DNA of 64,000 nt from contig CAWIIB010000009.1 of NCBI GenBank assembly GCA_963836075.1, positions 800,001-864,000 on the forward strand, read 5' to 3'. The position numbers and the translations under genes are program-made. Shown here one piece after another: positions 1-64,000 of this stretch. Within the stretch, counting starts at the first letter, position 1. The number at the start of each line of letters is the position of its first letter. The notes beneath the pieces were generated by a model that did not search any database, had not been told where the DNA came from, and saw only the letters and a program-made list of their open reading frames with translations. This DNA is from an uncultured Acidobacteriota bacterium. GTDB lineage: Bacteria; Acidobacteriota; JAQAZP01.

Positions 1-1536
1 CACCTGGTCGTTGAGCAGCCCTTCCCCCTTGCGCACGAAACTCTTCAGCGAATCGACGATCCCCTTGATCCGCTCCGAACCCTTGGTGATGTCGGTGACC
101 AGGGTCATCACGTGTTCGCGGAAGAAGTCGTATTTCAGGCGGGCCACCTTGAAGTCGGGGTTGTCGGCGTAGTGGGCGTCGGCGAGGGGCAGCAGGTCTT
201 CCAGGGCCTGCTCGATGATCTTGATGTTGCCCCGGATGAACTGGTTGGGATTGTTGATCTCGTGCCCCACGCCGCTCACCAGCTGGCCCAGGGATTTGAG
301 CTTGTCCGCCTGCTGGAGCTGCTGCTCAACAATCTTCTGGTTGGTGATGTCGCGGTAGAACTCGATGATCCCGTCCACCTCCTGGTCCTTGCTGAACACC
401 GGCAGGGCGTGGACCTCGTAGTAGGTATCCCCCTGCTGGATCTCGGCGGTGACCGGGGCGCGGGTTTTTCGGATCTTCTCCAGGTGGCAGTCGGCACATG
501 GAATACCCCGGTTGAACAGGGCCCGGTGGCAGGGCTGCCCCGGTTCCAGGTGGTCGCGGTTGGTCATGATGATTTCAAAGTTCTTGTCCAGCATCACCAC
601 CTGGTCGGGGATGGCCCGGAACATGGTGTCCAGGGTCCGTTTCGATTCGCTGAACCCGCTGTGCACCTGGTCGAGGTAGGCGTTGACCCGGTCCAGCTTG
701 CCCCGCTGGTCCACCAGCTCCTTGGTCCGGCTCTCGATGGTCTGCTCCAGGGCGGCCAGCTTGCGGGCGAACTCGCTGGCCTCCTCCTGCCGCATCTCCA
801 GTGTGTCGGCCAGGTGCTGCCGCTCCAGAGCCATGCCGAGGAAGCGGGTGATCTCGTCCAGCAGCCGCTGTTCTTCGGGCAAGACCTCGATCTGCGGGTC
901 GTCATAGCCGACCACGATCTCACCCACCGGCTCGCCGCTGACCCTGATGGTGCTTTTCACCACCCGGTCGGCCGATGGGCGGGCGCCGTATTCCTGGTTC
1001 CGGTATTCGGAATAGACCACCACGTGTTCGGGGAAGTGCATCCCCGGGGCCATGTACTTGGGGAACTGGGTGAAGAACTCCTGGATCGAGGTGGAATCGT
1101 GGATCCACTCGGCCACCGAGTAGAGGCAGGCCAGTTCCTTGGCCCGCTCCACCCGCTCCCAGTCCGACTTCAGGCCGAGCGTGCCCACGTCGGTGGCCAG
1201 GCTGGAGCGGAAGAGGAAGAGACGGCCGTCGTCGGTTTCGGTGGTACCGGTCTTGAAGACCACCGGCCGGCTGGCGTCCTTCGGTTTCCAGTAGACGGTG
1301 ATCTTCCGTTCGCCGGCGCCCACCCGGCCGGCACCCTGGCGGAACCGGCCGATGGCGTCGGGCTCGATCAGGTCGGCCAGATGAAGACCCGGCTGCTGGG
1401 GGTCGTCGATGCCGCAGAGCCTGGCCAGGGAAGGGCTGAGGTGCCGCACCTGTTCGTTCTCGTCGATGACCAGCAGGTAGTCGAAGCTGTTCTCGAAGAG
1501 GTTGAGCAGGTCTTCGAGGGAGATGCGCTCGGTCAT
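1..1536 (-). CDS. PAS/GAF-like domain sensor histidine kinase (NtrB-like), truncated by window edge
   Basis: Not in the ORF track because it is open to the left edge. Manual translation from ATG at 1536 gives MTERISLEDLLNLFENSFDYLLVIDE..., an ERAKELACLY segment, PAS-like DTMFRAIPDQVVMLD, and H-box QQADKLKSLGQLVSGVGHEINNPNQF. Confidence 0.9.
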   Translation of the reverse strand, partial: MTERISLEDLLNLFENSFDYLLVIDENEQVRHLSPSLARLCGIDDPQQPGLHLADLIEPDAIGRFRQGAGRVGAGERKITVYWKPKDASRPVVFKTGTTETDDGRLFLFRSSLATDVGTLGLKSDWERVERAKELACLYSVAEWIHDSTSIQEFFTQFPKYMAPGMHFPEHVVVYSEYRNQEYGARPSADRVVKSTIRVSGEPVGEIVVGYDDPQIEVLPEEQRLLDEITRFLGMALERQHLADTLEMRQEEASEFARKLAALEQTIESRTKELVDQRGKLDRVNAYLDQVHSGFSESKRTLDTMFRAIPDQVVMLDKNFEIIMTNRDHLEPGQPCHRALFNRGIPCADCHLEKIRKTRAPVTAEIQQGDTYYEVHALPVFSKDQEVDGIIEFYRDITNQKIVEQQLQQADKLKSLGQLVSGVGHEINNPNQFIRGNIKIIEQALEDLLPLADAHYADNPDFKVARLKYDFFREHVMTLVTDITKGSERIKGIVDSLKSFVRKGEGLLNDQV

Positions 1537-1559
1537 GGGTGGCCTCGGAAGAGTAGCTT

Positions 1560-1621
1560 GGGGACGTACATGAATTTATTCCTTTTTGGATTCAAAAAGG
1601 AATAAATTCATGTACGTCCCC
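1560..1621. repeat. Perfect 29-bp-arm palindrome with GGGGAC...GTCCCC ends (REP/MITE-like)
   Basis: ggggacgtacatgaatttattcctttttg-gatt-caaaaaggaataaattcatgtacgtcccc; intergenic. Confidence 0.85.
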
Positions 1622-1628
1622 GCAATCT

Positions 1629-4600
1629 TTACTGCCGGGCGCCCACCCGGAAGTGCTCAAGCCCCACCTCGCGGACCGAGCGGCGGTAGAGCGCGCTGGC
1701 GTTGAACGCCGGCACCCGCGGGGCGGGGCGTGCCGAGGCATCGGCCACCACCAGGCTGCCGCTGCCGTCCCAGGCGTGCTCCTCGCCGGTGTTCCAGAGG
1801 AAGGGCAGGTGCGGTCCCAGGTGGCCACGAGCCGCTTCGGCGATACCGGCGGTGAGCGCCTCCACGTTGTCCGGCACGTCGAGGCCCAGCTGGGCGGCCA
1901 GGCCGGCCAGCACTTGCCAGCCGGCGGCGCCGGCGGGCGGTTTGACCGCCGGGCTGTAGCGGAGCACCCGACCCTCGAAGTTGCAGCGGGTGCCGCCGCT
2001 CTCCAGGAAGGTGCTCCCCGGGATGGCCACGTCGGCGAAGAGGGTGGTCTCGGTCTGGGCCCAGTCCACCGCGGCGAGGAACTCCACGCCGCCGAAGTAC
2101 GAGGCCACGCGGTCGGTGCTCATCGGGTCCTCGCTGATCACCAGCGCGGCCTTGATCTTGCCCTCGCGGAGCATGCCGAACAGCTCTTCCCTGGTCCTGG
2201 CCCCGGGAAGCCCGTTGGCCGCAACCCGGCCCACGGTAAAGGCCGGGTCGGCGCCGCTGATCTCCATCCCCGCGCCATTGGCGGCCAGGGAGGGGATGAT
2301 CAGTTCACTGGAACCGCCGCGGGCCCGGATCAGCAGGGCCAGGTTGGCCACCACCTGCAGGTCGCCGGGGGAGAGATCGCGTGAGCGGTCCGGGCACTGC
2401 ACCAGCACCACCTTCTTCGCCGCGGCGATCATCTCCGCCGCCTTTTTCGACTGTGACTGTTCCACGCCGGTGATCGAGCAGGTGGTGTCGGCGTCGTAGC
2501 CGGTGATGTGGTCGAGGAAGGCCTTGCCTCCGGGGAGCTGCTCCACGGATTCCCGCGGAAAGTGGCCCTGTTCAATCAGTCCCCGGGTGACGCAGTTCCA
2601 GAAGCGGGCCGCGGTACCCCGCATCGGGTCGAGATAGAGGTCGGCCAGATCGACCAGCGCCTGTTTCGTCGACCCGGTGACGATCAGCTTCGTGCCCGCC
2701 TTGGCCGCGTCGATGATCTCGCTGCCCAGGATCAGGAAGTAGTTCTGGGGATCGATGTTGTTGCAGATGATCAGGTCGGCGTCACGGAGCGCCGTGCGGT
2801 CGGCGGTGGAGGCGGTGAAGCCGAACGACTGGTCCAGCGCGCCGCTGGTGCCCCCGGTCTCCAGGATGGCGATGGAGGTGATGTTGTTGGTCCCCAGCCC
2901 CTCCCGGGCGATCCGCCCGGCCAGGTACATCTCTTCGTTGGTCACGTCGGGGTAGAGAAAGACGCCCACCGATTCGGGGCCGTGCTTCTCGGCCACGGCA
3001 CGCAGGCCCTCGGCCGCCCGCTTGTACGCCTCTTCGTGGGACACCGCACGGTGCTCCATTCCCTCCCTGATCCGCGGGCCGTCGAGGCGCTTGCCGCGGA
3101 TGAACAGTTCGGTGCCGAAGCGGCCGTCGTGACAGAGATACTCGCCGGGCACGCCCGAGGGACGGACGAAGTAGCGGGTGTCCGAGATGCCGCAGACGGT
3201 GATCGGGCAGCCGATGGAGCAGAAGCCGCAGTGGCTCTTCTCCAGCTCGAGGTCGAGAGCCGCCCGGCCTTCGTAGGCGAACTTGGCGCTGATGGCGCCG
3301 GTGGGACAGGCGTCGATACAGTTGCCGCAGGAGATGCAGCTGGTCTCCACCAGCGGGTCGTTCATCGCCGGGCGCATCTCGGCCTGGAAACCGCGGTTGA
3401 TCAGCCCCAGGGCCGAGATGGGCAGCACCCGCTCGCAGGTGCGGATGCAGCGGGCGCAGAGGATGCACTTGTTCGGGTCGTAGATCACGTAGGGATGGCG
3501 GTCGTCCACCTTGTGCTTGCGCACGTAGCCCTTGAAGTGGTCCATGTCCACTTCGTATTCCTCGGCCAGCAGCCGCAGGTCGCACCAGTCAAAGGCCAGG
3601 CAGCCGCAGGAGAGGCAGCGGTGCGGCCTCGTGTTCCATGTCCTCGTGGTCATAACCGGTGGACACCTCGGCAAAGCTGCCCTTGCGCTGCTCCACCGGG
3701 ATGGTGTGCACCTCGTGGCGCGGGCTCTGGGGGATCTCACCCAGCTCCTTCTTGCCCGGGCGGGCCCAGAACTCCTTGGTCACGCCGAACGGCTCCTGCT
3801 CCAGCGGTTCGCCGGAAAGGAAGGCGTGGATCGCCCGGGCCGCGCGCTGGCCGTCGCGGATGGCGTCGATGACCACCGTGGGGCCGTCGTCGGCCGCGTC
3901 GCCGCCGGCATACATCCCCTCGACGTTGGTTTCCATGGTCCTGGTGTCGATGTCGAAGGTGGCCCAGCGGGAGACGCCCGGCTCGGCCTCCTGGCCGCTG
4001 AGAATCTCTTCGATGAGCGGGGTCTGGCCGATGGAGGGCATGGCCCAGTCGCAGGGCAGGTCGAAGTCGGAGCCTTCCTGGGGCACCGGCCGGCGGCGGC
4101 CCGAGGCGTCGGGCTCGCCCAGGGTCATGCGCACGCAGCGCAGCGCCTTGAGACTGCCGTCCTCCTTGCGCACGATGCCCACCGGGGCCATCAGCTCCAT
4201 CAGCTCGATGCCCTCTTCGAGCAGGTCGTGCGACTTCCACTTCGTCGGCCGGCATCTCCGCCCGGGTGCGGCGGTAGAGCACGATCACCTTGTCGCGCCT
4301 TCAGCCGCCAGGCGGTGCGGGCCACGTCCACCGCGGTGTTGCCGCCGCCGATCACCACCACCGTGCCGGTCATCGGCTCGGGCTTCTGGGTCTTCTCCAG
4401 CAGGAAGTCGACGCCGCGCACCACGCCCGGGGTCTCGTCCTCGCCCTTGACATACATCCCCTTGCCGCCCGAGGCGCCGGGAGCGAGGAAGACCGCGCCG
4501 TGCTCGGCACGCAGCTGGTCGAGGGTGACGTCCTTGCCCACCCGCATGTCGCAGCGGATCTCGGCGCCGGCCTTGCGGATGTAGTCGATCTCCTCGTCCA

Positions 4601-5333
4601 GGTCGGCCTTGGGCAGCCGGTACTCGGGGATGCCGTAGCGCAGCATGCCGCCGGGCGCCGGCAGCGCCTCGTAGATCACCGGATCGTAGCCCTTGCGCCC
4701 CAGGAACCAGGCGGCGGTGAGGCCGGCCGGGCCGCTGCCCACGATGCCCACGCTCTTGCCCCGGGAGGGCTCGCGCACCGGGTCGTGGTCAAAGGCCTCG
4801 GGCATGTCGGTGACATAGCGCTTGATGTTGTTGATGCCCACCGGGGCGTCCACGTCGCAGCGGCGGCAGACCACCTCGCACTTGCGGACGCAGATCCGGC
4901 CGCAGATGCCGGGCAGCGGGTTGGTCTCGCGGATCAGGTCCACCGCCTTGCCGTACTCGCCCATGTCGGCCAGGGCGATGTAGCCCTGGACGTCCACGTG
5001 GGCCGGGCAACCCAGCGTGCAGGGGGCCAGGCAGTCGGCGTAGTGGTTGGAGAGCAGCAGCTCCAGCGCCGTGCGTCGCGAGCGCACGATCCGCTCGTTC
5101 TTCGTCGTGACCTTCATCCCCGGGGCCACCGGGGTGGCGCAGGAGGGGGCCAGGCCGGGCCGCCCCTCGATCTCCACCACGCAAAGGAAGCAGGAGGCGT
5201 AGGGTTTCAGTTCCGGCGAGTGGCAGAGGGTGGGGATGGTGTCCAGCTCGTGCTCCTGCACCACCTCGAGGATGGTCTGCCCCGCCCGGGCCTCGATCTC
5301 TTTGCCGTTGATTTCAAGGGTGATGGTGCTCAT
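1629..5333 (-). CDS. Large Fe-S flavoprotein: [2Fe-2S] + GltD/NfnB-like FAD domain + 2[4Fe-4S] + molybdopterin-oxidoreductase-like domain (StnC-like); split by ~3 frameshifts
   Basis: Track ORFs 4200..5333 (PTLCH..CFLCVVE..PSC, GSGPAG, GGGNTA), start of 3737..4288 (VLYRRTRAEMPA), 3589..4200 (AGGDA) and 1629..3740 (KCILCARCIRTC, CISCGNCIDACP, CGFCSIGC, ADVAIPGSTFLESGGTRCN) join into one ~1230-aa protein. Frameshifts near 4290, 4230 and 3625. Confidence 0.85.
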
Positions 5334-7143
5334 TCTCCCACCTCCTGGCCCGCGGGCTCTTCAACAAAGGTGGGGCAGGTTTTAAGCACCGCACCGAAGG
5401 TGCAGGCGGTGACGCACTTGCCGCACTTGACACAGAGTGACTGGTCCACCACGTGTATTTCCTTGGTTGCGCCGGTGATGGCCTCCACCGGACAGTCCCG
5501 GGCACAGAGGGTGCAGCCGGTGCAGGCTTCGGCGTCGATGACGTAGTCGACGAGGCTGCCGCAGCTGCAGGCCGGGCAGATTTTCTTGTCGATGTGCGCC
5601 GTGAACTCGTCCATGTAGTAGCGCATGGTGGAGAGCACCGGGTTGGGCGCGGTCTGGCCCAGCCCGCAGAGGCTGGCCTCCTTGATCCGCTCGCCCAGCT
5701 CAAGCAGCCGGTCCGGGTCGTCCGGCTCGCCCTCGCCCTTGACGATCCGCTCGAGGATCTCCAGCATCCGCCGGGTGCCGATGCGGCAGAAGGTGCACTT
5801 GCCGCACGACTCGTCCTGGGTGAAGTCGAGGAAGAAGCGGGCCATGTCCACCATGCAGGTGGTGTCGTCCATGACCACCATGCCGCCGGAACCCATGATC
5901 GCCCCGGTCTTGGGGATGTTCTCGAAGTCCACCGGGGTGTCCTTGAGTGCGGCCGGGATGCAGCCGCCCGAGGGGCCGCCCATCTGCACCGCCTTGAACT
6001 CGCGGCCCTCCTTGATCCCGCCGCCGATCCGAAGACGATCTCCTCGATGGTCATGCCCATCGGCACCTCGGCCAGCCCGCCCTTGGCCACCTTGCCGGCC
6101 AGGGCGAAGACCTTGGTGCCCGGGCTCTTCTCGGTGCCGTACTTGCGGTAGGCCGCCCCGCCGTTGGTGATGATCCAGGGCACGTTGGCGTAGGTTTCCA
6201 CGTTGTTGTTGTTGGTCGGTTTGCCGAAAACCCCCGACTCGGCGGGGAACGGCGGGCGGATGCGCGGCATGCCCCGCTCGCCCTCGATGGAGGCGAAGAG
6301 GGCCGTCTCTTCGCCGCAGACAAAGGCGCCGGCGCCCTGCTTGATGGTGATCTCGAAGTCGAAGCCCGAGCCGAGGATGTTCTTGCCGAGGTAGCCCTTC
6401 TCCCGGGCGGCGGTGATGGCCGTCTCCAGGCGCTTGATGGCCAGCGGGTATTCGGCACGGCAGTAGATGTAGCCCACCGAGGCGCCGATGGCCTTGCCGC
6501 AGACGATCATGCCCTCGAGCACGGCGTGGGGGTCGCCCTCCAGCACCGAGCGGTCCATGAACGCCCCGGGGTCACCCTCGTCGGCGTTGCAGACCACGTA
6601 TTTCACGTCGCCGGCATTGCCCGCGGCAAAGGACCACTTGAGACCGGTGGGGAAACCTGCTCCGCCGCGGCCCCGCAGACCCGAGCTCTTGACCTCCTCG
6701 ATCACTTCTTCGGGGGTCATCTCCAGCAGCGCCTTCCTCGTCGCCTGGTAGCCGCCGCTGGCCTCGTACTCTTCGATCGACTCGGGATTGATCACACCGC
6801 AGTTGCGCAGCACGATGCGGGTCTGCCCCTCGAGGAAGTTCTTCTCCTGGCCGGCCTCGACGGTGCCGTTGCTCGACTGGAAGACCATGCCGTCGGGCGG
6901 CTCCTCGCCGCCACGGAGATACTCGACGATGGCCTCGGCCTTCTTGGGCGTGACCTCGCCGTAGATGGTCCGCTTGTCGCCATCGCGCACCTCCACCAGC
7001 GGCTCGCGGAAGCACATCCCGATGCAGCCGGTGATGTCCAGCTGGTCGTCACCGCCTTCCAGCAGTTCGGCCAGCTTCTCGTATGTGTCCTTGGCGCCGG
7101 CGGATATGCCGCAGGTGCTCATTCCCACCAGGATCTTGCACAT
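5330..7143 (-). CDS. nuoF: NuoF/HydB-like FMN/NADH-binding subunit with N-terminal [2Fe-2S] and C-terminal 2[4Fe-4S] (StnB/BfuB-like); frameshift near 6030
   Basis: GLRGRGGAGFPTG, CNADEGDPGAFMDR and GAGAFVCGEETAL in 5314..7143. GGPSGGC, ESCGKCTFCRIG, SLCGLG and two CxxCxxCxxxC motifs in 5330..5989. Confidence 0.92.
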
Positions 7144-7163
7144 TCACTTACTCCATTCCCCGG

Positions 7164-7703
7164 TCAGCTGGCCGGGGTTGCCGGCGTTTCCGCCGGGGCC
7201 GGGGTCGGGGTCGCCACGGGAGGCCGTTCGCCGGCCAGGGCCTTGCGCCGGATCTTGCGCAGGATCCGCCGCGTGGTGCTCGGCTTGAGGTTGCCGTAAG
7301 TCTCGTCGTTGACCATCATCACCGGGGCCAGCGAGCAGCAGCCGATGCAGGCCACCGAGAAGAGCGTGTAGACCCCGTCCTCGGTGGTGTCGTTGACCTC
7401 GATACCCAGCTCGTCCTCAATGGTGTCCTGCAGCAGGCTGGCGTTGGCCACGTGGCAGGCCGTGCCGGTGCAGAGCCGGATCACGTACTGTCCCATGGGC
7501 TGCAGCCGGAACTGGCTGTAGAAGGTGATCACCCCGTAGATCGTCGACTCGGGGATGCGGGTCACGCCGGAGATGTACTTGATCGCCCGCCGCGGGATGT
7601 AGCCGAAGTGCTCCTGCGCCGACTGCAGGAGCGGGATCAGCTCTCCGGGCGTTCCGTCGTGACGCCAGAGACGATAACTGAAACCTGCTTCTTTCTGTTG
7701 CAT
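7164..7703 (-). CDS. nuoE: NuoE/HydC-like [2Fe-2S] subunit (StnA-like)
   Basis: LIPLLQSAQEHFGYIP, GVITFYSQF, CTGTACHV, ACIGCCSLAPV. Confidence 0.93.
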   Translation of the reverse strand: MQQKEAGFSYRLWRHDGTPGELIPLLQSAQEHFGYIPRRAIKYISGVTRIPESTIYGVITFYSQFRLQPMGQYVIRLCTGTACHVANASLLQDTIEDELGIEVNDTTEDGVYTLFSVACIGCCSLAPVMMVNDETYGNLKPSTTRRILRKIRRKALAGERPPVATPTPAPAETPATPAS

Positions 7704-7711
7704 GAAGACCC

Positions 7712-8698
7712 CTACATATCTTCCAGTTTGATGATGCCGGCTTCCTTGACCCGCAGAACCCCGTCGATCTGCGAGAGCTTCTCGATTATTTTCGGGGTTT
7801 TGCCGAAGGCGCCGACCTCGGAGATGATGCCGATCAGCTTGGTCCCGTCATCCACCATGTCACAGAACAGCACCTCGTCGAGGAAGGTCAGGGTGGTGAA
7901 GACCTGCTGGAAATATTCCTTGTCGATGTCGACGATGACATAGCTGCGAAGCGCCGACGGGTCGGGCGATTCGCCGTCAGCCGGCTCGCTCACCGCGGCC
8001 CTGTAAGTGGTGATGAACTGGTCCACGTGCCGGTCGAGCCGCGGGCGCTCCACCCGGGACAGCGAGACCACCTGCACGCCCTCCACCGAGCGAACCTGCT
8101 GCTCCAGTGCGTCCATCGCCGCTTCGTTGGTCGCCTCCAGCTGGCAGATGATGTCCACGTCTCCGCGCACCGCGTCGCAGGCCGCCATCCCCTCGAGGCC
8201 CCGCAACTCGCGATAGATCTCCATGTCCCGGCTGCGGTCCTCGATACGGATGGTGACATAGGCGGTCATCACCTCGCGGATCTCGGCCTCGGTTGCCTCA
8301 TCCCCGCCGTCGGCGGTGGTGGCCCCGGGCTCCAGGGCCTTCAAGGCTTCCACCAGCTGGGTGATCTCGAACGGCTTGTCGAGGAACCCGGTGTTCGGCT
8401 GGGCCAGGGCCTCGGCCTCGATCTGCTCGTCGCCGAACCCGGTGATGATCAGCACCGGCAGGTCGGGGAAGGTGCGCTTGATCACCTTGAGGATCTTCAG
8501 CCCGTCGATGTCGGGCATGAAGATGTCGGAGATCAGGTAGTGATACCCCTCTCCCGCCTGGCGGGAGCGGTGCAGTTCGTGGATCGCGGAGATGCCGTCC
8601 GGGCAGGCCGTGCAGGAGTAGCCTTCCTGGGTCAGGCCGAAGGTCAGGTTGCGGCGGATCTCCGCTTCGTCATCGATGATCAGGACACGCTGGCTCAC
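7712..8698 (-). CDS. Response regulator: receiver domain plus Lrp/AsnC ligand-binding-like output domains
   Basis: VLIIDDE, ISDIFMPDIDG, IITGFG and FLDKPF define the receiver. TAYVTI...CDAVRGDVDII resembles the AsnC/RAM fold. GTG start at 8698 follows GGAGG. Confidence 0.85.
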   Translation of the reverse strand: MSQRVLIIDDEAEIRRNLTFGLTQEGYSCTACPDGISAIHELHRSRQAGEGYHYLISDIFMPDIDGLKILKVIKRTFPDLPVLIITGFGDEQIEAEALAQPNTGFLDKPFEITQLVEALKALEPGATTADGGDEATEAEIREVMTAYVTIRIEDRSRDMEIYRELRGLEGMAACDAVRGDVDIICQLEATNEAAMDALEQQVRSVEGVQVVSLSRVERPRLDRHVDQFITTYRAAVSEPADGESPDPSALRSYVIVDIDKEYFQQVFTTLTFLDEVLFCDMVDDGTKLIGIISEVGAFGKTPKIIEKLSQIDGVLRVKEAGIIKLEDM

Positions 8699-8966
8699 AG
8701 ACAATCCTCCCCACCCGCCACGGCTGTTCACGTGACGCCGGCAGAATCATTAGGGTTGGCCCGCCGGAACGACAACCGCCCACTGGGGCCACATGGAAAG
8801 CCAATACTACATAAACACTTAGGGGTGAATCAACCAGGGATATCCGGTATCGGGAAGGAGAAAGGGGAGAATCGGAATGGTGGATAAGTCAAGAGGATTT
8901 AAGAGGAAGGGGGGGGGAGTGGGGTGAGGGAGGTGGGATCGGATTCAAACCTGGGTCAGCGCAGCA

Positions 8967-9932
8967 CTATTCCAGTGTATTTGGAACCTCTCGCAAATGA
9001 GCAGTCGCACGATACTTTGAAGCAAAATCTTTATATGCTCTTCCAACTGCATCTTCAGAAAGAGCCAGCACTTCAGCTGCCTCATTTGTGGGAACTTCAT
9101 GCTCCCATGCATAAAGGAGGTAATCCAGCTTTTCAAATGAAATCCTGAAAAAGAACTCCTCATCGCTTACAGGAAGACTAAATGTATCAGGACTGGGTTG
9201 ACGATCAATAATTTCCGGAATTACTTCGAGATAGTCGGCAAGTTGGTATATTTGATTTTTGTATAAATGGGTAAATGGTTCTATATCAGTACCGCCATCA
9301 CCATATTTGCAGAAATCCCCCAATATAAATTCAGTGCGATTGGTAGTTCCGGCAACAAGGAGATTACGTCTTTCTGCTTCTGCATAAAGATGCAGCATTC
9401 GAGCCCTGATCTTAATATTTGCAAACGATGTTATGGTGAGAAATTCATTCTGTTTCAACCGTTTACTCTTTAATTCGCCATCTGGTAATTGAACTTGCAG
9501 ACGATAGAAGCTAAAGCTGGCTCGCTCCAGAAGATCTGTAGGAAGGACTATATTATATTTATATCCAGGCCTATATTCGGGAATCAAATTTTGTAGATAT
9601 TCATCTCGCCAATTATACTTAAAAATACTATCCACAGTTGAAGTGATATTGATTTGTCGATGTTCTATGCCTAACGCCTGAGCATGTTTTATCGCATATT
9701 CACTGCTAATTGGATTAGACTCTGATTCGGGAAGGACAAGTCCTATTACTTTATCTTTTCCTACAGCATGAACTGCAACAGCTGCAATGCAGGCAGAATC
9801 GATACCGCCGCTTAATCCAACTATCACGCCTTTTTTACGAAAAATAGCCTTCACTTGATACTCAATAAACTCTGAGAGTTTCTCTAGTTCCTGCACTGGG
9901 TCTATTTTTAATACATCAAGGTTGAAATTCAT
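8967..9932 (-). CDS. nadE: NH3-dependent NAD(+) synthetase
   Basis: GLSGGIDS, ANIKIRARM, AGTTNRTE..LGDFCKYGDGG, LYKNQIYQLA and QPSPD motifs; AT-rich. Confidence 0.92.
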   Translation of the reverse strand: MNFNLDVLKIDPVQELEKLSEFIEYQVKAIFRKKGVIVGLSGGIDSACIAAVAVHAVGKDKVIGLVLPESESNPISSEYAIKHAQALGIEHRQINITSTVDSIFKYNWRDEYLQNLIPEYRPGYKYNIVLPTDLLERASFSFYRLQVQLPDGELKSKRLKQNEFLTITSFANIKIRARMLHLYAEAERRNLLVAGTTNRTEFILGDFCKYGDGGTDIEPFTHLYKNQIYQLADYLEVIPEIIDRQPSPDTFSLPVSDEEFFFRISFEKLDYLLYAWEHEVPTNEAAEVLALSEDAVGRAYKDFASKYRATAHLREVPNTLE

Positions 9933-10094
9933 CAGATATCTCCTGTCAATATTTACATTTTATGTAGAGCAACCGTGAAATCATGAATCACTATTAGGTC
10001 ATTATCTAATCTAACTTGCTCATCAATGCTTCGTGCAATATTTGGCTAAAGCTGCGAATGAGCCGCTTCGGGTGGCCGCGGAGTGGCAAACTCC

Positions 10095-10211
10095 GTCTAA
10101 CGTCACCCATCACCTGCGGACAGGTGGCACGGCCGTTGCCACCTGTGAGAACGACCGGATGCACAGCAAGGACCGTGACACCTGGACGACAGGTGTATGG
10201 GCTTGTTAGGT
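10095..10211 (-). mobile_element. attC-like integron cassette recombination site
   Basis: On the minus strand it begins ACCTAAC (RYYYAAC, overlapping the TAA stop of 10206..10589) and ends GTTAGAC (GTTRRRY). Imperfect arms ctaacaagcccatacacctg / caggtgatgggtgacgttag. Confidence 0.8.
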
Positions 10212-10589
10212 GGATACTTCTACCCCTGACTTCCTCCTAACTCTCCAGGCCCCGTAGATGATCACAATCCAAACAACAGTTATGAATATCCCGAATAATC
10301 TTGAATGAACTATCTCTGCACCACCAAGGTTGTTTTCTTTAACCACTACCCCTTTAAAATCAACCAATGACCCCGGTATCAATAAGTATCCACGTGTCCA
10401 TCTTGAAGAGCTACCATCATCGCTATCTGAGTTACTCCACATAAAATACACGCAGACACGCACATTCCCTGGAAGCTGCTCATTCAATAAGGTTGTACCC
10501 TTTTCTAAAGGTACCATCCAGTCAAGGAGCACGACAAATGCCAGAACAATAATTGGTCCGAATCCTATATATATCTTCAACCATGACAT
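10206..10589 (-). CDS. Hypothetical membrane protein, gene-cassette-like
   Basis: 127-aa AT-rich ORF with hydrophobic N- and C-terminal segments. GTTAGAT core site at 10611-10617 upstream, attC downstream. Confidence 0.7.
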   Translation of the reverse strand: MSWLKIYIGFGPIIVLAFVVLLDWMVPLEKGTTLLNEQLPGNVRVCVYFMWSNSDSDDGSSSRWTRGYLLIPGSLVDFKGVVVKENNLGGAEIVHSRLFGIFITVVWIVIIYGAWRVRRKSGVEVST

Positions 10590-11011
10590 CTATAGTTCCT
10601 AGCCAATTCCATCTAACAATTGATTTTCTGGATATCCGTATATTCACGTCCCCGAATTATCTGAGGACTCTTTCCTGGCCCTGGAAGTCTTGGATCGGTG
10701 ATGGCATGAAATCCGCCTAACTAGCTTAAGAATCTGATACATATTATCCGACCTGGGCGATATTGACAAGTGTTGGCGCAACGTGCAATGAGTGACGAAT
10801 CCAGATAACCCGGCTGAGGCGTTGATATGTGGAAGGTAATGGTGAGCCGAATATCAGGACGGTAGGGTTATCCTGTTAGCATTGACGTCCGTATAAGTAA
10901 GGCATCGCCGTGGTTATCTGGAAACTTGAGGAGGCGAACAACCCACCTCCCGGCTGACAGTTTGGTCGACCCAAGAGTTGGGTACGGCGCTATTCACCCG
11001 CGACAATCGTC

Positions 11012-11040
11012 TTGACCCGGCAGCGGCTTCTCCCTATCCT
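11012..11040 (+). promoter_or_regulatory. Putative sigma70 promoter
   Basis: TTGACC-17 nt-TATCCT, ~45 bp upstream of the metallophosphoesterase. Confidence 0.5.
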
Positions 11041-11086
11041 TCGCAAAGACAGGCCAACGAGGCTTGCATTCTCCGGAGACTACTGA

Positions 11087-11959
11087 GTGGCAGACCACAA
11101 TCCAACCTGCTTCTTCGTCACCGACCTGCACGGGTCTGCGCACCTCTACAAGGCACTGTTTCGCCTGCTGGAAGCAGAGCGGCCGTGGGCACTCTTCATA
11201 GGCGGCGACCTGCTACCCCATGGCTTCACCGCCATCACCGAATCGGGCACCGACGACTTCGTCGAAGAAACTCTGTGCGCCGGTTTTCGGCGGCTGCATA
11301 GCGAGCTGGGCGATAAAGCGCCAAAAGTCTTCCTCATCCTCGGCAACGACGATGGCAGGATGGAAGAAGAGACGATCCGGGCCGGCGAGGCCGAGGGCCT
11401 CTGGCACTATATCCACGGGCGGCGGGTCGAGCTGGGTGAGCACCCGGTCTACGGGTACGCCTACGTTCCCCCCACACCATTCATGCTCAAGGACTGGGAG
11501 CGCTACGACGTCTCCCGCTTTGTCGACGTGGGCTGCGTCTCCCCGGAGAATGGCCAGCGGTCAGTGCCGGTGCCGGCGAACGTGGTCCGCTACGGGACCA
11601 TCGCCGAAGACTTGAACCAGCTCACCGGCGAGGACGACCTGAGTCGAGCCGTGATGCTGTTTCACACGCCGCCCTACCAGACGGCGCTCGATCGGGCCGG
11701 GCTCGACGGCAAGATGGTGGATCACGTGCCGCTGGACGTGCACGTGGGCTCCATGGCAGTGCGCCGGTTCATCGAGGCGCGTCAGCCGCTGCTCACGCTG
11801 CACGGCCACATCCACGAATCGGCGAGGATCACCGGAAGCTGGCAGGAGCGGATCGGGGAGACGCTCTGTCTCAGCGCGGCCCACGACGGGCCGGAGCTGG
11901 CGGTGGTGAGTTTTGGGCTGGATGATTTGGTGGGGACGGTGAAGAGGCGGTTGCTCTAG
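11087..11959 (+). CDS. Metallophosphoesterase (calcineurin-like, Icc-related)
   Basis: DLHG, GGDL, GNDD, HTPP, HVGS and LHGHIHES motifs. Confidence 0.9.
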   Translation: MADHNPTCFFVTDLHGSAHLYKALFRLLEAERPWALFIGGDLLPHGFTAITESGTDDFVEETLCAGFRRLHSELGDKAPKVFLILGNDDGRMEEETIRAGEAEGLWHYIHGRRVELGEHPVYGYAYVPPTPFMLKDWERYDVSRFVDVGCVSPENGQRSVPVPANVVRYGTIAEDLNQLTGEDDLSRAVMLFHTPPYQTALDRAGLDGKMVDHVPLDVHVGSMAVRRFIEARQPLLTLHGHIHESARITGSWQERIGETLCLSAAHDGPELAVVSFGLDDLVGTVKRRLL

Positions 11960-11960
11960 G

Positions 11961-12004
11961 CAGAAAAAGGTGACAGGCACAAAGCTGCCAGTCACCCTTT
12001 TCTG
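11961..12004. repeat. GGTGAC-type palindrome between convergent genes (possible bidirectional terminator); core repeated at 20723-20747
   Basis: cagaaaaaggtgacaggcacaaagctgccagtcacccttttctg; gacaggcacaaagctgccagtcacc also occurs at ~20723. Confidence 0.7.
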
Positions 12005-12028
12005 CCAGTCACCAAGGCGTGACAGTCC

Positions 12029-15000
12029 CTATCCGCTGATAACTAACGGCCGCGCAGCATCGGTCACCGCGCCGATCTTTGAGGCATAGCTGGTCTTCTT
12101 CTCCACGTCCTGATCGGTGACGAAGTGCACGTCGAGGAGGCCCTCCGAGCGGTAGCCGGTGCGCAGGTAGTTCAGCTCGGCGAGACAGAGGCTCCAGCCC
12201 TCGAGCCAGCGTTCCAGCGCCTCGTGCTGCTCCCGGTCCCCCCTGACGTGCACCAGCAGGTCGATGTCGCTGCCCGGGCCGGCGGTGGCGTTCTTCACGC
12301 TGCCGAAGACGTAGACTCCCACCACGCCGAACCGTGCGGCATCGATGGTGGCGGCGATCCGCTCGGCCATCTGCAGCCGCCAGCGCCAGAACTCCTCCCG
12401 TTCGCGTCCCGGCACCACTTCGGTGGTGCTGATCTCCTCGGGCAGGGTGCTCGGTTCCACCAGCACGCCGAGGGCCTCGTCCAGGTCGGCATTCATCAGC
12501 AGGTTGAACACTCGGCCGTCGGCCGCGGCCGACACGTCGATCAGGCGGATCACCCCGGCCAGGTCGGCATACTCCGGCACCAGCTCGGGCAGGATGTTGT
12601 TGGCCCCCAGCAGGAACCGCTCGTTGAACTCGATGTTCTCGTCGTCGGGGTAGAGCGGCAGGTAGCGGATGTTGGCCTCCACCAGGTCCTGGAAGAAGTG
12701 GGTGCCGAAGGAGAGGTCGGGCACGTAGTTGCCCTTCTTGCGGGCCACCTCGATCAGCAGCCGCGGTGTTGTTGATGTCCGAGTAGGTGACGTTGACCCC
12801 GAGCTTGATGTCCCCCCGGCTGCCCCAGCGGCCGGGGCCGATGAGCACGAACTGCTGCTTGGGCAGCAGCTTGTTCAGCCGGCCCACGGCCCGGCCCACC
12901 CGCAGCAGGTCGGCGTTGTCGGACAGCGCGGCGTAACCCGCCGGGTCGACGTAGACCAGGTGGGTGATGTTGCGCAGGCAGCCGTTGGTCACGTAACGGT
13001 TGGCGGAGAAGATGATCCGCTCCTGGGGCAGGTCGCGGGGGATCGGCGCCGGTTTGTCCTCGGCCGAGTAGCTCTGGGGCCGGCACTGCAGCAGGTAAAA
13101 GTCCTTACCGTCGCTGGCGAACTCGATGTCCACCGGCGTGCCCAGGGTCTCCTTCAGCGTGTCGAGGATCGACTTCACCTGCTCGACGAAGCGAGTGTTG
13201 CCGGAGAGCCCGGCAAAGGTGGCGGTGTATTCGCCCTGCTCGCCGCCCAGCGCCAGACCCATGGGCGCCTGCAGGTGGCCGTCGGAATAGACCGACACCA
13301 CGTGCTCGAAGCCGGGGATCTTGTGTCCCCACTTCTTGAAGAAGCTCTCCAGGTCGATGGTCTCGAAACTGTTGGTTTCGAGGTTGATCACATCCAGATT
13401 CTTGGGTGAATAGCGGACCATCTCGTCCGGGCTGATGTTGACCCGCAGGCCCGGTTGGCCCGGGGCGATGAGGATCGGGTAGTCGTCGCTCAACCGGTCC
13501 ACCGCCCGGGTGCCCAGGCCGGGGACCAGCCGGATCAGGCCGTCGTCCCGCTTGATCCGCGGCGACCAGCGGAACTCGTTGTTGCTGAAGGCCACGCCGG
13601 CAAAGGTGGGCAGGAAGTAGGGGCCGATCTTCGTCCCCACCACCTCCTGGAGCATGATCCCCATCTCCTCGCCAAAGTCGATCAGGCCCCGCTCCACGCG
13701 GTACTCGATGGGGTCGGGGCCGAAGGTCGAGGCATAGACTTCGGCGATGGCCATCATCAGCGCCTCGAGACGCTCGCGCTTGCTGCCCTGGTTGGCGAGG
13801 AAGAGGCTCTTGTACTTGCCGGAGAAGGCCGCGCCCATCCGGTCCTCCAGCAGGCTCGAGCTGCGCACGATCAGCGGGCTGTCGCCGAAGTCGTCCAGCG
13901 CCGCGGAGAGGCCGTTGATGATCTCCGCCGGGAAGTGGCCGGCCTTGAAGCTCTGGCGGATGTGGGGGTACTCCATGCGGACCTGGTTCAGGTCCTTGTA
14001 TTTCTGCTCCACCACCCCGCCGAAGTTGTTGAAGTGCATGAAGTCGAGCACCACGTCGGAAGTGATGTACCAGGTCTTGGGCACCTTGACGTCCTTCAGC
14101 ACCTCCTGCCCGGCGCTCTTCTCCTCCAGGATCCGCTGGGCCAGGCAGACGCCGGCGCTCTTGCCGCCGAGCTTGCCGTGGCTCTCCCCGCTGAAGATCA
14201 CGTTCTTCAGCAGGTCGTGGAAATCGTGGGGGTCGAAGAACCCCTTGGCCACGTTGATGTACTCCAGCTGATCGCTGAGGAAGCGCCGCACCAGCGAGAC
14301 GGTGATGCCGATGGTGTGCGAGTCGGACATGCGGAACTCGTCGGGGGAGAGGTGGTGGTAGCGGCGCAGCGCGTCGGCCACCTCGGCCAGCGAGAGGTTG
14401 CGGTTGACCACCCGGGAGAGGAAGCTCAGCTTGTCCTCCACCATCCACTTCTGGATCAGGTTGAGGATGGTCCCCGGGTCGAAGTGCCGCACGGCGACGG
14501 AGAAGACCCGTTCGATCAGCTCCGGGGTGATCTCCCGCGCCGCCTGGCCGTCCGACTGGTTCCAGTCCTCGGCCGCCTCGCCCTCGGCCCGGTCGGCGGC
14601 ATGGGGCGAGAGGGACTGCAGCAGCTCTTCGGCCTCGCCCACGCCGTTCCAGCAGAGGTGGTTGAGCATCTTGCGCGAGACGGTGAAGTAAAGGGCGCGG
14701 TCGGCCTGCTTGAGCATCTGCAGCGCCACCCGCCACTCCTGGGGGCCGTTTTCCCCGGACTCGCTGCGTGCACTGTCCAGCTCCTGGAGCAGCGCTCGCA
14801 TCCGCTGGTGGTTGATGAAGTGTCCCAACCGCTCGGCAACCGTTGTGATCAGCTTGGTCTCTTCTTCGAGAAACGGGCCGTCCTGCTCCGGCGGCATCTT
14901 CTTCGTGTAGACCACGCTGATCCGGCCGATGGGCGCTTCCTGGACCAGCACCTCGGCATGCTGGATCCAGGGCGTGGTCCTGAAACCGGGCGTGCGGTAA

Positions 15001-15209
15001 CTTTCGCCCTCGATGGTCAGCTCCGCCTCGCAGACGTCGGGATACTGCCAGTGGGGCGGCAGCGCTTCGACGATGCGCGGGCCGATGCCGGCCAGCGGTT
15101 CGTCGGGACGGCTGAGGATTTCCTCCACGAGGTAGAGGCAGTTCAGCTCCTTGGCCCGTTCCTGGAGCGCCTGGAGCAGCAGGTCCATCGACTTCTTCGA
15201 ATCTTTCAC
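12029..15209 (-). CDS. PEP-synthase/PPDK-like ATP-grasp (PEP/pyruvate-binding domain) protein with N-terminal GAF-like and C-terminal nucleotidyltransferase domains; frameshift near 12760
   Basis: GKLGGKSAG, IVRSSSLLED, AFSGKYKS, LGTRAVD, PVDIEFA, LLQCRP and GPGRWGS. Continues in 12029..12748 with SFGTHFF and YVFGSVKN..AGPGSDIDLLV. GTG start overlaps the upstream TGA. Confidence 0.85.
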
Positions 15210-16972
15210 CGCAGGATGACTCCTCTTCCGCTTTTGCCGTCCACCTTGACGGTGAGCGGATCGCTCAGCTGCACGTGCCGCACATACTCGGTGCCGCCGG
15301 CCTCCGGGATGCTGTTCAGCCAGTCCCAGTCTATGGCAAGGGGCCCGTCGTGGCGGACCGAAAAATAGAGCACCTGGAAGCTGGTCATGTTGTGAAAGAA
15401 ATGGGCTCCCTGGCTCATCTCCTTGTTCATCTCCGGGAGGGTCGCCTCGACGATGACCTTGGCGCCGGAGATCTGGCCCCACTCCACCGGGATGCCGAGC
15501 CAGGGGTCGGAACTTCCCCAGCGGCCGAAGCCGATCAGCAGGTAGGGCCGTCCCTCGGCCTGCAGTCTCCGGTTGATCCCGGCCAGCTGGCCGGCGATGA
15601 CCGGGGTGTGCTTGGCCTCGAAGATTTCCGGCCGGACAAAGACGATGTCGCGCAGCGTGTCCACCACCCCGTTGCCCATGGTCTTTTCCGAGGCGGCCAG
15701 CACCTGGTCCCCGTCCAGCTCGGCGTCTTCCAGCTCCACCCTTTCGTGGGAGACCACCATCGGCCGCACCTGGAGGAAACCGAACTGCAGCGGGTCGCCG
15801 GGCCGTTCACCCAGCGTCACCGCAAACTCCATCTCCACCTCGCAGCCCACCGCCTCCTCGCAGAGCCTCAGCAGCCTGGTCACCAGGTCGTTCAGCGGCA
15901 GGACCTTGCCGTCGAGGATCGGGGCAAAGGTCAGCGCCCGCGCCCCGTTTCGGCCGGTGCCCATCACCATCCGGTCATTGGGGGCGTCGTAGGTGGAGAC
16001 CAGCTTGTCCAGCGTCTCGTCCTCTTCGGCGTCGGCCAGGGTGCCCTCGCAGAGGTATTCCGCTTCCTTGATCGGGTCGTATTCCGGCGGCTTGCCCATG
16101 TTCACCGCCCAGAACGACTGCTGGGTCAGCTTGAGCAACTCGGACGGCGACCCCACCGGCGGGGTCACCGCCGGCCATTTCGGCGAGTAGCTCCAGCAGA
16201 TGCCGCCGTCGACGATGGTCTTGCCCAGGCCCAGGGCCAGGTCCACCACACCCTCCTCGGGGCGTGCGCGCCCCACCGGGTAGTAGTTGTACGACCGGGC
16301 CACGCCGGAGAGATGCGGGTAGAAGCGGTCATCATGCCGCCGGCCCACCACCTCCTGGATGATCAGCGCCATCTTCTCGTCGGCCGGAGTCCGCCCGGTG
16401 AGCGCCACGTATTCCCGGGCCCCGCGGAAGAAGGTGGCGGCATAACAGAACTTGATCGCCTCCACCAGCTTGCGGAAGCGGCTGTCCACGTCGTGCTGGT
16501 TGTTGGGGATCATTTTGGTGGCATAGACGCCGGCGAACGGCTCGTACATCGCGTCTTCCAGGCGGCTCGACGAGCGCACGGCCAGGGGCGAGGTTACCGC
16601 GGCGATCAGCGCCCGCAGGCTGCCCACGTCCTCTGCCGGCAGTACCGCCTGCTGAAAACGGTGGGCGATGCGGTCATCCGGCATCCCGTCGAAGTCGAGG
16701 TCGAGGAGGTCGTTGCGCTCCATGAAGCGGTCGAAGAGATCTGTTCCGAGAACCACGAAGCGGGGGATGTGCAGTTCCACGCCATCCACCGGGGTCTCCG
16801 ACGAAAACCGCGTCAGCGCCTGCTCGATAAAGGCCAGGCCGGCGGCCTTGCCCCCGATGGCGCCGTCGCCGATCCGCATCGCCCGGTGCTGTGACCCGTA
16901 GAAGTCCCGGTCGAAGAGTGCCACCGCTTCGGGATCGACGGTAATCCGCTTTTCGTTTTTGATCTCGTTCAT
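15206..16972 (-). CDS. PEP-synthase/PPDK-like ATP-grasp (PEP/pyruvate-binding domain) protein
   Basis: IGGKAAGL, LAVRSSSRLED, PFAGVYAT, ALGLGKTIV, EVEMEFA, FLQVRPM, GFGRWGS, SQGAHFF. Confidence 0.88.
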   Translation of the reverse strand: MNEIKNEKRITVDPEAVALFDRDFYGSQHRAMRIGDGAIGGKAAGLAFIEQALTRFSSETPVDGVELHIPRFVVLGTDLFDRFMERNDLLDLDFDGMPDDRIAHRFQQAVLPAEDVGSLRALIAAVTSPLAVRSSSRLEDAMYEPFAGVYATKMIPNNQHDVDSRFRKLVEAIKFCYAATFFRGAREYVALTGRTPADEKMALIIQEVVGRRHDDRFYPHLSGVARSYNYYPVGRARPEEGVVDLALGLGKTIVDGGICWSYSPKWPAVTPPVGSPSELLKLTQQSFWAVNMGKPPEYDPIKEAEYLCEGTLADAEEDETLDKLVSTYDAPNDRMVMGTGRNGARALTFAPILDGKVLPLNDLVTRLLRLCEEAVGCEVEMEFAVTLGERPGDPLQFGFLQVRPMVVSHERVELEDAELDGDQVLAASEKTMGNGVVDTLRDIVFVRPEIFEAKHTPVIAGQLAGINRRLQAEGRPYLLIGFGRWGSSDPWLGIPVEWGQISGAKVIVEATLPEMNKEMSQGAHFFHNMTSFQVLYFSVRHDGPLAIDWDWLNSIPEAGGTEYVRHVQLSDPLTVKVDGKSGRGVILR

Positions 16973-17049
16973 CGCCCGGCCTCCCGCCGGCTCCTCCTGT
17001 CATCGCGAGGAGCGGGTGCAGCCCCATATCTCTTGAGGAATAAGTCCTC

Positions 17050-17158
17050 CTGTCATCGCGAGGAGCCGTCGAAGACGGTGACGTGGCGATCTCTCTTTGT
17101 TCAACCGTGAAGAAGAGATTGCTTCGTCGACGACTGCGTCGTCTCCTCGCAATGACAG
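17050..17158. repeat. GTCATCGCGAGGAGC...CTCGCAATGAC palindromic intergenic element; partial copy at 16998-17014
   Basis: Terminal inverted repeats ctgtcatcgcgaggag / ctcctcgcaatgacag with internal gacgtggcgatctc and gagattgcttcg. Confidence 0.75.
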
Positions 17159-17169
17159 TTGAGCCCAAG

Positions 17170-17240
17170 ATGGGGACAGTTACCTGGCCTAGCAACCTGT
17201 TGATTCCATTGATCTTGAATCAGCGGGTAGCTGTCCCCAT
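17170..17240. repeat. GGGGAC-ended palindromic element
   Basis: atggggacagttacctg ... cgggtagctgtccccat. Confidence 0.7.
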
Positions 17241-17246
17241 TCTTAA

Positions 17247-18533
17247 TTACAGCCAGCCGCGATTCTTGCAGGCCTGCGCCACGCGGGAAACCGAAATCAT
17301 GTAGGCGGCGTCGCGCATGTGCAGTTCCCTGGTTTTCGCCAGCTCGCTCACCGCGATGAAGGCCGAAGTCATTTTCTGGTCGAGCTTGCCCAGCACCTCA
17401 TCGCGCTCCCAGTAGTAGTTCATGTTGCTCTGCACCTGCTCGAAGTAGGAGCAGGTCACCCCGCCGGCATTGGCCAGGAAGTCGGGGATGAGGAAGATCC
17501 CGCGCTTCTCGATCTCGGTGTCCGCTTCCGGGGTGGTGGGGCCGTTGGCCCCCTCGGCGATCAGCTTGACCCGCGAGTGGATCTTGCCGGCGTTCTCGCC
17601 GGTGATCTGGTTCTCCAGGGCGGCCGGGATCAGCACGTCGGCTTCCTGGACCAGCCAGTCGTCACCCGGCAGCAGTTCGTACCCCAGGTCGCGGGCCTTG
17701 TCTTTGTCGATGCCGCCGAAGCGGTTGGTGATCCCCAGCAGCTCGTCGAGGTCGATGCCGCCTACCTTGCGGAAGGCGTAGGAGACCTGGTCATCCTGGT
17801 CCCAGCTGGACACGCAGGTCACCGTGCCGCCGATCTGCTGAAAGAGGCGGATGGCGTACTGGCTCACGTTGCCGAAGCCCTGGACGCTGGCCACCGAGCC
17901 CTTTGCCTTGAGCCCCAGCTGGCGAAGCGCCTCGCGGATGGTGAAGACGACGCCGAACCCGGTGGCTTCGGTGCGCCCGAGGGAGCCGCCCATGCCCACC
18001 GGCTTGCCGGTGATGAACCCGGGGTAGTGGCCGCCGTGGATCGTCTCATACTCGTCGAGCATCCAGAGCATGTGCTGGGCGGTGGTCATCACGTCGGGGG
18101 CCGGCACGTCGCTGAGCGGCCCGACGTTGCGGCTGATCTGCCGGACCCAGCCGCGGCAGATCAGTTCCTGCTCGCGCTCGCTGAGGTTGTGCGGGTCGCA
18201 GATCACGCCGCCCTTGCCGCCGCCCAGTGGGATCTCCACCACCGCGCACTTCCAGGTCATCCACATCGACAGGGCGCGGACCGTGTCCACCGTCTCCTGG
18301 GGATGGAAGCGGATGCCGCCCTTGCAGGGGCCGAGGGCGTCGTTGTGCTGGACGCGGAAGCCGCGGAACACCTGCACCTCGCCGTTGTCCATGCGCACCG
18401 GGATGCTGAAGTGGTATTCCCGCATCGGGTTGCGCAGCAGCTCGCGGGCGCCGTGGTTCAGCTTGAGCATCTCGGCGGTCTCGTCGAACTGTTGCTGGGC
18501 CATCTTGAACGCGTTGAACGATTTGTCAGCCAT
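17247..18533 (-). CDS. gdhA: Glu/Leu/Phe/Val dehydrogenase (glutamate dehydrogenase type)
   Basis: [73 protein letters not shown] at 18533 follows AAGGAG. Confidence 0.93.
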
Positions 18534-18668
18534 GGAACACTCCTTTTTATGTATCCTTGCGGCGCCCTGATGAGCCGCCTCCGTGATCGCAGGATGCCCG
18601 GGTCGCACAATAACCGCCTATAAATGCACCTGATGCCGGCGGGTCCCCCCCAGGGGACGCGGACACCA

Positions 18669-18968
18669 TCAGTCAGGCTCGCCCTGGTATTCCTCGCAGT
18701 GCCATACCCCTGTCTCCGATTCCGCCTTGCTGCACTCTAATCGTTTGACGCAGTCGACGCAAAGCCCCTTGAAATCATCGGCCTCACCATTACCGCCTCC
18801 ATCGACCGACCGCTCGGCCGGAGCCATGACTTCACGCTTCACCGGTTCCTCGATAATCTCGAACAGATCGCAGAACTGGACCGGCCGGAAGGCATTCAGC
18901 GCACCCCGGCAGGTGCGGGCGTGGATGCAGGTTGAGCAGATACCGTAAAAAACCACCGGTTCGGCCAT
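18669..18968 (-). CDS. Small Cys-rich hypothetical protein with two CxxC-x5-C...C repeats
   Basis: GICSTCIHARTC...FCDLF and GLCVDCVKRLEC...WHCEEY; first gene after the sigma54 promoter. Confidence 0.75.
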   Translation of the reverse strand: MAEPVVFYGICSTCIHARTCRGALNAFRPVQFCDLFEIIEEPVKREVMAPAERSVDGGGNGEADDFKGLCVDCVKRLECSKAESETGVWHCEEYQGEPD

Positions 18969-19050
18969 TGTTCTATTCCCTTTCAAGGCATGGTGCCGGG
19001 GGCCGTCCCCCGGCACCGGCTCGAACATTCACGATCCGGCAGCAGTAAAG

Positions 19051-19066
19051 AGCAAGCCCCGTGCCA
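19051..19066 (-). promoter_or_regulatory. Sigma54 (-24/-12) promoter
   Basis: Minus strand TGGCACggggcTTGCT matches the consensus TGGCAC-N5-TTGC. Confidence 0.8.
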
Positions 19067-19227
19067 CCTCTCCGGGAGGGGGGATTTGAGCATGATGGGC
19101 GGATCGGGGGATGGAGGTGTGTCCGTTATCCCGCTATTTTTGAATAGATTGGATGAGTGACAGGGGGAAGGACTTGGGGAGGGTCATGGCCGATGAGCTC
19201 GATCCGTTCGCCCCGGTGGTCGATGGG

Positions 19228-19270
19228 CGTACGGGGAGTTTCACCCCACCGGGGAGAAATGCCCCGTACG
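19228..19270. promoter_or_regulatory. Inverted repeat: candidate enhancer for the sigma54 promoter, or terminator of the redoxin genes
   Basis: cgtacggggagtttcacccc-acc-ggggagaaatgccccgtacg, ~160-200 bp upstream of the -24 box. Confidence 0.4.
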
Positions 19271-19347
19271 CCGGCGGAGAGCCTGGGAGTGGTTTCAGAA
19301 CCTCAGCTATCGGGCCTCAGATGAGGTTATGTAGATCACCTCCTGAG

Positions 19348-19944
19348 TTACCGGAATTTAATGCTGCAGCCCACGGCCTTGGTCTGTGCCGGGTCGATCT
19401 TCTCACCGGCCAGCATGGCGTCCATGGCGTTCTTCAACCAGATGTCGCCGCCGCTCGGTTTCCGGCCACCATCACCAACGGCGCCCTGGTAGACGAGCTT
19501 GCCCTCGGCGTTGAAGAGGAAAACATCGGGCGTTTTCAGGGCGCCGAAGTTTTTCGCCACACCGGACGTGGCGTCGACCACGAAGGGAAACCCGTACTTT
19601 TCCTCCTTGGCCATGGCCTGCATCTTTTCGAAGGTGTCGCCGGCAACGGCGGGGTCGTTGGAGTTGACGAACACCACGCCGATGCCCTTCTTTGTGTAAG
19701 TGTTGCCCAGCTCGACCATGACGTCCTGCCAGCCGATGACAAACGGGCAGTGGTAGCTGGAGAAGATGACCAGCGTGCCCTTTTCGCCTTTGATGTCGTT
19801 TAGCGAGAGCATCTTTCCGTCGACGTTCTTCATTTTCACGTCGGTATCGACAATGGGATCACCGATGCCAATGCCGGCTGTTGCGGCGGCCACAGCGAAG
19901 ATGGTGATGAACAGGGTTGTTGCGGTCAGACGTTGCAGTTTCAT
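19348..19944 (-). CDS. Secreted AhpC/TSA-family redoxin
   Basis: Signal peptide, KGTLVIFSSYHCPFV, VNSND, FPFVVD, GALKTPDVF, VGCSIK. Confidence 0.88.
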   Translation of the reverse strand: MKLQRLTATTLFITIFAVAAATAGIGIGDPIVDTDVKMKNVDGKMLSLNDIKGEKGTLVIFSSYHCPFVIGWQDVMVELGNTYTKKGIGVVFVNSNDPAVAGDTFEKMQAMAKEEKYGFPFVVDATSGVAKNFGALKTPDVFLFNAEGKLVYQGAVGDGGRKPSGGDIWLKNAMDAMLAGEKIDPAQTKAVGCSIKFR

Positions 19945-19962
19945 GAGGTGGACTCCTAAGGT

Positions 19963-20454
19963 TTAGTTCAAAAGGGTTTCGAGTTGTTCGGCATAGTCTT
20001 CATAGGGACGCTTTCCCTCCCACTCGTGGAGCAGCTTCCCGTCCGCGTAGAAGAAGGAGGCCGGCAATGAACCGGCCCAGTTCGGGGAAAGCGTTTCGAT
20101 GAAGTCCTGGCTGAGATCGGTGGAGACGATGCTGCCCACCGGGCAGTTCTGTTTCAGCAGAAATTTCTCCACCGGCTCGAGCTCGTCGGGATCGTCGCCC
20201 GAGACCAGGATCAGTTCCAGGCCTCGTCCTTCGAATTGCGTGTGGACCTTCATCAGCTCGGGGAATTCGGCTATACACGGCACGCACCAGGTGGCCCAGA
20301 CATGAACCAGGACGACCGGCGCGGTGGACGTTTCGATTCTGGTCTTGATCTCGGCTGGCGTGGCGACCGTTACTTCCGGTGGACCGGGAGCACAGGAAAC
20401 CAGCGCTGCCAGCAGAAGAATTCCAATCACTGGAATTGGGTAATACCTGGTCAT
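19963..20454 (-). CDS. TlpA-like thiol-disulfide oxidoreductase lipoprotein
   Basis: Lipobox LVSC and WATWCVPCIAEFP. Confidence 0.88.
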   Translation of the reverse strand: MTRYYPIPVIGILLLAALVSCAPGPPEVTVATPAEIKTRIETSTAPVVLVHVWATWCVPCIAEFPELMKVHTQFEGRGLELILVSGDDPDELEPVEKFLLKQNCPVGSIVSTDLSQDFIETLSPNWAGSLPASFFYADGKLLHEWEGKRPYEDYAEQLETLLN

Positions 20455-20790
20455 CGGCGGTCTCCACCTCCTTCACCTCGGCGCTGCTGCGTTTTTATCT
20501 CATCATTCGTTCGTAGTTGATGACTTCCACATATTACATACTCTGAGCATTCTCGAGACGTGCAATCGCAACGTGAAATAGTGGACAGATCCTCATCAGC
20601 CTGCAATTACTCAGGGAATTGAAGGTTCCGGCCGAACGACAGGCGGGAAAGTAAAGCTCACGAGCATCATTTGGCATGGGCAGGGAGGGGCGTAAGATCC
20701 GCAAGTGCCTGGGACTAGAGGGGACAGGCACAAAGCTGCCAGTCACCCCCGGGCGGCCCCGTCCCGGCCCCATCCACCAGTAAAATCAGC

Positions 20791-20819
20791 TTGCCCGCAG
20801 GGGCTGTCTTTGATAGACT
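20791..20819 (+). promoter_or_regulatory. Putative sigma70 promoter of the ArsR operon
   Basis: TTGCCC-17 nt-TAGACT, followed by an AT-rich imperfect palindrome (candidate ArsR/SmtB operator). Confidence 0.5.
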
Positions 20820-20872
20820 CCGCTATTCCACGATGTCATGTAATCATTTATTGATGTAGAAAGGATACCCCC

Positions 20873-21259
20873 ATGGCCACCGTCCCAACAACCACAGCGG
20901 ATATGAAGGTATGTCCCGAGCGGGAGCCGTTGTCCCGTCGGCCCCTGCTGACGGAGAGCCAGGCGGGCGAGCTCGAATCACTGTTCAAGGTTCTGGGAAA
21001 TCGCCATCGCGTGCGGCTGGTGCACACCCTGGTCAGGGCCGGGGAGATGTGCGTCGGCGACCTGGCAAAAGCCATCGATATGCAGACACAGGCGGTGTCG
21101 AACCAGCTGAAGCACCTGGCCATGCTCGACGTGGTGGTGGCCCGGCGCGATGGGAACAACGTCTACTACAGCGTCATCGACAACTGCGTCATCACCATGA
21201 TCGAGCGGGGCCTCTGTCTGCTGGCCTGCGCCTCCGAAAGTGATCGGGAGAGGGGTTAG
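20873..21259 (+). CDS. ArsR/SmtB family transcriptional regulator
   Basis: LFKVLGNRHRVRLV, EMCVGDLA, QAVSNQLKHL, VVARRDGNNVYYS. Confidence 0.9.
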   Translation: MATVPTTTADMKVCPEREPLSRRPLLTESQAGELESLFKVLGNRHRVRLVHTLVRAGEMCVGDLAKAIDMQTQAVSNQLKHLAMLDVVVARRDGNNVYYSVIDNCVITMIERGLCLLACASESDRERG

Positions 21260-21265
21260 GAAGCC

Positions 21266-22441
21266 ATGGCGGATCTGAAGGATTTACGGATCGATCTGCC
21301 GGCGCCCAGGCCGGAGCGAAAGCGTGGCATATCGTGGGGAGCGCCGATCTTTGTGGTCCTGTCGGTAGCACTGCTGGTGCTGCTCTTCGGGAACCCGTTC
21401 AAGGGCGGTACCACCGAGAGCGCAGCCGGCGTCAACGGCACTGGCGGCTCCGCGGCTCCTTCCCGGCAAACGGCCGCCCAGGCGGATGCGGGGACGCCGG
21501 TGACCGATGGCGGCTTTACCGCCGGCGGCTACCTGGAAGCGATTCCGCCGGGGCCCCTGGTGGTGTCAGCGCTGATCGGCGGCCGGGTGGCATCGATCGA
21601 GGTGATCCCGGGTCAGCACGTCAGGGCCGGGGATCCGGTGGCGACCCTCGATGAGACGCAGCTCAGACAGGAATTTCAACTGCAGGTCTCCCAGGTCAGT
21701 ATCGCCCGGCGCAAGCTGGAGCTGGTCAATGCCGGGTTCCGCGGCGAAGAGATCGATGCGGCCCGGGCCGACCGGGAGAGCCATCAGGCAAAGCTGGCGC
21801 AGGCCGAGGCGGAGTTCGGGCGGATTGACGCGATGTACAAGGAAGGCGTGGTCTCGGTGAACGAGCTGGATGAGGCTCGCTCACACTACGAACAGGCGGT
21901 TGCCGACCTGGAAGCCGTGGAGGCGCGTCTGACGCTGTACCGGTCGGGATCCCGGGCAGAAGAGATCGCTCTTGCCCGGGCCGAGCTGGAAGCGGCGGAA
22001 GCAAAGCTCTCCTATATCGAGTGGGAACTGGAGCAATGTCTGGTTCTGACGCCGGTGAGCGGGCTGGTCACGGAACAGTTCACCCAGCCCGGCGCGTGGG
22101 TGGAACCGGGAACCGATGACCGGCTCTCGTCGGCGCTGGTCAGCATTCTCGACCCGACGCGGATCCAGGCCTGGGTGGATGTGAACCAGCGGGACAGCGC
22201 GGGGCTCCATATCGGCCAGCAGGCCTGGTTGACCACCGATGCCTACCCGGGGCGGAGGATCGCCGGCGAGGTGATCCAGATCATGCCGTTGGCCAACCTG
22301 CAGAAAAACACGGTCCAGGCGAAGCTGGCCATCGGAGACCCGCCGGCGGATTTCCGGCCGGAGCTGAGCGTGAAGATCGAGTTCCTGAGGGGTGCCACCA
22401 GCAGCGGCACAGCCACTTCCCAACGGGAGAAGATGCAGTGA
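21266..22441 (+). CDS. HlyD/MacA-family efflux periplasmic adaptor
   Basis: N-terminal TM, lipoyl half motif GRVASIEV.PGQHVRAGDP, coiled coil, TPVSG and DFRPELSV. Confidence 0.9.
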   Translation: MADLKDLRIDLPAPRPERKRGISWGAPIFVVLSVALLVLLFGNPFKGGTTESAAGVNGTGGSAAPSRQTAAQADAGTPVTDGGFTAGGYLEAIPPGPLVVSALIGGRVASIEVIPGQHVRAGDPVATLDETQLRQEFQLQVSQVSIARRKLELVNAGFRGEEIDAARADRESHQAKLAQAEAEFGRIDAMYKEGVVSVNELDEARSHYEQAVADLEAVEARLTLYRSGSRAEEIALARAELEAAEAKLSYIEWELEQCLVLTPVSGLVTEQFTQPGAWVEPGTDDRLSSALVSILDPTRIQAWVDVNQRDSAGLHIGQQAWLTTDAYPGRRIAGEVIQIMPLANLQKNTVQAKLAIGDPPADFRPELSVKIEFLRGATSSGTATSQREKMQ

Positions 22442-23136
22442 TGGAGCGAAACCCGACAGCGATCCAACTGCTCGATGTCACCAGGACCTACACCAAGGCC
22501 GGAAACGACGTCACCCCCCTGCAGCGGGCGAATCTTACCGTCACCGCCGGTGAGTTCGTGGTGATGATGGGCCCGTCGGGCAGCGGGAAATCAACGCTGC
22601 TCAACCTGGTGGCCGGGATCGACAAGCCGAGCAGCGGCCGGGTGGTGGTTTCCGGTGAGGATATCACCGACTTCACCGAAGACGAGCTCGCCGGGTGGCG
22701 CTCCCGCGCCATCGGATATGTTTTCCAGCAGTTCAACCTGATGCCGATCCTGACGGCGTACGAAAACGTGGAGCTGCCGCTGCTGCTGATGCCGCTCAGT
22801 GCCGCCCAGCGGCGCAAGCTGGTGGAGACCGCCCTGGAAGTGGTGGACCTGGGCGACCGGTCGGATCACTATCCGCGACAGCTCTCCGGCGGGCAGGAAC
22901 AGCGGGTGGCCATCGCCCGGGCCATCGCCACTGACCCGCAACTGATCCTGGCCGACGAGCCGACGGGAAACCTCGATCGTGACAGTGCCGAAACGGTGAT
23001 GACCATCCTGGCAAAACTGAACCGGGACTTCGGCAAGACGGTTCTGCTGGTGACCCATGATCCTCATGTGGCGGCCTTCGGCAGCCGGGTGATGCAGCTG
23101 GACAAGGGCGAGCTGAGCGAGAAAGCAGCGGGATGA
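22441..23136 (+). CDS. ABC transporter ATP-binding protein (LolD/MacB type)
   Basis: [37 protein letters not shown]. Confidence 0.95.
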
Positions 23137-24278
23137 AGTTCGTATCGCTGATCCTGAAGAACATGGTCCGCAGCAAGGTGCGTTCTTTGCTCACCTTTGT
23201 GGCGATCATGATCAGTGTCTTCATCTTCGCCTCCCTGCTCAGCCTGGATAATGGCGTGCAGCAGATGATCAAATCCACCGGCGGTGACCAGATACTGATC
23301 GTCTTCGAGAAGTACAAAGCCTGTCCGCCGTACAGCCGGCTGCCGGTGCACTACGCCGACCAGATCGAACAGCTGCCCCACGTGACCTCGGTGATGCCGG
23401 TGCGCTTTCTGCTTTCCTTCTGCGGCACCACCACCGACCTGGTGTCGATACACGGCATCGAGCCCGACCGGCTGCGCCGGTTCCGGAAGCTGGACCTGCC
23501 GGATGAGCACTACGAGGCCTTTGCCGGTGAACGGGGCGCGGCCATCGTGGGCCGCAACATCGCGGCCAAGTATGGCTGGCAGGTCGGGCAGCAGGTGACG
23601 CTGCCGCAGCTGCGGGGGATCAGCTTCACGGTGCGCGGGATCTACGACGCCCCGGGCAGCAGCCTGGAAGAGGTGGTGCTGGTGGACCGGGAGTATCTCG
23701 AAACCACGATCAACGAAATCGGCGTGACCACCATGTTTCTCGTCGAAGTGGATGATCCGGCCCGGCTCGGCACAACGGGGGCGATCATCGACGGGATGAC
23801 CGCCAACTCTGACAAGCAGACCAAGAGCGGCCCCGAGCGGGGGTTCATCTCCGATCAGATCTCGGGATTCAAGGAGCTGGTTCACTTTTCACAGCTGGTG
23901 GCCTACGCGGCGCTGCTGATGCTGCTGGCGGCAGTGGCCAACAGCGTCTCGATGAGCGTGCGGGAACGGCTGCGGGAAACGGCGGTGATGAAGCTGCTCG
24001 GCTTTGACCGCCGCCAGGTGGCGCGACTGATACTGGTGGAGACGGCGCTGCTGGGACTTCTGGCGGCGCTGGTTGGCGTGGGCTTTGCCTGGCTGGTGGT
24101 GACCCTGGGCCACGTGTCGATCAGCGTGGAAGGGTTCACCATGTACCCCACCCTCACCTGGCGCATCGCCACCGGAGCGGTGGCGGTGGGGCTGATCCTG
24201 ACCACCGTGGCCACCTGGCTGCCGGCCCTGGGCAATGCGCGACGGCCGATCATCGATGCGCTGAGAGGGGTGGACTGA
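23133..24278 (+). CDS. ABC transporter permease (MacB/FtsX family)
   Basis: RSLLT N-terminal TM, periplasmic domain, ERLRETAVMKLLG and C-terminal TMs. Confidence 0.9.
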   Translation: MKFVSLILKNMVRSKVRSLLTFVAIMISVFIFASLLSLDNGVQQMIKSTGGDQILIVFEKYKACPPYSRLPVHYADQIEQLPHVTSVMPVRFLLSFCGTTTDLVSIHGIEPDRLRRFRKLDLPDEHYEAFAGERGAAIVGRNIAAKYGWQVGQQVTLPQLRGISFTVRGIYDAPGSSLEEVVLVDREYLETTINEIGVTTMFLVEVDDPARLGTTGAIIDGMTANSDKQTKSGPERGFISDQISGFKELVHFSQLVAYAALLMLLAAVANSVSMSVRERLRETAVMKLLGFDRRQVARLILVETALLGLLAALVGVGFAWLVVTLGHVSISVEGFTMYPTLTWRIATGAVAVGLILTTVATWLPALGNARRPIIDALRGVD

Positions 24279-24279
24279 G

Positions 24280-25434
24280 ATGCGGCTGCCGCTGAAATAC
24301 AATCTGAAATCGATCATGCAGCGCCCGGTGCGCAGTCTGCTGGCCGTGCTGGGCATCGGAATGGCGATCAGTCTGTCGGTGATCATGATGGGATTGACCC
24401 AGGGGCTGATCGGTTCGACGGCGGCCACGGGGGATGAGCGAAACGTGCTGGTGCTCAGCAAGGGCGCCGAATCGGTCGAGTTCAGTGCCCTCGATCCCCA
24501 GGTGCTGCACATCTTCGGTGCTGCCAGCGGAGTATCCACTACCGATGGAGAGGCGCTGGCCAGTCCCGAAGTCTACATCAACTCCCTGGTTTCCCTGGCC
24601 GGTAGCGACGCCACGCCGGTGCCGGTGATCACCCGGGGCGTGCGGGAGGTGGCCTATGCCGTGCATCCCCAGATCAGGGTGGTGCACGGCCGGGCGCCGC
24701 GGCGGGGGTTCGAGGTTGCCGTGGGCCCCCTGGTGGCCACACGACTTGGTTTGACCGAAGGGCAACTGAATATCGGTGACCGGCTGCAGTTCGAGGGAGA
24801 GAGCTGGGAGATTACCGGGATGCTCAGTGCGCCGGGGACGGCCCACGAATCGGAGATCTGGGCGCCCCTGGAAGACCTGATGGTGGCGTCGAAGAGGACT
24901 GACTACTCGATGCTGGTGCTGCAGACCGAAGACGTGGAGAGTCGGGATGCGCTGCTCTTCGACCTGAGAACACGGACCGATGTTCGCACCACCTGTCATG
25001 CCGAGGCCGAGTATTACGGCAGCGAGGCGGAGCGGCTGAAGCCGCTGCAGGCGGTGACGCTGGTGATGACGGTGATGCTCGTCTTCGGCGGGCTGATGGC
25101 CGGGATGAACACGATGTACACCAGCGTGATGGGCCGGGTGCGGGAGATGGCGGTGCTGCAGGTGACCGGGTACCGCCGGCGTGACGTGCTGGCCGGTTTC
25201 CTGTTAGAAGGCGTGGTGCTCAGCCTGGTCGGCGGGCTGGCGGGCTGTCTGGCCGGACTGCTGGTGAACGGGCTGCCGATGAAGTTTTCCATGAGCGCCT
25301 TTCGGTTTCAGGTGGATGGGAACGTGATGGCCGTCGGGTTTATGATGGCGATGGCCATAGGTGTTATCGGCACGCTGGTGCCGGTGATGAGAATCGCACG
25401 ACAGCAAATCGCTGAAGGATTGCGGGCGAACTAG
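24280..25434 (+). CDS. ABC transporter permease (MacB/FtsX family)
   Basis: Same architecture; NTMYTSVMGRVREMAVLQVTG. Confidence 0.9.
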   Translation: MRLPLKYNLKSIMQRPVRSLLAVLGIGMAISLSVIMMGLTQGLIGSTAATGDERNVLVLSKGAESVEFSALDPQVLHIFGAASGVSTTDGEALASPEVYINSLVSLAGSDATPVPVITRGVREVAYAVHPQIRVVHGRAPRRGFEVAVGPLVATRLGLTEGQLNIGDRLQFEGESWEITGMLSAPGTAHESEIWAPLEDLMVASKRTDYSMLVLQTEDVESRDALLFDLRTRTDVRTTCHAEAEYYGSEAERLKPLQAVTLVMTVMLVFGGLMAGMNTMYTSVMGRVREMAVLQVTGYRRRDVLAGFLLEGVVLSLVGGLAGCLAGLLVNGLPMKFSMSAFRFQVDGNVMAVGFMMAMAIGVIGTLVPVMRIARQQIAEGLRAN

Positions 25435-25478
25435 TCGCCACTGAAAAGGCGGCACGACCGCTTTGGAAAGATGGAGCA

Positions 25479-25982
25479 ATGAACAGATTGAAAAACGTGT
25501 TGGCCCTTGGTCTGGTGATGAGCGTGCTGGTGATCTGCTCCTGCGGAGGGGGGGGAAGCGATACGGCCACGACGGACCCTGAAACTGCTGCGGCCGTCAG
25601 CTATACACCCCTCGCCGGCGGAACGCTGTCTGTTGATGGTTCCGGCGCCGTGCCGATTATCAGCGTTGCCCAGCTGGACAAGGATCCCGGATCCTTTGCC
25701 GGAACGGTGGCCATCGAAGGCAAGGTCTCGGAGCGGTTCGAAGACCGGTTCGCCTTCATCATGGTTGATTGCGCGCGAATGGACGGTTGTGCCAGTGACT
25801 GCTGTTCCCCGGCAACGGTGCCGATCCGGCTGGCGCGGAGCGAGTATCGCGGCGAGCTGCCGGCGCTGAAGGACAATGTGATCGTGGTGGGGGCGCTGAA
25901 GGTTACCGAAACGGGATACGAGCTGGAGGTTGCCCAGGTTCGGCGTGGTGAAGACACCCTGCTGGAGAAGAAGGGCAGCTGA
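25479..25982 (+). CDS. Lipoprotein, OB-fold-like, with Cys cluster
   Basis: Lipobox ICSC; ISVAQL...GTVAIEGKV; DCARMDGCASDCC. Confidence 0.75.
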   Translation: MNRLKNVLALGLVMSVLVICSCGGGGSDTATTDPETAAAVSYTPLAGGTLSVDGSGAVPIISVAQLDKDPGSFAGTVAIEGKVSERFEDRFAFIMVDCARMDGCASDCCSPATVPIRLARSEYRGELPALKDNVIVVGALKVTETGYELEVAQVRRGEDTLLEKKGS

Positions 25983-26244
25983 CATCACCACCGCCGGGGT
26001 CGGTGCCTGCTGCTGGAAGTTTGTGGTGAAACGAGCTTATGCGCGTACCAGGCTACCGGCTCACCTTCGTTGTTGTGACTCCCTCAGCAGTGCCCACAGT
26101 CCCCATGCCCCCCATGAGGCAATCACAGACACACGATCCGAAACATAGGGTCGAAGCAAGAGCGTAGCTTCTGCTGGCAAAGCAGGGCGCTCATTCGGTG
26201 AATCTGCTGGTTCGGATTCTTGTATCATCACACACTTCCTCGAT

Positions 26245-27429
26245 TCAATGAGGCAGCACTACTCCTGAAGGTTGGAGCTGGGCCGGGGCAGTGTCGATAT
26301 CCTCAAGTTGCTCATCCTCTTTCCACTGACGCAATTCGTCTGAGGACGCAGGGTTTGCTCCAGTGAGCAAATCCAGTAGCCTATAGTAGTTATCCCTGTG
26401 TACATTATGGCGCGGGCCACCGGTGGATGACCAGAACGTCTTGTGCGCGACGACCATGTCCAACTCGGGCAGGACGGTTATCCACTGACCGTGTGCGCCA
26501 GCGGCGGTGTAAGCACTTTTGTAAGGCCCGGTCGCAAACGAACCATCCCAAACCCACCACATGTAACCATAACCGAATCTCCCAGACTGCATGAACTCTG
26601 GATGCTGTTCTGAGATTGGAATCACCACCCTCGTGCTGCACTTCACCCAATCAGCCGGGATGATCTGACGATCCCGCCATCTGCCGTCCCTCAGCATCAG
26701 ATAACCGAGCCGTGCCATGTCTTGCGTCGAAAGAAACATGGTGTAGGCTGGATACTGCGAGTTTTCAGGCTTTTCATCCTTCTGTTGTCTCTCACGATCG
26801 AAATCCTGCATCCCGATTGGAATCGCCAGATCATTGTGCAGGGCATCGTAAATGTCCTTGCCCGTCATCCTTTCGAATACAGCGCCAGCCGCATTGAAAT
26901 CCCAATTGTTGTAAAGCCAGTAGTTTCCCGGTTCCTGGCTACCACGTTCAGGTGCGTATTCGAGCAGATCCCCGTCATTCGAAGCAAGGTGATAAACGCC
27001 TGAGCGTGCCGTGATCAGATCAAACACCCTTGCCCGCTCTTCAATCGGCAACAGCCCGCCGACATCCGACATGCCGAGTTCCTTCAGTGTTGCATCGAGA
27101 CGGATCACCCCGTTTGTGACATAAGGTCCATACAGCATCGATAGCACGCTTTTACGCACGGAGGCGACGTAACTGACCTCGGCCACATCCCCATACTGGT
27201 ACACAACCTTGCCACTTTTCACGACCATGAGACCGGTCGTTTCGAGTGTGCGAACGAATGCGCTCACTTCACTGACTAACTTTGGCGAGAGGGTCGACGG
27301 GTTCTGTTCCCAATTTGCCCCAGGAAAGATCCGCTTTGGAGAAGTCGTGCAACCCGTTCCACTAAGGAACAACAAGGCCGCTAAACTGTAAGCGCATAGC
27401 GCACCGAAAAGAACCCTCCGATTTCGCAT
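26245..27429 (-). CDS. Serine hydrolase, beta-lactamase/AmpC-like family (cassette-like)
   Basis: SVRK (SxxK), YNN, LITARSG and TAAGAHGQ. Likely ATG at 27429 with a lipoprotein-like signal; lower GC. Confidence 0.88.
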   Translation of the reverse strand: MRNRRVLFGALCAYSLAALLFLSGTGCTTSPKRIFPGANWEQNPSTLSPKLVSEVSAFVRTLETTGLMVVKSGKVVYQYGDVAEVSYVASVRKSVLSMLYGPYVTNGVIRLDATLKELGMSDVGGLLPIEERARVFDLITARSGVYHLASNDGDLLEYAPERGSQEPGNYWLYNNWDFNAAGAVFERMTGKDIYDALHNDLAIPIGMQDFDRERQQKDEKPENSQYPAYTMFLSTQDMARLGYLMLRDGRWRDRQIIPADWVKCSTRVVIPISEQHPEFMQSGRFGYGYMWWVWDGSFATGPYKSAYTAAGAHGQWITVLPELDMVVAHKTFWSSTGGPRHNVHRDNYYRLLDLLTGANPASSDELRQWKEDEQLEDIDTAPAQLQPSGVVLPH

Positions 27430-27450
27430 AAAGGATATGGCTCCAATTTT

Positions 27451-27532
27451 GCCGAACGTCTTGAATGAACCGCTTCGGGTTGGCCGCGCTTCTGTGCGGC
27501 TAATCCGAAGCGGTTCATTCAAGACGTTGGGC
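27451..27532 (-). mobile_element. attC-like palindromic site between two cassette-like ORFs
   Basis: Minus strand GCCCAAC gtcttgaatgaaccgcttcgg...ccgaagcggttcattcaagac GTTCGGC. Lies 11 bp after the stop at 27544 and 21 bp before the next ATG. Confidence 0.7.
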
Positions 27533-27543
27533 AGTCAGTTCTT

Positions 27544-27822
27544 TCACTCAATCGGGCCAGAGACGATTCCTTCGACCCCTGCCTTAGCTTTCTCAACATT
27601 ATTGTAGTATCCACCACCTTTGTCGAACGTGCAGCCACCACCCGGATTTTCGTACCACACTGAAACGCATGGCATGATCTTGTCCTCTGCTTTGGGACCA
27701 TCCTCTGGATCAGAGAATGCAGGCCAGACCTCCTCTTTCTGGATGACAATATGACACGGTATCGTTCCGTCGTACATCCATGTGCCTCGTGCAACGATTC
27801 TTTTGGGATCTGGTTCCATCAT
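27544..27822 (-). CDS. Hypothetical protein, gene-cassette-like
   Basis: 92-aa lower-GC ORF (IVARGTWMYDGTIPC...). GTTGGGC core site at 27828-27834 directly upstream, attC-like site downstream. Confidence 0.7.
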   Translation of the reverse strand: MMEPDPKRIVARGTWMYDGTIPCHIVIQKEEVWPAFSDPEDGPKAEDKIMPCVSVWYENPGGGCTFDKGGGYYNNVEKAKAGVEGIVSGPIE

Positions 27823-27961
27823 CTTCGGCCCAACCACTGATTAACTGGAATTCCGTATATGCAGATCCATGCAGTGCTGGAGGTTTCTTTCAAAGCCTTG
27901 GACGTCTTGGTTCGTTATTGGCATGAGAGCGGTGTAACCTTCAAGGAATCTTTTGCTTATG

Positions 27962-29041
27962 CTACACGCAGAGCAGGCCGTCCCTGATGGCCGTCTTCCT
28001 CGTTCCGTCCGGAAAGATAAAGTCGAGCCGAGCGCAGACGATTGGGTTGCCCCGGGCATAGACGATGTCCACGTGACACACCTTGTCGGGTGAGGAGAAG
28101 TCCTCGACACCCACCGTGCCGCCAAGGTGATCGCTTCTGCCATAGGCCCAGTGGAAGCCCGCCTTCTCGTCCTCGAGAATATTGCCGGTGACGACGGCCT
28201 TGTCGTTGCAGCCGATGGCAACCTCGGCAATGTTGCTCACCGCCGCCTCCTCGCGACACTCCTGCCGCTTCTTCGCGGCAATCGGCCCATCCCCCCTGAC
28301 GTCGATGATCCGGTTGTTCCTCACGAGGAACACGACGGTCTCGTCGCCGAAGACAGCGGGGATCTCGCCGGCCGTGCGGCTGTCCTCCGCCTCGTTCGGG
28401 CAGGTACAGACCTCTCCGGCAGGGAGGTTCGAGAGTCGGATGACGTCATCGCCGGCATCCGGGTGCAGCTGGCCGTTGTCCTGGAAGACCGCGTTGCGGT
28501 CCGAAACATCGAAGTAGCAGGTGTGCCCGGTCGAGAAGGTCACTTCGACGCCGTCCGCCCTCTCGAAAAACGGCGCGATCCTGGCACACACCGCATCCAC
28601 ATGCCCGTAGTCGGCGGAGAGCGCAGTCTCTTCCATGGACCTGGCGACCGTCGGCATGCTGGCGGCGCGCAGGTTCGGGAAGGCCTTGGTGAAGCCGAGC
28701 AGCGGCGCCGAGGCCGAATACTGGGGCATCGAAATCACGATCGTGGAATCCCTGATGACGTCTTCGAGACGAATTCTCTCGCTGCCGCACTTCCCGTATT
28801 CCGGCATATCGGCATTGTGAGACCCGGTTGCTTCGTAGGTGACGATGGGGTTGACGGTCACACCGTAGCCCCTGGCGAAGCCCGCGATCTGCCGGTGCCA
28901 GTCATCCGCCATCTCCCGGCGGTCCCGCCATTCCTCGCGGTCTTGAATCCCACCGTACGGCAGGTCGTGGATGATCGTCACCACATCCCCGCTCCGGGGA
29001 GCGAACACGTCCACGAACAGTTTTTCGAGCTCAAAGGCCAT
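27962..29041 (-). CDS. Aminopeptidase-like metalloprotease (M29/thermophilic metalloprotease-related)
   Basis: SNLPAGEV, NIAEVAIGCN, GNILEDEKAGFHWAYGRSDHLGG, HVDIV. ATG at 29041 follows GGAGG. Confidence 0.8.
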   Translation of the reverse strand: MAFELEKLFVDVFAPRSGDVVTIIHDLPYGGIQDREEWRDRREMADDWHRQIAGFARGYGVTVNPIVTYEATGSHNADMPEYGKCGSERIRLEDVIRDSTIVISMPQYSASAPLLGFTKAFPNLRAASMPTVARSMEETALSADYGHVDAVCARIAPFFERADGVEVTFSTGHTCYFDVSDRNAVFQDNGQLHPDAGDDVIRLSNLPAGEVCTCPNEAEDSRTAGEIPAVFGDETVVFLVRNNRIIDVRGDGPIAAKKRQECREEAAVSNIAEVAIGCNDKAVVTGNILEDEKAGFHWAYGRSDHLGGTVGVEDFSSPDKVCHVDIVYARGNPIVCARLDFIFPDGTRKTAIRDGLLCV

Positions 29042-29111
29042 GAGTGGCACCTCCTGTGGTCAATGTAGCGCATGCGGGGCTCATCTTCAACGCTGTTGTG
29101 AAAACCAAAAA

Positions 29112-29180
29112 TGGGGACGATTACCTGTTTCCGTTCAAGCTGCAGAATCAATTGTTTACGGAAACAGGTAAGCGTCCCCA
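29112..29180. repeat. GGGGAC-ended palindromic element (22/23-bp arms)
   Basis: tggggacgattacctgtttccgt ... acggaaacaggtaagcgtcccca. Confidence 0.8.
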
Positions 29181-29188
29181 CTTCCAAA

Positions 29189-29256
29189 GGTAGCAAAATC
29201 GCTACCCGAAGGGCTCCGGTTCGTGATATGATCGCAGGGTAGCAATATTGCTACCC
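29189..29256. promoter_or_regulatory. Pair of GGTAGC-N6-GCTACC palindromes (candidate autoregulatory operator)
   Basis: ggtagcaaaatcgctacc (29189-29206) and perfect gggtagcaatattgctaccc (29237-29256). Same motif pair at 37093-37144. Confidence 0.7.
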
Positions 29257-29271
29257 GGAGGATGCCGACTG

Positions 29272-30600
<1,329 letters not shown>

Positions 30601-30681
30601 GTCCGGCACAATCACTTGCACCCGGCAATCGAGTCTGTCACGCTTGCCGGCGAATCAGGTGTTGGACCGACTGGAAAAGGT

Positions 30682-32484
30682 GTGTATATCTTGACTGGCT
30701 CATGTCTTTTCAGATCTGTTTTTTACATTGTGCTGGTCATTGCCTCACCCGTTTCCTGCTCGACCTTCGCCCAATCCGCCACTCCATTTACCGCCAACAC
30801 ACACGATCTCTCTCAGGAATTTTCCAGCAGCATCCAGCACTGGTATTACGAAACCGGGGATGGCGCAACCCTGTCCATCGGCGATCTGGATCTGGCCCGG
30901 TGGAAACACCTCGCCGATCAGCCCGATGGCGAACATCGGCCCGGGATTCAATGGTATCGCGCGGATATTCAATTAGAGGGCACCCAAAATGAATTCGATA
31001 TCCTTGCCCTATCCGTACGGGGACTGGTATCGGCCTTTGAATTGTATTGGGATGGTGATCTGGTTGGTGCAGGCGGCGAGGTTGCCGACGCTCTGGAAGA
31101 TGAAGTTCCAGGCCCGATGAAAAAGATCGTCAGGCTGAGAAGAGATCAGACTGATCCCGGACATCACACGATTGCCATCCGGCTCTCCAATTTTCACACG
31201 GAGCGCAAAGATCCTTTGGGAAGAATCGAGATCGGGTATCACCACAACTTTCTCAATGATTCTTCCTATAAAAGCGTATCCCGTGTATTTGTCGGGGGCG
31301 CATCTCTCATAACCGGCCTCTTTTGTCTCGCCATGTTTTTTGCCGGCAGCCGCCACCGTTCGTATCTGCTCTTTGCCCTGTACTGCTTCATCACTCTGCT
31401 CTTTGATCTTATTACGATCTTCAATTTATACAATGACATCAACGTTGAATACATCCACTTGATAATCTGGCTGGTTCAATACGGCATGATCGTGTCCATG
31501 TTCTTTTTCGTCACCTTTGTCATATATACATACGAGATCCCGAAAACAGTCTTTGTCGTTCTCTTCACAACCCTGGTGTTCATGCTTGTACTCGGGCTGC
31601 AGTCAAGCGATCCGAATCGTCTTCTCTCTTATACCGAGGTATTGCCGGTCCTGGCCGGAGTGCTTCTTCTGTACAGCATATACAGGAAAACCACTGGTAG
31701 TGTTGCGGCCTTCATCGGTCTGATCATCTGGCGGGTCTGCAAGTATCCACATCTCTTTACCCAGTCGATAGAAGGCCACGTGCTCCTCTATATCGCCAGC
31801 GATATTGTCTTTCTGTTTTGCATCATCCTATCCATCAGCCGAATAATTCATGCACAAGACAGGCAGTTGCAGGAAATCAAGCTGCACTCATCCCGCCTGG
31901 AAGTTGACCTGCTGAAGAAAAATATTCAGCCCCATTTTATTCTGAATACCCTGCAGTCGATCATGAGCTGGATCAAGAAGAAGCCGGAAAATGCCTATCA
32001 GCTTATTGAAGCGCTGGCTGAAGAATTCAGAATGGTCAACCGTATTGCTGACAAGAAACTGATCCCCCTTCATCAGGAAATTGACCTGTGCAAAACACAT
32101 CTAACGCTCATGGGCCTTAGAATGGGCTCGACGTATGAGCTGGTAACCGACGGGTTGTCTGAAGAGGCACAAGTTCCCCCGATGATATTCCACACCCTCA
32201 TCGAAAATTCACTCACCCATTCCTTCAAATCGCAGGAAAGCGGTACGATCCGGCTGACCTGTGAGAGCGATGAACGGCGGACGGTCTATCACTTGTCCAA
32301 TAAGGGCTCACGGCTGGGAGAGATGTCCCGAAAGCTGGAAGAGGAGATCCATGAGGGCATGGGATTGAAATATATCAAGGCGCGGCTGAATGAGAGTTTT
32401 GCTGACAACTGGAGTCTGGACTCCACCCTGGACGGTGGGCAATGGAAGGTCACCATTGCCATCGAGCATCCTGCTTCCACTTGA
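30682..32484 (+). CDS. LytS/YehU-type membrane sensor histidine kinase
   Basis: Extracellular beta domain, multiple TMs, IQPHFILNTL, PPMIFHTLIENSLTH and GMGLKYIKARL. Start uncertain; lower GC. Confidence 0.88.
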   Translation: MYILTGSCLFRSVFYIVLVIASPVSCSTFAQSATPFTANTHDLSQEFSSSIQHWYYETGDGATLSIGDLDLARWKHLADQPDGEHRPGIQWYRADIQLEGTQNEFDILALSVRGLVSAFELYWDGDLVGAGGEVADALEDEVPGPMKKIVRLRRDQTDPGHHTIAIRLSNFHTERKDPLGRIEIGYHHNFLNDSSYKSVSRVFVGGASLITGLFCLAMFFAGSRHRSYLLFALYCFITLLFDLITIFNLYNDINVEYIHLIIWLVQYGMIVSMFFFVTFVIYTYEIPKTVFVVLFTTLVFMLVLGLQSSDPNRLLSYTEVLPVLAGVLLLYSIYRKTTGSVAAFIGLIIWRVCKYPHLFTQSIEGHVLLYIASDIVFLFCIILSISRIIHAQDRQLQEIKLHSSRLEVDLLKKNIQPHFILNTLQSIMSWIKKKPENAYQLIEALAEEFRMVNRIADKKLIPLHQEIDLCKTHLTLMGLRMGSTYELVTDGLSEEAQVPPMIFHTLIENSLTHSFKSQESGTIRLTCESDERRTVYHLSNKGSRLGEMSRKLEEEIHEGMGLKYIKARLNESFADNWSLDSTLDGGQWKVTIAIEHPAST

Positions 32485-32507
32485 ACCCTGGAAACTTGCA
32501 GATGCCA

Positions 32508-33209
32508 ATGAATATCCTGATCGTTGAAGATGAGTATCCCACCGCGGATTACACCCGGCAACTCTGCCGCGAAATTCTGGGGAACCAGCTGGGCTCCATA
32601 GCCATGGTTCACGACCTGGCCGAAGCCCTGGAGCATGTGGGCAGGCATCCCGTTGATCTGTGTTTGCTGGATCTCAACCTCCATGGCGAGAGCGGATACA
32701 AGCTGCTGCAGACGGCCGCGGCGCAGTCCTTTCATACGGTCATCATCTCAGCCTACCCCGATCAGGCCCTGGAGGCGTTTCAGTACGGTGTCCTTGATTT
32801 TATCGTAAAGCCTTTCGGGAGACAGCGATTACAGGAGGTGCTCAACGGCGTTAAGGAGCGAACAAAGAAACACGATGTAGATACCAGATACCTCAGCGTA
32901 AGAGTAAACGAGAGGTATCGGCTGGTAGAAATCGAAAACATCCAGTACATGAAATCAGACGGGCCCTACGTCGAGCTTCACTTCAAAGACGGAACAATGG
33001 AGCTGTTGACGAAAACAATGAATCGGCTCGAACAGATCCTTCCGGCCTGCTTTTTCCGCACACATCGGTCCTATTTCGTCAACCTGGATGAAATCGATTC
33101 CTTTTATCACTCCGGCGGCGGCACGTATGAGCTTACCTTGAAAGACACCACGGTGTTGCCGCTGAGCAGAACCAAATACAAGATCCTCTACGACCTGTAT
33201 AACAACTGA
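32508..33209 (+). CDS. LytTR family response regulator
   Basis: ILIVEDE, LLDLNL, DFIVKPF, FFRTHRSYFVN, LPLSR. Confidence 0.92.
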   Translation: MNILIVEDEYPTADYTRQLCREILGNQLGSIAMVHDLAEALEHVGRHPVDLCLLDLNLHGESGYKLLQTAAAQSFHTVIISAYPDQALEAFQYGVLDFIVKPFGRQRLQEVLNGVKERTKKHDVDTRYLSVRVNERYRLVEIENIQYMKSDGPYVELHFKDGTMELLTKTMNRLEQILPACFFRTHRSYFVNLDEIDSFYHSGGGTYELTLKDTTVLPLSRTKYKILYDLYNN

Positions 33210-33389
33210 TTTATCCCGCCATATCTATCAATTGCCGCCAGGATTGCATCTGATAAAGCCATATTGAAGTTTGTGCAGTAATCGCATCTTTCCCTTCAAC
33301 TTTCCCGTTTAGTGAGCATAAGAACGGCTCCCGAGAGCATCAGGGAGTCCATGTTGTGAACGGAATTCATAAAGTCGAAAGGGGAAGTC

Positions 33390-34091
33390 ATGAGAAAGCG
33401 AAGCTCATTTTTGGCATTGATTCTGATCCTGGTTATGGGCGCCGCTGCAAGTGCCCAGACGGTGGATGATGTGATTACCAAAGCGACCGCCGCTATCGGC
33501 GGTCAGTCGGCGCTTGATGCGGTAAAATCCATCAGGCTGAACATGACAGGCACACTGATGGGCAAGGAAGTGGAAATGGAAATAATGACCCTGAAACCAG
33601 ACTGCAAGATGATTAAAATGAGCTTTTCCGGCATGAACATTGTCAGTGCGACCGATGGCACCGATTACTGGGAGCGCCGGAAGGGAAAAGTTGCGGATAT
33701 GCCGGAAGTTGGCGCGGCGCAGTTCGGGGCGAGCTTCAATAATTTCAGTGCTGCCGGTGTTGCGGACTTGATTGGAAACGGTACTTTCACCTACTCGGGG
33801 AAAGAAGATGTTGATGGTATACGTGCTGACGTCGTGAAAGGCACTATCACAGGCTCTGGCGATGTATCAATGTACTTTGATCCGGCCGGCCTGCCATTCA
33901 GAATACTGATGCCCACAAAAGAGGGCGACTTGGATATGTATATCACTGACTATCGTGACGTCGGCGGCATGAAGATCGCTTATAAATTTGAATCTTTCAC
34001 AAATGGCTCGCCGATGATGGATCTGGAAATCACGAAGGCAGAAGCAAATGTTGATATTGATCCTTCAGCATTCGCCAGGCCTGCTCAATAA
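33390..34091 (+). CDS. Secreted protein (LolA-like/lipoprotein-sorting-like fold)
   Basis: Signal peptide, QTVDDVITKATAAIGG, DYRDVGGMKI, NVDIDPSAFARP. Confidence 0.75.
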   Translation: MRKRSSFLALILILVMGAAASAQTVDDVITKATAAIGGQSALDAVKSIRLNMTGTLMGKEVEMEIMTLKPDCKMIKMSFSGMNIVSATDGTDYWERRKGKVADMPEVGAAQFGASFNNFSAAGVADLIGNGTFTYSGKEDVDGIRADVVKGTITGSGDVSMYFDPAGLPFRILMPTKEGDLDMYITDYRDVGGMKIAYKFESFTNGSPMMDLEITKAEANVDIDPSAFARPAQ

Positions 34092-34112
34092 ACCCTGAAA
34101 ATTTATGAATTT

Positions 34113-34149
34113 GAAACAGCCCTGCCGGTTTTGGCGGGGCTGTTTCTTT
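34113..34149 (+). terminator. Rho-independent terminator
   Basis: gaaacagccctgcc-ggttt-tggcggggctgtttc hairpin followed by T-rich sequence, downstream of 33390..34091. Confidence 0.75.
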
Positions 34150-34167
34150 ATAGAACATGTGTCTGAT

Positions 34168-34311
34168 GAAGCCTCAGTGATCCAGGCCACCCTGGCCCGG
34201 TTCAATGGCCACCGGGTAAAGACCGCCCAGGCCCTGGGCATCCACAAGACCACCCTGCTGCGCAAGATGAAGAAGCTGGGGGTGACGTGGTCACGCCGCC
34301 ACCAGGGATAG
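34168..34311 (+). pseudogene. Displaced 3' fragment (Fis HTH) of the sigma54 activator gene
   Basis: [38 protein letters not shown] versus [38 protein letters not shown] at 30478-30591. Confidence 0.9.
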
Positions 34312-34418
34312 GCCAAAAAAACCGGCCAACCCTCGATCTCCGCGCTACAATTTTCGTATCTAGTCTTTGATGGACCGAATTAATACCCGAACGAACAATT
34401 GAACAGCGGAGGAAAGTC

Positions 34419-37029
34419 ATGGTTTCCACCAACCAGACACGGGGTATCCGTCTCCACGGGGTGTTCTTGCTGCTCCTGATCCTGTCGCTGGCCGTTTCTG
34501 CAAACGGGCCGGGGACTCACGCCGCCGAACTGTCCGCTGCACCACCCACCGGTTCGGGCATACTCCCCATTTTCGAGTTGCTTAGGCAGCCCACGCACCC
34601 CGCCCCGAACCTGCGGCCCGAGCTGGCACCGAAATCTGCCGGCGGCGACTGGCAGGCCCTGATCGACGCCACCTGGGGCGATGGAGACCCGGTGGAGCAG
34701 CAGGAGCTGTTCACCCTCTGGCGGGATACCCTCGACCATGACTTCTGCGCCTACATCAACCATGACGTGGACATCCCGGCGCTCTGCGACCCGCTGTGGG
34801 ACGAGCTGACCTCGGGCGACGTCAGCCGCGGCCGCTTCACGGCGATCATGCAGATTATCAACCGGGCGCACATGAACGCCCACACCCTCTTCTGGGACTA
34901 CCAGGTCAGCGGGACGACGCTGGAGCCGGGCGTGCCGCTGATGGGCTACTTCTCCGGCGGTTACAACAGCCACTTCGCCGCCTCTCTCACCGTGCACGAC
35001 GGCGAGGCCTTTGTCTATGACGTGGTGCCCGACCACCCGCTGGGCCTGGAACCGGGCGACGTCATCCTCGGCTATGACGGCGTGCCCTGGCTGGAGCTGC
35101 GCCAGCAGCTGCTCGACGCCCAGCTCCCCTACGTCGGCGTTCTGGGCACCTCACCGGCCGCGGAAGATCACTATGCCAGGATTTCCGTGGGGCGGAACTG
35201 GCACCTCTTCGACACCATCGACATCCGCAAGTACGGCAGCGGCGAGGTCCAGCACCTGCCCACAAGCCTGATGGGGGATCCCGGCGTGGGCTTCGGGCAC
35301 ACCGGTTTCGAATGGCTCGACGTGGGCATCCCCCTGCCCTCGGTGGACGACTTCATCACCTGGGGCGTGCTCGAGCGGGGGGATCTGCGGATCGGCTACA
35401 TCTACTGCCTGGCCTGGTCCACCGGCACGGGGACGGTGTTCCGCACGGCCTGTCTCGAGATGATGGACGACCCTGACCTGGACGGGCTGATCCTCGATTT
35501 CCGCACCAACTGGGGCGGAAGTATGTACGAGTGCAATGGCGGCCTGAGACTGCTCTTCAACCAGGACACCACCACCATCGATTTCGGCCAGCGCAACGAC
35601 CCGGACGACCATCTGTCCATGGGCGTCACCGGTTTTCCCGGATTCTACGAAATCCCCGGCGATGCCGGCTCATTTTTCAGCCACCCCATCGCCGTGCTGC
35701 TGGGGCCCGCCGCGGTGAGCGCCGGGGACCAGGTGGCCCTGCGCATGACCTACCACCCCATGGTCCGGACCTTTGGCAAGGCCACCTCCACCACCTTTGA
35801 CAGCCCGGTAGAGCTGCTCCTCGGCGCCGGCCCCGATTACATCGCGCGGTATTCGAAACACGACGCCTATCGCTGGGACTCGCCCGGCGAGTACCTGAAC
35901 CACGTGGGGTTTCCGGTGGACGAGGAGGTCTGGCTGGAGCCGGACGACGTGGTCCAGGGCATCGACACGGTGGTGGAACGGGCGGTGGCCTGGATCGCCG
36001 AAACCGAACCCATGGCCCGGCCGCTGGTGGTCACCGGGCCCGGGCCCGGCCCGGACAACGTCACCGACGTCCACACCTATTCCCCGGCGGACACCTCGGC
36101 TCCGGTATCTGTGATCGATGCCTATGGCGTGGACCGCTACGGGGTCAACGTGGCCGCGGCCGACGTGGACGGTGACGGGTACGACGAGATCCTCAGCGGC
36201 CCGGGGCCGGGGGCGGTCTTCGGGCCCCACGTGCGGGCCTTCGAAGCCGACGCCTCACCGCTGCCCGGGTTGAGTTTCATGGCCTACGGCACCAACAAGT
36301 TCGGGGTGCTCGTCGCCGGCGGGGACCTGGACGGTGACGGCCGGGACGAGATCGTCACCGGCGCCGGTCCCGGCGCCGTGTTCGGGCCGCACGTCAGGGG
36401 GTTCTCCTATGACGGGTCGTCGGTGACCCCGGTGCCGGGGGTGAGCTACTTTGCCTACGGGACACCCAAGTGGGGAGTCAATGTCTGTACCGGCGACCTG
36501 GACGGCGACGGCATGGACGAGATCGTCACCGGTGCGGGGCCCGGTGCGGTGTACGGGCCGCATGTCCGGGGCTGGAACGTGGACGGCGGTGCGGCGGATC
36601 CCGATGAGCCTGGTCAGTTTCATGGCCTACGGCACCAACCACTACGGGGTGAACCTGGCGCTGGGCGATATCGACGGCGACGGGTTCGACGAGATCATCA
36701 CCGGCCCCGGCCCCAGCCCGGTGTTCGGGCCGCACGTCCGCGGCTGGAACGTGGACGCCGGCCCGGTGGCACCGATCCCCGGGATCAGCTTTTTCGCCTT
36801 CAGCTATACAGAGTGGGGTGTCGGGGTGGGCGCCGGTGATTTCGACGGTGACGGCATCGACGAAATCCTTGCCGGTAATGGTCCTGCCACGTCCTACGCA
36901 CCGACGATCAAGGTTTTCTCCTGGGACGGCGCCACGCTGACCCTGGTCCACACCTTCACCGCCTATCCGGGCCAGGACCTGAGCCACGGCGTGAAGGCGA
37001 CCATCGGCGCTTTCGATTGGATGAACTGA
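34419..37029 (+). CDS. Secreted S41-family peptidase (PDZ) with C-terminal DxDGDG/GPGPG repeat module; frameshift near 36600
   Basis: NAHT, GLEPGDVILGYDG, GLILDFRTNWGG, AVSAGD and GFPVDEEV. Repeats continue in ORF 36451..37029. Confidence 0.85.
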
Positions 37030-37092
37030 TCAGATCCATGGCGGATGGTCGTATTTTCGGTATCCGTAGAGAAAAGACCGATAAGATAGCCG

Positions 37093-37144
37093 GGTAGCAT
37101 AATTGCCACCTTTTGCCGCAATTACAGGTAGCGTTATTGCAACC
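37093..37144. promoter_or_regulatory. Pair of GGTAGC-N6-GC(C/A)ACC enhancer sites
   Basis: ggtagcataattgccacc and ggtagcgttattgcaacc, 77-128 bp upstream of the sigma54 -24 box. Confidence 0.7.
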
Positions 37145-37220
37145 CATGTGTCCGTTGCCCGCCTCCGGCAATCCCCATAAACAGTTGCAATAAAAAGATA
37201 TGACCGCCGCAAGCCCTTCC

Positions 37221-37236
37221 TGGCACGGTTTATGCT
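37221..37236 (+). promoter_or_regulatory. Sigma54 promoter of the ORP-like operon
   Basis: TGGCACggtttaTGCT with GG/GC at -24/-12 spacing. Confidence 0.75.
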
Positions 37237-37262
37237 CTTTCCCATGCCTGGGAGGAGAACCG

Positions 37263-37745
37263 ATGCGGATTGCCATTGCCACTTACAGAGAAATGATCTC
37301 ACCGAGATTCGACTGCGCCTCCACCCTCCGCGTGCTGGAGTGGGCGGGGAACGACCCGTCGGATCGCCGGGAAGAACTGCTCCAGCTGGCCGAGGGAAGC
37401 AGTCACGCCGAAATGCTCCTCCGTCAGAATGTGTCCGCCCTGCTCTGCGGCGGGATCAGGCGCTGCGATTATCACCGCCTGTCCGATGGCGGAGTGAATG
37501 TCGTGGCCGGCCACTTCGGACCCTGGCTCGACGTGCTCAGGGAGTACGTCGCCGGTCGGCTGAAATCCCAGCCCTCATGGGAACGGCCCCGAGGCTGTGG
37601 ATGGGGCATGGGACGCGGGCGGGGTCAGGGACAAGGCCGTGGCCAGGGCCAGGGACAGGGCCGCGGAATGGGGCGCGGCCAGGCTGGACGGGGCGGCGCC
37701 GGACAGGGGCCGCGCGGGGGCGAATCCGGCCCCCGGCAACGATAA
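37263..37745 (+). CDS. NifB/NifX-family (FeMo-cofactor-binding-like) protein with Gly/Arg/Gln-rich tail
   Basis: MRIAIA...ISPRFDCA...LLCGGI; GRGQG repeats; RBS GGAGGAG. Confidence 0.85.
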   Translation: MRIAIATYREMISPRFDCASTLRVLEWAGNDPSDRREELLQLAEGSSHAEMLLRQNVSALLCGGIRRCDYHRLSDGGVNVVAGHFGPWLDVLREYVAGRLKSQPSWERPRGCGWGMGRGRGQGQGRGQGQGQGRGMGRGQAGRGGAGQGPRGGESGPRQR

Positions 37746-37783
37746 CGATAACGAAAGAAACACAACGGAAAAGGAGAAATAAC

Positions 37784-38032
37784 ATGCCAGCAAAAGATGG
37801 AACAGGACCTGATGGAAGAGGGCCGGCGACGGGACGCGGCCAGGGCGGCTGCGGCCAGGGCGGCTGCGGCCAGGGCCGCGGTGCCGGACAGGGACGCGGC
37901 CGGGGTGCCGGACAGGGCAACGGTCAGCAGGGCTCCGGACAGGGACGCGGCCGGGGCCAGGGAGTTCGCGGTGGAGCAGGCAATCCTGCTGCCGGCCGGA
38001 AGCAGGGCGGCAGGGGACGCGGCCAGCGCTGA
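37784..38032 (+). CDS. Gly-rich DUF5320-like small protein
   Basis: MPAKDGTGPDGRGPATGRGQGGC; RBS AAGGAG. Confidence 0.75.
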   Translation: MPAKDGTGPDGRGPATGRGQGGCGQGGCGQGRGAGQGRGRGAGQGNGQQGSGQGRGRGQGVRGGAGNPAAGRKQGGRGRGQR

Positions 38033-38075
38033 ACCGCACACAAGCGCACGAAGCGCACAAACGGAGGATAGACAG

Positions 38076-38387
38076 ATGCCAGGAATGGATGGAACAGGAC
38101 CGATGGGCACTGGCCCCATTGGAGGAGGACGGGGACCCTGTGGACGCGGAATGGGACGCGGCAGGGGCATGGGCCAGGGCGCCGGAAACCGCTTCGGGCG
38201 GGGCACCGGGTTTGACCCCCGCATGAGAGGCAACTGGTTCGGCCGAGTCTGGGGTCAACAGTATCCCGGCTCCGAACCCATGGCTGACCGGGAGGCACTG
38301 CAGGAACAGGTTCGGATGCTGGAAAACGACCTTCAGGCCGTCAGACAGCAGCTGGACGCACTGGGGCCCGCAACAAAGGAAGAGTGA
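38076..38387 (+). CDS. DUF5320-family protein
   Basis: MPGMDGTGPMGTGPIGGGRGPCG, Gly/Arg-rich middle and C-terminal coiled coil; RBS GGAGG. Confidence 0.82.
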   Translation: MPGMDGTGPMGTGPIGGGRGPCGRGMGRGRGMGQGAGNRFGRGTGFDPRMRGNWFGRVWGQQYPGSEPMADREALQEQVRMLENDLQAVRQQLDALGPATKEE

Positions 38388-38422
38388 AGGGTCGCCGCCC
38401 GGCAGCGGCCCGGAGAGAAGCC

Positions 38423-39292
38423 ATGATTATCAGTATCGCCTCCGGGAAGGGTGGCACCGGAAAGACCACGGTGGCCACCAACCTGGCGGCCGTCACCCCG
38501 GGCGCCGTCTATGCCGACTGCGACGTGGAAGAGCCCAACGGGCACATCTTCCTCAAGCCGGAGTTCGATAGACGCGAGCCGGTTCACAGCCTGGTCCCGC
38601 GGGTGGACCTCTCCCGCTGCACTTTCTGCGGAAAGTGCCGGGAGGCCTGCCGGTTCAACGCCCTGGCCGTCCTGCCGGAAAGCGTGATGGTCTTCGACGA
38701 ATTGTGCCACAGTTGCGGCGGGTGCATGCTGGCCTGCCCGGAAGAGGCGATTCACGAAGAGGCCCGCGAAATCGGCATGGTAGAACAGGGCCAGACGAAC
38801 GGAATACTCTTCATCCACGGCACGCTGTCCATCGGCGAAGCGATGAGCCCGCCGGTGATCAGGGCGGTGCGCAGCCGCCTGCCTTCCGGAGTCCCGGTGA
38901 TCCTCGACGCGCCCCCCGGCACCTCCTGCCCGGCGGTGACCTCGGTGCAGGGAAGCGACGCCTGCCTGCTGGTCACCGAGCCCACACCCTTTGGCCTCCA
39001 CGACCTGAAACTGGCGGTGGACATGGTGCGGGCGCTGGGTGTGCCCTTCGGGGTGGTCGTCAACCGGGACGGCGCCGGTGACGACCGGGTGGATGCCTGG
39101 TGCCGGGCTGAACAGATTCCGATCCTGGCCAGGATCCCGGAAAGCCGCCCGCTGGCCGAAGCCTATTCGAGGGGCATTCTCGCGGTATGGGCGCTGCCCG
39201 AACTCACCGGGCTTTTCCAGGAGTTGTGGCAAAACGCCGTGGCCCTGGTCCGAAAGGGTGACATCGGGGAGGAGGGAAGATGCGCGAGCTGA
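38423..39292 (+). CDS. MinD-like P-loop ATPase with 2[4Fe-4S] insert (ORP cluster)
   Basis: SGKGGTGKT, DCDVEEPN, CTFCGKCREAC, CHSCGGCMLAC, DAPPGTSCP, TEPTPFG. Confidence 0.92.
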   Translation: MIISIASGKGGTGKTTVATNLAAVTPGAVYADCDVEEPNGHIFLKPEFDRREPVHSLVPRVDLSRCTFCGKCREACRFNALAVLPESVMVFDELCHSCGGCMLACPEEAIHEEAREIGMVEQGQTNGILFIHGTLSIGEAMSPPVIRAVRSRLPSGVPVILDAPPGTSCPAVTSVQGSDACLLVTEPTPFGLHDLKLAVDMVRALGVPFGVVVNRDGAGDDRVDAWCRAEQIPILARIPESRPLAEAYSRGILAVWALPELTGLFQELWQNAVALVRKGDIGEEGRCAS

Positions 39293-40170
39293 CCGTGATC
39301 AGCGGCAAGGGCGGGACGGGCAAAACCAGCCTGGTAGCCGCCATGGCTTCCCTGGCGCCCTCGGTGGTCTGCGCCGATTGCGACGTGGACGCGGCGGATC
39401 TCCACCTGCTGCTGGCTCCCGATACCGTGGAACGGCACGAGTTCGAGGGCGGCCTCATCGCGGCCATCGACCCCGGTCTCTGCAGCGCCTGCGGCACCTG
39501 CCGGGAGTTGTGCCGCTTTGACGCCGTCATCGAAAAAGACGGTGTCTTCACCATCGACCCACACCTCTGCGAGGGGTGCGGCGTCTGCCACGACCACTGC
39601 CCGGTGGAATGCATATCCCTGGAACGGGAGACCGCGGGGCAGTGGTTCGTCTCCGATACCCGGGTGGGACCGATGGTCCACGCCCGGTTGGGTATCGCCC
39701 AGGACAATTCCGGGAAACTGGTCTCCAAAGTGCGGGAACGGGCCCGGGAGGTCGCACAGGAAAATGAGTTGGACCTGGTGCTCATCGACGGGTCGCCGGG
39801 TATCGGCTGCCCGGTGATCGCCTCGATTACCGGGGCGGACCAGTTGCTTGTGGTTTCCGAACCGACCATGTCCGGCTTGCACGATATGGAACGGGTCCTG
39901 GAGCTGGCCGCCGGATTTCGAGTGCCGGTGGCCGTCTGTGTCAACAAGCATGACCTGAACCTGGTGATGACCCAGCGAATCGCCGAACAGGCGGAAACTG
40001 CCGGTGCGGTCTTTTTGGGGGAGATTCCCTTCGACCGCAGTGTTACCGCGGCGATGATCGCCGGCCAGACTCTGCCGGAGTTCGGCCCCTCCCCGGCGGC
40101 AACGGCGGTGGGGAAGATCTGGGAAAAAGTGAATAAATTGTGCCGACCACAAACGGAAAGGAAAATATAA
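39280..40170 (+). CDS. MinD-like P-loop ATPase with 2[4Fe-4S] insert (ORP cluster)
   Basis: SGKGGTGKT, DCDVDAADL, CSACGTCRELC, CEGCGVCHDHC, NSGKLV, DGSPGIGCP. Confidence 0.92.
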   Translation: MRELTVISGKGGTGKTSLVAAMASLAPSVVCADCDVDAADLHLLLAPDTVERHEFEGGLIAAIDPGLCSACGTCRELCRFDAVIEKDGVFTIDPHLCEGCGVCHDHCPVECISLERETAGQWFVSDTRVGPMVHARLGIAQDNSGKLVSKVRERAREVAQENELDLVLIDGSPGIGCPVIASITGADQLLVVSEPTMSGLHDMERVLELAAGFRVPVAVCVNKHDLNLVMTQRIAEQAETAGAVFLGEIPFDRSVTAAMIAGQTLPEFGPSPAATAVGKIWEKVNKLCRPQTERKI

Positions 40171-40532
40171 TGAAGATCGCAATCACCTCCAGCGGAACGA
40201 CGCTGGACGACGAAGTGGACCCGCGGTTCGGGCGCGCGAAGTATTTCCTGGTCTACGACACGGAAACCGGCGTGCTCCACGCGGTGGAGAACAGTCAGAA
40301 CCTGAACGCGGCCCAGGGCGCCGGCATCCAGGCCGGCCAGCTGGTGGCCGCCGCCGGCGTGACGGCTCTGCTAACCGGCAACTGCGGCCCCAAGGCCTTT
40401 CAGGTGCTGGGTCAGGCCGGAATCAAGGTCTATGTCAAGGTGGGAGGGCCGGTGCGCCAGGCCATCGAGGACTGGAAAGCTGGTACACTCACCGCGGCCG
40501 AAAACGCCAACGTGGAAGGACACTGGATGTAA
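40170..40532 (+). CDS. NifB/NifX-family protein (Orange protein-like)
   Basis: MKIAITSSG...VDPRFGRA...AQGAGIQA...TGNCGPKAF...ANVEGHW. Confidence 0.9.
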   Translation: MKIAITSSGTTLDDEVDPRFGRAKYFLVYDTETGVLHAVENSQNLNAAQGAGIQAGQLVAAAGVTALLTGNCGPKAFQVLGQAGIKVYVKVGGPVRQAIEDWKAGTLTAAENANVEGHWM

Positions 40533-40625
40533 CCAGGGGGTTTCGCGGGCCATCTGCCCCGAGGCGACCCTATTGAATCAACCGTCCCGGCAATCAGCGG
40601 GACCGTGAGACGAAGGAATCGATCG

Positions 40626-41876
40626 ATGCATGAAGAGCATGGCGGCGGGAGTTGTGGCGGCGGATGCAGTCACGGCGATGATCACAGCTCTCCGGCGGAA
40701 GACCGGGTGAAGGACACAGTGAAAAAGATCCGCAACAAGCTGCTGGTGATGAGCGGCAAGGGCGGCGTGGGCAAGAGCACGGTGGCAGTGAACCTGGCCG
40801 TGGCCCTGGCCAACCGGGGTCACAAGGTGGGCCTGGTGGACGTGGACCTTCACGGGCCCAGCGTGGCCGGCCTGCTCGGGCTCAACGACGCGCGGCTCAC
40901 CGGCAGCGAGGACAAGGTGCTGCCGATCCCCTTCTCGGAAAACCTCGACGTGCTCTCGATGCAGAACCTGCTGCCCAACCGGGACGACGCCGTGATCTGG
41001 CGCGGTCCGATGAAGATCGGCGCCATCCGCCAGTTCCTCGGTGACATCGAGTGGGGCGAGCGGGACTTCCTGATCATCGACTCGCCGCCGGGCACCGGTG
41101 ACGAGCCGCTCACCGTAGCCCAGGACGTGGACGGCCTCCGCGCCGTGGTGATCACCACACCCCAGGAGATCTCCCTGGCCGACGTGCGCAAGTCGATCAA
41201 CTTCTGCGGCCAGATGAACCTGCCGGTGGCCGGCGTGGTGGAAAACATGAGCGGCTATGCCTGTCCCAAGTGCGGAAACGTGGACGACCTCTTCGGCTCC
41301 GGCGGAGGCGAGACCGTGGCCGCCGAGATGAACGTGCCCTTCCTGGGCAAGATCCCCCTCGACCCCAAGGTGGTGGTGGCCGGCGACCGGGGCGTACCCT
41401 TCCTCGGCAGCGACGACAGTTCGGCAACCGCCAAGGCCTATGGCGTGGTGCTGGACAACCTGGAGCTGCTGCTGGCCGATCCGGTGCCGCTGGCGAAACG
41501 GGACCCGGAGGACGTGGCGCTGCCGGTCAACACCGACGGCGTGACCCGGTTTGCCATCCCGGTGGCCGGCGGCGTGCTCTGCAACCACTTCGGTCACTGC
41601 GAGCAGTTCGCCCTGATCGACGTGGAGGACGGGCAGCTCTCGTCAGCCGAGATGGTCACTCCGCCGCCCCACGAGCCGGGGGTGTTGCCCCGGTGGCTCT
41701 CCGGCCAGGGGGTGAACACCATCATCGCCGGGGGCATGGGCCAGCGGGCCCAGGGCCTGTTCACCGAGGCCGGCGTCAATGTGGCCGTGGGCGCCCCCAA
41801 CCTGGCGCCCGAAGAGCTGGTGACCCGGTATCTCGCCGGCACTCTGGTCACCGGCGACAACGTCTGCGACCACTGA
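40626..41876 (+). CDS. Mrp/NBP35 Fe-S carrier ATPase fused to a NifB/NifX domain (MrpORP-like)
   Basis: SGKGGVGKS, VIWRGP, DSPPGTGD, ENMS..CPKC; C-terminal HFGHCEQF...AGGMG...NVCDH. Confidence 0.92.
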   Translation: MHEEHGGGSCGGGCSHGDDHSSPAEDRVKDTVKKIRNKLLVMSGKGGVGKSTVAVNLAVALANRGHKVGLVDVDLHGPSVAGLLGLNDARLTGSEDKVLPIPFSENLDVLSMQNLLPNRDDAVIWRGPMKIGAIRQFLGDIEWGERDFLIIDSPPGTGDEPLTVAQDVDGLRAVVITTPQEISLADVRKSINFCGQMNLPVAGVVENMSGYACPKCGNVDDLFGSGGGETVAAEMNVPFLGKIPLDPKVVVAGDRGVPFLGSDDSSATAKAYGVVLDNLELLLADPVPLAKRDPEDVALPVNTDGVTRFAIPVAGGVLCNHFGHCEQFALIDVEDGQLSSAEMVTPPPHEPGVLPRWLSGQGVNTIIAGGMGQRAQGLFTEAGVNVAVGAPNLAPEELVTRYLAGTLVTGDNVCDH

Positions 41877-41882
41877 TAAAAA

Positions 41883-41968
41883 TGGGGACTGTCCCCAGGG
41901 CGGGACAGTCCCCGATTTCCGTCCCCATTTTCTTTGTCCTTGGAAAGAGGTAACTGTCACCTCTTTCC
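41883..41968. repeat. Cluster of GGGGAC/GTCCCC and GGTAAC/GTCACC short palindromes
   Basis: ggggactgtcccc, gggacagtccc, ggaaagaggtaactgtcacctctttcc. Confidence 0.65.
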
Positions 41969-41987
41969 CCGAGGAGGAATATCCGCC

Positions 41988-42689
41988 GTGAGCGCCGCAT
42001 CCCATTCGCTGCCCGACTGTGCCGTCTGCCCCGTGCCCCTCGAAAAACGGGTCTGCCGCAACCCAGAGGGAAAGGGCCCGGCCGGCTGCCCCTGCAAGAC
42101 CTACGGCGAGACCGCCGATGCGGTGGCGTCGATATACGACCAGCCCGAGATCCGGGAGTTCGCCCGCCATGCTTCGCTCCAGGAGGCCGAGGGATACATG
42201 GGCGGCAAGCCGGGGGAAGGCCCCCGGCGTCCGGCCAAACCGCGGGTGCTGGAGATCGCCGAGTTCGCCTGCCGGCTGGGCCGCGGCCCCATCGGCCTCG
42301 CCTTCTGCTCCGGCCTGCGCAACGAGGCCCGGCTGGCGGCCGATCTGTGGCGGGGGATGGGCCTGGAGGTAGTCTCGGTGATCTGCAAGGTGGGCACGGT
42401 GCCCAAGGAGAGCCTGGGCCTGACCGAAGAGGAGAAGATCAATCCGGGGTCTCCCGAGTCGATGTGCAACCCGGTGGGCCAGGCGCTGCTGCTCGACCGC
42501 GCCGGCACCGGGCTCAACGTGGCCCTCGGGCTCTGTGTGGGCCACGACGCCCTGTTCTTCCAGTTTTCCAAAGCCCCGGTCACCGTGCTGGCGGCCAAGG
42601 ACCGCCTGTTTGGTCACAACCCGCTGGCCGCGCTGAGTACCCTTGATTCCTACAGCTCCTGGCTGCGCGAGATCCGGCTCGGGAAGTGA
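41988..42689 (+). CDS. DUF1847 metal-binding protein
   Basis: IGLAFCSGL, SVICKVG, MCNPVGQA, GLCVGHD, KDRLFGHNP. GTG follows GAGGAGG. Confidence 0.88.
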   Translation: MSAASHSLPDCAVCPVPLEKRVCRNPEGKGPAGCPCKTYGETADAVASIYDQPEIREFARHASLQEAEGYMGGKPGEGPRRPAKPRVLEIAEFACRLGRGPIGLAFCSGLRNEARLAADLWRGMGLEVVSVICKVGTVPKESLGLTEEEKINPGSPESMCNPVGQALLLDRAGTGLNVALGLCVGHDALFFQFSKAPVTVLAAKDRLFGHNPLAALSTLDSYSSWLREIRLGK

Positions 42690-42712
42690 TCCCGTTCGAT
42701 GCGCGTAAAACA

Positions 42713-42753
42713 GGTGACAGTCACCATTTATTCAGAAATAGGTGACTGTCACC
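42713..42753. repeat. GGTGAC-type palindrome
   Basis: ggtgacagtcacc-atttattcagaaata-ggtgactgtcacc. Confidence 0.75.
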
Positions 42754-42889
42754 GCTTCCTGAGCCGTCGGACCGGGACCGATTCGCCGCACCCCTTGTTT
42801 CAGCCCACGCTAACTATTCTTTGGTCGTCTCCGCACCCATCACTTATAATGACTCCGTCTTGCCACAATACGATAAGGAGTCGTACACC

Positions 42890-45800
42890 ATGTTCGCCAT
42901 ATTTGCCCGTTCCGCCCTGGCGGCCCTGACCCTGGTCATGGCGCTGGCCCTTTCCATCCCCGCGGCAGCCGACCAGAGCCCGACACCGCAGATCATCCCC
43001 GTGCAGGGGTCCGACACGCTGGTCAAACTCATGCCCGGCGGGGAAGCCTACCAGGTGAGCCTGGACAGCGGGGAGCAGTTCAGCCGCACCCTGCCGCGAC
43101 GGCACACCATCGCGCTGCACGGCGGCTCCTTCGACCCGCTCTCCGCTGACATCGGTGCCCGGAGTCTGGAGATCCCCGGGAAGCTGCGGGCCGCCACCGA
43201 CAGCAGGGCCTATATCGTGCAGTTCGTCACCCCGCCGCTGCCGGCCTACCGTGAAGCGATCCGCCGCCTGGGCGGCACCACCCACCAGTTCGTGCCCCAC
43301 CAGGCACTTCTGGTGCGGATCGACCCCGGCCGGCTGGCCGAGCTCACCGCCCTGCCCTTTGTGCGCTGGGCCGGCCCCTGGCACCCTGCTTTCCGGCTGG
43401 AGGGCGTGCTGGTGGAGATGCTCGCCGCGGAGAAAGCCGACCCGGCGCCCCGGCGCTACTCGATCATGGCCCTGGAACGGGGCCCGGCCATGCAGCAGTC
43501 GCTGGCCGAGCGGATCGAGCTGTCCGGCGGCACGGTGGAGTTGACCATCCCCGAGGGCTTCCGCCTGGAGGCCACCCTCACCCCGGACCAGCTGCTGCAG
43601 TTGACCCGCTCGGACGAAGTGCTGTTCATCGACCGCTGGAGCCCGCCGGAACCGGACATGAACAACGCCCGCGAAATCGGTGGGGCCAACCACATCGAGA
43701 CGGTGGCCGGCTACACCGGCCAGGGTGTGCGGGCCGAAGTGATGGACGGCGGGTGCCGTACCACTCACCAGGACTTCCAGAGCAATCCGCCGATCTACCA
43801 TGGGGCCACCTGGTCCGATTTCTATCACGGCACCCAGACCTTCGGTATCAACTTCGGCGACGGCACCGGCAACCCCAACGCCCGGGGCATGCTGCCCGAT
43901 GCCCAGGGGATCTTCGCCAGCTACAACCGCCTGACCAACCGCTACACCCACACCGCCCGGCTCGTCGATCCGGAAGGGGATTACCGGGCGGTGTTCCAGT
44001 CCAACAGCTGGGGAAACAGCACGACCACCACCTACGACACGTATTCAGCCGAGATTGACGACATCCTCTTTCTCAACGACATCGTGATCACCCAGTCCCA
44101 GAGCAATACGGGCAATCGCTCTTCACGGCCCCAGGCCTGGGCCAAGAACATCGTTTCGGTGGGCGCGGTCTACCATCACAACACCCTGACCCGCGACGAC
44201 GACGAGTGGTCGTACGGGGCCAGCATCGGCCCGGCCGCCGACGGCCGGATCAAGCCCGACCTCTGCCACTTCTACGACGACACCCTGACCACCGGGTATC
44301 CAGCGACACCTCGTACGACACCGGCTTCGGCGGCACCAGCGGCGCCACACCGATCACCGCCGGCCACTTCGGCCTGCTGTTCCAGATGTGGGCCGACGGC
44401 ATCTTCACCGGCAACCCGGGGGCGGGTGCGGATGTCTTCGACAGCCGGCCGCACATGACCACGGCCAAGGCGCTGATGATCAACACCGCCAGCCCCTACG
44501 ACTTCAGCGGCGACGACCACGACCTGACCCGGGTGCACCAGGGCTGGGGCCTGGCCCACGTGGGCGACCTCTACGACCAGGCCGAGGCGAGCAACTGGCG
44601 GCTGCCGCTGGTGATCGACGAGACCGAGGTGATCGAACCCTTCCAGGTTCACAGCTATGACCTGGCGGTGAGCGGGACGGGAGCCTGGTTCAAGGTGACC
44701 ATGGTCTACGCCGACCCCATGGGCAACCCGGGCGGCGGTCTGGCCCGGATCAACGACCTTTCGCTGCGGGTGACCGGGCCTGACGGCGAGTACTTCGGCA
44801 ACCGCGGTCTGCGCACCGGGAACTGGTCCGAAGATGTGGGTGACTTCCCCAACGACTTCGACACGGTGGAGAATGTCTTCCTCCAGAATCCGACCCCCGG
44901 CCAGTGGCGCATCGAGATCATGGCCGACGAGATCATCGAGGACGGTCACCCCGAGACCACTGAGCTGGACGCCGACTACGCGCTGGTGGTCACCGGCCCG
45001 GTGCAGATTGCCGGATTCGGCGCACCCACCATCCTGGTTGGACCGGGCTCCAAGCCGACCAACGCCACCGCGGTGCGCGGCTACTCCACCACCGGTGAAG
45101 CCAATCCCGATATCGATTTCGACGCCTACCCGACGGTGGAGGGCTACGGCACCAACGTGGCCGCCGGCGACATCGAGGGCAGCGGGTTCGACGTGATCGT
45201 CACCGGACCGGGGCCCGGGCCGGTGAACCCGCCGCTGGTGCGCGCCTTTGCCGGCGACGGCACCGCCATCCCCGGGATGGAGTTCCTGGCCTACGGCGTG
45301 GAATCCTACGGGGTCAACGTCGCCTGCGGCGACCTGGACGGCGACGGCATCGACGAGATGGTCACCGGTCCCGGACCGGGGGCGATCTTCGGCCCTCACG
45401 TCCGCGGCTGGAGTGCAGCCGGCGGCAGCGTTGCGTCGATGCCCGGCGTCAACTTCTTTGCCTACGGCACCCTGAAGTACGGCGCCAACGTGGCCTGCGC
45501 CGACATCGACGGTGACGGCATGGACGAGATCATCACCGGCGCCGGGCCGGGAGCGGTCTTCGGGCCCCACGTCCGCGGCTGGAACTATGACGGCGGCACC
45601 CTGGCCTCCATACCCGGGGTGAGCTACTTCGCCTACGGCACCCTCAAGTGGGGGGTCAACGTGGTTGGCGCCGACATCGACGGTGACGGCATCGACGAGA
45701 TGGTCACCGGCGCCGGGCCGGGAGCGGTCTTCGGGCCCCACGTGCGCGGCTGGAACTACGACGGTACCGCGCTGGCCTCGATCCCCGGGGTGAGCTTCTT

Positions 45801-46032
45801 TGCCTACGGCACCAACGAGTATGGGGTGCGGGTCTCCTGCGGCGACGTGGACGGCGACGGCATGGACGAGATCATCACCTCGCCCGGCCCGGGGCCGGCC
45901 TTTGCGGCGCACATCCGCGGCTGGAACTATGACGGGATGACCCTGGAGTCCATCCCCTCGCTCAACTTCCTCGCCTTCGCCGACACCAACTTCCGCCGCG
46001 GCGCCAGCACGGCGGTGGCCATGCTGGAGTAG
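42890..46032 (+). CDS. Secreted S8 (subtilisin-like) peptidase with C-terminal DxDGDG/GPGPG repeat module; frameshift near 44297
   Basis: Triad EVMDGG / HGTQTFG / GGTSGATP, plus SNSWG, DGRIKPD and QGWG. ORFs 42821..44458 and 44206..46032. Confidence 0.9.
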
Positions 46033-46049
46033 AACAGTTCCGGTAACCG

Positions 46050-48512
46050 ATGGTGAGGGACGTGCCAGCACAGCGATCCAGACGGGGGGATGTTCGGCGG
46101 AGCATCCACCTCGGATTGCTGGTGCTGGCCATCACCCTCCTCTTTCTTCCTGCCTGCCGTGAAGAACCGGCACCCGCCCCCGACCCCGGCGGATCAGCCC
46201 CCTCCGGATACATCCCCCTTGCCCCGCTGATGAAGATGACCGCCGGGCCGCTGCTCGACAATGAGATCGCTCCCCTCCAGCCCCGCCTGCTCCACGCCGC
46301 CGAACGCCGCGACGACGAGACCGTGATCAGCGGCCGGATCATCCGCCCGGAGTGGTATGCCTACGACCCGGATCACGGACCGCAGGCCATGGATCATCCG
46401 GCCGGAACCCCGGGGATGCTGCCGCTGGACCCGGAAGAGACCGGCCGGGCCTTCCTGATGACCAGCCAGATCAAGTTCGCCGAGGTGGACCTGGTGGCGA
46501 TCGATATCTCCTGCGAGCAGCAGGGACTGCTCTCCTTTGTCTGGGACAACGAGGCATTTCCCCGGGGGGAGCTGCCCAGCAGCTACCTCTTCAGCCTTGA
46601 CGGCCGGCCCGGCACCCGGGAATACCTGGTGCCGGTGCACGCCATGCCCAACTGGATCGGCCGGGCCCGCTGGTTCGGGCTGCAGGCGCTGGAGCTTGAA
46701 CAGCCGGCGGTGATCCACGCCATCCGCTTCCTCGAGGCCGGGCCCGCGGTTCGCCAGGCGATGCAGCAAGCCCGAGGGGAAACACCGTCGGGCCGGCTGG
46801 TGCTGGGGGATGAGAGCCGCCCGGCATTCCACGCCCCCAGCGGCACGGTGTACGAGGTGGAGACGGAAGTCCCCCAGGGTGCACTGCTGCACACCGGGTA
46901 TGGCTTCTTCCCCGATGTCTGGCGCAAGCAGCAGCGAGGCGTGATCTTCCGGGTGGAAGCGCTGACCGAGGGGGATGGCCAGAGCCGGGTCCTGCTGGAC
47001 AGGTTTCTCGACCCCAAAGACTGGATCGGGTCGAGGCTCTGGCAGGACGAACAGCTCGACCTCGGGGAGCTGGCCGGCCGGAGTGTGACCCTGCGCTTCT
47101 CCACCCTGCTGCCGGAGCCCGGCGAGGGGGACGAAGAAAAGCCGGCGCCCGGGCCGCTGGACAACTATGCCGCCTGGAGCCCGCCGGCCCTGGTGGTGCA
47201 CGGCTCCCGGAACCTCGAAGCTCGGCGCAACGTCATCGTCTGGCTGGTGGACGCCCTGCGCGCCGACCGGCTCTCGGCCTACGGTGCGGACCGCCGCACC
47301 TCGCCGCACCTCGACCGCCTGGTGCGTGAGGGGCTGCTCTTCACCCGGCCCCGGGCCCAGGCCTCCTGGACCGCGGCCTCCACCGGCTCGCTGTTCACCG
47401 CCCTCTACCCCTCGCGCCACGGCGCCGAGCGGGAGAAGCAGCGGCTGCTCCCCGGCTGCGTCACCCTGGCCGAACGGCTGGAAGCCGCCGGCTTCTTCAC
47501 CATGGGCCTGGTGGCCAACGGCCACGTGAAACCGCTGATGAACTTCGACCAGGGCTTTGACCGCTACGCCTTCCTCCGCGGCCGCGGCGACCCGCCCCAC
47601 GCCGCCGCCGACCTGGTGCTCCAGCACCTGCGCCCCATGCTGGAGCAGGCCGCCGACAAACCGTTTTACCTCTACGTGCACAGCGTCGACCCCCACGGGC
47701 CGTATAGTCCGCTGGCGCCCTACGACTCGCTTTTCACACCGTCGGGTTACGAAGGGACGATCGACGGCAGCTATCAGCCAGACGACTTCCGCGGCCGGCC
47801 GCTGGACCAGGTGAGCGAGGCGGACCTGGCCCAGCTGAAGGGGCTCTACGACGGCGAGATCGCCTGGAGCGACCTGCACCTGGGGATGCTGGTGGCCGAG
47901 CTGCGCCAACTGGGCCTGCTGGAGAAGACGCTGATCCTGGTCACCGGCGACCACGGCGAGGAGTTCCTCGACCACGGAGGCTGGGACCACGCCCGGACGC
48001 TCTACAGCGAACAGCTGCGGGTGCCGCTGGCCGGACGGCTGCCAATTGACGCACGGCAGGACCACCCCGCCGGCAGCGTGATTCATGAACCGGCCCGTCT
48101 GGTGGACATCTACCCCTCGGTGCTCGACTTTCTCGGGGTGGCGTCCAGCCCGGACCAGCTGGCCGGTCTGGACGGCCGGTCGTTTTTCACCGGGGCGGAG
48201 GTCGGCAGGACCGGCGAAGGGGAGCGCCTGCTCTTCAGCGAGGAGAACAAGGCCGAGGACCTGCTCTTCTCAGTGGAGCAGGGCCGCTACAAGCTGATCC
48301 GCCGGCTGAAGCCCGAACCCGGGGACGAGCTCTACGACCTGCAGGCCGACCCGGGGGAGACACGCGACATCGCCGCCGATTACCCCGAGCTGGCAGAGCG
48401 CCTGGCCGAAGCCGGTGAAGAGATCCGCCGCCGTCGATCACCGGAGCGGCAGGCCGTGGAACTGGACCAGGCCACCCGGGAGGAGCTCCGGGCCCTGGGC
48501 TACATGGAGTAG
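46050..48512 (+). CDS. Sulfatase/alkaline-phosphatase-superfamily lipoprotein
   Basis: NVIVWLVDALRAD, SWTAASTGSLFT, HSVDPHGPY, YDGEI, GDHGEEF, ELYDL..DPGE, LRALGY. Confidence 0.88.
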   Translation: MVRDVPAQRSRRGDVRRSIHLGLLVLAITLLFLPACREEPAPAPDPGGSAPSGYIPLAPLMKMTAGPLLDNEIAPLQPRLLHAAERRDDETVISGRIIRPEWYAYDPDHGPQAMDHPAGTPGMLPLDPEETGRAFLMTSQIKFAEVDLVAIDISCEQQGLLSFVWDNEAFPRGELPSSYLFSLDGRPGTREYLVPVHAMPNWIGRARWFGLQALELEQPAVIHAIRFLEAGPAVRQAMQQARGETPSGRLVLGDESRPAFHAPSGTVYEVETEVPQGALLHTGYGFFPDVWRKQQRGVIFRVEALTEGDGQSRVLLDRFLDPKDWIGSRLWQDEQLDLGELAGRSVTLRFSTLLPEPGEGDEEKPAPGPLDNYAAWSPPALVVHGSRNLEARRNVIVWLVDALRADRLSAYGADRRTSPHLDRLVREGLLFTRPRAQASWTAASTGSLFTALYPSRHGAEREKQRLLPGCVTLAERLEAAGFFTMGLVANGHVKPLMNFDQGFDRYAFLRGRGDPPHAAADLVLQHLRPMLEQAADKPFYLYVHSVDPHGPYSPLAPYDSLFTPSGYEGTIDGSYQPDDFRGRPLDQVSEADLAQLKGLYDGEIAWSDLHLGMLVAELRQLGLLEKTLILVTGDHGEEFLDHGGWDHARTLYSEQLRVPLAGRLPIDARQDHPAGSVIHEPARLVDIYPSVLDFLGVASSPDQLAGLDGRSFFTGAEVGRTGEGERLLFSEENKAEDLLFSVEQGRYKLIRRLKPEPGDELYDLQADPGETRDIAADYPELAERLAEAGEEIRRRRSPERQAVELDQATREELRALGYME

Positions 48513-48611
48513 AGCTCGCCGCGTACCCCCTTTTTCCTTTTCATGGACAATCCATTCCGGTAGCATTGCCGAAAAGGGCGTGGTGCGCCCTCCACCTCTT
48601 CGGGGGTAAAC

Positions 48612-51146
48612 ATGAAAAGACTGCTGACGATTCTCCTGGTCCTGTCTCTTTCCTCCCTTTGCGCCAACGCGGCCACCATCCGCGTGCCGACAGACCAGCC
48701 CACCATCCAGGCCGGGATCAATGCGGCATCGGACGGCGACACGGTGCTGGTGGCCGACGGCACCTACACCGGCTATGGGAACTGGGACATCAGTTTCGCC
48801 GGCAAAGCGATCATCCTCCGTTCGGAGAACGGACCACAGAACTGCATCGTCGATGCCAATGGCAAGGACCAGGTGTTCCGCATCTTCCGGGGTGAAACCA
48901 GGGGCACTGTTGTCAGCGGGCTGAAGATCATCGGCGCGAATCATTGGGGGATTGAGATCATCGACTCATCCCCGACAATCCATAACTGCGTGGTGGAGGG
49001 CAACGCCAGGGGGGTCAGGATTGATACGGAGGTGTTTGATGTCACGGCCGCCCCCTCGATCCAGGGGACCCGTGTCCGCAACAACGCCCAACAGGGAATT
49101 AAAATCGAGAACTCTTTTGCTCGCATCATCGATTCAGTGATCAGCGATAACGGCATCCCCGGCTCCGCCGGATCGGGCGGGATTTACATTCATCAAAGTA
49201 CTCTCACCCTCGAGAACTGCATTGTCAAACGTAACTTCACCACGGACGACGGGGGAGGACTTTACGCCAGCGACGGAGGCTATGGGGGGGGAGGGTGTTC
49301 TGTGCGGCTGACGAACTGCACCTTTGTCGACAACATCGCCCAGGGCTACGGTGGCGGGCTCCGCAGTGGTGATGTGAGCACTGTCCGTATGGAGAACTGC
49401 ATCTTCACCGGGAACAGCGCCGGGACCGGTGACCAGCTGGCCTTCTTCAACTGGTATTACTGGCCAAGTGATATCTCGCTCCGCTACTGCGATGTGGTGG
49501 GGGAAATCTACGACGAGACCTGGGCAGATTTCGGCCCGGGAATGCTCTATGAGGACCCGCTCTTTGTCACCGGCCCGAAAGGTGCCTTCTACCTCAGCCA
49601 GACGGCCGCCGGTCAGGGTGTGAACAGCCCCTGTGTCGATGCCGGCGACCCGGAGAACCTGATGATCCGCGGCACCACCCGCACCGACTCGGTTCTGGAT
49701 GACGGGGTGGTGGACATGGGGTATCACTATCCGGATCCAGAAGAAGCGTTGTTGCCCGACACCCTGCTGCTCAGCGGCCCCGAATCACCGTACTACAATG
49801 CCTACAATGCCCGTGTCACCACCCCGGCGGTGGTCTTCAGCTTCAGCGGCATCGACCCGGATCATCAATCCCCGGATCTCAGCTACTCCTGGCGGATAAA
49901 CGACGAACCGTGGTCCGCCTGGTCCCTCAGGACCTGGGCCGCCATCGGCGGCCTGGACGACCAGAGCCCGCAGATGATGTTCGAGGTCCGGGCCCGCGAT
50001 CCCCAGGGGGATGTGGATCCCTCACCGGCACGCCAGGGCTTCTACTACTACGAACCATGGCAGCTCGATGAACTCACCCACCTGGTCATCGGACCAGGCC
50101 CCGGGCCACACAACCCCCCGCTGGTCCGCACCAGCCAGGGTGAGTGGCTGGCCTATTCGGTGATGCGCTACGGCGTCAACTTGGCCGCCGGTGATATCGA
50201 TGGTGACGGCCTCGACGAAGTGATCACCGGACCGGGGCCGGGAGCGGTCTTCGGCCCCCATGTCCGCTGTTTCCAGCCTGACGGCACAGTGGTACACAAT
50301 GCCGGCTTCATGGCCTATGGCACTCTCAAGTACGGCGTCAAGGTGGCGGCCGGTGACGTGGACGGTGACGGCTTCGACGAGATCATCACCGGGGCGGGGC
50401 CCGGTGCCGTCTTCGGCCCCCACGTGCGCGGCTGGAACTGGGACAACGGACCGGCCGCGGCCCCGATCTCCGGCATCAACTTCTTTGCCTACGGCACCCT
50501 GCGCTGGGGGGTCAACGTGGCCTGCGGCGACATCGACGGCGACGGGATCGACGAGATCATCACCGGCGCCGGCCCTGGTGTGGAGTTCAGGCCGCACGTG
50601 CGCGGCTGGAACTTCGACGGCAGCGGGACCTCCCCGGTGAGCGGCGCGAGCTACTTCGCTTTTCCTGCGCTTCAATGGGGGGTCACCGTGGCCTGCGGCG
50701 ACATCGACGGCGACGGGCGGGACGCGATCATCACCGGCCTCGGTCCCGGGTACGATTGCGCCGCCCGTGTTCGTGCCTGGGATTACAGCAATGGCGACAT
50801 CACGCTGGTGGAGCACTACGATTTCTTTGCCTACGACTACCCCCACTTCGGCACCGTGGTGGCCGCATCTACCCTCACCGGTGGCGGCACGGACGATATC
50901 GTCACCATGCCCGGCCCCGGTCCATTGTGCAGCGCCCGGCTGGAAGCCTGGCATTTGTATGGCAGCACCGTCCAGCCTCACGGAGTTCCCTGGGGCAGGG
51001 ATTTCCTCGACAGCTGGATGACCCACGGAGGAAGCGTGGCCGGCTCTAAAAAGGGTTGGACGTGGGGGGGCGACCAGCAGAATGCCATGTCGCTTCATCT
51101 GCCTGTCGGTGATGGGCCATATCGGGAGGAGCTCGAACATGAATAG
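48612..51146 (+). CDS. Secreted right-handed beta-helix protein with C-terminal DxDGDG/GPGPG module
   Basis: ATIRVPTDQPTIQAGI..DGDTVLVADGTY, NC(T/I) beta-helix repeats, SPCVDAG..DMGYHY, Ig-like linker, repeat module. Confidence 0.85.
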   Translation: MKRLLTILLVLSLSSLCANAATIRVPTDQPTIQAGINAASDGDTVLVADGTYTGYGNWDISFAGKAIILRSENGPQNCIVDANGKDQVFRIFRGETRGTVVSGLKIIGANHWGIEIIDSSPTIHNCVVEGNARGVRIDTEVFDVTAAPSIQGTRVRNNAQQGIKIENSFARIIDSVISDNGIPGSAGSGGIYIHQSTLTLENCIVKRNFTTDDGGGLYASDGGYGGGGCSVRLTNCTFVDNIAQGYGGGLRSGDVSTVRMENCIFTGNSAGTGDQLAFFNWYYWPSDISLRYCDVVGEIYDETWADFGPGMLYEDPLFVTGPKGAFYLSQTAAGQGVNSPCVDAGDPENLMIRGTTRTDSVLDDGVVDMGYHYPDPEEALLPDTLLLSGPESPYYNAYNARVTTPAVVFSFSGIDPDHQSPDLSYSWRINDEPWSAWSLRTWAAIGGLDDQSPQMMFEVRARDPQGDVDPSPARQGFYYYEPWQLDELTHLVIGPGPGPHNPPLVRTSQGEWLAYSVMRYGVNLAAGDIDGDGLDEVITGPGPGAVFGPHVRCFQPDGTVVHNAGFMAYGTLKYGVKVAAGDVDGDGFDEIITGAGPGAVFGPHVRGWNWDNGPAAAPISGINFFAYGTLRWGVNVACGDIDGDGIDEIITGAGPGVEFRPHVRGWNFDGSGTSPVSGASYFAFPALQWGVTVACGDIDGDGRDAIITGLGPGYDCAARVRAWDYSNGDITLVEHYDFFAYDYPHFGTVVAASTLTGGGTDDIVTMPGPGPLCSARLEAWHLYGSTVQPHGVPWGRDFLDSWMTHGGSVAGSKKGWTWGGDQQNAMSLHLPVGDGPYREELEHE

Positions 51147-53571
51147 ACTGCTGACGATCCTCGTCGCCCTGGCGCTCTCCTCCCTCTGCGCTTCCGCCGC
51201 CACCATCCGCGTGCCGGCGGACCAGCCCACCATCCAGGCCGGCATCGACGCGGCGGTGGACGGTGACACGGTGCTGCTGGCCGACGGCCGCTACACCGGC
51301 GAGGGGAACCGGGGCATCGAGTTTCACGGCAAGGCGATCACCCTCCGCTCGGAGAACGGCCCGGTGAACTGCATCGTCGACGCGGAGTTCGTGGAGGAGT
51401 GGGACGAGGACGTCGTCCTCTCCTTCAGTGAGAACGAAGGCCGGAACACGGTGGTGGACGGGCTGACAATTACCGGGGGATTCAGGTGGGGAATCTACGT
51501 TAGCGATCCCGCCCTTCAACCCTCTCCGATCATTCGCAACTGCATCATTACCGGGAACAACAACGGCCTCGGTCTCGGTTACGGCTGACCGCTGGTGGAG
51601 ACCACCCGGGTGGTGGAGAACTTCGGCAATGGCATCTCTTCCAGTGGCGACAGTCACATCGTCGACTGTGTGATCAAGGACAACGGTGGCTCCGGGATCA
51701 AATGTTACGGATCCGGCAGGCTGGTGGAAAACTGTCTGATCGCGGAGAACGGGTCCGACGGCCTGGGCGGCGGGATCGAGAGCAGGTGGGGCGAGTCGAT
51801 CTTTCGCAACTGCACCATCGTCGGCAACAGCGCCGAAACCGGGGGCGGCCTGCTCATCTGGCGCGACGGATCAATCATCCTGGAGAACTGCATCGTGGCC
51901 GGCAACAGCGCCAGCGACCTGGGCGACCAGTGCGCCCTGCTGGTGGACTACTACAGTTACTACACCTATGCCGGCAGCCTGACCCTCAACCACAGCGACG
52001 TGCACGGGGAGATCCATGTCGATCCCTGGTGCGACCTCTTCACCGGTCCGGGGGTGATCGACGAGGACCCGCTCCTTGTCAGCATCCCCTGGGGCGGCTA
52101 CTACCTGAGCCAGGTGGCCGCCGGTCAGGGTGCGGACAGCCCCTGTGTCGACAGCGGCAACCCGCAAACGGAGATGGTCCACGGCACCACCCGCACCGAC
52201 TGGGCCCAGGACGACGGAACCGTCGACATGGGCTACCACTACCGGGACCCGGACGAGGGCCCCCTGCCCGACACGATCGTCACCAGCGGCCCAAAGCACT
52301 GTTCAGGGGTGAGGGTCCCGGCGGTCACCTTCGCTTTCACCAGCACAGACGAGGAGTATCCCCCCTCGGATCTCGACTACTCCTGGCGGCTGAACGACGG
52401 GCCCTGGTCCGACTGGTCATCCAACACCTGGATCGCGTTCACCGAAACGGTGCTGGAATCCTGGAACCACTTCGAGGTGCGGGCCCGTGATCCCGAGGGG
52501 GACATCGACCCGATCCCAGCGGAGCAGATTTTTTCTCAGCACGACAACTGGCCCGAAGAGCGGTATACCCGTCTCGCCGTGGGGCCCGGCCCCGGGCCGT
52601 TCAACCCCCCGGTGGTGCGGACCAGCCTCGATCAGTGGCTGGCCTACGGGGTGATGCGCTACGGGGTGAACCTGGCCGCCGGCAACATCGACGGTGACGG
52701 CCCCGACGAGCTGATCACCGGGCCGGGGCCGGGGGCGGTGTTCGGCCCCCATGTCCGCTGTTTCCGCGGCGACGGCACGGTGATCAGCGGCGCCGGCTTC
52801 CTGGCCTACGGCACCAACAAGTATGGCGTCATCGTGGCCGCCGGCGACGTGGAGGGGGACGGCTACGACGAGATCATCACCGGCGCGGGCCCGGGTGCCG
52901 TCTTCGGGCCCCACGTCCGGGGCTGGAACTGGGACGGCGGCCCGGCGGTCCAGCCGATGAACGGCATCAGCTTCTTTGCCTACGGCACCCTGACGTGGGG
53001 GGTCAACGTGGCCTGCGGCGACATCGACGGCGACGGCCGGGACGAGATCATCACCGGCGCCGGGCCCGGCGCGGTATTCGGCCCCCACGTCCGCGGCTGG
53101 AGCTACGACGACGGCGAAACCGCACCCATGGCCGGAACCAGCTTCTTTGCCTATGACACGCCCAGTTTCGGGGTCAACGTGGCCTGCGGCGACCTGGATG
53201 CCGACGGCATCGACGAGATCATCACCGGCGCCGGACCGGGCCCCACCTTCGCTTCCCACGTCCGGGCCTGGCGTTATGACGGCGCAACCGTATTCAGAAT
53301 GCCGCACGTCGACTACATCGCCTACGAGGACCTGCGCTTCGGTGTGGTGGTGAGCGCCGCCGACGTGGACGGGGACGGCCGGGACGAGATCCTCACCATG
53401 CCCGGGCCGGGGCCCGTGAACCAGGCCTGGCTGCGGGCCTGGGACGTGGAAAGCGGCACGGTATCCATGACCGGCTACCCCTGGGACTGGAACTTCCTCG
53501 ATGACTGGCTGACCCATGGCGGCCACGTGGCCGGGTCGAAGAACGGCTGGGCGCCGCCTGAAAACAAGTAG
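51139..53571 (+). CDS. Tandem paralog of 48612..51146, interrupted by an in-frame TGA at 51586-51588 (pseudogene or base error)
   Basis: Track ORFs 51082..51588 and 51595..53571 are in the same frame and colinear with the upstream paralog. Confidence 0.8.
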
Positions 53572-53705
53572 TATCCCGTAGCGGTTCATCCCCGTATAAT
53601 GAACTCAAGACCGCTCGTCCAGGGGAAGCAGATCACGAACCGCTATCCCTGGACCTCAGTGAAACCGTGCGCTCTCATCACGGCCACGTCATATCGGAGG
53701 GATGC

Positions 53706-55637
53706 ATGCCCGGAAACTGCTTCACCTGTCCGGCAAACCACTCCCGCAACGGGGTTCAGGCTCTGATTCTTTTTGCCGTCCGTTCGGCACTCCCGCTCTT
53801 CCTCGCCATGGCGCTCGCCGTCCCGGCCGGCGGCGTCACCCTGGTATCCAGGTCCACCGGCCTCGACTCACCGGACAAGGAGGAGGGAAAGACCGAATAC
53901 GAGCTGGCCGACTTCAATGGCGACGGCCACCTGGACATCGTCTCGGTGGGCGATCACGGATCGCCCTTCGTCAACAGCGATCAACACGGGATCATGGTCT
54001 GGCTCGGCGATGGCAACGGCACCTGGACCGTGCACCAGTCGGGAAATTTCGGCTACGGCGGCTGTGCGGCGGGCGACCTCGACCTGGACGGCGTGCCGGA
54101 CCTGGTCTGGGGGATTCACCACGACTGGGGAAGCACCGGGTTCGGCGACACACTGCTCGGTGCGGCACTGGGGGACGGCAGCGGCGCGGCCTGGACGCCC
54201 TGGGGTGCCGGCCTGGCCACCAGCGGCGAGGAGTGGGGCATGTTCGCCACCGGCCTGGCCGATTTCGATGTCAACGGCCGCCTCGACCTGATCTCCCAGT
54301 CCTTTGGCGGCAGTAACGGCTTGCGGCTCTATGAGAATCACGGCGACGGCACCTGGAGCCAGGCCTGGGCCGCCACCGGGGGTTCGGTGGGCTACACGCT
54401 GAAAACCGGCGACATCAACGCCGACGGGTTTCCCGACGTTGCCTGCACCCGTTACGGAACGGTAGTCTTTCTCGGCGATGGAGCCTTCGGTTTCACCGCG
54501 GCGGTGAGCGGCCTGCCCGCGGGATTCATCTCCGGAGTGGACCTGGGGGACATCGACGGCGACGGCCGGGACGACCTCGTTCTCTGCAACAGCGACGGAG
54601 GTATCGGCTGTTACACCTTTGACGATCTGTCGGCATCCTGGTCTTCCGGCTCGGTGGGGCTGCCCGGTACCGGGGGATACAACCGGGCCCAGCTCGGTGA
54701 TCTGAATGGCGACGGGCATCTCGACATCGTCGGTTACGACGGCCCGGGCGGTCAGGTGTTTCTCGGAAACGGCGCCGGAACCTGGACCGCCGACGCATCC
54801 TGGACCATGCCATCCCCGGGGGACGTTTCAGCGTTGCGGGTTGACGGTGATGTGGACCACGACGGCCGGGAGGACATCGTCATCGTCTCATCGATGAGCG
54901 GGTTTCCCTTCTACCGCAACCAACTCCGGGTCTATTCCCCATGGCAGGAACCGGCAGTGCTGTCGGTGCGGGTGGTTTCGCCGTCGGGCGGCGAAACACT
55001 GCAGCTGGGCTCGATTCGCTGGATCCGCTGGCTGGCCGCCGTGCCGCCGGCCGACGGGCCGGCCGACGTGGAGATTCTGCTCTCGCGCTCCGGCCCGGAT
55101 GGTCCCTGGACCACCATCGCCTCGGGGCTGCCAAACAGCGGCTGCCACCAGTGGTCGGTCGGCGCGTCCGGCCCATCCTCCACCTGCCGCTTGCGGGTGG
55201 TCATCACCACCGATTCCGGCAGTGCCATCGCCGATTCCGCCGCCGACTTCACCCTGGCCGGCGAGGGTTTTGAGACGCTGGACGCCTCGCTCGGTTGTCA
55301 GCCCGATTCAGGTGTGCTGCCGTTCCAGACCGCAGTGCGCGTGGAGCTGACCAACCTTTCCGCCATCCGGCGCCGAATTGCCGCGCGAATCGACGTGGCC
55401 CTGGCCGGAGGGCAAATCTACACCAGCTGGCGGGCCGGCTACACCAATGTCAACGGCGGTGAAATCCGGGTGGAGAGCTGGGCCCAGAGCCTTCCGGCGG
55501 TGGGCTCCCTGGTCGGGGACAATCTCTTCCAGTTGCAGGCCGAAGACGTGACCCCTCCGCCTTACAACCAGCCGCCCAATCCTCCGGCCGGGGGCACAGC
55601 CAGCGGCAGCTGTACGGTGATTGGGGTGGCGCCTTGA
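53706..55637 (+). CDS. Secreted FG-GAP/VCBS repeat protein with Ig-like and distinct C-terminal domain
   Basis: Multiple D(F/L/I)(N/D)GDG.LD repeats, VVSPSGGETL...IRW domain, C-terminal EDVTPPPYNQPP. Confidence 0.8.
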   Translation: MPGNCFTCPANHSRNGVQALILFAVRSALPLFLAMALAVPAGGVTLVSRSTGLDSPDKEEGKTEYELADFNGDGHLDIVSVGDHGSPFVNSDQHGIMVWLGDGNGTWTVHQSGNFGYGGCAAGDLDLDGVPDLVWGIHHDWGSTGFGDTLLGAALGDGSGAAWTPWGAGLATSGEEWGMFATGLADFDVNGRLDLISQSFGGSNGLRLYENHGDGTWSQAWAATGGSVGYTLKTGDINADGFPDVACTRYGTVVFLGDGAFGFTAAVSGLPAGFISGVDLGDIDGDGRDDLVLCNSDGGIGCYTFDDLSASWSSGSVGLPGTGGYNRAQLGDLNGDGHLDIVGYDGPGGQVFLGNGAGTWTADASWTMPSPGDVSALRVDGDVDHDGREDIVIVSSMSGFPFYRNQLRVYSPWQEPAVLSVRVVSPSGGETLQLGSIRWIRWLAAVPPADGPADVEILLSRSGPDGPWTTIASGLPNSGCHQWSVGASGPSSTCRLRVVITTDSGSAIADSAADFTLAGEGFETLDASLGCQPDSGVLPFQTAVRVELTNLSAIRRRIAARIDVALAGGQIYTSWRAGYTNVNGGEIRVESWAQSLPAVGSLVGDNLFQLQAEDVTPPPYNQPPNPPAGGTASGSCTVIGVAP

Positions 55638-55674
55638 AGATCGTGGGTGAGGAGCCCGAGATCGGGCTGGCCGG

Positions 55675-56214
55675 TCAGCTCACCAGCAGTATCCCGTAGC
55701 GGTTCATCTCCTTGTCGTAGTCGTCAAGCACCTGGATCGGCTTGCCCGCTCTACTTGCGGTGGCAAAGACATCCACTGCCAACCCTTCGGGTGAGGGCCG
55801 TGCGTTTTTGGGGTGCTCGCAAAGGTCCCGGGTGGGGACGCACTCCTCGCAGAAGTTACAGGGGTCGACGAAGAGCACGAAGGCCTTGTAGAAACCGGCC
55901 AGGAACACCGCCCGCTCAAGGTTGAGCAGACCGCCGTTGATCTTCCGTGTCCACTGATGCCGGTCCTCCGGCTTGTCCACCGTGCCGCTGAACTGCAGCA
56001 GCACGGCGCGCTGGTACTCGGAGAAGAAGCGCTCACATTCGGCCAGGGACGGCACGTTGGGCGGGCAGACGGCGCACTTGCCGAAGTGGTGGCAGCCAAA
56101 CTCGCACTTCATCCTCACCCACTGGGCGGTGACGATCATGTTTGGATCGAGCCAACTGTAGTTGTCGAATCCCCGCTCGCCGAGGATCACTTCCACTCTA
56201 TCCCTGTCGGACAT
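55675..56214 (-). CDS. DUF2284 metal-binding protein
   Basis: WVRMKCEFGC..FGKCAVCPP, PCNFCEEC, CEHP..ARPSPEG, NRYGILLV. Confidence 0.88.
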   Translation of the reverse strand: MSDRDRVEVILGERGFDNYSWLDPNMIVTAQWVRMKCEFGCHHFGKCAVCPPNVPSLAECERFFSEYQRAVLLQFSGTVDKPEDRHQWTRKINGGLLNLERAVFLAGFYKAFVLFVDPCNFCEECVPTRDLCEHPKNARPSPEGLAVDVFATASRAGKPIQVLDDYDKEMNRYGILLVS

Positions 56215-56251
56215 CTGTCTTCGTCTCCTTCCCGGCGGCCCGGGTGCGCGG

Positions 56252-57265
56252 TTACTGGTTCCAGAGGAAGAGGATCAGGGCACTGAGCAGGACCAGCAGC
56301 AGGGCCCAGAAGATGATCGCCCAGCGGGTGGCCTTCCTGGCGCGGCGGCCGTCCCACCAGCTGCGCGGCCGGATGCGCTGGAAGAGGAAGGTCACCACCC
56401 CGGCCAGGTTGACGCAGGCCACGTTGGTGGTGAAGAGGGCCGTGGCGCGGATGGCCAGGTCGGGGCGGCCGGCGCCGAGCATCAGGCCGGCGGTGACCAG
56501 CGGGGGCAGCAGGGCCACCGCCACCATCACCCCGATCAGCGCCGCGGGCAGACCGGAGGTGAAGGCCAGTGCCCCGGCGACGCCGGCGGCCGAAGCGAGG
56601 AGGACGTCGGAGAGGCCCAGCGTGGTGCGGGCGGCCAGCTGGGAACTGGCCGGGTCCACCCTGACCAGCAGGCCGAAGACCACGGCGATAGCCGTGGCCA
56701 GCACGATGCCGGCGGTGAAGGTGCGGATCGACTTGAAGAGCAGCGGCGTGTCGCCGAGGGTCACTGCCAGGGCCATGGCCACGTTGGGGCCGAGGAGCGG
56801 GGCGATGACCATCGCCCCGATGATGATCGCCACGTCGCCGCGCACCAGGCCGATGGCCGCCACCAGGGTGGAGAGCGCCACGGTGAGCAGGAAGATGAAG
56901 GTCAGCTTTGTCCCGCTGGTGACCGTTTCGTAGAGCTCTTCCCGGGAGACGCGGTTGGGGGTGCGCAGCTCGGGCTTCTTCTCCTTCTTCTCTTCCGGCG
57001 GCGGCTTCTCCTCTTCCAGCTTGGGCAGGGTGGCCTGCACCGCCAGCAGCATCACCCGGAACTGCGGCTTCATGCCGAAGCGCCGCTGCAGGAGGTCCAT
57101 CACCTCCTCGGTCTTGCCGGTGGGCAGCAGCACCCGGACCCGTCCCAGCCCTTCGGCAAGGGTCTCCGACCAGGGTTCGACGCCGTGGGCATCTCCCAGC
57201 AGTGTGGTCAACTCGCGGAGGTCGCTCTCCGGAACGATGATCTCCATCATGCGCAGGGTGGACAC
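56252..57265 (-). CDS. TIGR00341/DUF389 family membrane protein
   Basis: RVSREELYE, IIGAMVIAPLLGP, LIGVMVAVALLPP. Confidence 0.88.
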   Translation of the reverse strand: MSTLRMMEIIVPESDLRELTTLLGDAHGVEPWSETLAEGLGRVRVLLPTGKTEEVMDLLQRRFGMKPQFRVMLLAVQATLPKLEEEKPPPEEKKEKKPELRTPNRVSREELYETVTSGTKLTFIFLLTVALSTLVAAIGLVRGDVAIIIGAMVIAPLLGPNVAMALAVTLGDTPLLFKSIRTFTAGIVLATAIAVVFGLLVRVDPASSQLAARTTLGLSDVLLASAAGVAGALAFTSGLPAALIGVMVAVALLPPLVTAGLMLGAGRPDLAIRATALFTTNVACVNLAGVVTFLFQRIRPRSWWDGRRARKATRWAIIFWALLLVLLSALILFLWNQ

Positions 57266-57278
57266 GATTGCGCTCCTG

Positions 57279-57824
57279 TTATTCTTTGCGGTGCTTGCCC
57301 TGTTCCACGTACGGCTTGAGCCGCTCCACCAGGAAGTGGCGCCACACCGAGTCGACGGCCTCGGCCCAGCCCTCCTCGAGGGTGCCGCTCATCCGGCCGT
57401 CGAGGGTCAGCTTGGTCTCCTTCTCCCCGTGCGGCTCGTAGGTCAGGGTCCAGACCGCGGTGACCGCGTTGCCGGCCAGACCCAGCGGGCCGGTGAAGCG
57501 GAGCAACTTGCCGCGCCGGGCCCAGGTCACGGTGCCGTGGAGCACGCCGTCGCCGCTCTCGTCGAAAATCTCGTAGAAACCGCCGCCGGGCCGGGCCTCG
57601 ATGAAGAACTTCAGCGGCTTTTCCGAGAAATGGTGGTCCCACCAGCCGCTGATGTCGCCGGTGGTGGCGTCGTAGACGGCTTCGGGGGTGTCGGGCAGGA
57701 TCACGGCCTGCCTGATGGTGAAACTGCTGCTGCTGTTGGTCACCACCTCGCCCCGCGCCGCGCCGGGGAACAACAGGGCGAGCAGCAGGACGGCGAACAG
57801 AATCGTCGCGTGTTTTGTCTGCAT
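57279..57824 (-). CDS. SRPBCC/AHA1-like domain secreted protein
   Basis: Signal peptide, PEAVYDA..ISGWW, ARPGGGFYE, LLRFTGPLG. Confidence 0.8.
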   Translation of the reverse strand: MQTKHATILFAVLLLALLFPGAARGEVVTNSSSSFTIRQAVILPDTPEAVYDATTGDISGWWDHHFSEKPLKFFIEARPGGGFYEIFDESGDGVLHGTVTWARRGKLLRFTGPLGLAGNAVTAVWTLTYEPHGEKETKLTLDGRMSGTLEEGWAEAVDSVWRHFLVERLKPYVEQGKHRKE

Positions 57825-57859
57825 GGTTTTCCCTCCGTGAAGTCGTGTCCGCTATTCTA

Positions 57860-60037
57860 TCAGAAGCTGTCCACGGCCATCACCAGGTCGCGTTCCACCC
57901 GGTCGGCATGCCCGTAGAGGATGGTGGCGCCGTCGGCGGATACGGCCAGGGAGGGGTTCGAATGGCTGGGGATCAGGGCCAGGGGGCGTGATTTGCCGGT
58001 GCTCAGATCGTAGCGGGCAAGGAGGTAGTCCTCTGTGCGGGCCTCGACGTAGTGGATCGCGCCCGCGCTCGGCTCCCAGGAAGCCCAGGCCACCCCGCCG
58101 GGCGGCTCGATGGCGCATCGCTCCTCGCCCGATTCCAGGTCCACCTGCCAGATGCCGGCCTGGCCCAGCTTGCCATACCAGAGGCTGCGGCCGTCCGGGG
58201 ACACCCGGGCGCGCCGGCCGCCGTCCCGGGTCACCTGCCCGGCGTCCGTGCCGTCAGGTTTCATCCGCCAGATCTGGTGGTCACCCGAACGGTCGGAGGA
58301 GAAGTAGACCCACTGGCCGTCGGGGGACCAGTCACAGAACCAGGCGTACTGCTCCGGGTCACCGATCCGCCTGGTCTCGCCGGTGGCCGGGTCGAGGATG
58401 CAGACGGCGGCCTCCTCGTCCGGGTTGGAGGAGAAGGCGATCCGGCGGCCGTCGGGGCTCCAGCGGGGGTTGGCGAGGAAACGGTCGCCAAAGCGGGTCA
58501 GCTGCCGCGGGTGGCAGCCCTCGCCGTCGCAGACCCAGACCTCGCGGCTCCCCGACCGGTCGGAGAGGAAGACGACGCTCCTGCCGTCGGGCGAGATGTG
58601 GGGGCTGTAGTCCATCCGGGTGGAGGTGATCAGGGGCGCCGGTGCGGGACAGGGGCCGTCCCCCCCGGTGTCGCGCACCGACCAGATGTCGTAGTCGCAG
58701 GAGAGCTGCTCGAAGACCAGGCAGTGGGCGTTCCGGGCCAGCGAGGGTTTTTGCACCATTTCACCGGAGGTGGAGAGCCAGGTCACCGGCCCACCCGCGG
58801 CCGGGACCCTCCAGAGCCGGTAGCGGCCGTCCGGGGCCGCGCTGAAGATCACCTGGGTGCCGTCAGCCGTCCAGTCGAAGCCGGTGACCCAGCGCTGGCG
58901 CTCGGTGAGGGCGGTCACCTCCCCGCCGGCCACCGGGACGAGGTGGATGTCCTCGTGAAAGCTCCCGCCGTAGCGCAGGAAGGCCACCTGCCGGCCATCG
59001 GGGGAAAAGGCCGGCTTGTGGTCGCACATGTTCGGCGGCAGGGGATCGGTGATCGCCCGGCTCTCGCCGCTGGCCGGGTCAAAGAGCATGATGCAGGGCT
59101 GGTGCCCCTCCCAGTACCCAAAACTGTAGGCCAGCAGGGAGCCGTCCGGTGACCAGTCGAGGCCGGTGAGCCGCGCCTCGGAGTAGGTCAGCCGCCGCTC
59201 CGGGCCGCCGATGGCCGGCACGGTGAAGATGCCCCACCGGCCGTCCCGCCGGCTGGTGAAGGCGATGGTGGCGCCGTCCGGCGACCAGGCCGGGAACCGC
59301 ACGCTCTCCTCGCCTTCGGTGAGCCGCAGCGGGGTCTCGGTGTCCCGCTGCTTGACGTAGAGGTCGAAGCTCTTGCCCTCGCCGCCATCCCAGACAAAGG
59401 CGACCCTGGTGCCGTCCGGAGACACCGCCGGGTCGGCCTCGCTGCCGGAGTAGCTGCTGAAGGGCATGGTGCGGAGGATCTGCGGCTGCTCCGGCGCCGC
59501 GGTGTACGCCCCCTGGATCCAGAAGAACAGCACGGCCACCACCGCCGCGGCACAGACCAGGCCCAGGGCAGCCAGGCCCCGGCGGCGGGACGGGGAGTGC
59601 CGGGCTTCCGAAGTCCGCGCCGCGGGTGGCATATCGGCCGGCCTGGCAGGCGCTGCCGCGGCCGCGGGCTCAGTGGCGTCCGCCGGCGTCACCGGCACCA
59701 GCAGGCGGTAGCCGCCCTTGCGGATGGTTTCGATGAACCGCGGCTGCTGGCGATCGTCCTCGAAGAGGCGGCGCAACTCGGAAATGGTGCGGGTCAGGGC
59801 GTCCTCGCAGACCACCGCGTCCTGCCAGACCGTGTCCAGAAGCTCCTCGCGGGTGACCACTTTTCCCGCCCGGGCGGCGAGACAGACCAGGACGTGCATG
59901 ATCCGCGGCTGCAGCTGGACCTGCTGCCCTTCCCGGTCGGCCCGGTTGAGCGAGGGCTCCACCAACCACTGACCGGCCATGAACGGGGCCAGGTCACCGG
60001 GACGGAGGGGCAGCTGGTCTGGCGTTTCGGTCATCAT
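57860..60037 (-). CDS. CadC-like winged-helix regulator with TM and TolB/PD40 beta-propeller
   Basis: LQPRIMHVLVCLA...LTRTISELR...IETIRKGGYRL, a TM segment and many WSPDG/SPDG repeats. Confidence 0.9.
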   Translation of the reverse strand: MMTETPDQLPLRPGDLAPFMAGQWLVEPSLNRADREGQQVQLQPRIMHVLVCLAARAGKVVTREELLDTVWQDAVVCEDALTRTISELRRLFEDDRQQPRFIETIRKGGYRLLVPVTPADATEPAAAAAPARPADMPPAARTSEARHSPSRRRGLAALGLVCAAAVVAVLFFWIQGAYTAAPEQPQILRTMPFSSYSGSEADPAVSPDGTRVAFVWDGGEGKSFDLYVKQRDTETPLRLTEGEESVRFPAWSPDGATIAFTSRRDGRWGIFTVPAIGGPERRLTYSEARLTGLDWSPDGSLLAYSFGYWEGHQPCIMLFDPASGESRAITDPLPPNMCDHKPAFSPDGRQVAFLRYGGSFHEDIHLVPVAGGEVTALTERQRWVTGFDWTADGTQVIFSAAPDGRYRLWRVPAAGGPVTWLSTSGEMVQKPSLARNAHCLVFEQLSCDYDIWSVRDTGGDGPCPAPAPLITSTRMDYSPHISPDGRSVVFLSDRSGSREVWVCDGEGCHPRQLTRFGDRFLANPRWSPDGRRIAFSSNPDEEAAVCILDPATGETRRIGDPEQYAWFCDWSPDGQWVYFSSDRSGDHQIWRMKPDGTDAGQVTRDGGRRARVSPDGRSLWYGKLGQAGIWQVDLESGEERCAIEPPGGVAWASWEPSAGAIHYVEARTEDYLLARYDLSTGKSRPLALIPSHSNPSLAVSADGATILYGHADRVERDLVMAVDSF

Positions 60038-60245
60038 GAAATCATTTTACCACCAACGAAGTAGACCTGCTCAGCGGGCGGCGTTTCTGCTGATCGGTCA
60101 GAAAAGACCTTTTGATCAGGTTTTCCGGAGGTGCGTTTGCCAGCCGCGTGCGTTAATCACTCTGACCGTTGGAAAACGGCGGGGGGACACGCCCTCCGGG
60201 ACACGCAACCTGTTGAGAATGATAACGATCAAGGAGGACAGGAAG

Positions 60246-62378
60246 ATGAGGACCCGATGTTTCACGAGCTTCCGGAGAGTGGCGATCCCGATGATGCTGG
60301 CCCTGATCTGGGTCTGGCCCGCTGCGGCGGATGTCCAGTTCGTCCCCTACGCCATTGACGACGAGTTCGTGGGGGCGGTGGAGGTGTCGATCATCGACAT
60401 GGACGGGGACGGTGACCTGGACATGGCCGGTTCGGCCTTCAACGGCGACGAGGTCCGCTGGTGGGAGAACGACGGCAGCATGTCGTTCACCCGGCACGTG
60501 GTGGAAGCCGGGTTTGGCGGTCAACCCCGCTCGATCCGGGCGGTGGACGAGGAGGGGAACCTGCTCGACATCGACGGCGACGGCGACGTGGACCTGCTGG
60601 CCGCCTGCTGGGTCGGCAACGCGGTCTACTGGTGGGAGAACGACGGCAACTTCTCCTTCACCCGCATTCGGGCGGGCAACTGCACCTCGGCCCACACCGC
60701 GGTGGCCCGGGACATGGACCGGGACGGCGACATCGACCTGGTCTGCACCGGATTCCAGCTCAAGTGGTACGAGAACAACGGCAGCCAGGATTTTGACGAG
60801 CACCTCATCAACAACAGCAGCGACCTGGGCCAGAACGTCCGGGCCCTCGACCTGGACGATGACAGCGACATCGACATCATCGAGGCCCGGGGGGGCGAGA
60901 CCGGGCCGCGGATCTGGATCAACGACGGCAGCCAGCAGTTCACCGCCCTGGAGCTGGACGCCACTTTCGACGAGTGCCATTTCATCGAGCCGGCCGACCC
61001 GGACCGGGACGGGGACCGGGATTTCATCGGCGCCTCAAACCTGCCGGGTGAATTCGCCTGGTGGGAAAACAGTGGCGGCGACCTGACCAAACATGTCATT
61101 GACGACGTCCTTCGCGGTTCGGCCTGGATCTGTTGCGCCGACCTGGACAACGATGGGGACGACGACTTCGCCGGCAGCACGTTCGGCGGGGCGGCCGCGG
61201 TCTGGTGGGAAAACGATGGGGCGATGAACCTGTCCCTGCACGAGGTGGACGGCAGTTTCGATGGTTACTGCCTGATCCCCGTGGACCTGGACCAGGACGG
61301 CCGCACCGACCTGGTGGGCGCGGGGCGGGCCAACAACCGGATTGTCTGGTGGCGAAACGTTGAGTACACCGGAGCGAAGATCCTTGTCGGTCCCGGCCCC
61401 GGCGAGGATAACGCGCCGCTGGTTCGGCTCTACCATCCATCGAACCGGGCGGACATGGAGTCCGAGTTCACCGCGTATGGCTCACCGAACTTCGGGGTCA
61501 ACGTGGCGGTGGGCGACCTGGACGGCAACGGGGTGGACGAGATCCTCACCGGGCCGGGTCCGGGTCCGATGTACGGGCCCCACGTCAGGTGTTTCAACGC
61601 CGGCGGCACCCCGGTGTCCGGGGTCAACTTCCTGGCCTACGGCACCAACAAGTATGGGGTCAATGTTGCCTGCGGCGACCTCGACGGTGACGGGTTCGAG
61701 GAAATCGTCACCGGCGCCGGACCGGGTGCGGTCTTCGGCCCCCACGTGCGGGCCTTCAATTCCGACGGCGGGGCATCGGTCAGCCCGGTGCCCGGGGTGA
61801 GTTACTTCGCCTACGGCACCCTGAAGTGGGGCGTTAACGTGGCAGCCGGTGACATCGACGGGGACGGCTTTGACGAGATCGTCACCGGCGCCGGACCGGG
61901 TGCGGTCTTCGGCCCCCACGTGCGGGGCTGGAACGTGGATGGTGGCGCCGCCGCGGCCATCTCTTCGGTGAGCTACTTCGCCTACGGCACCAACCTCTAC
62001 GGCGTCAAGGTGGCCTGCGGCGACGTTGACGGCGACGGCATCGACGAGATCGTCACCGGGCCGGGGCCGGGCGCGGTCTTTGGCGCCCACCTGCGGGGCT
62101 GGAACGTTGACGGCGGGCAGCCGGTGCCGCTGCCCGGATTCAGTTTTTTTGCCTGGCCGGCTGAAGAGCGGCGCTTCGGCGCCACCGTCTCCTCCGGCCG
62201 GGACATCACCGGCGACGGCCGGGACGAGATCATCTCCGGGCTGGGTCCGGCAGAGGAGAACCGCGGCCACGTGAGGGTCTGGCGCTATAACGGCAGCGGC
62301 GTCGAGCAGCTCTACGAGATCTTTGCATTTACCGGGCCGTTCCTCCGTGGCGCCAACGCAGCCGCCGGCCGCTTCTGA
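60246..62378 (+). CDS. Secreted VCBS/FG-GAP repeat protein with C-terminal DxDGDG/GPGPG module
   Basis: DxDGDGDxD / WWENDG repeats followed by the five-repeat module; RBS AAGGAGG. Confidence 0.87.
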   Translation: MRTRCFTSFRRVAIPMMLALIWVWPAAADVQFVPYAIDDEFVGAVEVSIIDMDGDGDLDMAGSAFNGDEVRWWENDGSMSFTRHVVEAGFGGQPRSIRAVDEEGNLLDIDGDGDVDLLAACWVGNAVYWWENDGNFSFTRIRAGNCTSAHTAVARDMDRDGDIDLVCTGFQLKWYENNGSQDFDEHLINNSSDLGQNVRALDLDDDSDIDIIEARGGETGPRIWINDGSQQFTALELDATFDECHFIEPADPDRDGDRDFIGASNLPGEFAWWENSGGDLTKHVIDDVLRGSAWICCADLDNDGDDDFAGSTFGGAAAVWWENDGAMNLSLHEVDGSFDGYCLIPVDLDQDGRTDLVGAGRANNRIVWWRNVEYTGAKILVGPGPGEDNAPLVRLYHPSNRADMESEFTAYGSPNFGVNVAVGDLDGNGVDEILTGPGPGPMYGPHVRCFNAGGTPVSGVNFLAYGTNKYGVNVACGDLDGDGFEEIVTGAGPGAVFGPHVRAFNSDGGASVSPVPGVSYFAYGTLKWGVNVAAGDIDGDGFDEIVTGAGPGAVFGPHVRGWNVDGGAAAAISSVSYFAYGTNLYGVKVACGDVDGDGIDEIVTGPGPGAVFGAHLRGWNVDGGQPVPLPGFSFFAWPAEERRFGATVSSGRDITGDGRDEIISGLGPAEENRGHVRVWRYNGSGVEQLYEIFAFTGPFLRGANAAAGRF

Positions 62379-62391
62379 ATGTAAAGGGGGC

Positions 62392-62497
62392 GTTAAAAAG
62401 GGGACAGGTCACTAATTAATTTCACATAATTGTTTATCCGTCAGGGCTTTGAACGGATGCACCCAGAGATGAACCAGTTACCTGACCCCTTTTTAAC
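62392..62497. repeat. GGGGAC-ended inverted-repeat element (20/22-bp arms) between convergent genes
   Basis: gttaaaaaggggacaggtcact ... agttacctgacccctttttaac. Confidence 0.75.
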
Positions 62498-62506
62498 TGC
62501 TGTCCC

Positions 62507-63547
62507 TCATTTAATTCCGAGGCGTTTCTGGAGGCGGGCCTGGTATTCGGCGAGGAGGGCGATTGAGCCGGGTGGCGAAAAGTCGTCCAGGGCCGCGGGG
62601 TCCTCCTCCAGCAGGCGTTTGACGGAGTCGAGCATCTTCAGCTGCCGCGGGCTGAGCCAGCGGCTCGGGTTTTCTTCCAGCCGGATGTCGGCGTTGATCT
62701 TTGCCGCCTGCATGGGGGTCAGGGGCAGGCGGGCCATGGGCGTCCGCTTGAGTGCGTATTTCACCTGATCGTCATCCACCATCCGGGCCCGCTCCGGGGC
62801 CGGTTTGGCACGGTCGCCAACCACTTTGCGGGCCTGGTCCAGGTCATCGGCAGTATGGGCGTAAACCGCACTGGCACAGTCCATCTTCTGTGCCGAACGT
62901 ACCAGCGCGTCCAGGCCGAGCACCTGGGGATCGTAGACCACCTCCACCACCTCGTCCTGGTCCATCATCCCCGAGCGGGTGGCCAGCACGCCGTCGAGGT
63001 TTCCCAGCTTTGCCTCGCCCTCCCAGAAGCAGAACATGGCCAGCGAGATCATCCGCCGCCCTTCAGCCCCGTTCTCTTCCGCGACGAGACGCAGCCACCG
63101 CGGCACCCGGCCATTCCCGGCCTCCACGGCCCGGACCATCATCAGCGCCAGCTGGCCCGGGGTTTCCACCGCGTCCGCCGGTGGCACCAGGTCGCGCTCC
63201 CGAGCATCGAAGATCCGGCAGTCCTCGCCGTCCCTTGCCGAACCCGCCGGAAGGAGCAGGGGGATGAACAGATCCTCGGCGGCCTCGGCCATCAACGGCT
63301 GGGCGGTGAGGCCTCCGGCACCCCCGTCACGATAGAGGGCGAGCACCGGGCGGCCGTTCTCTGCCGCGAGGGCAAGCGCCTCTTGCAGATCGTTGCCCCA
63401 GCGGGCGAGGTCCGGGCCGGTTGCCTGGTGGTCAAGATCCAGGGGATAGGTGTCGGGAAGGTTGGCCGTATCGGTGCTCGAGCAGGCGGCCGTCCCAAGG
63501 GCCAGACAGATCATCATGAGCCGGAAAAACGTCTTTCGCTTGTTCAT
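62507..63547 (-). CDS. Lipoprotein with degenerate thioredoxin-like domain and MsrA-like domain
   Basis: Lipobox TAAC; RWGNDLQEAL...RPVL; MFCFWEGE..LDGVLATRSG...EVVEVVYDP. Confidence 0.72.
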   Translation of the reverse strand: MNKRKTFFRLMMICLALGTAACSSTDTANLPDTYPLDLDHQATGPDLARWGNDLQEALALAAENGRPVLALYRDGGAGGLTAQPLMAEAAEDLFIPLLLPAGSARDGEDCRIFDARERDLVPPADAVETPGQLALMMVRAVEAGNGRVPRWLRLVAEENGAEGRRMISLAMFCFWEGEAKLGNLDGVLATRSGMMDQDEVVEVVYDPQVLGLDALVRSAQKMDCASAVYAHTADDLDQARKVVGDRAKPAPERARMVDDDQVKYALKRTPMARLPLTPMQAAKINADIRLEENPSRWLSPRQLKMLDSVKRLLEEDPAALDDFSPPGSIALLAEYQARLQKRLGIK

Positions 63548-63701
63548 CGGTGGCGCCTCCGGGGCCGGCAAGGGGTCCCGTTGTTGTCTGGAGTTGGCAT
63601 CTACGGATATTCTGCCATAATCTGGAGTTGAATCGATGTCTAATTTTGAATAATAACCGAATCTTCCCCGTATCCCTTCAAGCAATATGGAGACGCCACG
63701 A

Positions 63702-64000
63702 ATGTATCGCACACTGCTGGTCATCCTGCTCCTCGCCGCACTTTCAGCCTGTAAAACGCCACCCCCCGTCCCGAACCCGTCCGAGCCGCCGGCGCCGGCT
63801 GCCGTGACCGTGGCGCCGGAGGCATCCGAAGTGTCCCCGGTGACCATGGAGCCGGTATATGACCTGGTGGCCGAGGAGGTGACCTTCGACGCAGCGGGCA
63901 CCACGGTTCACGGCACCCTGACCAGGCCCGCCGGTGCCGGCCCGTTTCCCGCCCTGCTGCTCATCGCCGGCAGCGGGCCCACCGACCGGGACTGGAACAG
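63702..64000 (+). CDS. Alpha/beta hydrolase lipoprotein, N-terminal part (runs off window)
   Basis: Manual translation MYRTLLVILLLAALSAC...EEVTF...HGTLTRP...FPALLLIAGSGPTDRDWN. Confidence 0.8.
   Translation, partial: MYRTLLVILLLAALSACKTPPPVPNPSEPPAPAAVTVAPEASEVSPVTMEPVYDLVAEEVTFDAAGTTVHGTLTRPAGAGPFPALLLIAGSGPTDRDWN

Follow-up and report, generated by a model that had tools for sequence, protein, structure and literature searches.

The 64,000-nucleotide stretch of DNA analyzed here (the window) raises the question of why the 3′ end of a gene encoding a DUF2284 protein is found three times, with a copy adjoining each of three plus-strand genes and a divergence that grows with distance from the intact gene. 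A sequence-only reading of the window had described this pattern, which our analysis bore out, and had attributed it to repeated insertion of new genes at the end of the DUF2284 gene. The locus belongs to G000, probably a metagenome bin (94.7% complete, 4.6% contamination), and was compared with G001 and G002, the other two genomes of the genus available. Its left anchor is a sulfatase gene on the plus strand (46050–48512; Pfam Sulfatase, E 1.7e-36), a side that is colinear at 82–85% with contigs C209 of G001 and C113 of G002; its right anchor is the minus-strand gene of a DUF389 membrane protein (56252–57265), colinear in G001 and in the metagenome contig L007. Between them lie X1 (48612–51146, plus strand), encoding a secreted beta-helix and FG-GAP protein of 844 aa; its paralogue X2 (51139–53571, plus strand); gene 3 (53667–55637, plus strand), encoding an FG-GAP repeat protein of 656 aa (Pfam FG-GAP_3, E 3.8e-37) that ends in a multi-copy C-terminal domain; and the live DUF2284 gene (55675–56214, minus strand), whose product matches PF10050 at profile positions 2–160 of 161 (E 2.9e-47). 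X2 contains an in-frame TGA (51586–51588), for which selenocysteine was considered and rejected: Rfam gave no match, and none of five paralogues has a Cys in that column.

The DUF2284 reading frame ends in DKEMNRYGILLVS followed by the stop codon, and the C-terminal motif M-[ND]-R-[YF]-[GA]-x-L-[LM]-[VI] is present in the 30 closest homologues listed. The live G000 protein ends LLVS, and three close orthologues (G001, L007 and a second metagenome contig, L006) end LLVD; further DUF2284 proteins, at 80% identity, are P0004 (602-kb contig) and P0005 (13-kb contig). The 21-mer AGTATCCCGTAGCGGTTCATC from this tail recurs exactly, as had been claimed, at 53570–53590 and 55688–55708, with no third site in the window at three or fewer mismatches, and none of 100 shuffled sequences gave two matches. 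Repeat grouping extended it to a 30-nt unit in three copies, at 53564–53593 (the reference), 55682–55711 in the live gene (90%) and 51073–51102 (67%). The first of these, which we call scar 1, is a truncated old DUF2284 tail on the minus strand (MNRYGILLV), its translation reading MNRYGILLVF, and a blastn search of the genome with the DUF2284 tail recovered it at E 4.6e-4. When the last 30 residues of DUF2284 were compared by tblastn with the 6.2 Mb of the genome, the top two non-self matches were scar 1 and the more distant copy, scar 2. Neither of the two, at 21.9 bits each (E 1.8) against 21.6 bits for the next match, is significant by itself at genome scale; their significance comes from position, within 5 kb downstream of the gene and on its strand.

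Measured from the 3′ anchor of the X genes, CCCAGCCGTTC, scar 1 occupies the position that the live DUF2284 tail takes in G001, L006 and L007. Its leucine codons, CTA CTT, are those of the live tails of L006 and L007, unlike the live G000 tail, which reads CTG CTG ... AGC TGA. In L006 and L007 the TAG stop of an X2-like gene falls inside a leucine codon of the live DUF2284 tail, and the CTA of that tail is the reverse complement of the stop. Across eight genes of the window CTA accounts for 0 of 388 leucine codons and CTT for 20 of 388, which indicates that the overlap holds these codons in the tail. The last codons and TAG stop of X2 are located within scar 1, and the 3′ part of X2 is 88.6% identical to the X2-like gene of L007. 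Scar 1 is the former junction at which X2 and DUF2284 converged and overlapped: the ancestor carried the two genes in this configuration, with the X2 TAG inside a DUF2284 leucine codon, as L006 and L007 still do. A simple consensus scan called no sigma-70 promoter in scar 1 or in the upstream region of gene 3.

The gene now separating scar 1 from the live tail is not a foreign arrival but a resident neighbor. Orthologues of gene 3 occur in both same-genus genomes (C209 of G001; C113 and C233 of G002) with 84–88% identity, or 80–84% in amino acids, and the gene 3 region is 85% identical and colinear with these genomes at the nucleotide level. In G001, C209 carries the sulfatase gene, gene 3 and the 5′ part of an X gene, and C310 carries X, X1′, X2′ and the convergent DUF2284 gene with no gene 3 in between; this order was bridged over a contig break whose ends overlap by 799 nt at 89% identity. 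In G002, C113 carries the sulfatase gene and the 5′ part of gene 3, and C233 its 3′ part followed by X1″ and the 5′ part of X2″, which is 86% identical to the 5′ part of X2. The DUF2284 and DUF389 genes were not detected in G002 with the queries used, and its contig stops inside X2″, so this genome is uninformative on the DUF2284 side. The gene order is therefore variable, as the comparison with relatives proposed earlier was meant to reveal: the sulfatase gene, gene 3 and the X genes (then DUF2284 in G001) follow one another in the two relatives, versus sulfatase, X1, X2, gene 3 and DUF2284 here, and in both, gene 3 precedes the X array instead of following it. The X1 upstream region is likewise located after gene 3 in the junction sequences of G001 and G002. 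These results show that gene 3 and its upstream region (~2.1 kb) shifted by ~5 kb to the DUF2284 end in this lineage. Gene 3 lies between a truncated and a live tail, so that an insertion at the DUF2284 3′ end displaced the older one, and the difference in age between the two relics fits two successive events at one gene end. This part of the original proposal stands; its description of the inserted genes as new does not, gene 3 being resident in both G001 and G002.

Three breakpoints delimit the change. Breakpoint 1 (48513–48611, plus strand) comprises ~18 nt past the sulfatase stop and then the X1 upstream region, with BLAST homology beginning at 48528 for G002 and at 48533 for G001. Breakpoint 2 is clean and falls at 53590|53591, from where the window corresponds to the G002 sequence 22 nt past the sulfatase stop; the gene 3 upstream region (53591–53666, plus strand), which starts with CCCGTATAATG, was relocated along with gene 3. 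Breakpoint 3 is held or bordered by the spacer between gene 3 and DUF2284 (55638–55674) and may fall anywhere from there to the Val178 codon, with no single-base placement. The gene 3 block is flanked by a 28–30 nt direct repeat of the DUF2284 tail. Short matches read by eye at the junctions were CCCTT (at breakpoint 1, not significant), ATCCC(C)GTA and GCCGGyCAGCT, the best of them being reached in 25/300 shuffles. Also by eye, the vacated site and the moved block have edges that agree to within ~5–20 nt. No DUF2284-tail-like sequence was found at the sulfatase–gene 3 and gene 3–X junctions of G001 and G002, no significant remains of gene 3 at 48513–48611 or of X at 55638–55674, and no intermediate, such as a genome with two gene 3 copies, in the two other genomes of the genus. 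We also aligned 55628–55682 to eight candidate sources of the spacer, none significantly; the best match (10/11 nt, to the G002 gene 3 flank) was equaled by 25/300 shuffles. Since no spacer alignment is significant, it stays a guess that the last DUF2284 codon and stop might derive from the gene 3 flank.

Scar 2 (51073–51126, minus strand) is a truncated DUF2284 tail of older date (..PIWPITDRQMKRHGILLV); the region 51066–51131 reads LLPIWPITDRQMKRHGILLVAP on the minus strand, and the best-aligned core is 51073–51108. It matches the tail at 28/36 nt, a score reached by 0/2000 shuffles and 1/20000 random genome windows, which substantiates the diverged third copy noticed earlier. The accompanying statement that its changes fall mostly at third positions agrees with the count (6/9) and is weak statistically (binomial p ~0.04, calculated by hand). 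The C-terminal extension of X1, which overlaps the X2 start, runs antisense through scar 2. Scar 2 and scar 1 are 2491 nt apart, one X1/X2 repeat period, and the 3′ parts of X1 and X2 are 71% identical, similar to the 28/36 nt of scar 2; the last 900 nt of X1 reach at most 72.5% nucleotide identity with any other X gene. Tandem duplication, one of the mechanisms put forward beforehand for the paralogue pair, agrees with scar 2 and this spacing, and we infer that scar 2 is a relic like scar 1 but older, dating from the split of the X1/X2 paralogues. It has K and H at two positions, neither of which occurs there in the 30 closest homologues listed, making decay a likelier source of its appearance than a foreign working allele. 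The G001 X1′/X2′ junction has a shorter scar 2 remnant, and the G002 X1″/X2″ junction has none; since G002 possesses an X2 orthologue, scar 2 either was lost there or is younger than the X1/X2 identities suggest.

Taken together, we consider it probable that the three tail sequences are one live end and two junction relics of rearrangements that duplicated the last 30–60 bases of DUF2284, where this gene runs into a convergent surface-protein gene. The best reading of the process is a duplication-making rearrangement, that is, either duplication and loss or template switching. Gene 3 would have been copied to its new site by a replicative event: by one route a segment comprising gene 3, X1, X2 and the tail would have been duplicated in tandem and the redundant copies then lost; by the other, template switching would have made the copy, after which the old gene 3 was lost. 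The new tail copy would complete DUF2284, with a final S instead of D and the common leucine codon CTG. Scar 2 would have arisen earlier, by a tandem duplication of X together with 36–57 nt of the tail that put the X2 ancestor between X1 and DUF2284. The relics would persist because they keep the two overlapping gene ends whole, and scar 1 in particular because the last codons and stop of X2 sit in it. Another overlapping convergent pair in G000, L039, in which an insertion duplicated the overlap and left both gene ends intact, was counted in favor. Among the points against, duplication and loss requires two further illegitimate deletions, and the near-coincident edges of the vacated site and moved block would also be compatible with a discrete unit that moved by cut-and-paste. 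In addition, the live tail has CTG CTG and scar 1 CTA CTT, so a plain duplication would call for two subsequent synonymous substitutions inside 9 nt, with no change in the neighboring 21 nt; gene conversion from a G001-like allele is an alternative source of the CTG codons.

The known systems closest to this arrangement differ from it in informative ways. Tandem duplication–random loss, a model for changes in gene order, was established on animal mitochondrial genomes (PMC5745709, PMC4223735), and the best 8 of 75 literature matches on the model are all mitochondrial, unlike the bacterial chromosome studied here. As in that model, adjacent blocks (gene 3 and X1–X2) are swapped relative to the relatives, and a non-coding relic lies at the new junction, where scar 1 abuts the gene 3 upstream region. 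In contrast, neither an intermediate with both copies nor pseudogene remains were found in comparison with the two other genomes, and the relic is the 30-nt 3′ end of a protein gene kept for the stop codon of a convergent gene. In template switching, or microhomology-mediated break-induced replication, a segment is copied elsewhere, and a return upstream of the point of departure leaves the target with a direct duplication, whose length is arbitrary. The direct target duplication matches, but the three breakpoints show short microhomologies that lack significance, and the old gene 3 would still have to be deleted. Integrative elements that target the 3′ ends of genes carry a replacement end (att core), which resembles the identical 21-nt core on both sides of the insert and the intact target gene; however, Pfam shows no integrase in the insert, the insert is a resident neighbor, its former site has no DUF2284-like core, and its ends are unique. 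Transposon target-site duplications are typically 2–15 bp. Here too a direct repeat of the target flanks the inserted DNA, but at 28–30 nt, and 54–528 nt at other loci, it is far longer and more variable, and Pfam analysis of the segment together with the uniqueness of its ends in 6.2 Mb gave no transposase domain, terminal repeats or same-ended copies.

Those other loci are three more places in G000 where a truncated tail copy and an inserted gene are found beside a target gene, convergent or upstream, that remains intact. At L030, 54 nt are duplicated exactly and the insert is a Peptidase_C25 gene that shares its C-terminal domain with gene 3; at L038, 528 nt are duplicated at 95.6% identity next to a beta-helix gene with the same domain; at L039, the duplication covers ~85–90 nt by eye (57 nt at 98% by blastn) and involves an AAA_14/DUF4143 gene. 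The Peptidase_C25 gene is located at a different locus in G001, whose matching G000 site is empty and lies 1.2 Mb from the position of the gene in G000. The L038 insert is missing from G001 and G002, and its body has no relative in G000, G001 or G002. Since the L030 and L038 inserts are not local copies, they hint at an insertion process more general than local duplication and loss. The C-terminal domain occurs in 203 genes; it had no Pfam, NCBIfam or PDB sequence match, and a language model gave a weak lead to CARDB (score 0.91). A genome scan for exact repeats of at least 20 nt returned 73 isolated pairs, of which three passed the gene-end filter, one being a repeat-motif false positive. A crude blastn search of 11589 ORF tails, at an E cut-off that excluded scar 1 itself, showed no excess of truncated copies downstream (36) over upstream (35). 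Five of seven extra tail-relic candidates were rejected on inspection as antisense or paralogue artefacts.

Set against duplication-making rearrangement, an unrecognized copy- or cut-and-paste of gene-sized cassettes into gene 3′ ends or convergent junctions, with long and variable target duplications, would have hit the DUF2284 end at least twice. L030, L038 and L039 share this architecture, the Peptidase_C25 and L038 comparisons speak for mobile inserts, and the edges of the gene 3 block nearly coincide with those of the vacated site. Nevertheless, the duplication lengths vary widely (30, ~57, ~90 and 528 nt), shared end sequences were not found, and the ends of the gene 3 block are unique across the 6.2 Mb of G000, with no repeated cassette ends. 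The segment 53591–55680 holds one long ORF on the gene 3 strand, in which Pfam gives FG-GAP-type repeats and no recombinase or transposase domain; these observations also lend no support to the site-specific system suggested at the outset. The tail scan showed no downstream excess, some adjacency is expected by chance with 203 domain-bearing genes, and the inspected loci number only four. We therefore regard such a cassette process as unlikely, and hold the same view of its corollary that the moved genes would mostly be secreted-protein genes with the multi-copy C-terminal domain. Equally doubtful is the wider idea of an undescribed replicative insertion process that shuffles and spreads secreted-protein genes in the genus, duplicating 30–530 target bases at gene ends, especially convergent junctions.

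The model of the sequence-only reading, in which foreign surface-protein genes were acquired serially, anchored by homology in DUF2284 with an illegitimate other end, and brought a donor tail along, is highly unlikely. Homology-facilitated illegitimate recombination needs foreign donor DNA and leaves the resident part beyond the illegitimate joint as a relic. A relic of the resident gene would indeed remain here, the live tail differs from scar 1 in its leucine codons as a donor allele would, X1 lacks a close orthologue in G001 and G002 past its first 250 nt, and L038 would fit a donor having the same neighbor gene. But gene 3 is found at the same locus in both same-genus genomes, and gene 3 adjoining DUF2284 was seen in this lineage only; a plausible donor would have it beside a DUF2284 gene with the CTGCTGGTGAGC tail. 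Moreover, aligned with the three close alleles of L006, L007 and G001, DUF2284 is not mosaic, its differences being evenly spread across nine 60-nt bins, and the K and H of scar 2 point the same way; the donor-allele tail and this form of recombination are accordingly not supported. Neither a foreign donor nor a dedicated recombinase left a visible trace, though either may have played a part. It is extremely improbable that the order of X2, gene 3 and DUF2284 is an assembly artefact or a chimeric bin existing in no cell, even though the genome is probably a bin with repetitive X genes. At ~90–95% identity, contigs from two other studies span both X2–scar 1–gene 3 (run X2 record 13; run X8 record 30) and gene 3–DUF2284 (run X2 record 16; run X8 record 32); the bridging of both new junctions by independent contigs excludes the misassembly considered earlier, and the DUF2284 frame is intact at the junction and X2 keeps a working stop codon. 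Breakpoint 1 and scar 2 were bridged by none of the contigs listed, and the X1 body had little contig cover in three of four runs, from which no conclusion was drawn.

The rearrangement at this locus provides a clean, fully traceable bacterial example in which local gene order changes without loss of either of two overlapping convergent genes: the part of DUF2284 containing its neighbor's stop codon is duplicated, one copy finishing DUF2284 and the other staying as the neighbor's end. From such relics the direction and relative age of rearrangements can be read with no need of an outgroup, and they may serve as a practical marker of turnover in fast-evolving arrays of surface-protein genes. 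Should a single mechanism lie behind the pattern at the other loci, the spread of a family of ~200 secreted-protein genes within these genomes would be easier to explain. Were a general insertion process at work, it would cover a family of ~200 members with an unannotated, possibly CARDB-like, C-terminal domain and spare the neighboring genes; the DUF2284 end would then be the record of two or three hits, whose relics could date and order the events.

The minus-strand genes DUF2284 (55675-56214; PF10050, E 2.9e-47) and DUF389 (56252-57265) converge on four plus-strand genes: a sulfatase gene (46050-48512), X1 (48612-51146; beta-helix plus FG-GAP repeats), its paralogue X2 (51139-53571) and gene 3 (53667-55637; FG-GAP_3 repeats). 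A sequence-only reading had described repeated copies of the DUF2284 tail along this array, and these were borne out. An exact 21-mer of the tail occurs at two sites in the window, 53570-53590 and 55688-55708, with no further site at up to 3 mismatches; two sites were reached in 0 of 100 shuffles. A repeat search recovered a 30-nt unit in three copies, starting at 51073, 53564 and 55682. When the last 30 residues of DUF2284 were compared with the whole 6.2-Mb genome (tblastn), the top non-self matches were the truncated copies scar 1 (53564-53593) and scar 2 (51073-51126). Each scored 21.9 bits (E 1.8; next match, 21.6 bits), which is not significant genome-wide alone but becomes so because both lie on the same strand, within 5 kb downstream. 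Scar 2 matches the tail at 28/36 nt, a score reached by none of 2000 shuffles and by 1 of 20000 random genome windows.

The arrangement is real and not a misassembly, since both new junctions are spanned by contigs from two other studies' runs that share ~90-95% identity with the window. The X2-scar 1-gene 3 junction is covered by record 13 of sequencing run X2 (53418-54145) and record 30 of run X8 (53518-53683), and the gene 3-DUF2284 junction by record 16 of run X2 (55577-56137) and record 32 of run X8 (55558-56127). Runs X1 and X4 gave identical pieces; these may represent the source sample and were left out of the independent support.

Gene 3 has orthologues in both of the other genomes of the genus, G001 and G002 (80-84% aa, 84-88% nt identity), so it is a resident and not, as had been proposed, a newly inserted gene. 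In G001, contig C209 reads sulfatase, gene 3, X 5' part; the full order spans a contig break, the two contig ends overlapping by 799 nt at 89% identity. In G002, contig C113 ends with the sulfatase gene and the 5' part of gene 3, and C233 starts with the 3' part of gene 3, followed by X1'' and the 5' part of X2''. The window from 53591 (CCCGTATAATG...) corresponds to the G002 sequence starting 22 nt past the sulfatase stop, and the region upstream of X1, at 48528, to the sequence 3' of gene 3 in both relatives. From these positions beside the sulfatase gene and the matching flanks, gene 3 and its upstream region (~2.1 kb) are best read as having shifted by ~5 kb inside the locus, to a new position in the end of DUF2284. 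A direct repeat of the DUF2284 tail, 28-30 nt long, borders the relocated block.

DUF2284 was present in 3 of the 61 genomes searched, including this one. In G001 (85% aa identity) an X-type gene converges on it and directly adjoins it, without gene 3 between, and the convergence is just as direct in the metagenome contigs L006 and L007 (87% aa identity). The X2-like gene of L006/L007 ends in ..GSKNGWEPSVHK and a TAG stop, the reverse complement of a CTA Leu codon in the DUF2284 tail, which reads ..ATA CTA CTT GTG GAC TGA. Scar 1 carries the same CTA CTT at an equal distance from the X 3' anchor, and X2 in the window still ends in K on the same AAG TAG. Among 388 Leu codons in eight window genes, CTA occurs 0 times and CTT 20 times; given this rarity, both look kept in place by the overlap. 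The shared codons, TAG position and anchor distance together identify scar 1 as the truncated resident tail of an earlier X2/DUF2284 overlap. An insertion between overlapping convergent genes would spare both only where the overlap is duplicated, which would explain why the relics sit precisely at the overlap.

Scar 2 lies 2491 nt from scar 1, exactly one X1/X2 period, at the 3' end of X1, where its antisense reading forms a C-terminal extension of X1. Its identity to the tail is near that of the X1 and X2 3' parts (71%). Two positions of scar 2 read K and H, residues found there in none of the 30 closest homologues among the matches listed; in the 22 of 120 homologues that fit the pattern, these positions are N (18) or D (4) and Y (12) or F (10). 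This looks like decay in place rather than a working foreign allele. At the G001 X1'/X2' junction, a shorter remnant (33/36 nt against the L006 tail plus flank) takes in LLVD and stop, the spacer and the beginning of the X 3' coding end in antisense. We infer that scar 2 is the joint left when X and 36-57 nt of tail were duplicated in tandem at an earlier time, and that relatives have lost it in part or completely. The tandem duplication suggested earlier for the paralogue pair fits this spacing and divergence; no remnant was found at the G002 X1''/X2'' junction, though X2'' is an 86% orthologue of X2, and no close X1 orthologue extends past the first 250 nt.

Replacement of the tail by a donor allele had also been proposed. 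The live DUF2284 differs from L006, L007 and G001 at 71, 73 and 84 of 540 nt, evenly over nine 60-nt bins, with no divergent 3' tract, which argues against it. The live tail has CTG CTG, as in G001, and the relic CTA CTT; this difference could reflect gene conversion, or two synonymous substitutions towards the favoured codon once the gene was freed from the overlap. The last residue encoded by the live gene is S, and in G001, L006 and L007 it is D; alignment demonstrated no source for this new last codon or for the 37-nt gene 3-DUF2284 spacer. A site-specific or cassette system fares no better: neither end of the moved block recurs in the genome, the single long ORF that the block has on the gene 3 strand gives Pfam matches to FG-GAP-type repeats only, and the former site of gene 3 holds no DUF2284-like core.

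Further loci with clean examples of like architecture came out of simple genome scans. At L039 (C1:1676000-1684000), an AAA_14/DUF4143 gene has a 583-aa gene on one side and an AbiEii gene on the other; read by eye, ~85-90 nt are duplicated around it (3740-3830 and 5125-5215; blastn aligns 57 nt, 98%). The duplication holds the overlapping 3' ends of both neighbours, and shows plainly how overlap duplication spares both convergent ends. At L030 (C1:1956000-1969000), a convergent Peptidase_C25 gene separates the carbamoyltransferase 3' end (5207-5266) from its copy 2551 nt downstream (7757-7816; 54 nt exact, ~60 nt with 2 mismatches); the G001 orthologue of the inserted gene lies at a different locus, whose counterpart here is empty. 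At L038 (C1:1632000-1641000), a 528-nt direct duplication (2446-2973 and 4614-5140; 95.6% identity) flanks a 1.6-kb beta-helix gene body with no relatives in the three genomes. The duplication comprises the neighbour's C-terminal domain, a downstream GC-rich stretch that we read as hairpin-like, and 50 nt from the tail of a convergent redoxin/DUF2092 gene. Gene 3 and the inserted genes of L030 and L038 share a ~120-residue C-terminal domain. A general insertion process behind these loci is kept as an alternative, and an improbable one, because crude scans gave no genome-wide excess of truncated tail copies downstream (36 versus 35 upstream).

The shared domain (last ~120-130 aa of gene 3; 55236-55634) ends 203 ORFs in this genome, and tblastn gives 134-184 matches to it in each genome of the genus. 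It matched nothing in Pfam, NCBIfam or PDB sequences; the only lead was a weak language-model match to CARDB, and the domain may serve in sorting or anchoring. X2 has an in-frame TGA at codon 150 (51586-51588), also TGA in its G002 orthologue (86% nt). To judge from dN/dS (0.14 upstream of the TGA, 0.31 downstream), the part of the gene that follows it still looks translated. At this position five paralogues encode R, G, E, S or A, never Cys; the genome encodes tRNA-SeC, no Rfam match was obtained, and a GTG lies two codons 3' of the TGA. Readthrough, selenocysteine or re-initiation could be involved. The G001 orthologues of gene 3 (C209:1599-3533) and Peptidase_C25 (C258:12993-14834) contain one in-frame TGA each, which with X2 suggests that such codons may be common among secreted-protein genes of the genus.

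Other elements were recorded. An exact 26-nt intergenic direct repeat with internal dyad symmetry (GGTGACAGGCA..TGCCAGTCACC) and unrelated flanks brackets an 8.75-kb block (11972-11997 and 20723-20748). On contig C9, a 21-37 nt motif (..CAACGGCCGTGCCACCTGTC.GCAGGTGATGGGT..) recurs in many copies at irregular 0.5-7 kb spacing (~576000-602000), and a 61-nt AT-rich palindromic element (GGGGACGTACATGAATATATGAA...) lies at 933945 and 934881, among several sites, with partial copies elsewhere. ARAGORN reported a tRNA-like gene whose anticodon has four bases (aggg), at 1307917-1308014 on one of the genome's contigs.

The proposal of serial accretion at the DUF2284 3' end holds in part: the copies are real and record two successive rearrangements at one gene end, each creating a duplication, and in the later of them a resident gene changed its place within the locus. 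As far as the available descriptions go, the closest described analogue is the duplication and random loss of mitochondrial genes. With scar 1 identified as the older tail, the change can be polarised with no need of an outgroup. Genome change of this kind is neat but in essence ordinary.
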